From: Fimbriimonadales bacterium
Lineage (GTDB): Bacteria > Armatimonadota > Fimbriimonadia > Fimbriimonadales > ATM1
Assembly (NCBI GenBank): GCA_041744215.1
Contig: JBGTLG010000006.1
Coordinates: forward strand, 1 to 64,000
DNA: 64,000 nt
Direction of reading: 5' to 3'
Both the position numbers and the translations under genes were made by a program. The notes under the pieces are model-generated. The model worked only from the letters and a program-made list of their open reading frames with translations, had not been told where the DNA came from and made no database searches. Positions 1-64,000 of the stretch are shown in pieces (the stretch's first letter is position 1; each line of letters opens with the position of its first letter).

Positions 1-41
1 GGCCCCCCCGCTTTTCTTGCTCGTTACACCGGTATGCTCGA

Positions 42-1178
42 ATGATGAGATTTGCGACCCGCGCGGTTCACGCTGGAACTGAGCGTGAAACCCCACACTA
101 TCCGCTGGTTAACCCAATCTACCAATCGGCGACTTTTACCTGGGAGGACTTCGATACCGAAGCCGATCCTATGTATACGCGGTATGGAAATCCGTCGCGG
201 ACGGTCACCGAAAGCGCTCTCGCATCGATAGAGAATGCGAGCGACGCGCTACACCTTTCGTCAGGGATGGCTGCGGTTGCCGCAGTTTGTAGTCTTTTGC
301 GACCCGGTGATCATATCCTTTGTATCCGAGACGTATACGGCGGCACTTACAAGCTGCTCACGAAGTACTTAACGGCGCAAGGAATTGATGTCTCTTTCGT
401 TGATGCTTGCAATCTCGACGAGTTTGCATCCGGGATTCGACCGAACACGAAAATCGTCTGGCTTGAGTCTCCCACGAACCCTGTCCTTCGAGTCGTGGAT
501 CTTCAAGCGTGCACGAAGATCGCTCACGATGCTGGTGCCATTGTGGTCGTCGACAACACCTTCGCGACGCCTGTTCTGCAGAATCCGCTGGATATGGGTT
601 GCGACGTCGTGATGCACTCGGCAACCAAGTACCTCAATGGGCACAGCGACGTCGTGGGCGGCGCGCTGATGTGGAGAGACGATCCCTACGTTGCGTTCCG
701 CGATTATCTTATGACAACTGGGAGCAACCCAAGCCCATTTGATAGCTGGCTATTGCGCCGTGGCCTGAAGACGCTCGAATTGCGAGTGCGTCGGCAATCG
801 CTGAATGCACAAAGGGTTGCTGAGTTTTTGGCTGATCATCCCAAGATCGAGGCTGTGAACTATCCAGGACTGCCGAGCGATCCGGGTCACCATCTGGCAA
901 AGGGTCAGATGAGCGGATTCGGTGGGATGCTCGCCTTTGTCGTGAAAGGCGGAGCCGAAAGTGCCCGTGCTCTTTCGAACAAACTTGAGCTGTTCACAAT
1001 AGCTGCGTCGCTCGGTGGCGTCGAATCGCTTGTGGGATATCCTCCGGTGATGTCGCACGCAATGCTTACCGAATCTCAACGCATCGAACGTGGCATTCTG
1101 CCTGGTCTTCTTCGACTGAGTATTGGGATCGAGGATGCTGACGATCTTATTGAAGATCTTGATCAGGCATTAAGTTGA
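42..1178 (+). CDS. Cystathionine gamma-synthase/gamma-lyase family PLP enzyme (transsulfuration)
   Basis: Motifs YTRYGNP, SSGMAA, ESPTNP, DNTFATP, HSATKYLNGHSD (PLP lysine), SLGGVESL. Start may be the ATG at 45, 6 nt after TATGCT. Confidence 0.93.
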   Translation: MMRFATRAVHAGTERETPHYPLVNPIYQSATFTWEDFDTEADPMYTRYGNPSRTVTESALASIENASDALHLSSGMAAVAAVCSLLRPGDHILCIRDVYGGTYKLLTKYLTAQGIDVSFVDACNLDEFASGIRPNTKIVWLESPTNPVLRVVDLQACTKIAHDAGAIVVVDNTFATPVLQNPLDMGCDVVMHSATKYLNGHSDVVGGALMWRDDPYVAFRDYLMTTGSNPSPFDSWLLRRGLKTLELRVRRQSLNAQRVAEFLADHPKIEAVNYPGLPSDPGHHLAKGQMSGFGGMLAFVVKGGAESARALSNKLELFTIAASLGGVESLVGYPPVMSHAMLTESQRIERGILPGLLRLSIGIEDADDLIEDLDQALS

Positions 1179-2966
1179 CGGCTTTTTGCGAAGTGCGAGC
1201 CCAATCTCATCCCACTGGCTTTCGTCAATTTCGCTTGGCGAATCCATGAGTGGGTCGTAGCCTCCGCCAATTTTGGGGAATGCCATCACCTCGCGAATGT
1301 TTTCTTCGCCGAGAAGGAACATCGCAAGCCGGTCGATGCCTGGAGCAATGCCGCCGTGGGGAGGCGCGCCCATCCGGAATGCTTCGAGGATGTGGCCAAA
1401 TCGTGCCTGCTGTGTGGCCTCGTCAACGCCAAGCAGTTGAAAGACGCGCGCCTGGATTTCAGGCCGGTGGATACGAATGCTGCCACTTGCCCATTCGACT
1501 CCGTTGCAAACGATGTCATAGCAGTCAGCCCGAACGCGGCCAGGGTCGGACTCCAAGAATTCAAGATCGGCAGATTTCGGACTGGTAAACGGATGATGCG
1601 AAGCTTCCCACCGTTTCGAATCCTGATCCCATAGCACGAGGGGAAAGTCAAGAACCCAACAGAACGCCAGCTTTCGGGGGTCGCGCAGTCCGCACTTTTC
1701 GCCAATCAAGTTTCGAAGTCTGCCGAGGACGTTTAGCGCTTGAGCTTCCTGATCTGCGACGAAAAGCAGCAGGTCATTGTGCATCGCGTGAGCTCGATCA
1801 AGTATTGCGGACAGCTCTTCCGGAGTGAAGAACTTCGCAATCCCTTTCGCGTCCAGCGGATTCTCGCCTACAACCGGCAGGTTTGCGAGTCCTTTTGCCC
1901 CGAACTCTTTTGCAAACGTTTCGAGTTCGCCGATCTGCCCACGAGAGAGTTCTGCGCCGCCAGGATAGCGGATGCCCCGCACAATGCCGCCGCCTTCAGC
2001 TATGGTCTGGAAGACCCCAAAACCGCATCGCTTTGCAATGTCGGTGATATCAAAGATCTCAAGGTCGAATCGAAGGTCTGGTTTGTCGGTTGCGTACTTT
2101 CGCATCGACTCATCGTAGGTCAGGCGGGGAAACTCACTGACCGGATCTTTATCTAAGTCGAACTTTTCGATGACTGAGTTGCAAACTTCGCGGGTGAGAC
2201 CTTCTGCCAAACTCAAGATGTCTTCCTGCGTTGGGAAGGAGACTTCGAGATCAAGCTGCGTGAACTCTGGCTGCCTGTCGGCTCGTTGAGCTTCGTCGCG
2301 AAAACACTTTGCAATTTGATAATAGCGCTCAATACCGCCGACCATCAGCAGCTGTTTGTATTGCTGAGGGCTCTGTGGCAGGGCGTAAAACTTGCCGGGA
2401 TCCAATCGGTAAGGAACGAGATAATCGCGCGCGCCCTCGGGTGTGCTTTTCGTGAAGATTGGGGTTTCGACCTCTAGAAAATCGCGCTCGTCGAGGTACT
2501 TGCGAATGCCTGAAACCAGTGCAGCGCGCACTGCGAGTTTCTTATGCATCGAGGGTCTGCGCAAATCGAGATAGCGGTACTTGATGCGCAATTCCTCGGT
2601 CACCTTTTGCATCTGCTCTTCATCAGAGACCGGGAATGGAAGAACGTCGCAGTCGTTTAATACTTCGAGTTCTTCGACCAGCACTTCAACCTCCCCGGTA
2701 GGAATCCGCGAATTCACGGCCTCCGGCGTTCGCTTCGCAACGGTTCCTGTAACGGACAGCACAAACTCGCTGCGAAGGCTGTCGAGGCCTTGAACCTTCT
2801 GGACATCGCAGTTGAGTTGGCAAACGCCTGTTCGGTCGCGAAGATCGACAAAGAAGAGCCCGCCCAAATCCCGGATGCGGTGGCACCAGCCATTGAGAAC
2901 GACGGTTTGACCGACGTGTTCTGCACGGATCTGACCGCACGAGTGAGTTCGTTGCTTAAAGGACAT
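1170..2966 (-). CDS. aspS: Aspartyl-tRNA synthetase
   Basis: RTHSCG N-terminus, OB fold, TPEGARDY, LPQSPQ, QIAKCFRDE, RQPEFTQLD, GAPPHGGIAPGIDRL. Start placed at MSFKQRTH (2966); the ORF-track extension overlaps the divergent gene. Confidence 0.97.
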   Translation of the reverse strand: MSFKQRTHSCGQIRAEHVGQTVVLNGWCHRIRDLGGLFFVDLRDRTGVCQLNCDVQKVQGLDSLRSEFVLSVTGTVAKRTPEAVNSRIPTGEVEVLVEELEVLNDCDVLPFPVSDEEQMQKVTEELRIKYRYLDLRRPSMHKKLAVRAALVSGIRKYLDERDFLEVETPIFTKSTPEGARDYLVPYRLDPGKFYALPQSPQQYKQLLMVGGIERYYQIAKCFRDEAQRADRQPEFTQLDLEVSFPTQEDILSLAEGLTREVCNSVIEKFDLDKDPVSEFPRLTYDESMRKYATDKPDLRFDLEIFDITDIAKRCGFGVFQTIAEGGGIVRGIRYPGGAELSRGQIGELETFAKEFGAKGLANLPVVGENPLDAKGIAKFFTPEELSAILDRAHAMHNDLLLFVADQEAQALNVLGRLRNLIGEKCGLRDPRKLAFCWVLDFPLVLWDQDSKRWEASHHPFTSPKSADLEFLESDPGRVRADCYDIVCNGVEWASGSIRIHRPEIQARVFQLLGVDEATQQARFGHILEAFRMGAPPHGGIAPGIDRLAMFLLGEENIREVMAFPKIGGGYDPLMDSPSEIDESQWDEIGLALRKKPST

Positions 2967-3008
2967 GGGGAAGCCGAAGAATACCTCTTTAGGGTAGGTT
3001 CCTAAAAG

Positions 3009-4352
3009 ATGAAAAGCGTGACGCCTATAGACGGCGCGACCCTTACGGAAAGCGTCCGGTTTGAGCCGGGCGTTTACTTTGTGCCTCGGGGCATATCGAT
3101 TGGAAGACCGGGAATTCGAGTGGAAGGCGAAGGGGTCACCTTGGTCGGTGCAAACAAGGAAGGAGTGGGAGTCTCGCTCTCTGGGGTTGATGGCGTCGAA
3201 GTCCGTGGCATCCAACTGCGCGACTTTTATCACGGGCTGCGTGCTGAGAATTGCTCGGGGCTCGTCATATCAGATTGCCGGATCACGTCGACTTCCGAGA
3301 TCGCGCCGAATTCGGTGTTTCTCGACATTTGGCTCGATGCGAGCAGCTCATACGGCGGAGCGATCTGCTTAGTATCGTGTGCCGATAGTGAGGTTGTGGA
3401 GAACGATCTCCAGCACCAAATGAACGGATTGCTGACTTACGGATGCAAAAACCTCGCTGTTCGGAGAAACCAGAGCAACTACAACAGCGGTTTTGGAATC
3501 CATCTTTATCAAACCGTCGACTCGGTGTTTGAAGCGAATTCTTGTGACTACTGCTGCCGATTCGAGCCGAGAGAGGGTGGACTTCACTTCGGACACATGG
3601 GTGCCGATGCAACAGGATTCCTTGCGGTCATGAATTCATCGCGCAACCTGTTCTTGCGAAACACGGCGAGGCTCGGTGGAGACGGCTTCTTTCTTGCTGG
3701 CCTCTCACCGAACGGAACCCCATGCGGATGTAATGAAAACGTGTTTGAAGAGAACGACGCCTCCCTTAGCCCAAACATTGCCTTTGAATCTACGTTCTGT
3801 GAGCGTAATGTCTTTCGCGGAAATGTAGCAGACCGGTGCAACTTCGGCTTTTGGTGTGGATACAGCAAAGACTTTGTGATCGAGAATAACAGGATTTTGT
3901 GGAATCGACAAGCGGGTATAGCAGTTGAAAACGGAGTCGGCTTTCGCGTTAGCGGAAATCACTTCCAGTCAAACGGGCACGGCATCTTGTTATGGAGTCA
4001 CTACGTCGAGGAGTTTCTGAAGGCATATCCAGACAGGGATACCAGTCGGGAATGGGAGATAGAGGACAATCGCTTTCTAAACAACGGGATCGGTGTTCGA
4101 ATCGCCGCCGACCAAGACCACGGAATTCGAGACCAGGAAGTGCGGGGCCCGGACGAGAGTCGGCCGCACTCACACAGGATCATCAAGAACGACATACAGG
4201 ATAATCGAGTTGGCGTAGAATTCGTGCGAACCAGTCGGAATGTTTTACGCGAAAACCGAATTCGGAACAATGTCGAGGCAGGCGTTCGGCTCGACGACTC
4301 GAGCGATAACGAAATCGTAAACAACCTTGGGCTCAGAGGCGCCTACTTGTGA
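3009..4352 (+). CDS. Right-handed parallel beta-helix repeat protein (NosD/pectin-lyase-like)
   Basis: Repeated N/G-rich PbH1 units (ENNRILWNRQAGIAVENG, NRFLNNGIGV, NDIQDNRVGV); stop overlaps pyrD start (GTGA). Confidence 0.8.
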   Translation: MKSVTPIDGATLTESVRFEPGVYFVPRGISIGRPGIRVEGEGVTLVGANKEGVGVSLSGVDGVEVRGIQLRDFYHGLRAENCSGLVISDCRITSTSEIAPNSVFLDIWLDASSSYGGAICLVSCADSEVVENDLQHQMNGLLTYGCKNLAVRRNQSNYNSGFGIHLYQTVDSVFEANSCDYCCRFEPREGGLHFGHMGADATGFLAVMNSSRNLFLRNTARLGGDGFFLAGLSPNGTPCGCNENVFEENDASLSPNIAFESTFCERNVFRGNVADRCNFGFWCGYSKDFVIENNRILWNRQAGIAVENGVGFRVSGNHFQSNGHGILLWSHYVEEFLKAYPDRDTSREWEIEDNRFLNNGIGVRIAADQDHGIRDQEVRGPDESRPHSHRIIKNDIQDNRVGVEFVRTSRNVLRENRIRNNVEAGVRLDDSSDNEIVNNLGLRGAYL

Positions 4353-5332
4353 GTTACGATTTCATCCGGCGCGTGCTTTTCTCACTCGATGCGGAGCGCG
4401 CGCATGATTTGGCGATGTGGTCGATTGCAACGGGTTTGGTTTCAGGAGGCCGCCCTGTTGCAGTGCCGTGCAGCTGTGTGTTGTTCGGTCGCTTGATTCC
4501 ACACCCGATTGGTTTGGCGGCGGGATTCGACAAGAATGCTCTCGCTATCGACGAGTGGGAATCGTTGGGATTCTCTTTCGTAGAAGTAGGCACGGTCACG
4601 CCTTTGCCGCAAGAAGGTAACCCCAAGCCGCGACTGTTTCGATTGCCAGAAGACAACGCGATCATCAATCGAATGGGATTTAACAACGATGGGGTTCAGG
4701 TTGTCGCCAATCGGCTCGAAGCTCGGCAGTCGCGGATTCTTGTCGGTGTTAACATTGGCAAGAACAAGTGGACGCCGAATGAATTCGCGGTGTCCGATTA
4801 TGAAAACTGCTTGAAGGCAGTGCGAAGTGTTTGCGATTACGTTGTCGTAAACGTCAGCTCGCCAAACACACCAGGCTTGCGGGATCTCCAGTCCGTCGAA
4901 TCGATATCAAGAATTCTAGACGCGATGACTCGAATCGCTCCGTCCATGCCGATCGCGATCAAACTCAGTCCCGATGCCCATGATGACGAGCTTGCTCAGA
5001 TTGCGGAGGCCGCGGTCAACGCCGGAGCGCAAGGGATCGTTGCGACTAATACCACCCTTTCCCGAGACGGGCTCCAATCGGACAATCGGAATGAAGCAGG
5101 CGGGTTATCTGGAATGCCGCTTTGCGATCGCGCAACCGATGTTTGCAAAATTGTGAGGGCGAGTATTGGTGATCGAGCGAACGTGATCGGTGTGGGCGGC
5201 ATTTTCACGGGCGAGGATGCACAAACTAGACTTGCCGCCGGTGCGAACGCAGTGCAGATATACACTGCGCTTGTCTATCGTGGCCCGGCTGTTGTCAGTG
5301 AAATGCTGACCGAGATGGTCAATGCTGGTTAG
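4349..5332 (+). CDS. pyrD: Quinone-dependent dihydroorotate dehydrogenase (class 2)
   Basis: GLAAGFDKN, GNPKPRLFRL, INRMGFNN, NVSSPNTPGLR, KLSPD, GGLSG, IGVGGI. Confidence 0.96.
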   Translation: MSYDFIRRVLFSLDAERAHDLAMWSIATGLVSGGRPVAVPCSCVLFGRLIPHPIGLAAGFDKNALAIDEWESLGFSFVEVGTVTPLPQEGNPKPRLFRLPEDNAIINRMGFNNDGVQVVANRLEARQSRILVGVNIGKNKWTPNEFAVSDYENCLKAVRSVCDYVVVNVSSPNTPGLRDLQSVESISRILDAMTRIAPSMPIAIKLSPDAHDDELAQIAEAAVNAGAQGIVATNTTLSRDGLQSDNRNEAGGLSGMPLCDRATDVCKIVRASIGDRANVIGVGGIFTGEDAQTRLAAGANAVQIYTALVYRGPAVVSEMLTEMVNAG

Positions 5333-6072
5333 CGCGGCTCCCCATCTAGCTTCCATCGCAGGGTGCCATCCCACCCGTTGATTCTAAATCGGTAGCCATC
5401 CTCGTCGACATCTATCACCGCGACCGCTTCTCGCGGCGCGCCCCTCTCGATCGCAGCAGCCCACATCGACTCGATCGACAACTTTGGCTCGCCGATCCCT
5501 CCGGGAAGTTTTCCGATCGTCGGCGAACCCTTCGTTATGACCATCCCCTTGTTCTTGAAACGATATTCCTTGTTGATGTCCCCGCCTCGCGATACCACGT
5601 GTCGCACTTGACCTGGCCGGTAGCACTCAACTTTCACCCGCTCTATCCAAACGTCATCGGGGCCTCGCCCGGCGCCAAGCGGAGGCATCTCCTCTGGAGG
5701 ATTTTTCGGCGTGCGGACAAACGTGTACTCGACTCTTGGCGGGGGCTTGTAATCGGCTGACAGATCGACGCGCCCATTCGAGTCGACGAAGCTGATGGTG
5801 ATACTGACGAGGCGCGCGTCAGCTCCAACTCGCTCTCGAATCCCGTCGAGAGCAGCGAACGGCTCGAAGCGCTCCGCGTCACCCGGTACCGGGAACGTCT
5901 CTTCGTTCATGATCGCTGTGTTGATCATCTCCATAAGCCACATTCCCGGCTGGCAAGAAATGATGAGTGCGAGGGGGATAACGACCACAGCGATCAGGCA
6001 GCCGATGATCCCGCATGCAAGCTTGAACGGGCGGCGCTTCCGCCCAATCTGAAGGGTTGGATCGGTGTACAC
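5329..6072 (-). CDS. Hypothetical membrane-anchored protein
   Basis: Long ORF with one hydrophobic helix (IIGCLIAVVVIPLALII) after a basic patch; GTG at 6072 chosen to avoid overlap with the divergent protease; start uncertain. Confidence 0.6.
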   Translation of the reverse strand: MYTDPTLQIGRKRRPFKLACGIIGCLIAVVVIPLALIISCQPGMWLMEMINTAIMNEETFPVPGDAERFEPFAALDGIRERVGADARLVSITISFVDSNGRVDLSADYKPPPRVEYTFVRTPKNPPEEMPPLGAGRGPDDVWIERVKVECYRPGQVRHVVSRGGDINKEYRFKNKGMVITKGSPTIGKLPGGIGEPKLSIESMWAAAIERGAPREAVAVIDVDEDGYRFRINGWDGTLRWKLDGEPR

Positions 6073-6180
6073 AGTTAGTTTGGGAGCATTATTCTCGAAT
6101 TTTGAGTCGGACTTGAGGCCCAGTGTGTCGAAACTTGAGCGTCTGCCAGCGTTTACGCCGTAAAATGAACTGGGCTCACT

Positions 6181-7290
6181 ATGACTAAAGCCGTTCCGTA
6201 CATCTTTCTCTTCTTGGCGGTGTTTGGCGGGGTTATCGGGGGAATGTTCGTCTACGACCGATTTGTCCACCCAACACCTAAGCCGGCCGATTCGCTCTCG
6301 GCATTCGTCAACTCAACCCCGGTCAATCTGCCCAGGGAACCGGGGCAGATCGCGTTCGAGGGGACAGCCGCCCGGCTGTTGCCATCGGTGGTGTCCGTCT
6401 ACCGGAGGCAGCAGACCTACTTCAGCGACGAACTGCAAGTCAGCGGGCAGGGCTCGGGGGTCATCCTCACAGCGGACGGCTACATCATTTCCAACCACCA
6501 CGTTGTCGCAGAGGCCCAGTCGGTCGACGTCAAACTGAGCGATGGCCGGGTGCTCCAGGCACAGCTCGTCGGCGAAGACCCAATCAGCGATCTAGCGCTC
6601 CTAAAGGTTGAAGCCACAGGATTGCCCGCTGCGGAGCTTGCCGACAGCGACCAACTCGTCATCGGCGAGTGGGTTTTGGCAGTCGGAAGCCCCCTCGGGT
6701 ACGAAAGCACGCTCAGCATAGGAGTCGTCAGCGCAAAGAACCGAGACCTGCCAGGAGAACGTGGACGCGCACCGCTCATCGGAGCGATCCAAACCGACGC
6801 CGCGATCAATCAAGGAAACTCCGGCGGCGCGCTGGCGAACATCCACGGTCAGGTGGTTGGCATTAACACGCAGATCGCCAGCACAACTGGCGGCAGCATC
6901 GGCATCGGATTCGCTATCCCGGCGAACAGCGTCAAGCGGTTTGTCGACGACATCCGCAAGTTCGGTCGACCGAGACACAGCGACCTCGGCGTACTTAGAT
7001 TTGGGCGATCCGAATGGCTGAGGGACCCCGGTTTCGCCGATGAGATCGGACCGAATCCGCCGCAACAGGGGCTTGTGATCTGGGCGGTCGTCCCTGGCTC
7101 TCCGCTCGAAAAGGCTGGGATTGGCAAGCTCGACGTACTCATCGATATTGATGGCAAGCCGATGGCGACGCTTGACGACTATCTGACATTCCTCCTTAAG
7201 TCGGAGATCGGCCAGACTGTCAGCGTCAAGTTCTGGCAAAAGGGCCAGGTTAAAACCGTGCAAATACCCCTCGAGGAGATGCAATCATAA
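6181..7290 (+). CDS. HtrA/DegP-like trypsin serine protease with one PDZ domain
   Basis: N-terminal TM helix, GSGVI, NHHVV (His), DLALLKV (Asp), IQTDAAINQGNSGG (Ser), GIGFAIP, C-terminal PDZ. Confidence 0.95.
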   Translation: MTKAVPYIFLFLAVFGGVIGGMFVYDRFVHPTPKPADSLSAFVNSTPVNLPREPGQIAFEGTAARLLPSVVSVYRRQQTYFSDELQVSGQGSGVILTADGYIISNHHVVAEAQSVDVKLSDGRVLQAQLVGEDPISDLALLKVEATGLPAAELADSDQLVIGEWVLAVGSPLGYESTLSIGVVSAKNRDLPGERGRAPLIGAIQTDAAINQGNSGGALANIHGQVVGINTQIASTTGGSIGIGFAIPANSVKRFVDDIRKFGRPRHSDLGVLRFGRSEWLRDPGFADEIGPNPPQQGLVIWAVVPGSPLEKAGIGKLDVLIDIDGKPMATLDDYLTFLLKSEIGQTVSVKFWQKGQVKTVQIPLEEMQS

Positions 7291-7317
7291 AGGACGTTCA
7301 AACGTCAGGAACTATAG

Positions 7318-8904
7318 TTGGAAAGAGTCAACGCAGAACTTCTTGAAATCCTCAACGCCTTGCCCCCCGTCGTCCGCGACACCATCCTCAAAAGCCCGGA
7401 TCGCGACCGCGTCATCGAGATCGTTATCGACTACGGTCGCCCCGCGGAGATTCGCTATACGGACCGTTTTGAACGGCTGACCGAATACGTCGTTGACGAG
7501 GACGACATTCGGTTCATCACCGAGCGGGTGGGGGAGTTTGGAGGAGACAACCGGGCCGGAATCGAACGCACGCTGCACCGCATCAGCGCGATTCGAAACC
7601 GCACCGGGCGCATCGTCGGATTAACTTGCCGCGTCGGTCGCGCCATTCATGGAACGATCGACATGATCCACGACATAGTCGAAACGAACAAGTCGATCCT
7701 CTTCCTCGGGAAACCTGGCGTCGGAAAAACGACGAAGCTGCGCGAGGTCGCGCGAACGCTCGCAGATGATTTTAACAAGCGCGTCGTCATTGTTGATACA
7801 TCAAATGAAATAGCCGGCGATGGCGACATACCGCATCCCGCGATCGGTGCAGCGCGACGAATGCAAGTGAGCGATCCGTCTGCGCAACATCAAGTGATGA
7901 TCGAAGCAGTCGAAAACCATATGCCCGAAGTCGTCGTCATCGACGAGATCGGAACCGAGATGGAAGCGTATGCAGCGCGAACTATCGCAGAGCGTGGGGT
8001 GCAACTCGTCGGCACGGCGCACGGCCGCACGCTTGAAAACTTGATGCTCAACCCGACGCTTTCTGATCTCATCGGTGGAATTCAAACCGTTACGCTATCC
8101 GACGACGAAGCGAAACGGCGCGGAACGCAGAAGTCCGTTCTTGAACGCAAAGCGCCGCCAACATTCGACGTCATCATCGAACTGATCGATTACGACAAAC
8201 TCGCCGTCCATCACGACGTGCAGCGAACCGTCGACGCGATACTGCGCGGTATGCAGCCGCAGCCAGAAATTCGCGTACGAACAGAATCGGGGGATTATGA
8301 AGTCGTCGCGAAATCGCGCGTGCCAGAACCGATGGAGCCCGTTCGCAGACAAGGTTCGAAACCGCCCGAACAGCCCATCCCCGCAGTTCCCAGCGTGACG
8401 CGCGCCGGTCACACAAACGGCGACACGAAACCGCTCGCGCGCGTCATGCGCATTTATCCGTATGGAATCGCGCGAACAAGACTCGAACGTGCGATACGAG
8501 AAAAGAAAGCGCCCGTTGTCATAAGCAACGATCTTTCCGATGCCGACGCAGTGATCGCAATGCGCTCGTCGCTTCAGCGCAAACCCGCGAAACTGCGCGA
8601 GAGACTTGGAAGATCGATCCCAACCATCGCAATCAAGAGCAACACACTTGCGCAGATCGCAAGCGCGCTCGACGATCTGCTGCGAGGCGCGGCGAGCGAT
8701 CCCGAAGCCGAAGAGATCACGCGCGAAGAAGTGCTCGAAGCAATCGAGTTCGTAAGAACAAAAGGAAAAGCGTTTGAACTTAACCCAGCTGGCCCGACGA
8801 TTCGCAAAATGCAGCATCACCTGATTGAAACGCACCGACTGCGAAGCGAAGCGGTCGGGCGCGATCCAAACCGCCGCGTGCGGATTCTTCCAGTCGGAGC
8901 ATGA
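7318..8904 (+). CDS. Ycf45/SpoIIIAA-like AAA ATPase with C-terminal R3H domain
   Basis: [11 protein letters not shown], Walker [31 protein letters not shown], Walker B IDEIG, R3H motif RKMQH. Confidence 0.88.
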
Positions 8905-9518
8905 AAGGCCGATTCATAACGCTCGAAGGACCCGATGGCGCGGGCAAATCCACTCTCGCAAAAGCCATCGCAGAAAAACTCCGGCAACACAACATAGAAG
9001 TCCTCACAACGCGAGAACCAGGAGACGGAGCCATCGGCCCCAAAATCCGCGAAGCAATCCTCGATGGCGACAGCCTCGACTCCTGGACAGAACTCTTCCT
9101 CTTCCTCGCCGACCGAAGCCAGCACGTTCTAAACGTCATCAAACCCGCGCTCGAAGACGGCAAGTGGGTCGTCTGCGACCGGTTCTCCGACTCCACAAAC
9201 GTCTACCAAGGACACGCGCGCGGCCTGCCGCTCCCCGAGCTTTATCACCTGAACATCCTCGCGACCCACGGCGTGCATCCCGACGCGACGCTGCTCCTCG
9301 ATCTCCAACCCGAAGTCGGCCTCGCGCGCCTAAAAGACAAGAACCGGCTCGACAAAGAGCCGCTGGAGTTTCATCAAAGGGTGCGAAAGGGATTCCTCAC
9401 CGAGGCGCACAGGCACCCCGAGCGCTGGCACGTGCTTGATGCCGCCCAAGCGCCCGATGCGCTGCTTGATGATGCGTGGAGCGCGCTCGCCCCCCTCCTC
9501 GCCATGCGGCATCAGTAA
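8901..9518 (+). CDS. tmk: Thymidylate kinase
   Basis: [36 protein letters not shown] overlap with upstream gene. Confidence 0.96.
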
Positions 9519-9550
9519 GAGGGGCAACCCAAGCGCACCTCGGCCAAGAA

Positions 9551-10429
9551 TCAGTACTTCACGCGCACATAGATCGTCGCCTGCACGGCGGGTTCGATCA
9601 CAACCGGGTTGATCACATGATCGAAATCCTGCGCACTTAGCGCATTGTAATAAAACGTTCTCGGCTTGCGCGCGCGCTGAATCGTCATGCCTTGACGATA
9701 ACCCGCAACGTTCTCCGACTCTTCCGCAACATATGCGTCATACATATCAACAGGAAAATACAGGCTGACCCGAACAGGAAGAACATGCGTCAATTGCCCA
9801 ACCTTAACGCCGAGCAGCAACTCCTGTTCCTCCGCTTTCGCCTTGATCACGCTCGACGCAGCTTCCATCAACCGCTTGCGAATCGGCGCGATATCCGCGA
9901 TCACATAGTCCACCTTTACTAAATCGAAAATCCCCGACTTCGACGCGGAAGCAATCAGCTTATCCAGCATCGACTTGTCGCGAAAGCGAATCGAGACGTT
10001 CTTCTTCACCTCGAATCCAACAAGCTGCTCGATAGCGACGTTCGCTTGCGAAACGTCGTAGCCATAGATTCGGTTTTGCGCAATGAAATCAACAAAGTAA
10101 TCGCTCGCCGCGATGTTGAGCTGCCCCAGGCTTTCGGAAAACGACTTGACGCGCGCATCCATTCGCTGCTGCGCATCGTCGAGCGTGCTCCCTTCCTGGC
10201 TTATGCCAAACACCGCGACGTATTCGTCCGGCGCAACGTTCATCAGCACGCTCGCGTCGAGAAACCGACCGTCTTCAAAAGGAAAGTTGCGCTTTGCGAG
10301 TTCGTTCGCTCGCGCAGCGAGCACGCCCGATACCGCGCGGCTCGAGAAGGCGGCGCTGCCGCCGGCGATTTGGGCGGCTGCGTTCGCGGCTATGGCGATG
10401 AGTGAAAGGATCGACAAGAGTTTGTGCAT
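9551..10429 (-). CDS. SIMPL (DUF541) domain periplasmic protein
   Basis: Signal peptide; pattern V(A)PDEYVAVFGI, GFEVKKNVSI, AKAKAEE..LLGVKVG resembles SIMPL. Confidence 0.7.
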   Translation of the reverse strand: MHKLLSILSLIAIAANAAAQIAGGSAAFSSRAVSGVLAARANELAKRNFPFEDGRFLDASVLMNVAPDEYVAVFGISQEGSTLDDAQQRMDARVKSFSESLGQLNIAASDYFVDFIAQNRIYGYDVSQANVAIEQLVGFEVKKNVSIRFRDKSMLDKLIASASKSGIFDLVKVDYVIADIAPIRKRLMEAASSVIKAKAEEQELLLGVKVGQLTHVLPVRVSLYFPVDMYDAYVAEESENVAGYRQGMTIQRARKPRTFYYNALSAQDFDHVINPVVIEPAVQATIYVRVKY

Positions 10430-10772
10430 CGTTCAATCTCCTCGGCCCGGGTTGTTTCGGGCCACCGGGTTAGACGTGGCCGGGCGCGGAAAGGCTACTC
10501 GATGCGACTTGCCCAAGTTGATCGAGACGCCTGCCGATGCGGAGGCCAGAACCGATGCTTTGTGGCGTAAGATGAGGCTCGAAAGTCATGGAAGAGTTGG
10601 GCGCGCTCAACATCGCCAACTACAACCTCCGGGTCAAGTTCTCGGCGGGCTACGTCGCGAGCGAGACTGCGGCTGGCGATCTTTTTGGATAGATTGTGGA
10701 GCGCGGCGCTTCGGCCCGGACCCGGTGGCGTCGTCACTGAGGTTGTGAGTGTTGGAACGGTAAACTCGGTCT

Positions 10773-10982
10773 ATGGGTACGTACTCAGCCAGTGCTTCCG
10801 GCATGGTCGGACCAGCGGGAATCCCGCCCAGTTCTAGGCCAATGAACTCCTCACGACTCGGTGCCGTAAACAACAAAAGCGTTGAGGACTACTACTATCA
10901 CCAGGCCGCGACTACCCAGGGATTTGCTCTCCCCTTGTCCTGGAACCTCTCGCGGTTTTTTTCAACTTCTGAGTCGCGATGA
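10773..10982 (+). CDS. Small hypothetical protein (69 aa)
   Basis: ATG 6 nt after TAAACT (leaderless signature); stop overlaps the next start (ATGA at 10979). No recognisable family. Confidence 0.3.
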   Translation: MGTYSASASGMVGPAGIPPSSRPMNSSRLGAVNNKSVEDYYYHQAATTQGFALPLSWNLSRFFSTSESR

Positions 10983-11272
10983 GGATCGAGTTTTTGACCA
11001 AGCCGAAGTGCGAACCGTCCGAGGTGATGTATCCCCGGGTTGTCGAGGTTCTGGGAGCAGATGGGTTCGAAGTCGTAGACGTCGCGCAGTTGCCGTTGGA
11101 CGACGTCCGCCGAGGTTACGACACGCCAACGCTGCTCCTAGACGGTGTGGACGCGTTCGGCTCCGTGCCTAGGCGCGACCTTACGCTCCCGCCTAACTGA
11201 CGGCTCTATCCGGGCGGGGTCCCGTCCGTCGAGAAGCTCAGAGACGCTTTCGCAGATAAGAGGCGGCCATGA
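10979..11272 (+). CDS. Thioredoxin-fold small protein (DUF2703/DF-type), probable selenoprotein with Sec at TGA 11198-11200
   Basis: MRIEFL...C at N-terminus, TPTLLLDGVD core; after the TGA the frame continues RLYPGGVPSVEKLRDAFADKRRP*, giving U-R-L-Y where this family has C-R-x-Y; SECIS-like hairpin follows. Confidence 0.75.
11201..11230 (+). promoter_or_regulatory. Candidate bacterial SECIS element
   Basis: Stem GGGCGG/CCGTCC closing a GGTC loop whose first G lies 17 nt downstream of the in-frame TGA. Confidence 0.6.
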
Positions 11273-11435
11273 AGGTCCATCGCATTTTGTCAACCGGCCA
11301 AACGTGCAATCAGCGACCGGCCGTGGACGTACGTCGTGGTCGCGCCGATCCAGTACCTTCATGATTGTGGGCCTTGCGATCTTCTGCATAGTCGCAAACG
11401 ACTATGCTATGAAGTGTAGCGCGTAAACTGCGCCC

Positions 11436-12179
11436 ATGCTCGAAGCCCTCGTCGCGCTGGTCGCCGTTGTGGCAGGGATGGTGGCGAGCGTGGTCGGGTT
11501 CGGCATCGGGTCCCTGCTAACGCCCACGCTGGCAACGCAGATGGACATGAAGATCGCGGTCGCCGCGGTCTCCGTCCCGCACCTCATCGCAACAGCCTAT
11601 CGCCTCTGGCTGGTGAGAGACGCGATCAACAAAGATGTGTTCAAGAGCTTCGGGCTAACGAGCGCGGTCGGTTCGCTTTGTGGGGCATTCCTCGGCGCGA
11701 TCTGGGGAAACGCAGGGCTTGGCGCGCTGCTCGCCGCGCTGCTTCTCTTCGTCGGGATTGGCGGGCTGACCGGCCTTCTCGATCGGCTACAGTTCCACGG
11801 GAAGGCGCGCTGGGTCGCGGGGCTGGCGTCGGGCCTGTTCGGCGGTCTGGTTGGCAACCAAGGCGGCGTGCGCTCCGCCGCGCTGCTGGGGTTCGACCTA
11901 AACAAACAGGCGTTCGTCGCGACCGCGACGGCGAGCGGCGTGATCGTGGACCTCGCGCGGATGCCGGTCTATGGTGCGCTGTATTGGCGGCAACTTATGG
12001 AGCAATGGCCGCTTATTGCGATAGCGACGGCAGGATGTCTGATCGGCACGGTGGTCGGCAAGCGAACGCTCGACAAAGTTCCGCAGACCTCGTTTCGCAA
12101 GGTCGTTTGCGTCGTGCTCATCGCGACTGCGGTGTTCGTTCTCGCGCGGTTCGTGTTCGTTGCTCTGCCTGCGATTTGA
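11436..12179 (+). CDS. TauE/SafE (TSUP) family sulfur-compound exporter
   Basis: About 8 hydrophobic helices, GFGIGSLLTP and GLFGGLVGNQGG repeats, AFVATA motif. Confidence 0.88.
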   Translation: MLEALVALVAVVAGMVASVVGFGIGSLLTPTLATQMDMKIAVAAVSVPHLIATAYRLWLVRDAINKDVFKSFGLTSAVGSLCGAFLGAIWGNAGLGALLAALLLFVGIGGLTGLLDRLQFHGKARWVAGLASGLFGGLVGNQGGVRSAALLGFDLNKQAFVATATASGVIVDLARMPVYGALYWRQLMEQWPLIAIATAGCLIGTVVGKRTLDKVPQTSFRKVVCVVLIATAVFVLARFVFVALPAI

Positions 12180-12358
12180 TTGAAGCGCGAGCCTGCTGCG
12201 CCCGGCGCGCTTCTGACAGTTCTCACTCGAAGAATATGCTTTTCAGGTGCGCATCTCACGCGCACTGCGCCGCAAGCCTCCGTCAGGGGATTGATATCTC
12301 TCGGTCCGTAGCGCTTCATATCAAAAAATGAGCGCGCTGATCTTAAAAGCCCGGGGTG

Positions 12359-12571
12359 CTATCTCTCCAAAAGCGCCTCGCCCTCTTCGGTCAGCGAGAC
12401 CCGCGAACCGCCCGCCTCCAAACGCAGCAAGCCGTCCGCGACCGCGTCCTCCCAAGGCGTGAATCGGGGGCAATGGCTTTTCCAGGCGTCCATCGTCTCG
12501 GCATAGGTGCGCGGCCGCTCCCGAACCCATTCGAGCAGTTGCAAAACGAGCGAAGCCGACGAGGCATCCAT
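12359..12571 (-). CDS. Small conserved hypothetical protein (about 70 aa, winged-helix-like)
   Basis: LLEWVRERPRTYAETMDAWKSHCPRFTPWEDAVADGL and terminal LTEEGEALL resemble a widespread uncharacterised family. Confidence 0.65.
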   Translation of the reverse strand: MDASSASLVLQLLEWVRERPRTYAETMDAWKSHCPRFTPWEDAVADGLLRLEAGGSRVSLTEEGEALLER

Positions 12572-12609
12572 CTTCGACGCCCAGTCTACTGCCCGTGCGG
12601 AAGCGTCAT

Positions 12610-14577
12610 CTATCCCCTCCCCAAAAACCGCGTGATTTCGTCGAAGGTCACCCACCCGTCGCCGTCGAGGTCCATCTTCTTTGCGTTGGCGATTCCGGCG
12701 CGCAGGAGCGCCTTTACGGTTTCGGCTTTCTTGGGCAAAGGGGGATCGAAGAGAAACGCGCCGGGGGGCGGATCGCCGGCCAGAAGGAAGTTGGCGACGA
12801 AGAAGGTGTAGTCGGCGGTGGCGGCTTTGCCGTCGGCGCTAAAGTCGCAATGGGGCGGTGGCGTTCCGATCGGGGTGTCGGGTGTCGGCCATTCGGTTCC
12901 AAACTGCGCGGCGAAGATGGCGAAATCAACGATGTCGATCACGTTGTCGCCGTTCGCGTCCCCGCCAAAGAGGGCGACGCTGGCATCATACTTGCTGCCT
13001 CCCAAATGCGCGACGGCCGCCGTTGTGCGAACGGTGTGCAGCGGATCCTTGACAGAAACCAGCGTGAAGTTCGCGTTGTTCGCGGGCACCCCGTCGGCAT
13101 CGGTCAAAACGATGGTGCCGGTTCCATTTGGCGCAAACAAAACATCGCGTTCGATAAACACCGGCGATCCGCTTTGCGTGCCGCCCATATGAATCTCCAT
13201 TCCGCGCGTGAATGATGAGGTGTGTGACGCGCCAATCAGCTGGATTGTCAACTCGAAACGCGGCGATTGCGGCTGCTGATACTTGATCGTGTAATAGTCT
13301 GCGTTCGTCGCGACCGAACGACCGGTGACGTAGACTCCTCCGGTGTCGTCGATGCAGATCGCATTCGCTTCGTCGAGTGTATTGCTCGGGCCGTTGTAGC
13401 GCATGACCCATTCGAGCCCACCGTTCGAGTCGTATCGAATCGTGGCGTAGTCCATGTGGCCATTCGCCGCAGCAGAGCCTCCCGTTACGTAAACCTCGTC
13501 GTCGGGACCCAGCGCGGTGGCTTTTGCGATGTCGGTTCCGCCCACGCCGTCGTATCTGGCCACCCAAAGTTGAGTGCCCGCCGAATCGTATTTTATCGTC
13601 GCGTAGTCTGCGCCGAATCCAGACCTATGGGAGTTTCCTGTGACAATCACGGAACCATCGGCAGTGACCACGATTGCGTTCGCAACATCCTCTCCGAGGC
13701 TTGGGCCGTCATAACGCGCGACCCAAACCTGCGTACCGTCACCCGCTGCGTACTTGATGGTTGTGTAGTCAACGTTCGAACTTGTCGATCGCGAAAATCC
13801 AGTTACGTAGACGAATCCATCTCGGTAGGCCATGGCCGTCGCACCATCAGCAGAGTTTCCGGGCCCGTTGTAAAACTTCGACCACTGAAGCGTTCCTGCT
13901 GAATCATATTTGATAAGCACGATGTCGTCGTTTGTTCCGATTCTGCCAATGCCGCACACATAGACGTTTCCGCTCTCGTCGAGCGCCATGGCAAAGCCTT
14001 CGTCTCGGCTGGACGCCGGTCCATTGAAGTGTCGCGTCCACAGTTCGTTGCCATCGTTGTCATACTTGATCGTCGTAATGTTTGCGGTGTTGAGGGTGGC
14101 GCCGTTTGATCCGCCGGTGACATAGACGTTGCCGCTTGCATCGACGCAGATTGCGCGCGAGAGGTCGTGGGCGCTTCCTGCGGTTGTAAACCTTCTCACC
14201 CACACTTGGCTGCCATTCGGATCGTATTTGACCGTTGCGTAATCGAACCCTGTCGTCGCCGTTATCGATTCGCCGGTTACAAAAACGTTGCCGCTTGCAT
14301 CGACGGCGAGCGCGCGGGCTCGATCTGCGCCTGCGCCGCCGTGGTAGCGCGCTTCCCAAAGCAGCGCGCCAGAAGGGGAGAGCTTTAGCGTTGCAAAGTC
14401 GGAGTTGTTCCCGAACGATTCGCCTGTGACCAGGATGTTTCCTTGATGATCGCGCGCGATTGCGTAGGCTATGTCCACGCCGCCGGTTCCTATGTATCGG
14501 TGCCCCCACTCCTCGGCGACCTGCGCGTGCGACGCGGTCGCGGCGACGGCCGCCGAAAGCCACAATCCTCTCTTCAT
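12610..14577 (-). CDS. Secreted SBBP-repeat beta-propeller protein with C-terminal dockerin-like/EF-hand region
   Basis: Signal peptide; seven repeats of type AIAVDxSGNVYVTG...DYATIKYDxxGxxxWxxRY; GDANGDNVIDIVDF, DFSADGK and DLDGDGWVTFDE calcium-binding loops. Confidence 0.88.
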   Translation of the reverse strand: MKRGLWLSAAVAATASHAQVAEEWGHRYIGTGGVDIAYAIARDHQGNILVTGESFGNNSDFATLKLSPSGALLWEARYHGGAGADRARALAVDASGNVFVTGESITATTGFDYATVKYDPNGSQVWVRRFTTAGSAHDLSRAICVDASGNVYVTGGSNGATLNTANITTIKYDNDGNELWTRHFNGPASSRDEGFAMALDESGNVYVCGIGRIGTNDDIVLIKYDSAGTLQWSKFYNGPGNSADGATAMAYRDGFVYVTGFSRSTSSNVDYTTIKYAAGDGTQVWVARYDGPSLGEDVANAIVVTADGSVIVTGNSHRSGFGADYATIKYDSAGTQLWVARYDGVGGTDIAKATALGPDDEVYVTGGSAAANGHMDYATIRYDSNGGLEWVMRYNGPSNTLDEANAICIDDTGGVYVTGRSVATNADYYTIKYQQPQSPRFELTIQLIGASHTSSFTRGMEIHMGGTQSGSPVFIERDVLFAPNGTGTIVLTDADGVPANNANFTLVSVKDPLHTVRTTAAVAHLGGSKYDASVALFGGDANGDNVIDIVDFAIFAAQFGTEWPTPDTPIGTPPPHCDFSADGKAATADYTFFVANFLLAGDPPPGAFLFDPPLPKKAETVKALLRAGIANAKKMDLDGDGWVTFDEITRFLGRG

Positions 14578-14740
14578 TCCCTCTCTCCTTGCCGCCTCAG
14601 GCCCCCCGGTCCGCGACCCTCTCGCGACGTTGGGGAAAGTCTACAAAAACTGGCGGGCGATGTCAAGGCCTAATTACCAGGTTTTTTGAGGTTTGGGGTC
14701 GGGTTGGGTCGGTCGCTGGGTGAATACACGCGGCGAAACC

Positions 14741-14958
14741 GGCCCGATATCGGAAACCGCCAGCGCGACGGTGGTGGCGTAAAGTAAACATCGCCGGGGC
14801 GGCAACGCCCCGGCGTTTACTCGATTGCTCATATTTACCGCGGTCGTAAATATGACCCAGACTGTAAACGCTGATGACCAGGCAGGCCCGGATTCCAAAC
14901 CGATGGCGCGACGGTAAGGGCGTAAACTAAACACCGCCGGGGCGACAACGCCCCGGCG
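14741..14958. repeat. Two imperfect direct repeats of about 75 bp (14741-14815, 14885-14958), each ending in a perfect 10-bp GC hairpin, separated by a third hairpin
   Basis: Shared GGCCCG..AAACCG-NNN-GCGCGACGGT..GGCGTAAA-N-TAAACA-N-CGCCGGGGCG-(G/A)CAA-CGCCCCGGCG; spacer hairpin TCATATTTAC/GTAAATATGA at 14829-14855. Confidence 0.85.
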
Positions 14959-15017
14959 GGAAACAGCTAGTTTTGTGAATCAGGCCGAAAGTTTGGCGGC
15001 GCGAGGGAAGATGCGAC

Positions 15018-16103
15018 ATGAGTCTGATAGAAGAGTATAGGAACACGAGACACGAGTATGAGGCGGCTACAACTAGCTTTCGCAAACTGATAGAAGGGAT
15101 CCTCAGCGACCGGAAGGATGAAATTCATCACATCGAAGACAGATGCAAGGACGTGGAGAAGCTAGAAGAAAAGATTGAGCGAAAGGAGTTTAAGTACGAG
15201 AACCTCGACAATGTCTCTGATCTATGCGGTGTGCGCGTCATTACTTACTATCAAGACAGCGCACGGGCCATCGCCGAGATCCTAAAAGCCGAGCTGGAGC
15301 TAATTGAAGTTGTAGACCATAGTTCGCACGATGACGAGCCGGGACAGTTCGGCTATGAATCCATCCATTTAGTTCTGACATTAGATTGGATGAGGCGACA
15401 ACAACCTGAGAATCGGCCGTGCGGTGACAAGAGAGTCGAGGTTCAGATTCGAACCGTCTGCCAACATGCTTGGGCTGCGATAAGTCATAAGTTGACGTAC
15501 AAAACGGGCAACCGTGCTCCGGCCGTAGAACGGCAACTCAATCGATTATCCGCCCTGTTGGAGATAGCGGATGACCAATTCATCAAGATTCGAGACTCTG
15601 TGAACAAAGCCCGTGAGGACTACGATGCTGAGTTTCAGTCCGGAAACTTTGCCCAAGAACTCAACTGGGATTCGCTGATTATGTTTCTCGAAAACCACTT
15701 TGATCTGCCGCGCTTCTACGATGTCGTGGAGTCTCTCGGCATGCCGCTGGTTAGCCGCGACAATGATGGGGGCGAGAATGCAGACTTCGCTCCAATATTG
15801 CTCGAATTGCTGGGATGGATGGGCATCAGCAGCATAGACGCATTGCGCACTGCGGTGAACGCTGTGTTCCAACAAGGGAGCAATCTCGGAGAGTGGTTGG
15901 AGCAGATCGGAGCTGAACTGATTGATCGATATCCCATGTACAAGGTGTGCACGCTGCAAGTGCTTCTGATTTTGATAGTTGCAAACTCACCGCAAATCAC
16001 AGACCTCGATGCCATTGGGGCTTTTATTGGGCCTCGCGACATCGTCTCATCTCGTATTCAGGAGTACTGGGACTCCCACTCCGCACAAAGTGAGGACTTG
16101 TGA
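15018..16103 (+). CDS. RelA/SpoT synthetase-domain protein (small alarmone synthetase-like) with uncharacterised C-terminal domain
   Basis: Synthetase motifs RCKD...K, DLCGVRVI, GYESIHL, EVQIRT, HAWA..SHKLTYK; no hydrolase, TGS or ACT domain visible. Confidence 0.9.
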   Translation: MSLIEEYRNTRHEYEAATTSFRKLIEGILSDRKDEIHHIEDRCKDVEKLEEKIERKEFKYENLDNVSDLCGVRVITYYQDSARAIAEILKAELELIEVVDHSSHDDEPGQFGYESIHLVLTLDWMRRQQPENRPCGDKRVEVQIRTVCQHAWAAISHKLTYKTGNRAPAVERQLNRLSALLEIADDQFIKIRDSVNKAREDYDAEFQSGNFAQELNWDSLIMFLENHFDLPRFYDVVESLGMPLVSRDNDGGENADFAPILLELLGWMGISSIDALRTAVNAVFQQGSNLGEWLEQIGAELIDRYPMYKVCTLQVLLILIVANSPQITDLDAIGAFIGPRDIVSSRIQEYWDSHSAQSEDL

Positions 16104-16182
16104 TTCTTTTGTGCCCGCACCTCTTTCCGTCTACGCGCGGGGCCAGGGCTTCGGGCTGGGCTGTTGGGGGTAGGCTTTTCGC

Positions 16183-17025
16183 ATGGGAATGAGATGGATT
16201 AAGCTGCTTAGCCTGGCGCTGCTTTGCGCAGGCTCTCTCCTTATCTCGAGTTGCCAAACCGGAGGCGGGCTCGTCTTCGTGTGGTTTATCTCGGACCGAA
16301 ACGGCAACCGCGACCTCTATCGAATGCTCACCAACGGAGCGGACGTTACGCAGATCACGAACGGGCTTTCTATCAACAGCTTCGACATCGACCGGCTGGG
16401 CCGGACCGTTGTTTTCGATTCGCTGACCGACCCGCAGATCTTTCGGATGAACTCCGACGGCACCGGCATCACGCCGATCACCACCGGGATCGCGAACAAG
16501 GCGCACCCGTCGATCAATCCCGCAGGAACGCACGTCGTGTTTTCGTCGGGGGGGAATCTGTGGACGATTGCGATCGACGGCAGCGGAGTGCAGATTCTTA
16601 CGAACACGGCGGATCCAGACGAGCAGCCGAATTGGGGCGCGAGGAATGTGATCGTTTTCAAACGCAACAACGACATTCGCGTTGTGAACAGCGACGGCAC
16701 CGGCGGCGCCGCGCTGACGACTTCGGGGCTTTCGAATTCGGGGCCTTCTTGGTCTCCTGACGGCGAGCGGGTTGTTTATTCGAGCGGCGACGTGGGTGGG
16801 ATCGAAATCTGGATCATGAATGCGAACGGCTCGAACAAAACGCGCGTGACCATGAATGCGTTCAACGACTTCAGGCCGAAACTGGGAAGCGACAATGAGA
16901 CTCTGTTTTGGTATCAGAATCAATCGGGGAACTTCGAGATCATGCGCAAGAAGATCGGCGAGCCGAGCGAAACGAATCTGACAGTGATGGCGGGACTCGA
17001 CATTTCGCCTTCGCTGTCGCGGTAG
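16183..17025 (+). CDS. TolB-like PD40/WD40 beta-propeller lipoprotein
   Basis: Lipobox-like LLISSC; repeats SDRNGNRDLYRM..G..VTQIT, PSWSPDGERVVYSS, IWIMNANGSNKTRVT. Confidence 0.85.
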   Translation: MGMRWIKLLSLALLCAGSLLISSCQTGGGLVFVWFISDRNGNRDLYRMLTNGADVTQITNGLSINSFDIDRLGRTVVFDSLTDPQIFRMNSDGTGITPITTGIANKAHPSINPAGTHVVFSSGGNLWTIAIDGSGVQILTNTADPDEQPNWGARNVIVFKRNNDIRVVNSDGTGGAALTTSGLSNSGPSWSPDGERVVYSSGDVGGIEIWIMNANGSNKTRVTMNAFNDFRPKLGSDNETLFWYQNQSGNFEIMRKKIGEPSETNLTVMAGLDISPSLSR

Positions 17026-17054
17026 CGCAGGGCGCCGCGCGCCGCCCTTGAGTT

Positions 17055-17510
17055 TTGCTTCTTGATCTGCTGGCCATGGGTACAGTCTTCGGCGTTATGG
17101 ACCCGTATGGCCTTTGGTTATTGAAGCAAGCGCTGTCAGGCGTGATAGGGTTGTTTCCTGTCACCATCGCACTGCTTTTCGGCGTCGGGGTTGCGATACT
17201 GAGGTTGCTAAACGGCGAGCGGCCGAATTGGGCAGTTTGGAGCGTCGTGTTGATCGCCATCGCGTCTCCGTTCGCCTTGCTTTATGTTGGCGTGTCGTGG
17301 CGCGCGACGTTCGATGAGATTCCTGCGAGCGATGTCGGACGCAACATACTCAACGCAGTCGCGATGACTCTGCTTGCGATCATGGTGGTAGGTGTCGCTC
17401 TATCTGGAAAAAACAGGCTCGCGTCCGCGCTTATCGCAGCGGCAAGCGCGTGGTTTTCGTTTTGGGCCTACTTTGTCTCAGTCATGTCCGTCACGGGCAG
17501 TTGGCTTTGA
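17055..17510 (+). CDS. Hypothetical integral membrane protein
   Basis: About four hydrophobic helices; start uncertain (TTG 17055 or ATG 17076). Confidence 0.65.
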   Translation: MLLDLLAMGTVFGVMDPYGLWLLKQALSGVIGLFPVTIALLFGVGVAILRLLNGERPNWAVWSVVLIAIASPFALLYVGVSWRATFDEIPASDVGRNILNAVAMTLLAIMVVGVALSGKNRLASALIAAASAWFSFWAYFVSVMSVTGSWL

Positions 17511-17629
17511 TCGGATCCAGCGGTGAGCCGTGCGATTTGCGATTGCGCCGCGTGAGATGTCGGCCTGCACAGGCAACGGGCGCTTAGGCGAGGGGCCTCT
17601 GACCCGGCGCGTCGCGCCATACTTTCTCG

Positions 17630-17965
17630 ATGCCGGAAAGGAAGAAGCACGACTGGTCGGTTCCGCCTTTGAGCCGTGCGGAGCGGGAGCGTTGGATGCT
17701 GCGGTTTATCGAGCCGCCTGCGAAGCACCCGAACCGGGCGGCGGTCTGGTCGTATTACACTGGCTGGGCGTCGCTGATTCCGGGAATTGGCTTGATGCTG
17801 GGGCCGCTGGCGTTGGTTTTCGGCATGAGCGGTCTGGTGGGTGCGCTGCTCGAACCGGGGAGGCCTGGGCTTCGGCACGCGAGCCTCGGCGCGTGCTTTG
17901 GCGTATTGACCACTGCTCTGAACACCACTCTTTTCCTCGTCATCGTGCCCGTGTTCGTCGGTTAG
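17630..17965 (+). CDS. DUF4190-like small membrane protein
   Basis: NRAAVWSYYTGWASLIPGIGLMLGPLALVFG...G..HA..G pattern typical of DUF4190. Confidence 0.7.
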   Translation: MPERKKHDWSVPPLSRAERERWMLRFIEPPAKHPNRAAVWSYYTGWASLIPGIGLMLGPLALVFGMSGLVGALLEPGRPGLRHASLGACFGVLTTALNTTLFLVIVPVFVG

Positions 17966-17982
17966 GGTATCAAGATGCCGGT

Positions 17983-19149
17983 TTGAGACGCGACCATTAC
18001 CGCACGCTTGGGATCGAGCGCGACGCCGACGTCGCCGTTATCAAGCGGGCGTATCGGAAGCTGGCGCGCAGATATCACCCGGACGTCAACCCTTCGGCAG
18101 ACGCTGCGCACAAGATGGTTGAGGTGAACGAGGCTTATCGGACTCTTTCGAGCGCGACGCTTCGCGGGGCGTATGACGCGCGTTTGCGCCGTGGGATTCC
18201 TGACGCTCCTCCTCCGAGGGCCCGCGCATCGGGCGAGGTTTTGATCACGCACCATCTTTCGGTCGTGGACTTGCCTTCGCCTGTTTATGCGGCTTGCTTC
18301 AGTCCTTCGTCTCGTCAGTTGGCGGTTGCTTGTTTCGACAATTCTGTTCGCTGTGTGGACGTTCGGACTGGGGGCGATTCTTGGGAGGTTGCGCTTTCTG
18401 GCGGTGTTGTTTCGGAGCTTCGCTGGTTGTCGCGCGACCGTTTGGTTGCTGCTGGTGCGAGCGACAAGACGGTTTCTTCTTGGCTGATTCGTCGGCGCGA
18501 GCTTGCGGAGTCTCGGACTCGGCGTATCGAGTGGGTTTCTCAGGTTGCGATCAGCCCGGATGGTCGGCGTTTGGCGATGGGCGGCGTGGACAGCACGGTT
18601 GCGGTGATGGATCGTCGTTCGGGGAAGGTTCGTTTCAGCAATCGTTGGCACGAGTCTTCTGTTGTCGCGGTTGCGTTCAGTTCTGATGGTCGGCTGATTG
18701 CGAGCGGCGGCAATGATCACCGGATTGTGTTGATGGAGTCGGGCGAGGGGATTCCGCTTAGCCGCTTGGAGTCGATTGGCGCTGAGGCTGCGCGATTGGC
18801 TTTTTCTCCGGATGACAGTTTGCTTGCTGCTGCGCTTGTTGATCGGAGCGTTCGGATTTATGAGGTTCGGACGGGTATGCCGCGGAAGGCGTTTTGGGGT
18901 CATGAAGCCGGGATCGAGACTTTGGCTTTTCATCCGAACGGCTGGCTTTTGGCGAGTTGCGATCGGAAGGGCCAGACGCGGATTTGGAATGCGATGGGCG
19001 GCAAGGCGGTGGAGGTTTTGGGTGGACACAAGTCGCCGATCAAGGCGGCGGTGTTTTCTCCGAATGGGAAGCTGTTTGCTGTTGGGGGTTTGGATCGGAG
19101 CGTTTCGATTTGGCAGGTGGACGTTGGGGAAGCTCGTCGCGCGGAGTGA
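17983..19149 (+). CDS. DnaJ J-domain fused to WD40 beta-propeller
   Basis: DHYRTLG..IKRAYRKLARRYHPDVN (HPD intact), EAYRTLS; seven WD40 repeats (FSPDG, GHE, GHKS, IW). True start is likely TTG 17983, not 17530. Confidence 0.9.
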   Translation: MRRDHYRTLGIERDADVAVIKRAYRKLARRYHPDVNPSADAAHKMVEVNEAYRTLSSATLRGAYDARLRRGIPDAPPPRARASGEVLITHHLSVVDLPSPVYAACFSPSSRQLAVACFDNSVRCVDVRTGGDSWEVALSGGVVSELRWLSRDRLVAAGASDKTVSSWLIRRRELAESRTRRIEWVSQVAISPDGRRLAMGGVDSTVAVMDRRSGKVRFSNRWHESSVVAVAFSSDGRLIASGGNDHRIVLMESGEGIPLSRLESIGAEAARLAFSPDDSLLAAALVDRSVRIYEVRTGMPRKAFWGHEAGIETLAFHPNGWLLASCDRKGQTRIWNAMGGKAVEVLGGHKSPIKAAVFSPNGKLFAVGGLDRSVSIWQVDVGEARRAE

Positions 19150-19153
19150 GGTG

Positions 19154-19182
19154 TTGGCAATCGCCGGAAAAGTTTGTACAAT
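19154..19182 (+). promoter_or_regulatory. Sigma70-type promoter
   Basis: TTGGCA (19154-19159), 17-nt spacer, TACAAT (19177-19182). Confidence 0.6.
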
Positions 19183-19187
19183 GCGTC

Positions 19188-19343
19188 CAGGTTCAGTGTT
19201 ATGCCGCATCGTTCTGGTACCGAGCGATGAGGTTACGGCGACCCGGATTTGGAGGGCGAGGGCGAGGAAGCCGGCTGCTTGAGTCGCCTTACCACCTGAG
19301 CGGGCCGTGGGGCGGGCGTCGACCCGGCAACGAGGCTCACCTG
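19188..19343 (+). ncRNA. Structured ncRNA, probable 6S RNA
   Basis: Follows a canonical promoter; ends pair (CAGGT/ACCTG, TGCCG/CGGCA), terminal stem GGCGAC/GTCGCC, central open region with CCACCTGAGCGGG resembling the 3-prime bubble of Terrabacteria 6S RNAs. Confidence 0.5.
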
Positions 19344-19376
19344 CCGAGCGGTCGCTGATCGCCGCATAATAGGGGC

Positions 19377-20063
19377 ATGGCTCAGCGCGTTGTCTCTTCT
19401 GCCCCGATTACCTTGAAAGACGTGAAGTCCGATGTTCGCGTGAAAACGTACATCAGCGGCGCGAACGATCTTTTGAATGCGATGGGCTATACGGAGCACG
19501 GTCATCGACACGCCGGCATTGTTTCGACGGTGACGAAGTATGTTTTGAGCCACATCGGCGCGAGCGAGCGCGAGCAAGAGCTGGGCTCGATCGCGGCTTA
19601 TATGCACGACATCGGCAATGTTGTGAATCGACTGAATCATCCGATGATCGGCGCCGTGATCTCACAGGACATTCTTTGGTCGATGGGTATGCCTGCGGAG
19701 GAGATCGCTCCGATCATGGGCGCGATCGGCAATCACGAGGAGCTTGCCGGGCAGCCGATCAGCCACATGTCTGCCGCGCTGATCATAGCGGACAAGGGTG
19801 ACGTGCATTTCAGTCGCGTTCAGAATCCGGTGCTCGAGTCTTTCGACATTCATGACCGCGTGAACTACGCTGTGCAGAAGAGTCGGATTGAGATGGACAA
19901 TGACAAGCGCGAGATTGCGCTAACTTTGGAGATCGACACGCGGGTGGCGACTGTAATGGAATACTTCGAGATCTTTCTGACGCGAATGATTATGTGTCGA
20001 AACTCTGCGGAGACGTTGGGCTATCGGTTTGTGCTTTCGGTTAATGGAACGCACCTGGAGTAG
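19377..20063 (+). CDS. HD-domain phosphohydrolase
   Basis: GYTEHGHRH, YMHDIGN, AIGNHEE, LIIADK, DIHDRVNYA. Confidence 0.88.
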   Translation: MAQRVVSSAPITLKDVKSDVRVKTYISGANDLLNAMGYTEHGHRHAGIVSTVTKYVLSHIGASEREQELGSIAAYMHDIGNVVNRLNHPMIGAVISQDILWSMGMPAEEIAPIMGAIGNHEELAGQPISHMSAALIIADKGDVHFSRVQNPVLESFDIHDRVNYAVQKSRIEMDNDKREIALTLEIDTRVATVMEYFEIFLTRMIMCRNSAETLGYRFVLSVNGTHLE

Positions 20064-20064
20064 C

Positions 20065-20901
20065 TCATTTCGCCAGCGATCTTTCGCGGAAGAAGTATGC
20101 TACCGCGCCAATTGCTGCGATTAGAAATGCGCACACGATCGCGAGCGCGATGCCGAATCCGAGCCGCAAAGCGAGATAGGGCACGATCGCGAACACAGTC
20201 GCCGCGATGATCCACGTTACAACAAGCTTGCCCACCAGTTTGGATTTCACCGTTCGTTTTCGCGCAAGGTCCAGGAGATAGGGCGCGCCGCATCGAACGC
20301 ACGCGATCGCGTCGAGTGGGTTGCGCGCCTTGCACCGCACGCACTCGGCGGGATGAAAGTCTTTCGCTTTGTCGGCTTCTCGTTTCCAACTTTCGAGTTT
20401 TCTTATCTCGGCATGAAACAGGTCTTTGACCGATCTGTTCAAGATTTCGTCGCGCACGTCGGGCAGCGCACCCGCGGCGACTTCGGCGATCGTGATGGCT
20501 TGGCCCCGCAGGCCGTATAGCCACAGCAGGCGGGCAATCTCAAATCTTGCGGCGGCGTTGCCAGGATTCAGCGCGAACGCCTCGTGCGCCCGCGCAAGAT
20601 CATCCTCATCGACCTCAAGAAACTGAAGCCGCGCATACTGTGAGTAGGCGAATGGGAACACCGCGAGCGTCGCGAGGACCGACACGAAGATGGCGACCCT
20701 TACTTCTGCGACTGGGACCCAGATGGCGATCGCCATGAGGCAAAGCGCGAGCAAGATCGCGGCGGCGCCATGGGCGATTTCGATCAGTCCATCGATGAGC
20801 CAGTGGACGACGGCGATGACCCAAACAATCATCGGGAGCGCGATTCCGAGTGCAATCAGGAATCTTTCTGTCATTTCTGCGCTAAGACTGGCCATCTTCA
20901 C
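20065..20901 (-). CDS. Membrane protein with TPR-like segment and CxxC zinc ribbon
   Basis: Three N-terminal and two C-terminal TM helices, NPGNAAARFEIARLL, CVRC...CVRC. Confidence 0.7.
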   Translation of the reverse strand: MKMASLSAEMTERFLIALGIALPMIVWVIAVVHWLIDGLIEIAHGAAAILLALCLMAIAIWVPVAEVRVAIFVSVLATLAVFPFAYSQYARLQFLEVDEDDLARAHEAFALNPGNAAARFEIARLLWLYGLRGQAITIAEVAAGALPDVRDEILNRSVKDLFHAEIRKLESWKREADKAKDFHPAECVRCKARNPLDAIACVRCGAPYLLDLARKRTVKSKLVGKLVVTWIIAATVFAIVPYLALRLGFGIALAIVCAFLIAAIGAVAYFFRERSLAK

Positions 20902-20963
20902 ACTTCTCAGTCGTCTATAGAGACGTTGCCCATGCGAGGTTCCGTTGGGCGAACTTCTACCTG

Positions 20964-22568
20964 ATGCTGACCGTTCGCCTACTTTTCAGTCTTTCACTGC
21001 TCGTCGCATGCCTCTCTTCGCATGCGGCGAGGATCATCGTCGTTCCCATTGACTCTCGCCCGGTGACGGGTCAGTTTCCGCAGATGATCGGGCGCATCGC
21101 GGGCATTGAGGTGTCGCTGCCCCCGGACTCGATGTTGGGCAACTACACGCGTCCCGGCTTGCCGGACTCGATTGCGAGTTGGCTCTTATCGCAAGACTAT
21201 TCCGACGTTATTGCCGTTGTGATTGCGACCGACATGATCGCATATGGCGGCTTGATCGAATCTCGCATTCCGACGGTGAGTGCGGATGTGGCGCTGCGCC
21301 GGCTTGAGGTGATCAAGACTCTTCGCAATCGCAATCCAGGACTGAGCGTTTATGCGTACTGCGCATTGATGAGAACGGCTCCGACTGCGACTCCTGAGAC
21401 AAGGTCCTGGCGTATGCAAATGGCGCGATATGCTGAGCTCGAAGAGAAGTTGGAGCGGACGCGCGAGTCGCACATTCCCGATCATTTGCGGTCGCTAAAG
21501 GGGCAGATCCCGGATCGCGAGTTTAGGCGTTACTACGAATCTCGCAAGCGTAACATGGATGTTTACAAGGCGTTGATTCAGATGGTCAAAGATAAGGCGA
21601 TCAGTTACTTGGTGATCGGCGCAGACGATTCGCAGGAGTTCGGTCCGCACTACCGAGAAACTAAAGAGCTTAGAAAGTACGTGCGCGAGCGTGAAATCGA
21701 TGGGCTCGTTTATATCTGTGACGGTGTCGATCAGCACGCGATGATATTGCTCAGCCGGGCGGCTCTTCGTCACTACAATTATATGCCTCGAATTCACTTC
21801 ATTCTGTCGGATGAAGAAGCTGGCGAGCGTCCGGCGAACTACGAGTCGCTGCCTTTGCGCGTGAGCGTCCGAGATCAGATTATTGCCAGTGGCGCGAGGC
21901 CAACCGACAACCCTACCACTGCGGAGTATGTGCTTTACCTGAACACGCGCGGCGTGGACGATTTCAAATTCGGCATGTTTCGCGAGTTGTTGACCCAGTC
22001 TCTGGATTCAGGTAAGCCCACCGCAATAGCCGACATAAACTTCGATCGTTCTGGAGTTGGCGACTCCAGGCTGATCGACGCGATTTGGCAACAGAAGAAC
22101 ATTGAGGAGATGCTGGCATTCGCTGCGTGGAACACAGCAGGGAACACGATTGGTACCGCCATTCCGCACGCCAATCTGTACCTGCTTGCGAAACAAACCA
22201 ATCGAAATGCGTTCGACCGAGAGTTGAGGCAGCGAGAGTTTCTTTTTCATCGGCTCGTGAACGATTACGCATACTGCCGCGTGATTCGGCCAGCGGCCAA
22301 TGCGATGGCAGAGTCGCACCCACAAGGCAGCCGAGAAGAGTCCACAGGCGAAGCGCTGACAATGATCCAAGACTGGGTTTCGACTAATACAGTAAAGGTG
22401 ATCGACAGGTACTTCACAAACTACTATATGGGCCATACGTTTCGGGCCGGAGATGTTGAATACGAGTTGACTGCGATTCGCAACATCAGAGCGTGGCTGC
22501 CTTGGCCGCGCGCCTTTGAGGCGAGAATCGAGTTTGAACTAATCGCCGAGCCTATAACTCGGGATTAG
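20964..22568 (+). CDS. DUF4127 family protein
   Basis: VPIDSRP, DMIAYGGLIESR, GADDS, AAWNTAGNTIGTA, WLPWPRAFE; signal peptide. Confidence 0.8.
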   Translation: MLTVRLLFSLSLLVACLSSHAARIIVVPIDSRPVTGQFPQMIGRIAGIEVSLPPDSMLGNYTRPGLPDSIASWLLSQDYSDVIAVVIATDMIAYGGLIESRIPTVSADVALRRLEVIKTLRNRNPGLSVYAYCALMRTAPTATPETRSWRMQMARYAELEEKLERTRESHIPDHLRSLKGQIPDREFRRYYESRKRNMDVYKALIQMVKDKAISYLVIGADDSQEFGPHYRETKELRKYVREREIDGLVYICDGVDQHAMILLSRAALRHYNYMPRIHFILSDEEAGERPANYESLPLRVSVRDQIIASGARPTDNPTTAEYVLYLNTRGVDDFKFGMFRELLTQSLDSGKPTAIADINFDRSGVGDSRLIDAIWQQKNIEEMLAFAAWNTAGNTIGTAIPHANLYLLAKQTNRNAFDRELRQREFLFHRLVNDYAYCRVIRPAANAMAESHPQGSREESTGEALTMIQDWVSTNTVKVIDRYFTNYYMGHTFRAGDVEYELTAIRNIRAWLPWPRAFEARIEFELIAEPITRD

Positions 22569-23466
22569 ATCCGGTGATCCGACGATAAATGTCGACGTAT
22601 CGCTCTCGCGATTCGAGCACCACGTCTTCGGGAAGCGTAGGCCCAGGCGATGTCTTATCCCAGTCAAGTGTCTCTAAGTAGTTGCGAATAAACTGCTTGT
22701 CAAGGCTTTCCTGATGCTCTCCGAGCCTATAAGTGTCCATCGGCCAAAATCGCGAGCTGTCGGGTGTTAGAACTTCGTCGATAAGCAGAAGTTGGCCGTC
22801 CTTAAGTCCGAATTCGAACTTTGTATCCGCAAGAATGATGCCGGATCGTTCACAAATGCTTGTTGCTCGCTCAAAGATATTGATCGTCGTATCCTTGAGT
22901 AAGTGTGCGCACTGCTCTCCCACGATTTCCTTTGCGGAATCGAAGTCAATGTTCTCGTCGTGCCCCGACTGCGCTTTGGTTGCGGGCGTGAAGATCGTTG
23001 ATTCCAAGCGTTGGCTTAGTCTAAGCCCTGGTGGAAGCACGATGCCGTGTACGTCGACTTCGGAATGCTGGCCTCCGAGCGAAAGATACTCATTGTAAAG
23101 CGATCCCGCGATGTATCGACGGGCAACACACTCGAGCAGCAACGGTTCGCACTTCTCGACGATCATGCATCTTCCTGAGAGCTGAATGGGATCGTAACTG
23201 TCCCCGAGTGCGCGCGCGACGTCTTCGTCGTCAGTTGTGACTAAGTGGTTGGGGGAGATGTCCTGCAGGGCGTCAAACCAGAATCTGCTCAGTTGATTGA
23301 GAATCTTTCCCTTGTCGGGAATGCCGTTTGGCAAGACGACATCGAAAGCGCTTATCCGATCTGTTGCGACCATTAGGTAGTGGTCGCCAAGGTCGAAGAT
23401 TTCGCGTACTTTGCCAGATCGAACAGGTGACAGCCCGTGCAGGTCGATGGAAGTGACAGCTTTCAT
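22552..23466 (-). CDS. purC: SAICAR synthetase
   Basis: GKVREIF, TDRISAFD, FTPATKA, ADTKFEFG, DEVLTPDSSRFW, DKQFIRNY. Confidence 0.97.
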   Translation of the reverse strand: MKAVTSIDLHGLSPVRSGKVREIFDLGDHYLMVATDRISAFDVVLPNGIPDKGKILNQLSRFWFDALQDISPNHLVTTDDEDVARALGDSYDPIQLSGRCMIVEKCEPLLLECVARRYIAGSLYNEYLSLGGQHSEVDVHGIVLPPGLRLSQRLESTIFTPATKAQSGHDENIDFDSAKEIVGEQCAHLLKDTTINIFERATSICERSGIILADTKFEFGLKDGQLLLIDEVLTPDSSRFWPMDTYRLGEHQESLDKQFIRNYLETLDWDKTSPGPTLPEDVVLESRERYVDIYRRITGSNPEL

Positions 23467-23930
23467 GATAGGAGTTCACGCGCCTTATCGGCCCACTCAC
23501 TTTGCTTTGCTTTCGCTGCGTATCGAAGGCAGTGCTCGGCAAAGTTCTCCTCTCCGAGTTGCTTCGCGGCGTGACCGAGCAAGTAGTTTGCCTCGCCGGT
23601 TCGGTCGAACATTCTGCTGCCAGCGTACGCAAACGGTTCCAATGCTGCGACGACTCCGGCATTGTTCCCACTCGATGCGTGTTCGCGACCAATTTCGAGT
23701 CGAACATGCGCGCCTTCTTTTAGGAAGAGTTGGAAGATCATTAGAATCACGAGGACGATCGCAAGATCGATCATCCACCTTCCTGCCGGAGGAAAGAAGC
23801 CGCGTGCGAAGAGCGACGCAATAATGCCGACGGGAATGAGGCAACCGAGGACAAAGCATCCTTTGCCCATTTTCATTCGCACTCGGTGCGCATCTTCCGG
23901 AGCGAGCCGGTACGCTTTAGACAGTTTCAT
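23463..23930 (-). CDS. Hypothetical membrane protein with TPR-like C-terminus
   Basis: ATG 23930 overlaps the permease stop and its stop overlaps the purC start (ATGA couplings); two TM helices. Confidence 0.7.
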   Translation of the reverse strand: MKLSKAYRLAPEDAHRVRMKMGKGCFVLGCLIPVGIIASLFARGFFPPAGRWMIDLAIVLVILMIFQLFLKEGAHVRLEIGREHASSGNNAGVVAALEPFAYAGSRMFDRTGEANYLLGHAAKQLGEENFAEHCLRYAAKAKQSEWADKARELLS

Positions 23931-24922
23931 TGCTTTCGTCTCATGGCAAGAATCAGGAACGGCGCTCCGATGATCGCCGTTACAATTCCGACATTGATCT
24001 CGCGCCCGTAAAGTGCGCGCTGCGCGATGAGGTCCGCCGTGATGACGGCTGCAGCGCCAAGCAACGCGCAGGCAGGCATCAATGCTCGCAAATCCGGACC
24101 GATGTAGCGACGTGCGATGTGGGGCACAAACAATCCGACGAAACCGATGATGCCGACGCAAGCGACTGCCGTCGCTGCAAGCGCGGAGCCAGCAAGAAGG
24201 ACGATCCATTTTAGCCGTTCTGTTTCAACACCGAGCCTCGAGGAGGACTCCTCCCCAACGCTGAATACTGTCAAGGGTCGCGAGATGCTGAACAGCGCTC
24301 CGCCAAAAACTGCGGTGGATGCTGCAAGAACCGCCACGCGGCTCCAATCGGAGCCAACAAAACTGCCGAGAAGCCAGAACAGCACTTTGCCGGAATCCTG
24401 ACCAGATGACACGAGAATGAACGTGATCAGCGCCCAGAGAAAAGATCCGACGCCGACGCCTGCCATAAGCAGCGTCGCGAGCGACAGCGCGCCGCCAACA
24501 CGAGCCAGCATCACGACGGCAGCGAGCCCAGCGACCGCAGTCGCAAATGCGAGAGCAACAGATCCAATCCCCCAGGAGATTCCGAGCGTGATGGCGAGAA
24601 CGCCACCGACGGCTGCCCCGCTGCTGACGCCAACGATGTAAGGGTCGGCCAGAGGGTTTCGGAAAAGTGACTGGAAGCAGGCCCCCGTCATCGCGAGGCT
24701 CGCACCAACCAAGGCTGCGGCGGCGGCGCGTGGCAGCCTGAATTCCCACAGAATCAGCTCTGCTTGGGAGCTGGGATTGTCGCTCCTGCCTGCGAGCAGG
24801 TGCGCAAAGATCTCGGAGGGCGAGTATATAAACACGCTGCCGAGCATGAGGTGAAGAAGCAGCGCAGTGAGCGCCACAAGCGATAGCCCGACAAAGACAA
24901 CTGCTTGGCTCCGTCGCTGCAC
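23927..24922 (-). CDS. FecCD/BtuC family iron-siderophore/cobalamin ABC permease
   Basis: RLPRA, FRNPLADPYIVGVSSGA, WLLGS, IGFVGLFVPH, VGIVTAIIGAPF. Confidence 0.94.
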   Translation of the reverse strand: MQRRSQAVVFVGLSLVALTALLLHLMLGSVFIYSPSEIFAHLLAGRSDNPSSQAELILWEFRLPRAAAAALVGASLAMTGACFQSLFRNPLADPYIVGVSSGAAVGGVLAITLGISWGIGSVALAFATAVAGLAAVVMLARVGGALSLATLLMAGVGVGSFLWALITFILVSSGQDSGKVLFWLLGSFVGSDWSRVAVLAASTAVFGGALFSISRPLTVFSVGEESSSRLGVETERLKWIVLLAGSALAATAVACVGIIGFVGLFVPHIARRYIGPDLRALMPACALLGAAAVITADLIAQRALYGREINVGIVTAIIGAPFLILAMRRKQ

Positions 24923-24956
24923 GCCCCATTATGGTCTGTCGCGTATAATCCCACCA

Positions 24957-26132
24957 ATGTTGGCCAAGAGGCTCGACTGCGTCGCGCCTTCCCCGACGCT
25001 GGCTATCACCGGCAAAGTACGCGAGTTACGCGCAGCAGGGCTCGACGTTGTCAGCTTTGGCGCGGGCGAGCCCGACTTCGACACTCCAGAGATCATTCGC
25101 GAAGCGGCGATCAAGGCGATATGTGACGGCCACACGAGGTACACGGCAGGAGCAGGTATGCCAATCCTGCGTTCGGCGGTCGCTGAGAAGTTCGCGCGTG
25201 AGAATGGACTCACAGTCTCAGCGGATCAGATTGTAGTGTCCGCGGGGGCGAAGCAAAGCGTGTACAACTCGCTCATGGCGATTTGTGATCCAGGCGATGA
25301 GGTGATCATCATTGCGCCTTACTGGATGACCTACCGGGATCAGATCATGCTGGCTGGCGCTACGCCAGTTGTCGTAGATGCTCGCAAACAGCCAGGGTTC
25401 GTCCCAAGTTTGGATGCGATTCGCGAGGCAATAACGACTCGTACCAAAGCGATTATCATCAACAGCCCGAGCAATCCGACCGGAGCGGTTTACCCGCGTG
25501 AGACGGTGGAGGGAATTGCAGCGTTAGCGTGCGATTCGAATCTGTTTATTATCAGCGATGAGATTTACGAGAAGCACCTTTATGACGGTGCTGAGCACGT
25601 CAGCATCGCGTCCGTGTCGTCCGAGGTCTCCGGCAGGACCATCACGGTCGCGGGGGTTAGCAAGGCATACGCGATGACCGGATGGCGGATTGGCTACACA
25701 GCTTCCAGCCGCGAGCTTGCTGTGGCAATGTCCACGATTCAAGACCAGGTGACGAGCAACGCGTCGAGCATTTCGCAAATGGCGGCGCTGGCGGCGCTGA
25801 CCTTAGCGGATGGCGAGGTACGGAGGATGGTGCAGGAGTTCGATTCCCGGCGCAAGGTCGCCGTCGAAGGGGCGGCGCAACTCATTGGCAAATCTGTTCC
25901 AGCGCCTCGCGGGGCCTTCTACCTGTTCGCCGACTTCGGGGAGGTCATCGGTGGGCGCGTCCGAGATGACGTGGAGTTGGCAACGTACTTGCTTGAAGAG
26001 CACCATGTGGCGACTGTGCCCGGGTCCGTGTTTGGCGGACCGGGGCACCTTCGTCTCACCTATGCTCTTAGCCGGGCGGAGATTGAAGAAGGTCTCCGCC
26101 GCATAGGGGAGGGTGTCAGATCCCTAATGTAG
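24957..26132 (+). CDS. Class I/II PLP aminotransferase (aspartate aminotransferase type)
   Basis: GEPDFDTP, GAKQS, NSPSNPTG, SDEIY, SKAYAMTGWRIGY; start MLAKRL 7 nt after TATAAT. Confidence 0.93.
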   Translation: MLAKRLDCVAPSPTLAITGKVRELRAAGLDVVSFGAGEPDFDTPEIIREAAIKAICDGHTRYTAGAGMPILRSAVAEKFARENGLTVSADQIVVSAGAKQSVYNSLMAICDPGDEVIIIAPYWMTYRDQIMLAGATPVVVDARKQPGFVPSLDAIREAITTRTKAIIINSPSNPTGAVYPRETVEGIAALACDSNLFIISDEIYEKHLYDGAEHVSIASVSSEVSGRTITVAGVSKAYAMTGWRIGYTASSRELAVAMSTIQDQVTSNASSISQMAALAALTLADGEVRRMVQEFDSRRKVAVEGAAQLIGKSVPAPRGAFYLFADFGEVIGGRVRDDVELATYLLEEHHVATVPGSVFGGPGHLRLTYALSRAEIEEGLRRIGEGVRSLM

Positions 26133-26176
26133 ACAGTCGACCCAACGTTCCGATACGAGACGAAGGCCTTCTAAGG

Positions 26177-26830
26177 TTGGCCCTTCGGCACCGGTCGGGG
26201 ACTGAGAATCCCGTGACGGACTCTTACGAGCGGCTCGAGTTTTTTGGAGACTCAGTGCTGGGGATGATTATCGCCCAGCACCTTTACGAACACTTTCCCC
26301 ACTGGGACCAGGGGATGCTGAGTAAAGCCAAGGCAACGATCGTTCAAGAGGGCCCATTGGCGGAGGCGGCGGGTCGTCTGGGCCTTGAGAATCATATTGA
26401 GGTTTCTGGCGCGGAGAGGGTGGCGGGTGGACATGCCCGACCCTCGGTACTTGCCGACGTGTTCGAGGCGGTGATTGGCGCGCTCTACCTGGAGCAAGGG
26501 ATGGCGATCACCCGGTGGTTTGTGCTCGAGCACCTCCACCCGAATCTGGAGGGGGTCGCAAGGGGCGAGGTTGGCACGCACGACTACAAGTCGCGCCTTC
26601 AAGAAGTCGCGCAGGCTAGGTGGCGCAGCACTCCTGCGTACCGAGTCGTGACCGAGCGGGGCGATGCGCATGAGAAAGCATTCCAGATGGAAGTGCTCCT
26701 AGATGATGAGGTGATGGGGGTCGGCTGGGGGAGAAACAAAAAGGAAGCTGAACAGTCTGCAGCGAAGGAAGCCCTTGAGTTGATTCAGAGGGTCGAAGCG
26801 CTTCGGGCGGTACGAGAACACGAGGATTGA
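26177..26830 (+). CDS. rnc: Ribonuclease III
   Basis: ERLEFFGDSVL signature, ADVFEAVIGALYL, dsRBD (DYKSRLQE, GRNKKEAEQSAA). The real start is probably upstream of 26177 (see findings). Confidence 0.95.
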   Translation: MALRHRSGTENPVTDSYERLEFFGDSVLGMIIAQHLYEHFPHWDQGMLSKAKATIVQEGPLAEAAGRLGLENHIEVSGAERVAGGHARPSVLADVFEAVIGALYLEQGMAITRWFVLEHLHPNLEGVARGEVGTHDYKSRLQEVAQARWRSTPAYRVVTERGDAHEKAFQMEVLLDDEVMGVGWGRNKKEAEQSAAKEALELIQRVEALRAVREHED

Positions 26831-26838
26831 GCGGCTTT

Positions 26839-26853
26839 TGGCACGAAACTTGA
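26839..26853 (+). promoter_or_regulatory. Possible sigma54 -24/-12 promoter
   Basis: TGGCAC-GAAAC-TTGA versus consensus TGGCAC-N5-TTGC, upstream of a PEP-CTERM gene. Confidence 0.35.
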
Positions 26854-26941
26854 GTAATCCTGGCAATTGGGACGATGACGCGGGGGAACTATCCGCCGTT
26901 GGCACTCGGTCTATAATAAGGAACATTGGAGTTGTTTTGAG

Positions 26942-27667
26942 ATGAAACGAGGAATAATCTGCGCCTTTGTGTCGCTGGCGGTCACCGCGTGTTTAGCGCA
27001 GGACGCTGGCCCACACCCCTTTATCCCTAAGCCAGCCCGAACTCCGGATGCGCTTGCAAAACAGATTCAGGCGAACCCTGTCTACATGGATCGGTTCGTC
27101 AGGCACTTTCAGATGGCACCGGGCGAGGTTTCTCAGATGGTTCGAAGCCTGCGGCTCATCAAATTGGAGCGAGACACTGAGGTCGAGATTTTCAATGTTC
27201 CCTCCCAGACGGGTGTGATCCGATCCAAGAAGCTGCTCCTCAAGCGGGGTACTGAGGTCTGGGCTGACAGCTCGGGCACTCCAGTACTGAAGGCGAGTTG
27301 CGCCAACCCACTGACCCGCACGGACGAAGCCCAAGAGCCAATGGTACGCCCGCAACTGTCGCAGCCAGTTGGGAGCAAGGAGCTTGAGCTTCCGAAAGGC
27401 GGCATCGTGGAGCCGGTAATGGCGATCCATCCGATTGAGCCGATGGAGCCGATTGCCCCGAACGTCGAGTTTGAAATCCCCCCGACAATCACCGAAGTCA
27501 CTACCACAGGTCGAGACGGAGCACCGTTTGCGGGCGCACTTCTCTTTCTGCCGACAGCGCTGATCGGCTTCGGCGGAGGCGGGACTCCGATCCCGGAACC
27601 AGCGACCATCGCGGCGCTCTCGGCGGGCCTCGGGTTGCTCGCCTTGCGACGCCGAAAGCGAAAGTAA
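26942..27667 (+). CDS. PEP-CTERM sorting domain protein
   Basis: Signal peptide; C-terminal IPEPATIAALSAGLGLLALRRRKRK; internal GTPVLKASCANPL motif. Confidence 0.9.
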   Translation: MKRGIICAFVSLAVTACLAQDAGPHPFIPKPARTPDALAKQIQANPVYMDRFVRHFQMAPGEVSQMVRSLRLIKLERDTEVEIFNVPSQTGVIRSKKLLLKRGTEVWADSSGTPVLKASCANPLTRTDEAQEPMVRPQLSQPVGSKELELPKGGIVEPVMAIHPIEPMEPIAPNVEFEIPPTITEVTTTGRDGAPFAGALLFLPTALIGFGGGGTPIPEPATIAALSAGLGLLALRRRKRK

Positions 27668-27687
27668 CTCGCGGTAGGCCGGTTTTT

Positions 27688-27727
27688 ACAAGAGACCCTG
27701 CGTTGGCAGAGTCTCTTGTTTGTTTTT
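27688..27727 (+). terminator. Rho-independent terminator, probably bidirectional
   Basis: ACAAGAGAC-C-CTGC/GCAG-A-GTCTCTTGT stem followed by TTGTTTTT, between convergent genes. Confidence 0.8.
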
Positions 27728-27739
27728 GTGCCCTCCGAC

Positions 27740-28840
27740 CTACCCTATCACGGGAAGGTCCGCCGGGGGCTCTGAGTTGAGCGATTCGTGACCGGACTCT
27801 GTAACGGTCACGATGTTTTCAATCCTAACCCCGAATCGGCCAGGAAGATAGATACCGGGTTCCACGCTGAAGCACTGTCCGACTTCAAGTGGCGACTGGC
27901 TGCCGCTGACGATGTGAGGAGGCTCATGCCCCATCATCCCGATTCCGTGACCGGTCCGGTGGACAAAGAACTCTCCGTAGCCTGCTTCTTCAATCACTCG
28001 CCGCGCCGCGGCATCAATATCCTCACACGGGACTCCCGGACGGATTGCGGCTCGAGCGGCCATGTGGGCGTCGTAAACGACTTTGTACACAGCTTTTGCC
28101 TCAGGGTCAGGCTCGCCGACCGCCACAGTACGGGTGATGTCGCTTAAGTAGCGGTCTACCTGGCAACCCCAATCGATGACGATCACGTCCCCGCTCGCGA
28201 TCTGTGTCGAGTCCGAGTCGTGGTGTGGCTCAGCCCCGTTCCTGCCAGCTGCAGCGATCGCAAAAGTTGGGGGTCCGCCGCGCTTCATCATTCCCTCGAA
28301 CAGAATGCCGACTGCCTGCCTCTCTGTCAATCCTGGCTTCAACGCGGATCGAAGGTCCTCAAACGCCGCTTCGGCGATCTCAGCGGCCTTCCGCATGCTC
28401 GCAAGTTCGTCAGCGTCTTTGCTCTTTCGCAGCTGAGCCATCACTTCACCCCCGCAGCGGAACAGGGCAGCAGGCAGCACCGTTTGCATCGGCAATAGAA
28501 ATCCAGCCGGCATCTCGTCATCAACAGCGATTACTGCGGCATCCAGGTGCCACTCTTTCGCAAGCGATTGAAAAAGGCCTGCAGGGTTCTCGCCGTCTTT
28601 CCAAGTTCGAATGTCCGCAATTCCTGTGTGAGAAGCGTGCGTGGCCGTGAGCGCGGGAACGATCATTGCAGGTTCACCTGTGGGCCTAACGAGCATGATC
28701 AGCATGCGCTCTCCGCCTGATTCGAAGAATGAGGCGAGATAGCCCATCGAAATCGGAGTGCAGCAGATATAGCAATCGAGTCCATTCTGGGAGAGGAGCG
28801 TCCTAAACCTGTCCAAACGCTCTCGGCTGAGTTTCGCCAT
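27740..28840 (-). CDS. Xaa-Pro peptidase (M24 family)
   Basis: EPHH, IDWG, SDITRT, HRTGHGIG, EPGIY, GVRIE; creatinase-type N-domain. Confidence 0.93.
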   Translation of the reverse strand: MAKLSRERLDRFRTLLSQNGLDCYICCTPISMGYLASFFESGGERMLIMLVRPTGEPAMIVPALTATHASHTGIADIRTWKDGENPAGLFQSLAKEWHLDAAVIAVDDEMPAGFLLPMQTVLPAALFRCGGEVMAQLRKSKDADELASMRKAAEIAEAAFEDLRSALKPGLTERQAVGILFEGMMKRGGPPTFAIAAAGRNGAEPHHDSDSTQIASGDVIVIDWGCQVDRYLSDITRTVAVGEPDPEAKAVYKVVYDAHMAARAAIRPGVPCEDIDAAARRVIEEAGYGEFFVHRTGHGIGMMGHEPPHIVSGSQSPLEVGQCFSVEPGIYLPGRFGVRIENIVTVTESGHESLNSEPPADLPVIG

Positions 28841-28950
28841 TGCGTGGCATTATACGGCTTAGGCCGGACGTCCCGGTGCAACCCTCGGCGCTGCGAGAAC
28901 GTGCCATATTGCCTCATTCACCAGAATTCCAATCGGAGGAACTATCGCGC

Positions 28951-31900
28951 ATGTCCATTTCCGTTTTTCTCGCTCCACTCCTGATCTCGCCCGTGGCGGT
29001 CAACTTGGGCGCAGACACCCTGCTTCCCATGCAAAAGCCGACCTTTAACGGCACCGAGATTGTTTTCTCGATGGCTGGAGATCTTTGGCGGGTGCCGAAG
29101 AGTGGGGGCAGCGCTGTCCGGCTAACCGCCGGCAACGGCATCGAAGCAGACCCTTCATTCTCGCCGGATGGTAAATGGGTTGCCTTCACAGGTCAATACG
29201 ACGGCAACACAGATGTGTACGTCGTTCCTGCTACAGGTGGTGAGCCAAAACGGCTCACGTTCAATCCAGAGCCGGATTACGTAAGAGGGTGGACGCCTGA
29301 CGGCCGATCGGTTCTGTATATGTCTCCGCTTCGGTCGCCGAACGGCATTCCGATGCTCTACACGGTATCGAAAGACGGCGGGCTGCCGCAGCAGCTGCCG
29401 TTTCCCGAAGGGCACCAAGGCTCGTTCGCGGCAGACGGAACTCACATCGCATACGTTCCGAAGTTTCAGTTTCAGGCAGCGTGGAAGCGGTATCGAGGCG
29501 GACAAACTTATCCGATTTGGATTGGGCGGCTGAGTGACTCTGTCGTAACAGAGATTCCACGAGACAATTCAAATGATTGGAATCCGATGTGGGTGGGCGA
29601 CAAGATCTACTTCTTGTCAGATCGAGATGGCAGGAACGAACTTTACTCGTACGACACGAATACTAAGGCGGTGCGCAAGCTCGTTAGCAACGATGGCTTT
29701 GACTTCAAGTCGGCGTCAGCTGGGCCTGGAGGAATTGTGATCGAGCGGTTTGGATCGATCCATCTGTTCGATCTCCGGACAAACCGACTCGAACGAGTTC
29801 CGATCGAAGTTTCTGCTGACTTTCCAGAAGTGCGCCCAAGATTCGTTAGTCCAGTCAACTTGATGACGTCGTTCAGCTTGTCGCCGTCTGGTGCACGAGT
29901 GGCGGTCACCGCTAGGGGCGAAGTGTTTAATGTGCCAGCGACGAAAGGCGAGACAGTCAACCTAACGCAATCCTCGGGATCGCACCAACGATTCGGATCT
30001 TGGTCACCTGACGGTAAGACGATCGCATACCTCTCGGATGAAAACGGGGACAACGAGTTAGTTCTCCATGACGTGGATGGCAACACGAAGCGATTCTTAA
30101 AGCTGGGCGATCCGCCCTCGTTCTACTATCACGCGATATGGTCCCCCGACAGCAAGAAGATTGCTTACACCGACAAGAGAGGCATTCTGTGGGTGATGGA
30201 TGTCGAGAACGGGCAATCGACGCAAGTCGATCGACAGTATTACGTGGTTGGAACGTTCTATCCGATGTCGCCGACTTGGTCACCAGACAGCAAGTGGATC
30301 GCATATGCGAAGCAATTGCAAAACATGCTGGGTGGGATATGCATCTACTCGGTGGAGAATCGGAAGTTTGTCCAGATAACGGACGGAATGAGCGATGCGT
30401 CGTACCCAGCATTTGATGCGAGTGGGAAGTACCTTTACTTCCTTGCAAGCACTGACTCTGGCCGGAACGCAGGCTTCCTCGACATGACCAGCATAGCGAA
30501 CGTCAACTCGACAAGCAGCGTGTATCTGGCAGTATTGAGAAACGACTTGCCTTCTCCACTATTGCCGGAAGACGAGGGTGAAGGCGCATTCGCAAAGCCA
30601 GAGGCACCCAAGACCGAGCCTGCTGACGTACGAATTGATTTCGATGGCATCGATCAGAGAACGATTGCCCTCCCCATACCTGCCAGGAACTTCGTCTCGC
30701 TCGCGGCGGCGACGGCAGGAACGATATTCATCGCGGAAGTGGACCCGATCCTGAGCCTGACGTCTTTCGGTGGTGGCGGCGTCAGCCTATCGAAGTTCGA
30801 CCTCGGCAGTCGCCAGGTGACTCCGTTCGCCAGGTCCATAACGGGTTACACACTCACTCCGAACGGACAAAAGATGCTGCTGGCCCAAGGGCCTACCTTG
30901 TCGGTCGTGCCAACCGCAGCACCGCCGCAACCTGGTCAAGGTGCGGTCAGTTTGACGCGCATGCAGATGCGGATTGATCCGCGCGCAGAGTGGCGACAAA
31001 TCTTCCGCGAAGCGCTCCGGCTTCAGCGGGATTTCTTCTACGCTCCGAATCACCACGGCGTCAATCTCAATGCTCTGGAAGCAAAGTACGAACCCGCGCT
31101 CGATGGAATCATGAGTCGCGCAGACCTGAACTACCTGCTGATTGATATGCTCGGAGAGTTGTCCATAGGCCACATGTACATTGGTGGCGGTGACATTCCT
31201 GGGATCCAAGGTGTGCCGGGTGGATTGCTAGGTGCAGACTATGAGGTAACGGAAGGCCGGTATCGATTCAAGACTGTTTACAACGGAGAAAGTTGGAATC
31301 CAAATCTCCGCGCGCCTTTGACTCAGCCAGGGGTCAACGTGAAAGTCGGCGAATATCTCATTTCCGTGAACGGAAAGAACGTTACGTCGTCCGACAACAT
31401 CTACGCTGTGTTTGAGAACACGGCAAATCGCCAAACAAAAATCAAAGTCGGCTGGCGTCCCGATGGATCGGATGCTCGTGAAGTCGTGGTCGTCCCAGTC
31501 GCAAGCGAAGCGGGTCTGCGCTCGATTGCTTGGGTCGAAGGAAATCGAAGAAAAGTCGAAGAGCTAAGTGGAGGCAAGGTTGGCTATGTTCACCTTCCAG
31601 ACACTGCGCTCGGCGGGTTCACCAGCTTCAATCGGTACTACTTTGCCCAGGTCGGCAAAGGCGGGATGGTTGTTGACGAGCGCTTCAATGGCGGCGGGCT
31701 TGTTGCCGATTGGATTGTCGACATGATGCGCCGACCTCTGAAGAGCTATTGGACGGGGCGAGACGGCGTTGACTTCACTTCCCCAGCGCAGTCGGTCTTT
31801 GGCCCCAAGGCGATGATCGCAAACGAGTATGCCGGCTCGGGCGGCGACTACCTTCCGTGGCTGTTCCGAGAACATAAGGTCGGCCCACTCGTCGGAAAGC

Positions 31901-32196
31901 GAACTTGGGGCGGTCTGGTTGGGATCGGAGGAACGCCGAACATCATCGACGGTGGAATGGTTACGTCTCCCAGCTTTGGCTTCTGGAATCCAGATGGTAC
32001 GTGGGACATCGAAAACTATGGCACCGCGCCGGACATTGAAGTGGAGATGGATCCCGCACTTTGGCGGCGTGGTCGCGATCCTCAACTTGAGCGTGCTGTC
32101 AAAGAAGTGATGGATGCGCTGGCTAGAAATCCGCTTCCTAAACACACTCGGCCTGCATGGCCAGACAAGCGAAAACCAGAAGTTCGTAGGAAGTGA
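28951..32196 (+). CDS. Tricorn protease (S41 family)
   Basis: PD40 propeller repeats, GELSIGHMY, GLLGADY, PDZ, DERFNGGG, AGSGGD (catalytic Ser), GKRTWGG, PDIEVE; start at MSISVF after GGAGG. Confidence 0.95.
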   Translation: MSISVFLAPLLISPVAVNLGADTLLPMQKPTFNGTEIVFSMAGDLWRVPKSGGSAVRLTAGNGIEADPSFSPDGKWVAFTGQYDGNTDVYVVPATGGEPKRLTFNPEPDYVRGWTPDGRSVLYMSPLRSPNGIPMLYTVSKDGGLPQQLPFPEGHQGSFAADGTHIAYVPKFQFQAAWKRYRGGQTYPIWIGRLSDSVVTEIPRDNSNDWNPMWVGDKIYFLSDRDGRNELYSYDTNTKAVRKLVSNDGFDFKSASAGPGGIVIERFGSIHLFDLRTNRLERVPIEVSADFPEVRPRFVSPVNLMTSFSLSPSGARVAVTARGEVFNVPATKGETVNLTQSSGSHQRFGSWSPDGKTIAYLSDENGDNELVLHDVDGNTKRFLKLGDPPSFYYHAIWSPDSKKIAYTDKRGILWVMDVENGQSTQVDRQYYVVGTFYPMSPTWSPDSKWIAYAKQLQNMLGGICIYSVENRKFVQITDGMSDASYPAFDASGKYLYFLASTDSGRNAGFLDMTSIANVNSTSSVYLAVLRNDLPSPLLPEDEGEGAFAKPEAPKTEPADVRIDFDGIDQRTIALPIPARNFVSLAAATAGTIFIAEVDPILSLTSFGGGGVSLSKFDLGSRQVTPFARSITGYTLTPNGQKMLLAQGPTLSVVPTAAPPQPGQGAVSLTRMQMRIDPRAEWRQIFREALRLQRDFFYAPNHHGVNLNALEAKYEPALDGIMSRADLNYLLIDMLGELSIGHMYIGGGDIPGIQGVPGGLLGADYEVTEGRYRFKTVYNGESWNPNLRAPLTQPGVNVKVGEYLISVNGKNVTSSDNIYAVFENTANRQTKIKVGWRPDGSDAREVVVVPVASEAGLRSIAWVEGNRRKVEELSGGKVGYVHLPDTALGGFTSFNRYYFAQVGKGGMVVDERFNGGGLVADWIVDMMRRPLKSYWTGRDGVDFTSPAQSVFGPKAMIANEYAGSGGDYLPWLFREHKVGPLVGKRTWGGLVGIGGTPNIIDGGMVTSPSFGFWNPDGTWDIENYGTAPDIEVEMDPALWRRGRDPQLERAVKEVMDALARNPLPKHTRPAWPDKRKPEVRRK

Positions 32197-32225
32197 AGGA
32201 CGGCGAAGTATAATCGGAGTTCCGC

Positions 32226-32299
32226 TGGCGGATCGTCCAAGGGCAGGACACCAGGTTTTGGCTCTGGGAATCTAGGTTCGAATCCTAGTCCGCCAGCCA
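32226..32299 (+). tRNA. tRNA-Gln (anticodon TTG)
   Basis: Acceptor TGGCGGA/TCCGCCA, anticodon arm CCAGG-TTTTGGC-TCTGG, T arm CTAGG-TTCGAAT-CCTAG, encoded CCA; TATAAT upstream. Confidence 0.97.
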
Positions 32300-32336
32300 C
32301 TCTGATTAGGTTAACTCGCAGGTAGCATGGATCACC

Positions 32337-34700
32337 GTGCTCGCCACGATCTTTGCTCCGATGCTCATGCTCCAGCCCTGCGAATCTGGACAAACCCGCG
32401 CCATGCCAAATCTTGATCCAGTCTCCTTCGAGCGCGTCGTGATCGCCGACAAGTTTTGGTCGCCCAGGCTTGCGACTTTGCGTAAGAAGACTCTTCCACA
32501 TCAGTTCGAGATGCTTGAAAAGCATCATTACGAGCGCAACTTCAATCTTGCGATCTCCGGCGCGACCGAAGGCTTTCATGGGTTTGTGTTTCACGACTCC
32601 GACGTTTACAAGGTTCTTGAAGCAGCCTCCCTGTCGCTCGCGACAGTGCGTGAGCCTGACGTAGAGGCAGAGATCGACAAGTGGATCGAGGTCATCGGTC
32701 GCGCTCAGATGTCAGATGGCTACGTGAATACGCATTTTCAGATAGGCAAGATTGACCAACGCTGGAAGAATCTTCGAGATCAACACGAGCTTTATTGCGC
32801 TGGACATCTGATCGAGGCCGCTGTTGCGCACTTTCGCGCTACTGGAAAGAGATCGCTTCTCGATATCGGCATTCGATTCGCTGATCTGATAGACTCTCGC
32901 TTTGGGGCAGGCAAGACCGATGGCTATCCCGGACATCCGGAGCTCGAGCTCGCTCTCATAAAACTGTACGACGTGACTGGTGAGAAGAAGTATTTCGACT
33001 TAGCAAGGCACTTTATTGTTCAACGGGGAACGACATTCTTCGCTGCGGAACATAACACACCTCTCGATCGTTACGAAGGATCGTACTGGCAAGATCGTGT
33101 GCCCATCAAGGAGTGGGACGTTATCGAAGGTCACGCCGTGCGTGCGACTTATCTGCTTTCCGCTATCGTAGATGTCGTAAGAAAAGAGTTTGACGCGGAT
33201 CTCGAAGCGATGTTGCAGCGAGTGTGGAGGAGCGCGGCGCTGCGCCGCACCTACGTTACTGGCGGAATCGGATCATCAGGAAGCAATGAGGGGTTTACAA
33301 CCGATTACGATTTGCCGAACGCGACCGCATATCAGGAGACATGCGCATCGATTGCAATGGCGATGTGGAATCATCGCATGGGGCTACTTTACGGTGATGC
33401 GAAGTATCTTGATGTTGTCGAAACTGCTCTTTACAATGCTGCACTCTCAGGAATCTCTCTGGATGGAGAGCACTTTTTCTACGCAAACCCGCTCGAAAGC
33501 AGGGGCCAGCACCGCAGGCCCGAATGGTATTCGTGCGCGTGCTGCCCGCCAAACATTGCGAGGACGCTGGCGCAAATCGGCGGATACGCCTACGCATCCT
33601 CAGCGGATGGCCTGTGGGTGAACCTTTACATAGCCGGTCAAGCACAGTGCAATGTTGGAGATGTGCCTGTAAATCTCAAGTGCGAGACTGAATACCCGTG
33701 GGAGGGCGAAGTGAAGCTGACTCTTGAGTTGCAGAGTCCGGCGTCGTTCGCGTTGCGGCTGAGGATTCCGAGTTGGGGAGCGGGATATCGCTACTCGGTG
33801 AACGGCAATCCTATCTCAAAGGTTTCTGAAGCGAACGGATACCTTGTCCTCGAGAGAGAGTGGAGCAGTGGCGACATCGTTACCTTGTCATTACCTCTCG
33901 AAGTACGTCAGGTCGAAGCGCATCCCCTTGTCACAGACAATGTAGGAAAGTTAGCGATTGCTCGCGGCCCCATTATCTATTGCCTCGAAGGTGTCGATCA
34001 CGAGAAGCATCTATCGAGGATTTCGATTCCTGCCAACCCAACGTTTGAGACTGGTTGGTCGAGTGAACTTGGTGGCTTTGTCGAAGTGAGGACAATTGGA
34101 TTCGCAAGTCCTCAGCTGGATTGGGGAGGCGGTCTCTATCGCACTGCAGACATTCCTGACCGAATTGACATCCGTGCAGTTCCTTATCACCTGTGGGCGA
34201 ATCGTGACCAAAGCGAGATGCAAGTTTGGATACCAACCTCTCCGCCTTCGCCAATTGTCGGCGGGCCGGAGCTGCGCGCTCAAGTCGCGGTCTCGTTCCA
34301 CAGCGATTGGGCAAATCCAATAGGCGTCAACGACGGCAAGACTCCAAAGAAATCCGCAGATCATCCTGGGGAACTCTGCCACTTTTGGCCGAACAAAGGC
34401 GGAACCGAGTGGGTCCAGTACTCTTGGAAGACGCCGATAAGCGCGGTTGGAGCGCGTGTGTATTGGTTTGATGACACAGGTCGTGGTGAATGTCGACCAC
34501 CCGACTCATGGCGGCTCGAGTATCTAGAAGAGGGCGAGTGGAAGTCAATTCCAGCGAATTACTCTGTCGCGCTCGACGAGTGGTGCGAGGTGAAATTCGC
34601 AGAGATCAATACTTCGGCAATACGCCTCATCGTGAATCAACAGGAGAGTTGGTCGGTTGGCATTCACGAATGGCAGATCGTTTCTCCGGAGGAGGATTAG
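32337..34700 (+). CDS. GH127 beta-L-arabinofuranosidase-like glycoside hydrolase with extra C-terminal beta-sandwich domain
   Basis: DSDVYKVLEA, HELYCAGHLIEAAVA, GHPELELAL, GHAVRA, EGF, ETCAS, CACCPPN. Confidence 0.92.
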   Translation: MLATIFAPMLMLQPCESGQTRAMPNLDPVSFERVVIADKFWSPRLATLRKKTLPHQFEMLEKHHYERNFNLAISGATEGFHGFVFHDSDVYKVLEAASLSLATVREPDVEAEIDKWIEVIGRAQMSDGYVNTHFQIGKIDQRWKNLRDQHELYCAGHLIEAAVAHFRATGKRSLLDIGIRFADLIDSRFGAGKTDGYPGHPELELALIKLYDVTGEKKYFDLARHFIVQRGTTFFAAEHNTPLDRYEGSYWQDRVPIKEWDVIEGHAVRATYLLSAIVDVVRKEFDADLEAMLQRVWRSAALRRTYVTGGIGSSGSNEGFTTDYDLPNATAYQETCASIAMAMWNHRMGLLYGDAKYLDVVETALYNAALSGISLDGEHFFYANPLESRGQHRRPEWYSCACCPPNIARTLAQIGGYAYASSADGLWVNLYIAGQAQCNVGDVPVNLKCETEYPWEGEVKLTLELQSPASFALRLRIPSWGAGYRYSVNGNPISKVSEANGYLVLEREWSSGDIVTLSLPLEVRQVEAHPLVTDNVGKLAIARGPIIYCLEGVDHEKHLSRISIPANPTFETGWSSELGGFVEVRTIGFASPQLDWGGGLYRTADIPDRIDIRAVPYHLWANRDQSEMQVWIPTSPPSPIVGGPELRAQVAVSFHSDWANPIGVNDGKTPKKSADHPGELCHFWPNKGGTEWVQYSWKTPISAVGARVYWFDDTGRGECRPPDSWRLEYLEEGEWKSIPANYSVALDEWCEVKFAEINTSAIRLIVNQQESWSVGIHEWQIVSPEED

Positions 34701-34707
34701 CCGGCCT

Positions 34708-37700
34708 GTGTGGCTTGCGGCACTAATAGTTATGAATCCCGGGGTCCTCGGCGCGCCGTACCGATTGCTTGTGGACGGGCTCGATGATCCGCTTGGTGTT
34801 GTGAGCCGGCAGCCACAGTTTTCGTGGTGGCTCAGCGATGCGAGGAACGGTGCCCGGCAGTCTGCTTACCGTATTCAGGTCTCAAAATCGAAGAGTTTCG
34901 GCAGCGAGCTTCTATGGGATTCGGGGAAAGTACCTCGCGAAGAGTCAGTTTGGGTTCGCTACGAGGGAGCTCCGCTTGTTAGTGGAACGCGCGCATTCTG
35001 GCGAGTCATGGTCTGGACCGCGACAAATGAAGAGTCGCCCTGGAGTGAGATAGGCGAGTTTGGCGTCGGATTGCTGAAAGAAACGGATTGGTCGGCAAAG
35101 TGGGTTGGAGATTCCACGCCTGCGCCACAGCACGGACGCGCGCACAACGGATTTCATTCGCGAATGACTCGTGGTCCGAACGATACCAAGTGGGTCGCCA
35201 TCGACCTCGGATCGATATGCTCCGTAGATGGAGTCAGGCTTTGGCCGGCACGTCCGTATGACTGGATCAGGGACGAGCCAGGATTCTTGTTCCCCTTGCG
35301 ATACCGAATTGAGGTTGCGAAGCGAGAGGATTTTGCAGATGCATCCGTCGTCTTCGATCACACGCTTTCAGATGTCAGCAATCCGGGAACGCTTCCTGCA
35401 GAGCACCGCTTTTCGGCAGCCGAAGCGAGATATGTTCGCTTAGTTGTGACTCGATTGTCCCAGCGGAACGACGGCGAGTTTGGGCTCGCGCTTGCCGAGC
35501 TGGAAGTCTTATCCGGGGCCACGAATGTCGCGATCAACGCTTCTGTCTCAGCATCCGACTTCCTGCATGAAGGAGGGTGGTCGCCACAGAATCTAACCGA
35601 TGGAGACACAACAAGCCATCCTGTATTCGGCTACGAAGCGCTCCCCGCACCGATGTTTCGCAAAGAGTTTGTTGCGAGCGCTTTTTCTCGAGCGACGTTG
35701 CATATCACAGCTCTGGGATTTTATAAGGCAGTAATCAACGGCGCTCGTGTCAATATCTCTGGTCTGTCGCCAGATTGGACAGACTACAACAAGCGCGTAC
35801 TCGTCCAGATGTATGATGTGACCCCGCTTTTGCGCGAGGGATCGAATGCGATCGGCGTCGTACTCGGCGACGGATGGTACGCAGGGCGCCTGGGAATGGC
35901 CGCGCACGTAGTGCCAGGTGGGCCGCCTCGAGGCATCTACGGACGACTGCCCCTGTTGCGCCTACAACTTGACATCGAACGGAGCGACGGATCGCTGACT
36001 CGCGTTGTCTCGGACGAAACGTGGCGTTCCAACCTCGACGGGCCAGTTCGGTCGTCCGATCTGCTCGACGGTGAGGTTTACGACGCGCGAAAAGTGGTTG
36101 TCGGGTGGGATCAGATCGGATTCGATGATCGGGGCTGGCAAACCGTCAGCGTGAAGAACGTATCTGTAGCTTGCGAGCCGCAGCCTAACGAACCCATCAG
36201 AAAAACAGTGGAGGTTGCTGCGGTAGCAGTTTCGGAGCCGCGACCGGGTGTTTACGTTTTCGACCTGGGTCAGAACCTCGTCGGTTGGTGCCGGCTGAAA
36301 CTTCGTGCAGCACGAGGGGCGAAGGTAGTTTTAAGGCACGCAGAAGCAGTGAACGACGACGGAACGCTCTACACTGCGAATCTCCGGGGCGCGCCGCAAA
36401 CAGATACATTCATTGCAGCCGGAGTTAATGAAGAAACGTTTGAACCAACATTCACGCAGCATGGTTTCCGATATGTGGAGGTGACGGGCCTCGACTACAA
36501 ACCGTTGAGCCAAGACCTGGCAGCGGTCGTCGTACATTCAGACAGCAAGGTGATCGGCAGCTTTGAGTGTTCGGACGAATCGCTCAACAAGCTTTGGCAA
36601 AACGTGCTGTGGACGCAACGAGCCAACCTGATGAGCATCCCAACCGACTGCCCCCAGCGCGACGAGCGACTCGGGTGGATGGGCGACATCTTGTCGTTTG
36701 GTCAGACTGCCTTCTTCAACATGGATCTCGGTCCTTTCATGCGCAAGTGGCTGCAGGACGTGCGAGACGCACAGGCGGACGATGGTCGATTCGCAGACAT
36801 ATCTCCTCATCCCTACGGTCGAAACGAGCGATTTACGGGCGCGCCGGGATGGGGCGACGCTGGCGTCGGAGTACCGTGGACCGCTTGGGTCAATACTGCC
36901 GACCGCACACACATAGAGAAGCAGTACGAAGCAGCAAAGCGTTGGGTCGACCACATTACTTCCGAGAATTCAGACCTAATCTGGAGGAAGAGCAGGGGAA
37001 ACGACTATGGAGATTGGCTGAATGGCGACACCCTAATCTTTGAGGGTTGGCCACGTACGGGAGGGGAAGTTCCGAAGGAAGTGTTCGCCACAATCATGTT
37101 CGCGCGATCCGCTCAGATCGTGGAACGGATGTCCGGCATATTAGGAAAGCCATCTGGAGATCTTGCGGACCGTATCAAGTCTGCTTTCCAATCTCAGTTT
37201 GTTGGCAGCGATGGCGCGATGCCGGGGGACACTCAAGCTGGCTACGCACTTGCTCTCTATTACGGGCTGATTCCAGAAGAGCTGAGCGAGAAGGTGTTCG
37301 GTCGCTTGGTGGACGCGATTGAACGCGCAGGTACTAAGTTGACAACTGGGTTTCTTTCGACATTGCCAGCAATGATGGTGCTCTCTGAGTTCGGCAGGAG
37401 TGATCTTGCTTACCAGCTGATTCTCAATCGCGAGTTCCCGGGCTGGCTTTACAGCGTTGACAATGGAGCGACGACAATCTGGGAGAGGTGGGACGGATAT
37501 GTCAAAGGTCGCGGATTTCAGGATCCGGGAATGAACTCCCTCAATCACTGGGCGTTCGGCGCGGTCGGCGAGTGGATGATGAAGACAATCATTGGAATCA
37601 GCCCTGATGAAGATGAAGTCGGTTACAAGCGGTTCCATATCACGACAAAGCCCGGAGGAAACTTGACGTGGGCGAGGGGCTCACTTGAGACTCCGTTTGG

Positions 37701-37842
37701 CCGCATAAAGATTGAGTGGACAGTCGACGGTGCTGAGTATCGGATGAGCGTTGTGGTTCCGCCGAACTCGACCGCGATCATTGAGAGGACTGGGCAAGTG
37801 TTGCCCCCGGGGCGTCATGAGTTGCGTTTTCCGATCGACTAA
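34708..37842 (+). CDS. GH78 alpha-L-rhamnosidase with inserted F5/8-type C (discoidin-like) domain
   Basis: QSAYRIQV, WDSGKV, FDLGQNLVG, GFRYVEV, PTDCPQRDERLGWMGD, GATTIWERWD, MNSLNH; insert WVAIDLG...ARYVRL...LAELEV. Start GTG 34708 after GGAGGAGG. Confidence 0.93.
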   Translation: MWLAALIVMNPGVLGAPYRLLVDGLDDPLGVVSRQPQFSWWLSDARNGARQSAYRIQVSKSKSFGSELLWDSGKVPREESVWVRYEGAPLVSGTRAFWRVMVWTATNEESPWSEIGEFGVGLLKETDWSAKWVGDSTPAPQHGRAHNGFHSRMTRGPNDTKWVAIDLGSICSVDGVRLWPARPYDWIRDEPGFLFPLRYRIEVAKREDFADASVVFDHTLSDVSNPGTLPAEHRFSAAEARYVRLVVTRLSQRNDGEFGLALAELEVLSGATNVAINASVSASDFLHEGGWSPQNLTDGDTTSHPVFGYEALPAPMFRKEFVASAFSRATLHITALGFYKAVINGARVNISGLSPDWTDYNKRVLVQMYDVTPLLREGSNAIGVVLGDGWYAGRLGMAAHVVPGGPPRGIYGRLPLLRLQLDIERSDGSLTRVVSDETWRSNLDGPVRSSDLLDGEVYDARKVVVGWDQIGFDDRGWQTVSVKNVSVACEPQPNEPIRKTVEVAAVAVSEPRPGVYVFDLGQNLVGWCRLKLRAARGAKVVLRHAEAVNDDGTLYTANLRGAPQTDTFIAAGVNEETFEPTFTQHGFRYVEVTGLDYKPLSQDLAAVVVHSDSKVIGSFECSDESLNKLWQNVLWTQRANLMSIPTDCPQRDERLGWMGDILSFGQTAFFNMDLGPFMRKWLQDVRDAQADDGRFADISPHPYGRNERFTGAPGWGDAGVGVPWTAWVNTADRTHIEKQYEAAKRWVDHITSENSDLIWRKSRGNDYGDWLNGDTLIFEGWPRTGGEVPKEVFATIMFARSAQIVERMSGILGKPSGDLADRIKSAFQSQFVGSDGAMPGDTQAGYALALYYGLIPEELSEKVFGRLVDAIERAGTKLTTGFLSTLPAMMVLSEFGRSDLAYQLILNREFPGWLYSVDNGATTIWERWDGYVKGRGFQDPGMNSLNHWAFGAVGEWMMKTIIGISPDEDEVGYKRFHITTKPGGNLTWARGSLETPFGRIKIEWTVDGAEYRMSVVVPPNSTAIIERTGQVLPPGRHELRFPID

Positions 37843-37865
37843 TCAGCAATACTCGTGGGGTAAGG

Positions 37866-38768
37866 ATGGACATTCTTCGGTCGCTATTCGGTAACCGCGA
37901 ACCAAGCCCCGAATGGTCGTTAACGCTCGGCCGCGAAGGGTGCCTACGCTTTCTCGCCATCTTGCGCCGACGCCTGGAACGAGAGGAGCGAAAGTATGTC
38001 ATTCAACCTCATGCAGGATGCGTTTATCCGGTTGACGATCCAGAGCAACGGTTCAGTTTGCAAGACCTCGCGCAAATCTGCGCGCGCAACGGGGGGCGCG
38101 ATTGGGTTGAGATTATTGACGAACATGTAACGCGCCTACTGAAGTGGGATTCGATTTCGGCTTCACTTCCGGACGACTTCGAAGACGCGAGGCATTTACT
38201 CTTGCCCAAACTGCTTCCTCACAATCCGACTGGCGACCAAACCGTCGCGGTCGCCGTTTGCCAAGGACTTTCCGCAATCGTCTTCGTGGATCTACCGCAG
38301 GCAATAGTCGGGCTCAAGCCTGACGCGGCCGAGCGATGGGGACAATCGCCCGACGATCTCTACGCAATCGCGCTCGAGAATCTTTGGAGGAGTCCAAGAT
38401 TTGATCCGGTGACTTATCCTCACAGCGAAGGTGTGACCTACGCTGTTACGGATCATCAGAACTACTTTGTTGCGTCGCATGTGCTGCAGCTGAATCGCTA
38501 TCTGTTCCCCGAGCCAGAGTGGGGCGCGCTGCTTGCAATCCCCAATCGCCACACATTTTTCTATGAGCCTATCGAAGGCCGCGTGTCATCGCTGACTGTT
38601 CAGAGACTCTCAAGTCTTGCGCAACACGGATACGTCACAGGTCCAGGATCGATCACCTCACGACTGTTTTGGAACCGAGGCGGACAGATCATTGCGCTCG
38701 ATGTTGAAGATCACGCGCGGATCGTTGGGCCAGACGAAGTGAAAGAGACACCACTCATTTCCTACTAA
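37866..38768 (+). CDS. Hypothetical protein (DUF1444-like)
   Basis: VDLP, WG..DDLYAIALENL, GALLAIPNRH, GPGSITSRLFW; family call tentative. Confidence 0.6.
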   Translation: MDILRSLFGNREPSPEWSLTLGREGCLRFLAILRRRLEREERKYVIQPHAGCVYPVDDPEQRFSLQDLAQICARNGGRDWVEIIDEHVTRLLKWDSISASLPDDFEDARHLLLPKLLPHNPTGDQTVAVAVCQGLSAIVFVDLPQAIVGLKPDAAERWGQSPDDLYAIALENLWRSPRFDPVTYPHSEGVTYAVTDHQNYFVASHVLQLNRYLFPEPEWGALLAIPNRHTFFYEPIEGRVSSLTVQRLSSLAQHGYVTGPGSITSRLFWNRGGQIIALDVEDHARIVGPDEVKETPLISY

Positions 38769-39693
38769 ACTGTTTAAAGAAACTCCATAGTTCAACTGTC
38801 GCATCGAACGTCTTGATCTTTCTCCCAATCAGGTTCTCCGGCAAACCTGCTTCGTCACCACCGGGCCATCCATGGCCATGGCCCTCGATGTATACGACAC
38901 GGAGAAATGTCCCCTCCTTGCCCGGTGAATATTCCTCCACCTTCAACCCCGGCTTCGATTCAATGAGTCTAGGCTCCGTAGGCGCACCGATTGCCTTTGC
39001 CCACGTCTCCAGCCAATCCTTCACCGGTCCGGTGGTTCGCTTTCCCCAAGGCAACGTTGACTCTCCACCCTCGAGCGGCACTAGCGGGTCGCTTGTTCCA
39101 ATGACATAGAGTGTCGGCAGCGGCTGCTTTGGCTTCGGAGTCTCGATGGCGAGCTGTCCGGCGACCGGCGCGATCGCGGCAAACCGCTCGGGTATCTCCG
39201 CCGCGAGCTTGAAAGTCATCCCTGCGCCATTCGAATGTCCGCAAACATAGATGCGATTCTCGTCGATCTTGCTCTTTTTGATCGTCTCGTCGATCATCGC
39301 AGAAATCGCCGCCACGTCGTCGAGTTGCGTTCGTGGCGAATTGGCATTAAGTTGTCCGGAATTCCAGACACGTGGGTTTGTCAGGAAGTTTGGGCTAAGC
39401 CGCGGCCGGGAAGGCAGTCCGGTCGGGGCTAAAACGGCGAAACCTTCCTTATCCGAAAGCTCGCTCCACCCGTTGTTGGACAAGTAGCGTATCCCGTCCC
39501 CACCTGCTCCGTGCAAAACGATGACGAGAGGCATCGGATCTGTGGCGACTCTTGGTATGTGGACGTGATACGTCCAATCGAAGCCCTGATGCCTGAGGGT
39601 GAGTTCGTGGGTGCCGGGGGCAAGTACGCCATCTTGAAGAGGAGCGTCAGCGCAGCCGGCGGAGAGGGCCAAGATGGCGGCAAACAGCTTCAT
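38755..39693 (-). CDS. LpqC/PHB-depolymerase family alpha/beta-hydrolase esterase, probable lipoprotein
   Basis: LSAGC lipobox, PLVIVLHG, DDVA, GHSNGAGM nucleophile elbow, GTSDPLVP, GHGWPG. Confidence 0.9.
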   Translation of the reverse strand: MKLFAAILALSAGCADAPLQDGVLAPGTHELTLRHQGFDWTYHVHIPRVATDPMPLVIVLHGAGGDGIRYLSNNGWSELSDKEGFAVLAPTGLPSRPRLSPNFLTNPRVWNSGQLNANSPRTQLDDVAAISAMIDETIKKSKIDENRIYVCGHSNGAGMTFKLAAEIPERFAAIAPVAGQLAIETPKPKQPLPTLYVIGTSDPLVPLEGGESTLPWGKRTTGPVKDWLETWAKAIGAPTEPRLIESKPGLKVEEYSPGKEGTFLRVVYIEGHGHGWPGGDEAGLPENLIGRKIKTFDATVELWSFFKQFSRK

Positions 39694-39795
39694 TCTCAGA
39701 TGGGACGAATTTTGACCAAGGTAGTTCTCCGAATGGGTCTACGGCCCCAGAGTGCAGGTCTGGGCAGATGCACCGACAATAAACTATAGTTCCGA

Positions 39796-40224
39796 ATGCA
39801 TCATCCGATTGCTTACCATCAGAGAGAGCGAATCAAGGCCAGTCTTCCGGTCCTCCGGGAGCGGGGACTCGATTTGGTGGGCAAATTCTATGACAGGCTG
39901 TTCGAGGTGAGGCCCGATACTCGGTCATTGTTCGTGAAGGGCGAAATGCGGCAGAGGATCAAGTTCACGCTGATGCTGCATGAGCTTGTTTCGCACATCG
40001 ATGATTGGGAGTGGATCCAGGAGGCGGTTACTCCGCTTGGGGTACGGCATCGCAAGTACGGCGTCAGACCAGAGCACTTCGAAGTCGTCGGCGAGGTGCT
40101 GTCCGCGGTGCTAGCCGACGTACTCTCTGACACGTGGACGGACGCGGATCGTGAGGCTTGGACGACGCTGTATCAAGAAGTGTCCACATGCATGATCTCA
40201 GCAGGCGATGAGAAAGCCGCCTAA
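39796..40224 (+). CDS. Single-domain globin (Vitreoscilla/flavohemoglobin-type globin domain)
   Basis: FYDRLF (B10 Tyr), LGVRHRKYGV (proximal His), HFEVVGEVL, AWTTLY. Confidence 0.9.
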   Translation: MHHPIAYHQRERIKASLPVLRERGLDLVGKFYDRLFEVRPDTRSLFVKGEMRQRIKFTLMLHELVSHIDDWEWIQEAVTPLGVRHRKYGVRPEHFEVVGEVLSAVLADVLSDTWTDADREAWTTLYQEVSTCMISAGDEKAA

Positions 40225-40249
40225 ACACTCCGATGCCAGAATGGTGTCG

Positions 40250-41074
40250 ATGTTCGTGCCGATCCTACCTATCGAGAGTAATCCACACCCATGGGGAAGC
40301 GTGAACGAAGTTGAGCTTCAGTCGCGTTGCGCAGTCGAAGGCGATGTCGCCGACCTCGCGTTTGCGGTCTCATGTTGCGACCTAACGAGCCTCGAAGGAA
40401 CGGATACTCCCGAGAAGATCCGCCAGTTGTGCAGCAAGGCGATCAAGCACAGCGTCTCCGCCGTTTGCGTCTACCCCTTACTCGTGCCTGTCGTGGCGGA
40501 ATCGTTGCGCGGATCAAACGTGAAGACTTGCAGCGTTGCGGGCGGGTTTCCGTCAGGTCTCTATCCGATCGAATCACGGTTGGCAGAGATACGTTTCGCA
40601 GTCGAGCAGGGCGCAGATGAGATTGACATCGTGATGAACCGGAGCGCGTTTTTATCGGGCGAGCATCAAGTCGTTTATGAAGAGTTCGCAGCGATGCGAA
40701 ATGAGTGCCACTCAAAAACGATGAAGGTCATCCTCGAAACTGGGGACCTCCCGGATTTGAATTCAGTTCGTAACGCTTGCTTCCTCGCGATGTATGCGGG
40801 TGCAGACTTCATAAAAACCAGCACCGGAAAGATTGCGAATGGCGCCACTCCACTGTCTGCGCTTTGCATCATGGAAGCGATCAGCGACTTTCATGTCCAA
40901 TCCCAAAAGAAGATCGGAATCAAGCTTTCCGGCGGCATTCGGAAGGCGGACGATGCGCTGCGTTACATTACGCTTGCGCGAAGAACTCTTGGCGCCGAGT
41001 GGATCAACTCATCGACGTTCCGTATCGGTGCGTCGAACTTGCTGGACGATCTAACTCTTTCGCTCGTGACTTGA
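40250..41074 (+). CDS. deoC: Deoxyribose-phosphate aldolase
   Basis: DLTSL, AVCVYP, GFPSG, GADEIDIV, KVILETG, ADFIKTSTGK, GIKLSGGIR, FRIGAS. Start uncertain (40208, 40241 or 40250). Confidence 0.94.
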   Translation: MFVPILPIESNPHPWGSVNEVELQSRCAVEGDVADLAFAVSCCDLTSLEGTDTPEKIRQLCSKAIKHSVSAVCVYPLLVPVVAESLRGSNVKTCSVAGGFPSGLYPIESRLAEIRFAVEQGADEIDIVMNRSAFLSGEHQVVYEEFAAMRNECHSKTMKVILETGDLPDLNSVRNACFLAMYAGADFIKTSTGKIANGATPLSALCIMEAISDFHVQSQKKIGIKLSGGIRKADDALRYITLARRTLGAEWINSSTFRIGASNLLDDLTLSLVT

Positions 41075-42406
41075 ACGAAACTCGATACGAATCGGTGTGC
41101 CTTCGAGTGGGAACTCCTTACGAATGCGGTTCTCAAGATAACGCTTGTAGGAGAAATGCACGAGGTCAGGGTTGTTGACAAACAGAATGAACCGCGGAGG
41201 CGCAGTCGTTGCCTGCGTAACATAGTAGATCTTAAGCGCCTTGCCCTTACGCGAGTATGGTCGCTCGTAGACAGCATCCCGAATGATTCTGTTGAGTGAT
41301 CCGGTAGGGACTCGAAAGTTGTGATTCTGCTCAGCCTCCAGCGCAGTATCGAGCGCCGCCTCAAGACCTGTTCCGCAAGAAGCGCTCGTGAACGCAATCG
41401 GCGCATAGGAAAGGTCCGGGAACTCATCCCGAACAAGCTGCGCAAACTCAGTTTTAAGCTTCCCACGCTTCTTTGGGCGGCCATCTGGCGGCTCGACCAG
41501 GTCCCACTTGTTGACCACAATGACGCATGCTCGTCCTGCTACATGCGCAGACTTGCCAATGCGTTTGTCACCGTCAGTAAGACCTTCGCTTCCATCCACG
41601 ACGATCATCGCAACGTCGGCTCGTGACATCGCCACTTCAGCGCGCATCACCATGTAGTATTCAACCGAACCCTGGATTTTTCCGCGCCGTCTTATTCCAG
41701 CTGTGTCAACGAGTACCAGCATCTCGCCCCTATGCTCTATCTCCGTGTCAATCGCATCGCGTGTCGTCCCAGGTATATCGCTCACAATAGCTCGACTCTC
41801 GCCTGACAGCGAATTGAGGAGTGAGGACTTTCCGACATTGGGTCTACCAATGATGGCGATTCGAACCCTCTCATCTTCGATCGCCGGGGCCTGTCCGGCA
41901 TCCGGGAACAGATCTGCAATTCGGTCGAGCAGGTCAGCTACGCCGCGACCATGAAGGGCTGAGATGGAGAGCACCTCTCCCATTCCCAACGCATAGAAGT
42001 CCGTAGCCCAAGTGTCCCTGTCCGGGTTGTCTGCCTTGTTAACTGCGACGAGAACAGGTTTGCTAATCCCCCTCAATTCGTTAGCGAGCTCTTTGTCGGC
42101 CGGCAAAACGCCATCCGTCGCATCCACAAGGAACACGACTACATCTGCTTCGGCAAGCGCGACTTCAGCTTGGATTCGGATTTGCTCAACGAGCGGGTCG
42201 TCATCCGAAAAGAGGATCCCTCCTGTATCGACAATATCAAAGCGTTTGCCATTCCATTCGGCCTCTTGATAAAGACGGTCGCGAGTGACTCCAGGGCGGG
42301 ACTCTACGACTGCGACTCGACGACCGATGATCCGATTGAATAGCGAAGACTTTCCAACGTTTGGACGGCCCACAATGACAACGCGAGGTAGTTTTGCATC
42401 TGGCAT
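41051..42406 (-). CDS. der: Ribosome biogenesis GTPase Der
   Basis: Two GTPase domains (GRPNVGKSSL twice, DTGG, DTAG, NKAD, NKWD) and KH-like tail YKRYLEN..GTPI. Confidence 0.97.
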   Translation of the reverse strand: MPDAKLPRVVIVGRPNVGKSSLFNRIIGRRVAVVESRPGVTRDRLYQEAEWNGKRFDIVDTGGILFSDDDPLVEQIRIQAEVALAEADVVVFLVDATDGVLPADKELANELRGISKPVLVAVNKADNPDRDTWATDFYALGMGEVLSISALHGRGVADLLDRIADLFPDAGQAPAIEDERVRIAIIGRPNVGKSSLLNSLSGESRAIVSDIPGTTRDAIDTEIEHRGEMLVLVDTAGIRRRGKIQGSVEYYMVMRAEVAMSRADVAMIVVDGSEGLTDGDKRIGKSAHVAGRACVIVVNKWDLVEPPDGRPKKRGKLKTEFAQLVRDEFPDLSYAPIAFTSASCGTGLEAALDTALEAEQNHNFRVPTGSLNRIIRDAVYERPYSRKGKALKIYYVTQATTAPPRFILFVNNPDLVHFSYKRYLENRIRKEFPLEGTPIRIEFRSSHERKS

Positions 42407-42427
42407 AGCACACGCATATTCCTTAAC

Positions 42428-43048
42428 TTACGGTGTTGGCTCCAGGAAGTCATTGATCGATGGTGCGTACTGCTTGAGCTGATCGACTTCGTCTTTGTAG
42501 GCCGCTAGAGATTCGTCCGTCGTTGTGAGGATTTTCACCGCACTGATTCTGTTCCTCGACCTGGAGATTCCTTCGATAACCCATTTTGCTGCCACAGCAG
42601 GATCAGCTCTGTGTGTGAAGTAGTTCCAATCATCAGATGGATCTGGCACGACGAATGACTCATAGCCTTGCGCGCCAGCTAACTCAAAACCAGCACAGAA
42701 CGCTTCAATAAACGATTCGCGTGTCACAAGTCGCTGCTCGTCATAGATGTTGCAGATAATGAGCTGCTTCACAGGTAGCCGCTTTACTGGGAAGAGGGTA
42801 GCGGATCTAAACGCGAGCGGCGCTGCTGCGGTGATTGCATCGTCAAGCCGGTAATCCGCTTTGTCGCGAATGTACTTCGCCGCTCCTGCTCCCATGAAGC
42901 CCGTATCGTTTGTAAACACGAATATGGCGTCGCCGCTAAGCTGTCGAACCTTCCATGCCGGCATCCGATAGATCTGAAGCCGCATCCGAAAGATGTTGGC
43001 GCGAACCGCAGGGATGATGAAGGGAAGGTGTTCGAGAAGTAACCGCAT
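42428..43048 (-). CDS. Divergent macrodomain-like protein
   Basis: DAIFVFTND..FMGAGAAKYI, APL...ATL....LPVKQLII, A..GYESFVVP align with the macrodomain pattern DAIVNAAN..MGGGVAGAI...LPAKYVIH...SIAFP. Confidence 0.6.
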   Translation of the reverse strand: MRLLLEHLPFIIPAVRANIFRMRLQIYRMPAWKVRQLSGDAIFVFTNDTGFMGAGAAKYIRDKADYRLDDAITAAAPLAFRSATLFPVKRLPVKQLIICNIYDEQRLVTRESFIEAFCAGFELAGAQGYESFVVPDPSDDWNYFTHRADPAVAAKWVIEGISRSRNRISAVKILTTTDESLAAYKDEVDQLKQYAPSINDFLEPTP

Positions 43049-43146
43049 GGCCGTAGGACCCAGTGTGCATCATTATGCCCTGATGAAGCGAACTGCTTCA
43101 ATCGCGCGTAGGTAGACTGTCCCCATCAGTCGACGCTGGCCAACAC

Positions 43147-43986
43147 GTGGAACCTTTCTGGACGAAATTCGCTGAAGACCCCAACGCGCAGCTGATCCAG
43201 ATCTTCGATGTCCTGCTGGTCGCCTACCTAGCCTACAGGCTGCTCCTATTGGTGAGGGGATCGCGGGCATGGAGAATCTTGATCGGCACCTTCATCTACG
43301 TAGTCGTCTGGCTCGTGAGCGGGGTGCTGGGGCTGAAGACTCTCCATTTCATCCTCGACCGAGCCCTCATTCTTGGCCCCGTCGCTCTCGTCATTTTATT
43401 GCTGCCAGAACTCCGGCAAGCGCTTGAGGGCGTTGGCAAGCTTGGCTTCTTACCCGACTTGGGCGGCGGAAGAGAGCGAACTCGAGCGCGAACCATCGAA
43501 GAGGTCGTCGCCGGAGTCGCTGAGCTGAGCGCGAGCAGCCTGGGAGCGCTGATTGTCATCGAACGCAGTAAGAAGCTTGCAGAAATCGAGAACTCGGGGT
43601 ACTCATTTGACGCGATCGTCTCAGCGCCCACCATCAACCAGGTGTTCTTCAACAAGTCGCCGTTCCATGATGGGGCAGCAATCATCCGAGGCGATCGAAT
43701 TGTCGCGGTAGCTTGCCAACTCCCGCTTACAGAACAGCGATTACCTGGGCACCTTCACTTGCGCCATCGTGCCGCCGTCGGCGTAACCGAACACACCGAC
43801 GCCATCGTGATCGTTGTTTCAGAAGAGAGAGGAACGATCTCGGTGGCCATGGACGGCAGGATACGCGAAGCCCTGGGAGCCGGTGAATTGCGCGATCTGC
43901 TGCGCCAATCTCTCAAGACCTTGACCACTGGCCGACGCCGTATCATCGGCAGCAACAAGAAGAGCGATGAAGAAGTTTCTGTTTAG
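43147..43986 (+). CDS. cdaA: Diadenylate cyclase CdaA
   Basis: Three N-terminal TM helices, PELRQALE, GALIVIER, HDGA and RHRAA catalytic motifs, VSEERG. Confidence 0.95.
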   Translation: MEPFWTKFAEDPNAQLIQIFDVLLVAYLAYRLLLLVRGSRAWRILIGTFIYVVVWLVSGVLGLKTLHFILDRALILGPVALVILLLPELRQALEGVGKLGFLPDLGGGRERTRARTIEEVVAGVAELSASSLGALIVIERSKKLAEIENSGYSFDAIVSAPTINQVFFNKSPFHDGAAIIRGDRIVAVACQLPLTEQRLPGHLHLRHRAAVGVTEHTDAIVIVVSEERGTISVAMDGRIREALGAGELRDLLRQSLKTLTTGRRRIIGSNKKSDEEVSV

Positions 43987-44935
43987 CAATATCCCGCAGA
44001 AGATCGTGGCAGTGCTTATCGCGCTGTTACTTTGGCAGATGGTTCTGATCGTCGAAAACCCGGAACGCGGACAGACCTTTCTTGTCCCGATCGAGTACGT
44101 CGATAGACCTTCAGACTTGGTAGTTGTGCAAGAGCCCGAGAACCTGTCCGTCGAGGTCAGATATCTAACGCAGACGCCAGTCCAGGTTTCTCCGACCGAC
44201 ATAACTGTACGAGTTAGCCTGAAGGATGCGCAGCCGGGCAAGAATGAGTATCCAGTCGAGGTTATCGCCGCGGATCGTATCAAAGCGGACGTTCTGCTGG
44301 TTACCATGACCGATGACGTTATCGTCGAAATGGACTTACTGGTTGCGAAAGAGCTTCCCATCCGGACCCAGGACGTCAAGTTCACTTCTTTGAGGGACGG
44401 GTTCAAGTTGTCGGGATTCTCGACGGATCCGCCGAGTGTGAGAATTCGTGGGGCGGAGCGCCACGTAAACGCTGCAGTGCGAGCCCAGATAACTGTCGAT
44501 CTCTCGCGGATGGAGAACGCCGCAGTTTACGAGCGAAAGGTCGAGATTCTCGACGCTGAAGGTAATCCGGTGCCACTGACCCGTGTGGCTGTGGATCCGG
44601 AGACGGTCGAGTTCAGGCCAAATCTGGAAGCCCAACTTTTCCGCGTTCTGCTGATCGCCCCGGTGTTTGAAGGCTCACTCGAGCCTGGCTACCGCATCGA
44701 ATCGTACGAGATGACGCCAAATCAAATCCGAGGACGCGGCGATTCAGCGTTGCTCGCCTCCCTGAGCACGATCGAGACTGAGCCGATCGACTTGACCGGG
44801 TTGCGTGAAGACAGGTCGTTTTCCGTCAAGTACGTGCTCCCGCCTGGAGTCACGCGCGACCCCACCTCTCCAGAAGTAATCCGCGTGCGTGTCCGAGTCG
44901 TGAAGGACGGCTCACAAGTGGACGGAAACGGATGA
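43967..44935 (+). CDS. cdaR: CdaR/YbbR-domain regulator
   Basis: KIVAVLIALLLW anchor, three YbbR-like repeats (DPPSVRIRG, TPNQIRGRG, IETEPIDLTG); overlaps cdaA. Confidence 0.85.
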   Translation: MKKFLFSNIPQKIVAVLIALLLWQMVLIVENPERGQTFLVPIEYVDRPSDLVVVQEPENLSVEVRYLTQTPVQVSPTDITVRVSLKDAQPGKNEYPVEVIAADRIKADVLLVTMTDDVIVEMDLLVAKELPIRTQDVKFTSLRDGFKLSGFSTDPPSVRIRGAERHVNAAVRAQITVDLSRMENAAVYERKVEILDAEGNPVPLTRVAVDPETVEFRPNLEAQLFRVLLIAPVFEGSLEPGYRIESYEMTPNQIRGRGDSALLASLSTIETEPIDLTGLREDRSFSVKYVLPPGVTRDPTSPEVIRVRVRVVKDGSQVDGNG

Positions 44936-45699
44936 TCGAGATCAGGCCAGTATCCGCCCAGGAGGCGGACGAGTTTCTCCATGTGTTGTGCGAGGTCTTT
45001 GAGTTAGATTTTTCACGAGCCAGATCGATCTTCCAACGAGAGCCCTTCTTTGAGCTGGACCGGAAATGGGCATTGTTCGTGAACGGTCGCATATCGTCTG
45101 TGTTAACTACGGTTCCGATAGAGTTTGGGGATGGTAAGGCGATCGGAATCGCAGGCGTTGCGACATTGCCCGCATTGCGAGGTCAGGGGCTTGCCGGAAG
45201 GCTCCTTGATGAAGTGTTCTGCGTTGCGTGCAAGAACGGTGAGGGCCGTGGGCTGCTTTTCGCGCGCGATGAAGCACTCTACTCACGACACGGATTTCGC
45301 ACCCTTGATCGCGTTATCTTGCAATCGTTGCCGCAAGGGTTTGCCCTTACCGACCGGAAGCTTGTCGGCATCGACGAGGTGAAGCGCCACTACGAAGACT
45401 GGGCGAGCGCCGACCAGCGATCACTTCGAAGAGATGATCGTCGATGGAAGTTCTGGCAATGGAACGCTAAGACGGCATTCGCCATGCCCAACGGATACGT
45501 TTGCGTTGAGTTGGGTCGCGTTCGGGAACTCGTGCCAACCTACAATCCAATTCCGATTTCCGATCCCTTAGAGTTCTACGGCCTTGCGTCGATGGCTGAG
45601 GAGTTAGGCATTCCGGTGTCTAACCCCACCTACGATACGTACCTCATGGGGCGGGAATTCGATTATGTTCCGAAGATGTTTCTGTCGGATCAGTTCTGA
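44932..45699 (+). CDS. GNAT family N-acetyltransferase (Eis-like N-terminal part)
   Basis: GIAGVATLPALRGQGLAGRLL, LYSRHGF; ATGA overlap with cdaR. Confidence 0.85.
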   Translation: MIEIRPVSAQEADEFLHVLCEVFELDFSRARSIFQREPFFELDRKWALFVNGRISSVLTTVPIEFGDGKAIGIAGVATLPALRGQGLAGRLLDEVFCVACKNGEGRGLLFARDEALYSRHGFRTLDRVILQSLPQGFALTDRKLVGIDEVKRHYEDWASADQRSLRRDDRRWKFWQWNAKTAFAMPNGYVCVELGRVRELVPTYNPIPISDPLEFYGLASMAEELGIPVSNPTYDTYLMGREFDYVPKMFLSDQF

Positions 45700-45735
45700 C
45701 GCGATTTTGGACGGTAACATTCTGGATCTCTCGCT

Positions 45736-48051
45736 GTGTCGTCAGGTTCCCGTCTCGACAATCTCCGCGCGTTGCGAACAGCCAACTTGGACATGGCATT
45801 CGCGACGGCCTTTGGCGCGCTTGTCGCAGGAAACTTTCTTGCTGAATTCACGCGAGAGCTAACGACCGACGACCGAATTCGCGGTTGGATCGGCGCTCTT
45901 CCGGCGATCATCGGGATTCTTCAGATTCCCGGCAGCGTTATCGGCGAACGATACGCAAGCTTCAAGCGATTCGTGTTCTTAGGTGGGTTGCTGTGGAGAC
46001 TGTGGTGGGTCCCTGTGGTGTTCTTGCCCCTGGCTCCTGCGTCGTGGCCGCGACTTGAGATACTCATTTTCTGTATCGCGATGCAGGCGGCCTCCATACA
46101 CTTCATTCAGGCGACATACAACCAGTGGCTGAGCGTCTTGGTGCCGGAATCGCATCGAGGTTGGTACTTTTCACGGCGTCACGCACTTGCTATCCTGGTT
46201 GGTGCGGTTATCGGGTTTCCGGCTTCAGCTTTGATGGATTGGATTCGAGCCGATGGCGACACCAACATAGGCCTCTCCATTATCTTTGGCGTTGGAGTCG
46301 CCTTCGGCCTTGTCAGTCTTCTCTTCTATCTTCGCATGCCGGATACGCGCCGCGAAGAAGTGAAGCGCAAAGGATTCTTGGAAACACTCGCATCTTTCGG
46401 CGAGCCGCTGCGCCAAAAGCCGTTCAGACGGCTCTTGCTGTTTCTGATCGTGTTCGTCATCGGCCAAATCCTTGCAGGTCCTTTCTTCTTTTACTACGGG
46501 CGTGAAGTCTTGGGCCTGAGCTTTATTGACCTGCAGGTTTTTGCCGCCTTCACGGCAGTATCAGCGCTGTTGTCGGCGGGGATGTGGGGATATCTCAGCG
46601 ATAAGTACGGGAACAAACCAGTGCTGTTCGTTGCCGGAATTCTGCTCACATTGGGGCCTTTGGCTTGGGTTTTCGCTGAGCCAAATCGACCCGTTTGGAA
46701 CTACATCGTGCTTTGCATTGGACACATTGCAGCGGGGTTCGCCTGGACCGGTGTCGGTGTTGGACAATTCAATTTCATCCTAGCAGTGGCTCCCAACTCG
46801 ATTCGCGGACCGGCGATCGGCGTCGCGCAAGCGGTGATGGCCGTAGTTTCTGGATTTGCGCCACTTGGTGCTGGTGTTCTTCTACATCAACTCCGAGCCA
46901 TCGTGGGTGAAGTTCCGGCGTACGAATGGCTGTTTAGTATCAACGCAGCAGTCCGATTCTTGTCTGTGTTCCTTCTCTTTGGCATTGTCGACAGTTCGTC
47001 GCGTGGGATTCGGGACTTCTTGCGCCAGGTCGCCGGCGTGCGACCCAAAGGCGTACTCGCGATGAGAAAGTTGACCTCAGCAGGAGATACTGTTGCCAAG
47101 CAAAACGCCATCCGGAAGGTTGCCGAGTCTCGAATGGTTATGGCGGAGAGTGAGATCTCGCGGTTGCTCACGGATCCATCGCCACGAGTTCGTCGTGAGG
47201 CCGCCCTCGCATTGAGACACATTGGCAGTGACGAGGCGCTGCGCGCGCTGATAGTGCTCATCAAGGAGAACCCATCTTTCGTGGAAGATGAGATGATCGA
47301 GACTATCGCGGTGATAGGAGATTCCAGTGCGGTAACGCCATTGATCAAATTGCTGGTGAGTCCGTCATCGTCGATTCGGAGGGCGACCGCGCGTGCGTTG
47401 GGGCGGCTCGCAGCGAACGAAGCGATCGACCCTCTCATCGCTGCCGCTGCACATCCGGAAGACCCGGAGTTGCGCCGCGCGGCAATCCAGGCGCTGCGCA
47501 TCATCGGCGACCCCAAATGCGAAGGAGTTGTAATCACGGCGTTGACCGATCAGTTTCCGTCCGTTCGCGTCGCTGCGGCTGAGGCATGCGCCGAGTTCGA
47601 GTTCGCTGGCGCTGTATCAGTGCTTCGCGACCTCGTCCGAGGCAACCTTGATGACACGTCTGCCGAAGTAGTCTATGCGTTGGCTGCAGCCGGAACGGTG
47701 GAGGACGCTGCAGCCATCCTCGATGCGGCTTCAAAGATGGAGTCCGACGTCGGGCGCAGGCGTGCGCTTCTTGCAGCCGCAAGGTTGTTTGGGGTCGAAG
47801 ACAGCCTTTACCGCCTGCTGATGATGGACCAGGTGAAACGGGACCAGTTTATGATGGAGTTGGTCCGCTCACGCTATGTGAAAGGCCTGAGAACCGCCAT
47901 GTCCCGCTTCCATGCGGGGGACGAGCAGAAGGGTGTCGAGCTCCTGGCGAGTTCCACGGGTGACGCCCGGCTGGCAGTCCTCGCTGAACACACACCCTCC
48001 GAAGGGTTCCTCCTCGCAGCTGCGCTGATCCATTCTCGGCCTAAGGATTAG
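45736..48051 (+). CDS. MFS transporter fused to HEAT-repeat domain
   Basis: About 12 TM helices with WGYLSDKYGNK (MFS motif A); C-terminal repeats DPSPRVRREAALAL, IRRATARALG, LRRAAIQAL, VRVAAAEA. Confidence 0.87.
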   Translation: MSSGSRLDNLRALRTANLDMAFATAFGALVAGNFLAEFTRELTTDDRIRGWIGALPAIIGILQIPGSVIGERYASFKRFVFLGGLLWRLWWVPVVFLPLAPASWPRLEILIFCIAMQAASIHFIQATYNQWLSVLVPESHRGWYFSRRHALAILVGAVIGFPASALMDWIRADGDTNIGLSIIFGVGVAFGLVSLLFYLRMPDTRREEVKRKGFLETLASFGEPLRQKPFRRLLLFLIVFVIGQILAGPFFFYYGREVLGLSFIDLQVFAAFTAVSALLSAGMWGYLSDKYGNKPVLFVAGILLTLGPLAWVFAEPNRPVWNYIVLCIGHIAAGFAWTGVGVGQFNFILAVAPNSIRGPAIGVAQAVMAVVSGFAPLGAGVLLHQLRAIVGEVPAYEWLFSINAAVRFLSVFLLFGIVDSSSRGIRDFLRQVAGVRPKGVLAMRKLTSAGDTVAKQNAIRKVAESRMVMAESEISRLLTDPSPRVRREAALALRHIGSDEALRALIVLIKENPSFVEDEMIETIAVIGDSSAVTPLIKLLVSPSSSIRRATARALGRLAANEAIDPLIAAAAHPEDPELRRAAIQALRIIGDPKCEGVVITALTDQFPSVRVAAAEACAEFEFAGAVSVLRDLVRGNLDDTSAEVVYALAAAGTVEDAAAILDAASKMESDVGRRRALLAAARLFGVEDSLYRLLMMDQVKRDQFMMELVRSRYVKGLRTAMSRFHAGDEQKGVELLASSTGDARLAVLAEHTPSEGFLLAAALIHSRPKD

Positions 48052-48261
48052 GACCTAGCCGCACAATCATTGCTTTGAACTGCATCGTATCTGCCTGCAG
48101 AGGCGTATCCAGAGTACTAGGCGTCGCCTTGACCAGCGAACTGCGTCAAGAGCCTTTGGGGCTACCCCCGGGGGTGCAGGAGCGAGGTTTTGGTGCCGTC
48201 TGAGGTAAAACAACCCGTCTTGGGCTCAAGCCCAGGGCATACACTCAGGAGGTGTATACAA

Positions 48262-48570
48262 GTGAACAAGAAGATCTTTGCACTGCTCGCAAGCGCTGTG
48301 CTCATCGGCTCGGCTTTCATCGTCGGCTGTGGCGAACCCACCGATGATGGTGGTGGCGGAGACACTCCGGCGCCCAGCACGTCTGGCGACGGCCCTGGCG
48401 CTGGCAAGCCCCAGACTCCCGTAACTGACGATGCCGGCACGGCACCCGCAGGAGCCCCTGCAGGTGATGCCCCGGCAACGGCCCCGACCGGCGAAGGTGA
48501 GGCTGAAAAGCCAGCAGCTCCGGGCGGAGCAACACCCACGGCGCCCGGTGGCGCAGCGAGCGGAGACTAA
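48262..48570 (+). CDS. Small low-complexity (P/A/G/T-rich) lipoprotein
   Basis: GTG after AGGAGG; NKK + hydrophobic stretch + IVGC lipobox; disordered acidic tail. Confidence 0.75.
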   Translation: MNKKIFALLASAVLIGSAFIVGCGEPTDDGGGGDTPAPSTSGDGPGAGKPQTPVTDDAGTAPAGAPAGDAPATAPTGEGEAEKPAAPGGATPTAPGGAASGD

Positions 48571-48603
48571 TTCCGTCGTTTGCCTCTAACTGAGGCACAG
48601 GCT

Positions 48604-48644
48604 CGAGCGGCGGACCCGACAGGGTTCGCCGCTCGTATTGATTT
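48604..48644 (+). terminator. Terminator-like hairpin
   Basis: CGAGCGGCGGACCC-GACA-GGGTTCGCCGCTCG followed by TATTGATTT. Confidence 0.65.
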
Positions 48645-48682
48645 GTAGGGGCGCCTTTCGCCCCCTATCCAGGAGGTAAACA

Positions 48683-49084
48683 ATGCTTAAGACTTTCTTC
48701 CCAGCTGTGATCGCCGCTGCTGCCATAGCCATGATTGGCTATGGCTGTAGTAGCAGCGAGACCGCAGATGATGGGCACGGCCCGGCCGACGTCCACTCCA
48801 GCGACGATGGCCACAACCATGGCGCAGACAAGAACCCCGCCGTAGAGCCTGCTCCAGGAGGGGCCGCCAATTCGGCAACCTCAACCGGTCCGGGGACGAC
48901 CGAGCCCGTGGTCTACACGGAGAAAGGGAAGCCGACCTGTGTTGTCATGGCTGGAGTCTCAATGTCCAGCGTCGAAGGCAAGAAGTTCCAGGACCACGAA
49001 GGTGTCCGGTACTACTTCTGCTGCGATGGATGCCCAGAGAAGTTCGCCGCAGACCCGGCAAAGTACGCCAAGAAGCCAGAGTAA
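48683..49084 (+). CDS. YHS-domain lipoprotein with His-rich linker (putative metal binding)
   Basis: GYGC lipobox, DDGHGPADVHSSDDGHNHG, CVVM, YYFCCDGC..KFAADPAKY. Confidence 0.85.
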   Translation: MLKTFFPAVIAAAAIAMIGYGCSSSETADDGHGPADVHSSDDGHNHGADKNPAVEPAPGGAANSATSTGPGTTEPVVYTEKGKPTCVVMAGVSMSSVEGKKFQDHEGVRYYFCCDGCPEKFAADPAKYAKKPE

Positions 49085-49110
49085 AAGCGCCTCCGGCCAC
49101 ATAAACTGTT

Positions 49111-49149
49111 GCGCGGCGGATGGGCTAAATCCGCCGCGCTCTCTCCTTT
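49111..49149. terminator. Terminator-like 11-bp hairpin between convergent genes
   Basis: GCGCGGCGGAT-GGGCTAA-ATCCGCCGCGC followed by TCTCTCCTTT. Confidence 0.7.
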
Positions 49150-49319
49150 GTCCTGCTCGTGCCTGGCTGCCTGCTTCAGCCTCACCCTGCGAGGGCTGAA
49201 TCGGTAGACACGCACGGGTGGTGAACGTCGGTGCTATCGTAAACTTGGTCGGATGGAAACCGCGACCACAGTTATTATACGAGGGTTTTCCACGACTTTT
49301 CCAACGATTTGCACATTTT

Positions 49320-50066
49320 TCATCGTCGGTGGAGAACAGCCCGGAGGCCAGCCACGCACTCCTCGGCGCTCTTCAGAGGCTCAAGCCGCGGGTTATCCAT
49401 CTCTGCAATCGCGATTTGGACACCGCTTCTTTCAGCGGCGGCTCGGATTGCTGACCAGTCCAGAACGCCTCGTCCGATTTCCACATCTTCTCCATCCTCG
49501 GCAAGATCCTTGGCGTGAATGGTTGGAACTCGGCCCGCCAAGGCCTCAATGACTGCCCCAGGGTCATGACCAGCCTTCGCTACCCAGAAAACATCGACCT
49601 GCGCGTCAAGGTTTTGCGCCTCCTCAAAAAGAATCTCCCAGCCACATGCGTTCCCGTCGGTGGCTGCAAACTCGATAGCGTGATTGTGGTAGCCAAGACG
49701 AAGGCCAGCGTCTTGAAACCGCTTCGCGGCGTCGTCCAAGACTCTCGCCGTAGCCCGCCATGCTTCGACGGATGATCGGTGCTCGTCAGCCAACCAGGGG
49801 ACGGTGACAAACTTGCATCCTAACGCTAGGTGGTCTCGAATCGTGTCAGCGGAATCGATTGCCGATTCGAGACCTATGTGTGACCCGATGACTTGAAGTC
49901 CAATGTCATCAAGCTTCTGGCGGAGATCCTCGGCGTTCATCCCGCCGAAGCCAGCCAGCTCGACTTTGTCGCAGCCAAACGCTTTGACGCTTGCGCACGC
50001 TCCCAAGAAGTCCTGAGCAGTCTCCTCGCGAATGGTGTAAAGCTGGAGCGCGATTCCTATGGGCAT
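49320..50066 (-). CDS. Sugar phosphate isomerase/epimerase (xylose isomerase-like TIM barrel)
   Basis: LQLYTIR, VELAG, LGYHNHAIEF, DVFW, IHAKD, IGRGVLDW; start MPIGIAL 6 nt after CAGAAT. Confidence 0.9.
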   Translation of the reverse strand: MPIGIALQLYTIREETAQDFLGACASVKAFGCDKVELAGFGGMNAEDLRQKLDDIGLQVIGSHIGLESAIDSADTIRDHLALGCKFVTVPWLADEHRSSVEAWRATARVLDDAAKRFQDAGLRLGYHNHAIEFAATDGNACGWEILFEEAQNLDAQVDVFWVAKAGHDPGAVIEALAGRVPTIHAKDLAEDGEDVEIGRGVLDWSAIRAAAERSGVQIAIAEMDNPRLEPLKSAEECVAGLRAVLHRR

Positions 50067-50078
50067 CCGCAGATTCTG

Positions 50079-50113
50079 AAACAAAAACGGCCGCCGAGTG
50101 AGCGGCGACCGTT
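50079..50113 (-). terminator. Rho-independent terminator
   Basis: Minus strand AACGGTCGCCG-CTCACT-CGGCGGCCGTT followed by TTTGTTT. Confidence 0.75.
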
Positions 50114-50123
50114 CTCAGTACGG

Positions 50124-50456
50124 TTACTCGTCGTCTGTCGGGGGTGGCGAACCTGCCGGTCGCTGTCCGTCTCGCTGAGGCATCGGGAGGCTACCGGTCA
50201 CGCGAACCCCTAACTCCCTCTTATCAACTTTGAAGAGTCGATTGCCCTGAAGAATGTAAAGAAAGTCGCTGTCGGCAACCATCGTTGCACCGCCCGGGCC
50301 ACCCATTTGCATCGGCGCTTGAAATTGACCCCGAGGCGGCTGTCCCTGCCCGGGTCCTTGGCCGGGCCCCGGTCCCTGAGCGATCGAATAGGTGACGGGT
50401 ACTGAGAGTGCCGCGATCGCGACGCCAGCCGCTCCAATCCACTTGTGCTTGTTCAT
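50124..50456 (-). CDS. Small secreted G/P/Q-rich hypothetical protein
   Basis: Strong SD (AAGGAG), signal peptide, FLYILQGNRLFKVDK core. Confidence 0.75.
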   Translation of the reverse strand: MNKHKWIGAAGVAIAALSVPVTYSIAQGPGPGQGPGQGQPPRGQFQAPMQMGGPGGATMVADSDFLYILQGNRLFKVDKRELGVRVTGSLPMPQRDGQRPAGSPPPTDDE

Positions 50457-50538
50457 ATCTATTCTCCTTTGAGTGAGATACTCGCTGAGACGGAGCAGCA
50501 GTCCACAAGTTCACTGACCAATAGCAATTCACTGCACG

Positions 50539-51912
50539 CTAACCGTGATTCGAGCGCTTGCGGATGAAGGCGAGTGCGGCCTCACGGTCTCCCTGCGGAA
50601 CATCCCCATCGAGTACCGCCTCAGTTAGGAGCTTCTTCCAGCGCGCAACCTCTGGCCCAGGTGCGATTCCCAGTTCTTCCATGATTTCCCGGCCGTTGAG
50701 GGGCGACCCAAGCGGGGCGGTTTCTGTTTTCGTCATCACCTCGTGAAGCTGCCGTCTGATTTCGTCAAACGGAATCGGCTTTGGAATACGTCCGATAGCG
50801 GCCGCGTCCGCTTCACAGAGCTGCAGGAGAGGCTCGGTGAGTCGCCCCATATCGCGCAGCAGTCGCCTGACTGCTGATTTGGAGAACTTCGACGCAGAAC
50901 CGAGCCGCATATGATTGCCAACTAATCTCGCAACCGCTCGACACAGGCGCTTCGGGAAACGGAGCCTTCTCAGCGTCTCTTGCGTCATTTGCGCGCCTAC
51001 CTCCTCATGGCGGAAGAAGCGAACGCGGCCTTGAGGGTCTACGGACCGCGTTCTGGGTTTGCCGATGTCGTGAAACAGCGCGGCCAAGACGACCAGCAGA
51101 CGCTGCTGGTGATCGTCGTATTCAGCGGCAGCTGCCACCTCCACAACGTCGAGCGTGTGGCCCCACACATCCTTCGAGTGATAGTCCCCCTGCTCCACTC
51201 CGACCCCCTCAACCAACTCAGGAGCAATGATGTCAAACAATCCAAGCGACATCAAGTCATGCATGCTCTTGGAAGCAGAGGGATCCACAAGCATCTTGAT
51301 CAACTCGTCGCGCACACGTTCTGCGCTGACGATGCGTAATCGATCCCCCTCCGAGCGAATCGCGTCGGCGAGCCCTGGAGCAAGTTCAAAGTCAAGCCGG
51401 TTCTTGAGCCTGACCGCTCGCAGCATTCTAAGCGGATCGTCGCGAAACGTTAGCCTCGGTTCCAGTGGCGTGCGCAACAGCCGCGCACCCAGGTCATCAA
51501 GTCCTTTATCCAACAGATCGAGAACTTCGCCAGAGTGAATGTTCTTCATTAGAGCGTTGACCGTGAAGTCTCGCCGAAGTGCGTCGTCCAATAGCGTTGC
51601 AGGAGCAACGTTTGGCTTTCTTGTTTCAGGCGAATAGGACTCTTTCCGAGCCGATACGAACTCTACATTGCTGTTGCTGACTCTTATCAGCGCGGTACCG
51701 AATCTTGGGTAGCACACTGGATGCAGGGCGCTGACACCCTGTTCCCACAGCAACTGCACCACGTCAAGCGCGCTCCCTTCGACGACAATGTCAAACTCCT
51801 CAGTTGTCGGCAGGTTGAGCAGAGAGTCGCGTACGGCACCGCCAACGAGATAAAGGCGGCCTTCCCACTCGGTTCCCAGCGTCGCGGTTGCGATGCGTTC
51901 GATCGCGGTCAC
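50539..51912 (-). CDS. cca: tRNA nucleotidyltransferase (CCA-adding/poly(A) polymerase family) with HD domain
   Basis: LVGGAVRD, RRDFTVNA, DDPLRMLRA, SAERVRDEL, DVWGHT, HDIGKP, LNGREIM..PGP. Confidence 0.9.
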   Translation of the reverse strand: MTAIERIATATLGTEWEGRLYLVGGAVRDSLLNLPTTEEFDIVVEGSALDVVQLLWEQGVSALHPVCYPRFGTALIRVSNSNVEFVSARKESYSPETRKPNVAPATLLDDALRRDFTVNALMKNIHSGEVLDLLDKGLDDLGARLLRTPLEPRLTFRDDPLRMLRAVRLKNRLDFELAPGLADAIRSEGDRLRIVSAERVRDELIKMLVDPSASKSMHDLMSLGLFDIIAPELVEGVGVEQGDYHSKDVWGHTLDVVEVAAAAEYDDHQQRLLVVLAALFHDIGKPRTRSVDPQGRVRFFRHEEVGAQMTQETLRRLRFPKRLCRAVARLVGNHMRLGSASKFSKSAVRRLLRDMGRLTEPLLQLCEADAAAIGRIPKPIPFDEIRRQLHEVMTKTETAPLGSPLNGREIMEELGIAPGPEVARWKKLLTEAVLDGDVPQGDREAALAFIRKRSNHG

Positions 51913-51958
51913 CTCTCAATTATGGTCGCACCTTGCCATCTGCTAATATTGGGGGGCG

Positions 51959-52882
51959 ATGTTGCCGCGTTCGCTTCGCTCGCTTCTTTCCGGGATAATC
52001 GACTATGCCGGGATGTACCCTCCGGCCCAGCTGCCATTTGAAGAGGCGCTGAAGAATTACGTCGAGTATGACTCCCGCCCGTATAGCTGGATGGTGGGTC
52101 AATTTGTTTGTCCGATCACCAAGCTCTCTGAACTGCGAGCGCTGGATGCGCTGTATTCACACTGGAGCGATCTTCCGCTTGCACTGATTGGGAGTCCTGC
52201 AACGACCTTGAGTGAGTTATCGTCGAACTGTCAATCAGACTTTGACGAGTTCACAAAATTTACCGAAAGCAATTGGAGACCCATTTCCTACGAGTTCCGC
52301 ATCGGGCCGGAGCTGGCCCGCGAAAAGGACCTCGCATCCGCCGTTGAAGCCGTCGTTCACGCAAGCCCAGCGGATGTAGTTTTTTGCGAGATTCCCATCC
52401 TCGAATTGACCGACGACACGACCGCAGGTGCAATTGATGCGATCGCCGCGGTTGAAGGCTGCGCGACAAAGCTTCGCCTCGGCGGAGCTTCCGCTGATGC
52501 AATACCAAGTACGGAATTGTTGGCCTTCGCTATTGAGCGGCTTGCCTGGAGCGAAACGACGGTAAAGTTCACCGCAGGGCTACACCAACCCCTTTGCCAG
52601 GCGGACCCGGCTCTCGGTGCCCGAATGCATGGATTCCTAAATGTGTTCTGCGCGTCGGTGCTCGCGTGCGCGCATCGGCTCGAGCGTCAGACCATCGAGG
52701 CGATTCTAATGGAGTCGGATCCAGCACAGTTTGTTTTCGATGACGCTGGCCTTCGCGTAGGGAGCATTTCGGCGACTATGTCACAGATCGAAACGGGAAG
52801 GACCTTCGCGGTCGGCTTTGGATCATGCTCCGTCCTCGAGCCGGTCGAAGGCCTCGTCGCACTCGGATACACACTCGAATAA
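51959..52882 (+). CDS. Conserved hypothetical protein upstream of fumarylacetoacetase
   Basis: GIIDYAGMYPPA, KLRLGG, KFTAGLH, MHGFLN, FGSCS..EP motifs. Confidence 0.75.
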   Translation: MLPRSLRSLLSGIIDYAGMYPPAQLPFEEALKNYVEYDSRPYSWMVGQFVCPITKLSELRALDALYSHWSDLPLALIGSPATTLSELSSNCQSDFDEFTKFTESNWRPISYEFRIGPELAREKDLASAVEAVVHASPADVVFCEIPILELTDDTTAGAIDAIAAVEGCATKLRLGGASADAIPSTELLAFAIERLAWSETTVKFTAGLHQPLCQADPALGARMHGFLNVFCASVLACAHRLERQTIEAILMESDPAQFVFDDAGLRVGSISATMSQIETGRTFAVGFGSCSVLEPVEGLVALGYTLE

Positions 52883-52887
52883 CAGAT

Positions 52888-54177
52888 ATGGCTATCGATC
52901 CGACCACTAATCCAAAGGCCCGATCATGGATCCATGTTGATCCAGAGTCGCACTTTCCAATACAAAACATGCCTTACGGCATCTTCTCTCGAAAGCACGA
53001 AAGCAAGCGCGCTTGCATCGCGATTGGTGACCATGTGCTGGATCTCGCGATTCTTTACGATGAAGGACTTTTATCGCAAGGACAGATTCCGTTCAACGTT
53101 TTTGCGCTCGACAGGCTGAATGAGTTCATGGCGTGCGGGAGGTCGGCGTGGACGTCGACTCGCAAACGGCTGTTTCAACTTCTGGAGGAGAAAACTCCAG
53201 ACTTGCGCGATAACGTGATGGTGCAGCGACGTGCGTTGATTCCGATGGCCGATGTGCAGATGCACCTACCCGTGTTTATAGGTGACTACGTCGATTTCTA
53301 TTCGTCAGAACAGCACGCGACGAACGTCGGCAGCATGTTTCGCCCGGACAACCCGCTCATGCCCAATTGGAAGCATCTTCCAGTCGGCTATAACGGCCGA
53401 GCGTCGAGCATAGTGCTGTCCGGCGCGGCGATTCGAAGACCGTGCGGACAGATTCTCCCGCCGAACAGCGAGCAGCCGATCCAGTCGGCCTCCAACGCGC
53501 TCGACTTCGAACTCGAAGTCGGCTTCTACACCGGCAAGTCAACCGAGCTTGGAAGCAGGGTGCCGACGAGCGAGGCGGAAGACTACATCTTTGGAATCAC
53601 GCTTGTTAACGATTGGTCCGCGCGCGACATTCAGCGGTGGGAGTATCAACCTCTTGGGCCGTTCTTGTCGAAGTCGTTTGGAACGAGTGTTAGCCCTTGG
53701 GTTGTCACGCTAGATGCACTCGGGCCATGGCGAATCGCCGGACCCAAGCAGTCCCCCCCCGTTCTGCCGTATCTTAAGTATCGTGGCAAGTGGCGCTTTG
53801 ATATCCAACTTGAGGTGTGGCTGCAAACACAGAAAATGACGTCGCCACAGAGCATCTGCAAAACAACCTTCAAGAACATGTATTGGAACATGGCTCAGCA
53901 GCTCGCACACCAATCCGTCAACGGAACCAACATACAGGTGGGCGATTTGTATGCAAGTGGCACTGTCTCAGGCGATACTCCGGACAGCTACGGGTCTATG
54001 CTTGAGCTTGCTTGGCGCGGGGAGAAGCCGATCGAGATGAGCGAGACGGGAGAAGCTCGGTCTTTCCTGGAGGACGGGGACGTGGTGGCGATGACGGGTT
54101 GGTGCCAAGGGGAGGGCTACCGGGTCGGCTTCGGCGAATGCGTAGGGCAAATCCTGCCTGCCGAAGAAATCGCGTAA
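52888..54177 (+). CDS. fahA: Fumarylacetoacetase
   Basis: [68 protein letters not shown]. Confidence 0.95.
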
Positions 54178-54188
54178 ACTCGCCGTCC

Positions 54189-55445
54189 ATGTCCAACGCG
54201 TTCGAGATCGCCCAGTTGCAGCTTGACGAGGCAGCAAAGAAGCTTAGCTTAGATGCCGACCTGCACCAACTCCTCCGAGAACCGATGGCCGAGCATTGGG
54301 TCCGCATCCCAATCAGGATGGATTCTGGCGCAGTCAAGGTCTTCAGCGGTTTTCGCGTCCAATACAACTGGTCGCGCGGACCTTGCAAGGGCGGCATTCG
54401 CTTCCACCCTGAGGAAACGGTCGACACTGTGCGCGCACTCGCTGCGTGGATGACCTGGAAGACGGCGGTCGTCGATATACCTCTTGGGGGAGGCAAGGGA
54501 GGCGTAATCTGCAATCCGAAAGAGATGTCAGAGGGAGAATTGGAGCGGCTGAGCCGGGGATACATTCGCGCGATTGCTAGAAACATTGGACCAGAAGTCG
54601 ACGTGCCGGCACCGGATGTCTACACAACCCCTCAGATCATGGCGTGGATGATGGACGAGTACGAAGTCATCGCAGAAAGGCATGCCCCAGGAGTCATTAC
54701 TGGAAAGCCCGTCAATATCGGTGGATCGTTTGGCAGAGGTGACGCGACCGCGCGAGGAGGAATGATGTGTTTGCGCGAGGCTGCCGAGGCTTTGGGCGTG
54801 AACTTAAAGGGTGCCACGGTTGCCATCCAGGGCTACGGAAATGCGGGAGCGCATGCGCACCAACTTTGCAATGAGATGTTCGGTTGCACAGTCGTTGCAG
54901 TTAGCGATTCAAAGGGAGGCATATTCTTCCCGCAGGGACTGGAATGCCACCATGTGATTGAATTCAAGGAACGCAATGGGTCTGTGGTTGGCTACCCCGG
55001 ATCAGAAGCTGTGACCAATAAGGAACTCCTTGAATTAGAAGTGGACGTGCTGATTCCGTCTGCGTTGGAAGGCGTGATCACGCGCGATAACGCGGCGAAT
55101 GTCAAAGCAAAGATTGTCGCAGAGCTCGCAAACGGACCCACGACACCCGAAGCAGACGAGATACTTCACAAGAATGGGGTGTTCGTCATTCCAGACTTCC
55201 TATGCAATGCGGGCGGCGTTACTGTTTCGTACTTCGAACAGGTTCAAAACGCAGCCAATGATCGATGGAAGGAGGCAGAAGTCCATCACCGACTCGACGA
55301 GATAATGACTCGTGCGTTTCACGCGGTCTACCTCCGAAGAACGAGAGAAGATGTTCACACTCGGCTCGCAGCATACTTAGTCGCGGTCGAAAGAGTGGCC
55401 GATGCTTGCGTGACCCGAGGGTGGGCAGGATCAAGAAGCAAGTAG
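54189..55445 (+). CDS. gdhA: Glu/Leu/Phe/Val dehydrogenase, probable glutamate dehydrogenase
   Basis: [59 protein letters not shown]. Confidence 0.9.
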
Positions 55446-56105
55446 CCGAGAGTTCCACTCAGAAAGGACGCGCGCGATAACTTCGTCAGCTGACATGGCA
55501 TCCGTGTCGATTGTGACGGCGTCGTCTGCGACTTTCAGAGGGCTATCAGCGCGAGTGGTATCTCGTTCATCACGGAGCGCGATCTGTTGCCTGATGTCGT
55601 CAATCGGTGTCGTGTCGCCTTTTGCCTGGAGTTCTTTCCACCTGCGGCGGGATCGCTCCTCAACACTTGCAGTCATGTAGATCTTTAACCTCGCGTCTGG
55701 ACACACCACTGTGGTTGTGTCCCGCCCCTCTAAAACGATTCGACCTTGATCGCACAGCAGCTTCTGTCGCTTGACGAGCTCCTTCCGTACGTGCGAATTG
55801 GCAGAAAGCGCTGAGGCAAGCTCGCCAATCTCCATTGTCCGGATCAGGCTTGTCACATCCTCTCCATCGAGCAATACGGTTTGCGGTTCGCCAGGCTGGA
55901 ATTCGATCCGAGCATCAGTTGCGAGCGCTGCAGCGGCGTCTCCGTCCTCCGGCCCGAGGCCCCTGCGTGTCGCAAGCAGCGCAATGCAGCGGTACATCGC
56001 TCCAGTATCGAGGTAAGTAAAACCAAGCTCTTTCGCCACGGCTTTGGCGACCGTGCTCTTTCCGGCACCCGCAGGGCCGTCGATAGCGACTACATCTCTA
56101 AGCAT
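55431..56105 (-). CDS. cmk: Cytidylate kinase
   Basis: [34 protein letters not shown]; start MLRDVV overlaps the aroA end. Confidence 0.96.
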
Positions 56106-57357
56106 GCGATAGCCGCGCGATTTCATCAATGAAGTCTGGGAACGACGTAGCGATAGCTTCCGCGCCGTGAATCTCTGTTTCACCGTCGGCAATCAATCCG
56201 GCGACCGCGAATGCCATGGCGATCCTATGGTCACCGTTCGCCTGTATCTTCGCGGAGTTCAGTTTTGTGGGTCCCGATATTGTCATTCCGTCCTCAAAAG
56301 TGTCTATGTTTGCACCCATTGCGCGCAGTCCTGCTGCGACCTGTTCGATCCGATCGCTTTCTTTAACCCGAAGTTCTTTGGCGTCTCGAAAAATGGATGT
56401 TCCTTCGCACTGCGTCGCAAAGACTGCGAGAATGGGAATCTCATCGATCAGCCTTGGAACGAGCGAACCCGCGATTGCAAACGCGCGGAACCGCTCAGGT
56501 AAGGGATCGATGAACAGATCTGCAACCGGCTCGCCTTGTTCAAGCTTGTGAGGGATTTCGCCGACGGGCACTCCTGCTGCGCGCAAGCAGTCCAGAACTC
56601 CTGACCGAGTGGGATTGATACCGACGTCCTTTACCGTTAGCGGACCGCCGAGCAAGGCTGCAGCAACGAGGAAGAACGCAGCAGAGGAGATATCACCAGG
56701 AACATTCATGTCGATCTGTTTCGGAAGCCCAGGTTCGACACGAACAGTCAGTCCGGCCTGATTGATTTGGCAACCTGCGGCTTTCAGCATCCTTTCGGTG
56801 TGGTCGCGGCTCAGCATCGGTTCGGTTACGCTCGTAGTCCCCTCCGCAAAGAGCCCGGCGAGAAGAACTGCAGATTTGACCTGTGCGCTGGCGATGGGAG
56901 AGAGATAGTCGATGCCGTGCAGGATTGCAGGATGGATGCAAATCGGCGCTGTTTCGCCTTCTATGTTCGCCCCCATGGATCGAAGCGGCTCGACAACACG
57001 TCGCATCGGTCGGCGCGTGAGAGTTTCGTCACCGACCAACTCCGCTTCAATTCCGACGCCTGCAAGCAGTCCGCATATGAGCCTCATCGTCGTTCCCGAG
57101 TTTCCGCACCAAAGCGGCGACGATGCGCTGCGAAACTGAGAGGGTCGTATCTGGACGCCCCATGTCGCATCATCGACAAGAACACCAAGCTCTCGCAAAA
57201 TTTGTAGCGTATCTTCGCAGTCTTGTCCGCGCAAAGGCGCACGAATGACACCACCCTCATCTGAAATCGACGCGAGTAAGTACGCGCGGTGCGTCAGGCT
57301 TTTATCGCTCGGAGGACGGACTTCGCCCCAAAAGCGCTTAGCAGGCGTGATCCTCAG
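56098..57357 (-). CDS. aroA: 3-phosphoshikimate 1-carboxyvinyltransferase (EPSP synthase, class II)
   Basis: PSDKSLTHRA (upstream of the ORF-track start), GNSGTTMRL, SAQVKSA, RDHTERM, DEIP, RVKESDR, DHRIAM; inferred CTG start at 57357. Confidence 0.95.
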   Translation of the reverse strand: MRITPAKRFWGEVRPPSDKSLTHRAYLLASISDEGGVIRAPLRGQDCEDTLQILRELGVLVDDATWGVQIRPSQFRSASSPLWCGNSGTTMRLICGLLAGVGIEAELVGDETLTRRPMRRVVEPLRSMGANIEGETAPICIHPAILHGIDYLSPIASAQVKSAVLLAGLFAEGTTSVTEPMLSRDHTERMLKAAGCQINQAGLTVRVEPGLPKQIDMNVPGDISSAAFFLVAAALLGGPLTVKDVGINPTRSGVLDCLRAAGVPVGEIPHKLEQGEPVADLFIDPLPERFRAFAIAGSLVPRLIDEIPILAVFATQCEGTSIFRDAKELRVKESDRIEQVAAGLRAMGANIDTFEDGMTISGPTKLNSAKIQANGDHRIAMAFAVAGLIADGETEIHGAEAIATSFPDFIDEIARLSHA

Positions 57358-58208
57358 CGTTCGCGGGCGGCCTTCGCCTTCCGAGACGCCTCGAAGAAAT
57401 CCAGTAGTTCCTCGTATTGTTCAGCCTCCACAGTGCCTCTCAACTTAGTCAAGTGGTAGATCAGGTCGTCCAGCGCGGAAACGACTTCGTCGCGATTGTT
57501 CAAGAATACGTGAGTCATCGTATCCGATTCAGCTCCCGCGTATTCTGTGAGGACGTGCCACGCTCTCCCTGCCAACTCAGAATGAACCAAGTTTTGGCCC
57601 ATTTGGGCGAGTATCCCCGCGATCGCTCGCGGCAAGTGATCCATGACCCCTGCGTGGCGGTCATGCTCTTCCGGACTCAAGATCACGGGCTTCGCGCCGA
57701 GTGTCCTTGTCAGCGCTTCAATCGCTTGCAGCGCTCCCTTGTCCGTGCGCTCGGTTGGGGTGAGGACCCAAGGCACGCCGTCAAAAAGATCCGCACGGGC
57801 GGATTCGATCCCCTCGCCATCTTCGACAATAAACGGGTGCCCGCCGACGAAGCGCGGCTTGAATCTCAATGGATAGGTCAGCGTCCAGTTGACGACCTGC
57901 GTTTTGACACTTCCTGTGTCGGTGACGATGGTGTTTACCTTGCAAAACACATCAGCCTCAACGAGGCAAGGGACGACTTGGTTGGGCGGTACTGCAAGAA
58001 TCAGAATGTCAGCATCCCCAAGATGATTTAGGGTCTCAAACGTTTGGTCAACGCACCCGATGTCGCTCGCCACTTTACGAGCGTCCCCCGATTGGTCAAA
58101 TCCGATGATGCGTTTGGCAGCCGCGATCTCGCGAAGGCGTAGGCCAATTGATCCTCCGATCGGGCCCAACCCGACGATTCCGACGGTTCCGTAGTTGACT
58201 CTTCGCAT
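57354..58208 (-). CDS. tyrA: Prephenate/arogenate dehydrogenase family protein (divergent)
   Basis: Rossmann GLGPIGGS, TDTGSVK, FVGGHP, ARADLF, EEHD..HLP; in operon with aroA and cmk. Confidence 0.85.
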   Translation of the reverse strand: MRRVNYGTVGIVGLGPIGGSIGLRLREIAAAKRIIGFDQSGDARKVASDIGCVDQTFETLNHLGDADILILAVPPNQVVPCLVEADVFCKVNTIVTDTGSVKTQVVNWTLTYPLRFKPRFVGGHPFIVEDGEGIESARADLFDGVPWVLTPTERTDKGALQAIEALTRTLGAKPVILSPEEHDRHAGVMDHLPRAIAGILAQMGQNLVHSELAGRAWHVLTEYAGAESDTMTHVFLNNRDEVVSALDDLIYHLTKLRGTVEAEQYEELLDFFEASRKAKAARER

Positions 58209-58295
58209 CGTACAGGAATCTGCCTTCGCCGCAGCGGCGATTCTCTATACTGACGCTCTAAAACGCCGTCCGGCGTCGGAAGTGAGAGAAATCGG

Positions 58296-58643
58296 CTATG
58301 AGATTACGCCGTTAGGCTTGGCTTTGCTCCGCACATAATCCGCGCTCCGCAGCAGCCACGCTCGGAAGGAGTCTTGGTCATCGAGGACTGCCTGCGGCAT
58401 AACAATGTACTCAGGCTTCTCAACATCGTCGGGAATCGTCCGAAACGTGCGAGCTCCGTCGATCAGAAGCGCTTCTTGCCGATCTTCGGGAGAGAGCTTC
58501 AGACTCACGATATCGTCCAGCAAAATTGCGAACATCTTCTCGCCCGTGTAGACGCCCATCCCGCCAAACATCTTCCTGGCGCGAGCGTCAAGGCCCTCCG
58601 AGGCTCTCATTACTTGTTCGTATCGATCCGGCCTGTATGCCAA
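58296..58643 (-). CDS. TfoX/Sxy N-terminal domain protein
   Basis: RKMFGGMGVY..KMFA, YIVMP..VLDD..W pattern. Confidence 0.85.
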   Translation of the reverse strand: MAYRPDRYEQVMRASEGLDARARKMFGGMGVYTGEKMFAILLDDIVSLKLSPEDRQEALLIDGARTFRTIPDDVEKPEYIVMPQAVLDDQDSFRAWLLRSADYVRSKAKPNGVIS

Positions 58644-58840
58644 TTGAGTCCCCTTTGTTACGGCTTGGGAATCCTAGCCCTTAAGTCTCGATCGCTCGAC
58701 CGAGCCTCCAAGGCTGCGGCTTGATTCGCTTGCGTAAACAATCCCGGCATGGAACTGCCGATGGTCTATTTTACCCAACCCCGTCCTTTGGCGCAGGGGT
58801 CGGGGGCAAAAATGGCCGAAGGTATAATTCGCCTCCCATC

Positions 58841-58927
58841 GCGCGGATGGTGGAATTGGTAGACACGCATGCTTGAGGTGCATGTGCCCTAACGGGCGTG
58901 GAGGTTCGAGTCCTCTTCCGCGCACCA
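58841..58927 (+). tRNA. tRNA-Leu (anticodon GAG)
   Basis: Acceptor GCGCGGA/TCCGCGC, anticodon arm CATGC-TTGAGGT-GCATG, long variable arm GCCC-TAAC-GGGC, GGTTCGAGTCC, encoded CCA; TATAAT upstream. Confidence 0.97.
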
Positions 58928-58957
58928 ATTCCGACGTAAGCAGGGAGGTGCGCTCAA

Positions 58958-59656
58958 ATGAGAGTCACGCGTTATCTGTTATCAACAGGCTTTGCGCTCA
59001 CGGTGTTTGGATGTGGCCCGAGCGAAGTTACCGTCTTGCACGATGCGCCACCGGAGGTTCCGGAGGGATGGCACGTCCACGTAGGCGACGGCTTTTACTT
59101 CTTCGCGACAGACAATTGGATGCTTCCTGCGGCAGTCAGCGACTTTGATGACCCGGACGCACTAAAGAACCTGAGCAATCCCGCTGTGTCGCACGGGATG
59201 GCGCGTCCGGCCGAGTCCAGCCGCGAAGGCGCCTCGGTCTTCATCGTCGATACCAGCTCTCGGCAAACGATCGGAGAGGCGCGGACGCAACTTGTTGTGA
59301 AGAAGGAGCGAGGCGGAAAGACGAACCTCGGCATCGAGGTTGAGGCGCTCAGGAAGAAGGTGCCGTCCATCGTTTCAGAATCGCCCCTCGAACTGCCCGT
59401 CGGCCCAGCACACGAGTTCGTGACGCTTCGCAAGACGATCGGCGGTGACGAAATCCATGAAATCTGGATCGTTCTCGTCGATGAGCGCGACGTTTACACC
59501 TTCCGGTTCACGGCGACTGGGACCAATGTGCCGCTCATGCAGATCGCAAGACCCGCGCTGCAGACCTTCCGCCGTGGCACGCCCCCGCCCGGCGCGCTAC
59601 CAGCGCAAGTCGAAAACCCGTTCCAGGATTTGAGCGACATGTTCGGCACAGACTAG
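58958..59656 (+). CDS. Hypothetical lipoprotein
   Basis: GGGAGG SD, signal with VFGC lipobox; PsbP-like C-terminal pattern is tentative. Confidence 0.7.
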   Translation: MRVTRYLLSTGFALTVFGCGPSEVTVLHDAPPEVPEGWHVHVGDGFYFFATDNWMLPAAVSDFDDPDALKNLSNPAVSHGMARPAESSREGASVFIVDTSSRQTIGEARTQLVVKKERGGKTNLGIEVEALRKKVPSIVSESPLELPVGPAHEFVTLRKTIGGDEIHEIWIVLVDERDVYTFRFTATGTNVPLMQIARPALQTFRRGTPPPGALPAQVENPFQDLSDMFGTD

Positions 59657-59701
59657 CCGCGCAGGTAATCGACCCGCCTCCGGCGAAGCATAATCGCACC
59701 G

Positions 59702-61663
59702 ATGGCGGACGTCCTGCAAGAGGCTCCTGCCGAGCCAATCCCTGAAAGGCCGAAGGCTGTGCGCTTAAGCGCCATCCTGTGGGGGCTCGCGCTTTGCCTG
59801 CCCGTCTGCTATTGGAACGCCTGGCAACCCACGGGCACCATCTACTCGCTGCTGTTCAGCACGATGGCCGCGCTAATCGTCCTGGTTGCCGCCAACGCAG
59901 TTCTTCATCGGGTCGCGCCACGGCTCGCCTTCACCACGGCGGACATGGTCGTCGTGTTCGCGATCGTCTCCGTTGCATCGGCCATCAGCGGCGAATGGAC
60001 GTTCCTCAACATGCAGTACGTCCACACGTTCGCCGGATACTCGCACCTGGAGCCCCTGTACGAGCAGCAGTTCCTCAAGGCTCTCCCCGAGAGCATGTAC
60101 TTCCACGACTCCAGCCAGCTTGCCGACTACCTCGCAGGCGGGAACGACCGCCTCCACTTCCTCTCCCGTCTCGACATCTGGGCGCCGAAGATCGCGATGT
60201 GGACGCTTTTGTACGGAATGATCACCGTCGCGCTCCTGTGTGTCAACAGCCTCATGCGCGACGCGTGGCTGCGCAAGGAGAGGCTTAGCTACCCGATCAT
60301 CCAACTCCCCGTCGCGATGATGGAGAACGCGGGGCGCGGGCCGCTCTGGAAAAGCAAGCCGATGTGGATGGCATTCGGCGTCATGTTTGCCATCGACATG
60401 CTCAACGGGTTCGCCTACCTCTACCCGAACCTTCCAAGCGTTCCCGTCAAACAGATCTTCAACTTCGACACGATCTTCACCGACCTCCCCTGGAGGGCGA
60501 TGGGCAGCACCCCCGTCGCGATCTATCCCTTCCTCGCCGCGATGGCTCTCCTCGTTCCCAGTGACCTCCTCTTCTCCGTCATCTTCTTCTTCATCGTCAG
60601 GAAACTCACGCTGGTCGTCTTCGCGCTCTACGGACTCGAAGGCGGAACCTTCGCGGGCGGATTCCTGAGGCCCGAAGCCCCATACTTCACCGAACAGACT
60701 TGGGGCGCGATCATCGGGCTGTTCGCCACCGCGATGTGGGTCGCACGCTCGCACCTGCGCCAGGTATGGGCAGACATCAAGTCGGGAGCGCGAGAATCGG
60801 ATGGAGGCATTCCGCACCGCTGGGCGTTCAGCCTGCTCGTCGTCTGCTTCGCCGGACTCCTATGGTTCGTCTCGCTCGGCGAACTTCCGATCCTCGTCAT
60901 GATCCCGTACTTCGCCGCGTTCATCATGTTCAGCATTGTCATAACGCGGATGCGAGCACAACTCGGCCCACCCACCCACGAATTCGCGTTCATGGGGCCG
61001 AACCAGCTCCTCATGAACTTCTACGGGACGCGAAACCTCACGCCCAAAAACGCGGTCTTCCTCGGCACGCCGCTCCTCGGCATCAACCGACTCTCCCGCT
61101 CCCACTGCATGCCCGTTCAGCTCGAAGCGATGAAGATGGCGGACGGCCAGCGTGTCCACCAAGGCGCGGTTTTCGGGCTGATTGCGCTCGGCCTTGTCGT
61201 CGGCATTTTCGTCGGGAGCATGTTCTTCGTCCAGGCGAGTTACGTCAAGGGCGCGTCGCCGGGCTGGGGGGACCCGGTCTCCGTTTTCCGGGGGGTGACC
61301 GACAAACCGACTGGCCCGAACGTCATCGGCATGATGATGGTGTTCTTCGGCTTCGCCGTCGTCACGGTTCTCGATGTCGTCCGCTTCAACTTCCCTGCCT
61401 TCAAGCTCCACCCGGTCGGATACGCGCTCAGCATGAACTTCGGCGTGGACTACTACTGGTTCGGGCTCGTGATCGCCTTGGCCGTGAAGACGCTGGTCCA
61501 GCGCTACTACGGGCTGCGCGGCTACCGCCAACTCCGAAACGTGGCCTTCGGCGTGATGATCGCCGAGTACGGCGCGGAGTTGATTTGGGCGGCTTACGCT
61601 CTCGCCACCCGGCAAAGCACCTACACCATCGGCTTCAACGAGCGGGGCCTGGGAACCCAATGA
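59702..61663 (+). CDS. Polytopic membrane protein, DUF6785/DUF6784-like putative (peptide) transporter
   Basis: Many TM helices; W.RKERLSYPIIQLP, TRMRAQLG, LHPVGYA, RYYGLRGYR motifs. Confidence 0.75.
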   Translation: MADVLQEAPAEPIPERPKAVRLSAILWGLALCLPVCYWNAWQPTGTIYSLLFSTMAALIVLVAANAVLHRVAPRLAFTTADMVVVFAIVSVASAISGEWTFLNMQYVHTFAGYSHLEPLYEQQFLKALPESMYFHDSSQLADYLAGGNDRLHFLSRLDIWAPKIAMWTLLYGMITVALLCVNSLMRDAWLRKERLSYPIIQLPVAMMENAGRGPLWKSKPMWMAFGVMFAIDMLNGFAYLYPNLPSVPVKQIFNFDTIFTDLPWRAMGSTPVAIYPFLAAMALLVPSDLLFSVIFFFIVRKLTLVVFALYGLEGGTFAGGFLRPEAPYFTEQTWGAIIGLFATAMWVARSHLRQVWADIKSGARESDGGIPHRWAFSLLVVCFAGLLWFVSLGELPILVMIPYFAAFIMFSIVITRMRAQLGPPTHEFAFMGPNQLLMNFYGTRNLTPKNAVFLGTPLLGINRLSRSHCMPVQLEAMKMADGQRVHQGAVFGLIALGLVVGIFVGSMFFVQASYVKGASPGWGDPVSVFRGVTDKPTGPNVIGMMMVFFGFAVVTVLDVVRFNFPAFKLHPVGYALSMNFGVDYYWFGLVIALAVKTLVQRYYGLRGYRQLRNVAFGVMIAEYGAELIWAAYALATRQSTYTIGFNERGLGTQ

Positions 61664-61749
61664 TCCAAGCCGCGATGCCCGCTGCCGCGCTCCGAGCGGC
61701 CCGCGCGCGCATCCACGGGGCAAAACCACGCGTTGCAGCGGCTGCATGG

Positions 61750-61896
61750 CGTCATCACGCTCCGTCATTGCGTCATCACGCTCCGTCATTGCATCATCGC
61801 GCTCCGTCATTGCATCATCGAGCTCCTTCATTGCATCATCGAGCTCCTTCATTACATCATCGAGCTCGGTCATTACATCATCGAGCTCCGTCGTTA
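61750..61896. repeat. 21-bp tandem repeat, 7 copies plus a partial eighth
   Basis: Consensus CATCATCGAGCTCCGTCATT(G/A); units begin at 61750, 61771, 61792, 61813, 61834, 61855, 61876; no spacers. Confidence 0.95.
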
Positions 61897-62099
61897 CATC
61901 ATCACGGAGCTCAAACACGTGATTCCGGGGCTCATCCCGTTAACCACCCTCGGCCCTACTCGCTTCGCTCTCGCCGTTCCCACATAGGCGCGCTGGATCG
62001 CGGCGCGGCCAGGGCGTCAGCGGGGACTGGGGGAAGCCGATAGAGCCGCCGATCCTCCGCCGACCACAGGGGAGGAGGCTGCCGTTCGCGTGGATCGCG

Positions 62100-63410
62100 G
62101 TGTGGCTGCTTCTCGCGCTCATCGCGGGCACTGAGTTCTACGCGCTTGTGGCTAAGCCGGGCGTGCCCGAGGATCGCCGCGCCCTGGAGGCGATGCGCCA
62201 GGAGTTCGGCGTGAAGCACGGGGAGGCGGCCACTGCCGACGAGCAGGACGAGGTGCTGCGCGCCGCGCTGCACGCCATCTCCGAGATGGAGTTTGAGACC
62301 GCCGGGGCAGAAGGCAGCGCGGGCCGGGTCGTTTTGATCCTTTCTGGCGAGCTTGGCGTCTATGGCCCTCCCTTTGGGCCGCTCCCGAATGCCGAGGTCG
62401 ACGATTTCGAGGGCGACGAGACCCGCGAGGAGGCCGCCGAGCTGAGGCAGAAGCTGAACGACGCGCTCGCGAAGATCTACTCATCGGAGCCCATCAGCAG
62501 GGCGGAGTCGGAGGAGATGCGGCGCACGATCCTCTCTACCACCGGTCCCGGTTGGCCCTACGATCTCGCGCTCGACCGGCTCGCGGAACGGTCGGGGACG
62601 AAGCGCCAGCCGGAGGAGAACGTTGGGCTGGGAATGCTGATGGGGGTGCTGTTGCTTGGAGGGTTGGGGGCGTGGATCGCTTACTTCGTCCTGACCATGA
62701 GCGGGATGAAGCCGAAGGGTTTGCCACGGGAGAACGACACTCTTGAGGTCTCGGACAACCTTGCTTTGCGCTTCCTTCTCTTCATCGGGGCCTTTGCGTT
62801 CTTGCCTACGTTTGCGGCGGTGGCCGCATCTCGCGTGGATCTGCCCGGCGCCCAGGACGTTGCAATCCTGCTCGTGATGCTGGCGGCGACCGGGTTGATC
62901 TTATCTACCGAGTTAGCCGGAGTTCGAATGTCGCTTCGGCGGCTTGGCGTTCGATTCGATGGACTTTGGGGACAGGTGGCTTGGGGCGTCGGCGGCTTCC
63001 TCGCGAACATCCCGGTTCTGGCTGGGCTTCTCGCTCTGACTGAGACGCTGTTGAAGGCGCTGCCTTCGGGTGATCATCCGGTGCAGCAGCAGGTTTTCAT
63101 GGAGTTTGGGCTGTTCAAGGCGATCATAGGCGCGGTGATCATGGCCCCGATCATTGAGGAGATCTTCTTTCGCGGGTGCCTTTACCAAGGGCTTGCGGCA
63201 AGGTCTCGGAGTTGGGTGTGGCCGGTTGTGCTCTCGTCGGTGGCGTTCGCGTCGCTGCATCCACAGGGGATGCAGGCGTGGCTGGTTTTGGGGTGGATCG
63301 GTGGCATGGGTGCGATGCTGTTCCGCCAAACGGGCAGCCTGGTGCCCGCGATCGTGATGCACGCGCTGAACAACCTCGGCGCGATCTTGCTGACCGTCTA
63401 TGTCCTGTAG
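62100..63410 (+). CDS. CPBP (Abi/CAAX protease) family intramembrane metalloprotease
   Basis: APIIEEIFFRG, FASLH, HALNN motifs; start uncertain. Confidence 0.9.
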   Translation: MWLLLALIAGTEFYALVAKPGVPEDRRALEAMRQEFGVKHGEAATADEQDEVLRAALHAISEMEFETAGAEGSAGRVVLILSGELGVYGPPFGPLPNAEVDDFEGDETREEAAELRQKLNDALAKIYSSEPISRAESEEMRRTILSTTGPGWPYDLALDRLAERSGTKRQPEENVGLGMLMGVLLLGGLGAWIAYFVLTMSGMKPKGLPRENDTLEVSDNLALRFLLFIGAFAFLPTFAAVAASRVDLPGAQDVAILLVMLAATGLILSTELAGVRMSLRRLGVRFDGLWGQVAWGVGGFLANIPVLAGLLALTETLLKALPSGDHPVQQQVFMEFGLFKAIIGAVIMAPIIEEIFFRGCLYQGLAARSRSWVWPVVLSSVAFASLHPQGMQAWLVLGWIGGMGAMLFRQTGSLVPAIVMHALNNLGAILLTVYVL

Positions 63411-63419
63411 AATCTGAGC

Positions 63420-64000
63420 GTGCTTTCCCGGTTAGAGCAGTTCGCGTCGCGGCGTTGGGTTTTCGCCGCGCTGCTCGCCGCGCTTTTGGCTACGGTTGGG
63501 TTCACTTATCGCAGCGTGGTCGGGGGCGATTGGTTCGCGTCGGGCGACGACATGGCGCATATCCTTCCGGAACTGCGAGAGGGCGCGCCGATGGATTGGG
63601 TTTCGGGGACCTGGGTCGGCAAGCGGATGTTCGACTACTACCGCCCGGTCACCTCGATCGCGATGTGGGTGCAGCACCGCGCGTTCGGTGAAACTCAGGC
63701 CGGTTGGCAGGCGGTCTCCCTTGGGTGCCATCTGGCCGCGGTCGCACTTGTGTCGCTTCTGCTCTTCAATCTGTTTCGCCTGGCGATCCCTGCGCTACTT
63801 GGCGCGGCGGTTTGGGGGTTTCGTGGTCGCGTGTTCGAGACGCTGGAGTGGACTCCGGCGCAGACCGATCTGTTTGCAGGGGTTCTTGGCTTCGCTGCGC
63901 TCCTGGCGTTCGTGAGAGGAATTCGCAGGCAGAGCGCGTTGCTGTTGGGGCTTTCGGCGATTGTGGCGCTGCTGGCGGCCGGGTCGAAGGAGGTCGCGCT
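63420..64000 (+). CDS. GT-C fold membrane glycosyltransferase (TMTC/PMT-like), truncated by window end
   Basis: Not in the ORF track (no stop). GTG 6 nt after TAGAAT; reads VLSRLEQFASRRW...SGDD...YYRPVT...FG...H...E.LEW..AQTDL...SKE. Confidence 0.75.
   Translation, partial: MLSRLEQFASRRWVFAALLAALLATVGFTYRSVVGGDWFASGDDMAHILPELREGAPMDWVSGTWVGKRMFDYYRPVTSIAMWVQHRAFGETQAGWQAVSLGCHLAAVALVSLLLFNLFRLAIPALLGAAVWGFRGRVFETLEWTPAQTDLFAGVLGFAALLAFVRGIRRQSALLLGLSAIVALLAAGSKEVA

Follow-up and report, generated by a model that had tools for sequence, protein, structure and literature searches.

Positions 10979-11272 of the window, the 64-kb stretch of DNA that was analysed, most probably constitute one gene for a cytoplasmic thioredoxin-fold protein of 97 residues in which UGA codon 74 is recoded as selenocysteine (Sec), and we place the probability of this reading at roughly three in four. 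According to this proposal UGA74 would not act as a stop, but would be read as Sec via the standard bacterial route, in which a hairpin of the mRNA (11211-11228), located 17 nt downstream of UGA74, would recruit SelB together with Sec-tRNA. The reactive centre would presumably be formed by Cys11, which is part of a C-x-x-S motif, and by Sec74, which is part of a conserved loop. Both residues might act as a selenenylsulfide redox couple, or they might bind a thiophilic metal(loid) as an S/Se site with two ligands. The proposal leaves Sec recoding, as it is currently understood, unchanged, the mechanism being the standard SECIS route. A hidden selenoprotein at this site had already been suggested by the initial annotation, and this idea stands as far as the sequence can tell (TGA, Cys column, tail and hairpin), whereas the accompanying assignment to DUF2703 and the idea of a functional module with a neighbouring TauE gene do not.

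Gene structure and single-sequence features

The reading frame starts with the ATG at 10979 and yields an ORF of 73 codons (10979-11200), which is closed by the TGA at 11198-11200. Past this triplet the frame continues with 23 further codons until it reaches the TGA at 11270-11272. The sequence obtained by reading through from codon 74 onwards is U74-RLYPGGVPSVEKLRDAFADKRRP, that is, U74 is followed by R-L-Y-P-G-G-V-P-S-V-E and then by K-L-R-D-A-F-A-D-K-R-R-P. Within the 97-residue read-through product Cys11 and position 74 are the sole Cys/Sec residues. The start codon and the N-terminus M-R-I-E-F are common to the homologs of the clade described below. A second copy of the gene was not found elsewhere in the 64-kb window, and a search of the window for an upstream relic copy was also negative. 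TGA is the normal stop codon of 18 of the 40 window genes with Pfam support, which indicates that the genetic code is not globally changed. The end of the ORF, the read-through frame, the length of 97 aa, the hairpin and the neighbouring TauE gene, as described in the initial annotation, were all found in place. The coordinates of the individual features are listed in Table 1.

Table 1. Positions of the proposed selenoprotein gene, its elements and its downstream neighbour within the window.
Feature	Position	Strand	Basis or remark
Proposed selenoprotein gene, full length	10979..11272	+	97 codons and terminal TGA; annotated ORFs end at codon 74
Cys11 codon (TGC), in C-E-P-S, N-terminus of helix 1	11009..11011	+	Cys column in alignment; model
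In-frame TGA at codon 74, proposed to encode selenocysteine	11198..11200	+	TGA in clade copies, Cys in distant homologs
Putative coding tail after the TGA: R-x-Y-P-G-G-x-P-S loop and predicted C-terminal helix (residues 84-95)	11201..11269	+	Tail conservation
SECIS-like hairpin: stems 11211-11217 / 11222-11228, GGUC loop 11218-11221	11211..11228	+	bSECIS rules, frozen codons
TauE/SafE gene	11436-12179	Same strand as selenoprotein gene	PF01925, E 1e-25

Taken alone, the open extension and the hairpin are no rarer than chance. At least 23 stop-free codons follow 859 of the 1932 TGA triplets which the 64-kb window contains in any frame. The fold of the 71-nt region has a z-score of 0.15 and is no better than that of shuffled sequences, and the bSECIS rules in their loose form are passed by 16 TGA sites in the window, namely by this site and by 15 others. 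These 15 other combinations of TGA, extension and hairpin were considered as further selenoprotein genes and rejected, as none of them had any supporting evidence. Of the loci of Cys-form homologs, which served as a control for the same bSECIS rules, 25 of 58 passed, and the rule by itself is therefore not discriminating. With the features of the single sequence being at chance level, the case for recoding rests therefore on the comparison with related genes.

Comparison with related genes

The signature of recoding emerges from this comparison. A word-indexed protein search yielded 16 candidates, 11 of them at E ≤ 0.01, including the 73-aa call from the window itself. The ten other proteins of this clade are 60-78% identical to the window protein and share a common end point before column 74. 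Eight of them comprise 73 aa, another is extended at the N-terminus to 80 aa and the last is a fragment of 53 aa. A scan of genome contigs, which was biased towards the motif, provided 65 related loci (L001-L065). At the three closest of them (L001, L002 and L003) tblastn matched query residues 1-92, that is, across the stop. L001 and L002 are contained in Fimbriimonadaceae MAGs and the MAG with L003 is labelled Methanoregulaceae. Codon 74 is TGA in both copies of L001, in L002 and in L003 and thereby, together with the query, in five of the five clade copies in which it was read from DNA, the 10 metagenomic members and 26 other truncated representatives being represented by protein only. As the two copies of L001 do not differ after codon 74 and L002 is a near-duplicate of L003, about three independent lineages are represented.

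Within the copies from L001-L003 the tail continues in frame with R-[LY]-Y-P-G-G-V-P-S-V-E and a second stop follows at codon 96-97. Over the four genes, 13 of 21 columns after the TGA are invariant vs. 40 of 73 columns before it, and the pairwise amino-acid identity amounts to 62-71% after and to 60-77% before the TGA. Judged by these values the tail is conserved as strongly as the body of the protein, in line with the conserved tail past the TGA which the initial annotation had pointed out.

More distant relatives have a Cys codon at this position. Translation of the first 30 loci gave the TGA-bearing orthologs L001-L003 and 27 actinobacterial sequences, and every one of the latter (27 of 27) contains C-R-L-Y at column 74. 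At the DNA level 58 of the 62 actinobacterial loci have TGC or TGT as codon 74, the remaining four showing no motif in the chosen ORF. An exhaustive phmmer search against 1.84 billion representatives returned 158 matches at E ≤ 0.001. The listed matches of both protein searches were combined with the query (U written as C) in a HMMER alignment of 161 rows. At column 74 of this alignment 117 rows, the query with its U as C among them, show Cys, 37 rows end just before it and seven rows contain another residue. Column 11 is occupied by Cys in 140 rows and by a different residue in two, and the remaining 19 rows have a gap there. Further near-invariant positions are R44, P50 (160 of 161 rows), T51, G56, D58, R75, Y77, G80 and P82. 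The TGA had been proposed to occupy a Cys position, and the alignment agrees well with this, with Cys in about 116 distant homologs and TGA in five of five clade copies. The 37 of 161 rows ending before column 74 point to a clade of likely selenoproteins which are stored in truncated form and labelled 'hypothetical'.

A midpoint-rooted FastTree phylogeny of 158 sequences, calculated from the columns before 74 only, placed the 10 members of the window clade in one clade (support 0.86) with a Ser-bearing protein as its sister. This tree requires at least six changes between Cys and truncated forms. As the alignment used for the tree is short and the support is modest, no direction of evolution was drawn from it.

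The SECIS-like hairpin

The loop of the E. coli fdhF SECIS contains the sequence GGUC. GGUC also forms the loop of the hairpin downstream of codon 74, whose stem consists of 7 bp with one G-U pair and which has a folding energy of -11.3 kcal/mol when folded alone. The spacing between the TGA at 11198-11200 and the loop of the hairpin is 17 nt. The bSECIS consensus, in the form in which it is given in a recent review (PMC13188914), describes a loop of 3-9 nt, a stem of 4-16 bp, a G in loop positions 1-2, a distance of 16-37 nt from the UGA and an MFE of ≤ -7.5 kcal/mol. With these published rules encoded, the hairpin at 11211-11228 falls within the consensus.

Bases 11207-11229 are identical across all compared genes, which as a whole are 64-81% nucleotide-identical. 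For a synonymous test, all codons of the four genes were considered that are invariant at the amino-acid level and have synonymous alternatives, and a codon was counted as frozen if the same codon is used in all four. Seven of seven such codons are frozen at codons 77-83, i.e., under the hairpin, vs. seven of 39 at codons 1-73 (one-sided Fisher P = 6.4e-5), and none of four is frozen at codons 85-95. This freezing of synonymous sites under the hairpin implies selection on the RNA beyond the protein, at the place and with the spacing for a bacterial SECIS. Since no base of the hairpin varies, it offers no compensatory changes. A search of Rfam around the gene (10400-11500, E ≤ 1) gave no match. 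The SECIS-like hairpin of the initial annotation is thus confirmed in its GGUC loop, its spacing of 17 nt and its agreement with the bSECIS rules, to which the frozen synonymous sites can be added.

Decoding of UGA74

Genes for selA, selB, selD and tRNA-Sec were not found within the 64-kb window. A 94-nt 'tRNA-Ile(tat)' predicted by ARAGORN at 52829-52922 was dismissed because Rfam did not support it, even at a threshold of E ≤ 1. The closest orthologs of the window gene are located in MAGs of the Fimbriimonadaceae (Armatimonadota), and Armatimonadota genomes with Sec enzymes (hydrogenases) and canonical SelC have been reported (PMC13582414). A literature search combining Fimbriimonas and selenocysteine found no paper. 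The recognition of the selenoprotein gene would correct the present annotation and, if the organism belongs to Fimbriimonadaceae-like bacteria, as its orthologs suggest, would add a Sec-using gene to this group.

That the TGA at 11198 is a true stop, with a truncated protein of 73 residues as the product or a decaying pseudogene as the locus, and with a downstream similarity that is either residual or unrelated, appears highly improbable. All gene callers do end the ORF at this TGA, an open extension of 23 codons is common by chance (859 of 1932) and the window contains no sel genes. However, a true stop accounts poorly for the presence of TGA in all five copies and for ten metagenomic homologs which, at 60-78% identity, end at the same spot. 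It is further opposed by a tail which has neither a frameshift nor an extra stop, is conserved like the body and aligns with C-R-x-Y-P-G-G-x-P of the Cys forms, by the predicted loss of the C-terminal helix from a 73-residue product, and by the lack of any other copy in the window. Decoding of UGA74 as Cys by a SelC-like tRNA (tRNA-ReC or SelC*), which would use the same SECIS-dependent route, is an alternative which all of the sequence evidence fits equally well. According to PMC13582414, tRNA-ReC-like tRNAs can insert Cys at a SECIS-marked UGA, and their genes occur beside canonical SelC in five of five Armatimonadota genomes with UXXU hydrogenases, Armatimonadota being also the source of the MAGs with the closest orthologs. 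Yet these tRNA-ReC genomes had canonical SelC as well (PMC13582414), the window contains no tRNA-ReC-like gene, and the clade-wide upkeep of UGA and SECIS for the insertion of Cys would be less economical than the use of TGC. We consider Cys decoding to be improbable, and selenocysteine is the preferred reading of UGA74.

Predicted fold and reactive residues

The 97-aa product is predicted with high confidence to have a thioredoxin fold of the beta-alpha-beta ... beta-beta-alpha type. An AlphaFold2 model, calculated with an alignment of 76 sequences, reached a pLDDT of 96.0 and a pTM of 0.87 and comprises strands at residues 3-7, 31-34 and 51-54 and helices at 12-25, 43-46 and 84-95, the last of which follows a long ordered loop. 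Comparison of the model with the PDB by Foldseek gave top matches dominated by thioredoxin and glutaredoxin chains, with ArsD among them. The best match was 3zij (E 0.028, probability 0.97), the TM values of the matches ranged from 0.4 to 0.6 and no PDB match reached E ≤ 0.001. The profile of the family matches the thioredoxin 1fo5 of M. jannaschii with an E-value of 7.8e-7. With proteins of the thioredoxin/glutaredoxin fold, such as 1fo5, 3zij (BC3987) and ArsD (3kgk), the window protein shares the predicted fold itself, the location of the first Cys where helix 1 begins and a conserved Pro.

Cys11 is located at the N-terminus of helix 1 in the model and thereby at the position of the classical thioredoxin active site. 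The CxxC motif is absent, the corresponding residues being C-E-P-S here and C-P-x-T/S in the family. P50 is found at the position of the cis-proline loop, and the stretch R-G-x-x-T-P-T-L-L presumably resembles the cis-Pro region of thioredoxins. In the model Sec74 lies in the loop U-R-x-Y-P-G-G-x-P, which leads from the last strand to the C-terminal helix, and in thioredoxins the corresponding loop borders the active site. A product of 73 residues would be without this conserved loop and without the final helix. Unlike thioredoxins, the protein thus combines the lack of CxxC with a Cys/Sec74 which is predicted to be located on a loop of 23 residues before the last helix. The distal pair of Cys11 and Sec74 in place of a CxxC, which had been expected from the initial annotation, is reflected in the alignment, in which Cys11 and position 74 each form a column. 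Many other members of the family, for example those from Phycisphaerales MAGs, contain lipoprotein-type signal peptides. The window protein is without a signal peptide and should therefore be cytoplasmic.

Relation to known families

The read-through protein has no Pfam match at E ≤ 1, which speaks against the earlier DUF2703 label, and DUF2703 was also not found among 24 homologs at E ≤ 0.01. The sole curated match is to NCBIfam NF049942, the 'DF family (seleno)protein', with 13 bits (E 0.078) at a cut-off of 70. This match spans residues 3-90 of the protein and positions 1-96 of the 96 profile positions. NF049942 was also matched by 22 of the 24 tested homologs, with 16-55 bits and thus in no case at the 70-bit cut-off. 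Of the initial description as 'DF-type', a distant relationship is supported by the match over the full profile, but membership is not, with 13 bits vs. 70.

The 'hypothetical protein DF' takes its name from Desulfosediminicola flagellatus (Xiao and Zhang, 2025; PMC12013277). This study reports Cys homologs of DF and no TGA-containing homologs in other Sec-utilizing organisms, and the table of a 2026 review lists DF with one Sec and no motif (PMC13188914). DF resembles the window protein in its small size (about 96 residues) and in belonging to a family which holds Sec as well as Cys forms. In the DF sequence, as available from the supplement of PMC12013277, Sec is residue 11 counted from an internal Met and part of U-N-A-A-T, and in a by-eye comparison it aligns with Cys11 of the window protein and not with Sec74. 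With 13 bits vs. 70 the window protein does not qualify as a member by the curated test, but it is a distant relative of DF with its Sec at the other of the two reactive positions. No curated model reaches its cut-off for the clade, which at the level of sequence profiles is uncatalogued and has a distant relationship to the DF (seleno)protein family. A literature search on the 'DF family' selenoprotein found no paper.

A second group of relatives consists of N-terminal domains of actinobacterial MerB-like proteins (L004-L065; Streptomyces, Kitasatospora, Rhodococcus and others), which are homologous to the window protein with 29-46% identity over residues 1-92. These domains share the columns of Cys11 and Cys74, but they represent the Cys and not the Sec form. 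Furthermore, most of them contain an insertion after C-R-L-Y. At 20 of 62 loci they are fused to MerB, whereas the window protein stands alone. A partnership of a thioredoxin-like selenoprotein with a MerB-type lyase, as suggested by these fusions, resembles that of SaoT, a thioredoxin-like selenoprotein described as working with the MerB-like selenoprotein SaoL (Haft and Gwadz, 2023, as listed in a table of PMC13188914). SaoT differs, however, from the window protein by its UxxC motif and has a model of its own, NF040730, which did not match the window protein at E ≤ 1.

Genomic neighbourhood and possible function

The function is the least firmly held part of the proposal. Tentatively, the protein may handle mercury-like or other thiophilic metal(loid)s, or adducts of them, by means of its thiol and selenol groups. 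Such a role is favoured because of the MerB fusions, the adjacency to MerR and the ArsR and thioredoxin genes at L001. At 20 of the 62 actinobacterial loci the homologous domain is part of one ORF with MerB (alkylmercury lyase), and at 26 of 62 its immediate neighbour is a MerR-type regulator, these links coming from distant relatives of the Cys form (29-46% identity) and from the motif-biased scan. At L001 two copies of the Sec form flank a regulator of the ArsR family (HTH_5, E 9.6e-18) and a thioredoxin/TlpA-like gene. MerB, MerR or ArsR neighbours were found neither at L002 and L003 nor near the gene in the window, and MerB and MerR were absent from all 61 ORFs scanned in the window. When the window ORFs between 6000 and 17000 were compared with L001-L003 by blastp, the gene itself was the only shared match. 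A literature search on fusions of MerB and thioredoxin in Actinobacteria gave nothing relevant by title or abstract.

A general role as thiol-disulfide oxidoreductase, by which the protein would likewise be a selenoprotein but would not take part in metal handling, appears about equally likely. The thioredoxin-like fold with thioredoxin and glutaredoxin chains as top matches fits a general disulfide reductase, as do the many family members that are lipoproteins with signal peptides and in this respect similar to extracytoplasmic thiol oxidoreductases. The superoxide dismutase gene beside the L003 copy and the neighbourhoods in the window, at L002 and at L003, which are free of metal genes, also point in this direction. 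Less expected for such an enzyme are the C-x-x-S/T motif and a second reactive residue on a distant loop in place of CxxC, and the strongest conserved associations of the family are the fusion with MerB (20 of 62) and the adjacency to MerR (26 of 62), in addition to ArsR at L001. A third idea, which goes back to the initial annotation, is that of a sulfur/selenium redox-export module in which the selenoprotein would work together with the TauE/SafE permease encoded downstream. The identity of the permease was confirmed (PF01925), both genes point in the same direction, and no terminator-like site is predicted in the 163-nt spacer between them, so that co-transcription is possible. Relatives of the window TauE were, however, absent from all 65 related loci (phmmer, E ≤ 1e-5), and Pfam detected no TauE within 4 kb of any of the three closest orthologs. 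Moreover, the TauE of the window is of a YfcA-like and very widespread type, with 7532 matches at E ≤ 1e-10 among 8000 that were scored. A literature search for selenoproteins in connection with TauE gave nothing relevant by title or abstract among the matches listed. The TauE/SafE permease is probably an incidental neighbour, and the export module is regarded as decidedly unlikely.

If metal handling is indeed the function, a more specific version of it, which we regard as rather doubtful, would be that the window protein is the stand-alone selenium form of the domain fused to MerB and that Cys11 and Sec74 capture or hand off Hg(II), an organometal or soft metal(loid) ions. This specific version, if true, would describe a previously uncatalogued clade of Armatimonadota selenoproteins whose Sec does not belong to the classical active-site motif. 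In addition, the DF selenoprotein as published would then be truncated, ending at another Sec codon that corresponds to column 74. For a family which is widespread, the fusions with MerB and the neighbourhoods with MerR and ArsR represent a functional lead.

Some further observations concern the surroundings of the closest orthologs. The superoxide dismutase gene at L003 is located next to the ortholog. At L001, the thioredoxin/TlpA-like gene shows a weak YHS match, an unassigned ORF of 166 aa (3694-4194) is located between the two copies and an AcrB-type pump is encoded nearby.

Gene copies, contig origin and flanking sequence

The Fimbriimonadaceae contig L001 carries two TGA-bearing copies of the gene, which are separated by 2.2 kb and enclose an ArsR-family gene, an unassigned 166-aa ORF and a thioredoxin/TlpA-like gene (see the table). 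Before codon 74 the two copies share 77% amino-acid identity, yet beyond codon 74 they are identical. The contig of the third close ortholog, L003 (JADZEW010000035.1), is labeled as part of a Methanoregulaceae archaeon MAG. It is, however, probably a bacterial contig that was mis-binned. L003 and the Fimbriimonadaceae contig L002 have a gene order in common (S8 peptidase, PEP-CTERM protein, helicase, tRNA-Gln), and the 200 nt 3′ of the gene are 94% identical between the two.

Sequence similarity to L001 was also found just upstream of the gene in the window, where a stretch of 40 nt exhibits 92.5% identity with L001 5184-5223, which lies directly 3′ of copy 1. Together with a T7 run located 3′ of it, this stretch gives a nested fold resembling a terminator hairpin, with a z-score of -0.55 that is not significant. 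Only 14 nt lie between the end of this element and the ATG of the gene (10979). The element may be the relic of a terminator or may serve as a leader.

Features in the window and on contig L001
Feature	Sequence	Position	Strand	Remark
TGA-bearing gene copy	L001	2704-2991
ArsR-family regulator	L001	3108-3491
166-aa ORF	L001	3694-4194
Thioredoxin/TlpA-like gene	L001	4199-4849		weak YHS match
TGA-bearing gene copy	L001	4892-5179
Stretch shared with L001	window	about 10904-10943		40 nt
T7 run	window	10958-10964		3′ of the shared stretch
Terminator-like element	window	10904-10964		shared stretch and T7 run
133-aa protein	window	48683-49084	+	YHS domain match, C-terminal half only (profile 21-45 of 47)
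tRNA-Ile(tat), ARAGORN call	window	52829-52922	-	94 nt
DUF6785/DUF6784 gene	window	59702-61663	+	stop is TGA 61661
Open codons beyond TGA 61661	window	61661-61987	+	107 codons

Column 74 and domain associations in the protein family

In the published sequence of the selenoprotein DF (PMC12013277 supplement, file 4 row 14), which is numbered from an internal Met, the last residue is 76. Compared by eye and given an offset of +3 at the P-T and D columns, the stop of this sequence lands exactly on family column 74. The NCBIfam DF profile has 96 positions and thereby reaches past this point. Taken together, the published end and the longer profile suggest that the published version of the DF gene may have been cut at a second in-frame stop. 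In three further homologs, column 74 is occupied by W (P0050), G (P0077) or R (P0082) while the neighboring positions are conserved, and some of these residues could be a TGA which the gene caller translated under another genetic code.

Among the 62 actinobacterial loci with Cys-form homologs, in most of which the homologous match is located at about 6001-6300, 20 contain the Cys-form domain and a MerB domain in one open frame, and a MerR-type gene adjoins the Cys-form domain gene in 26. A literature search yielded no description of a fusion of a thioredoxin-like domain with MerB in Actinobacteria. Many homologs of 125-145 aa exhibit an N-terminal lipoprotein-type signal, in which a small residue and Cys come after a hydrophobic stretch (e.g., P0013, P0017, P0021 and P0163-P0168). 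Judged from these signals, much of the family would probably be exported, in contrast to the window protein.

Other sites in the window

The tRNA-Ile(tat) called by ARAGORN is probably a false positive, as Rfam does not report a tRNA at this position even with a threshold of E<=1; the call overlaps two protein ORFs, and the site is not a tRNA-Sec. Beyond the TGA of the DUF6785/DUF6784 gene, the same frame stays open and its GC3 is high. The hairpin after this TGA is weak but satisfies loose bSECIS rules. Most likely, this stretch is simply the next gene, sharing the frame with the DUF6785/DUF6784 gene. With regard to the 133-aa protein with the partial YHS match, YHS proteins are included in published selenoprotein lists (table in PMC9312934).
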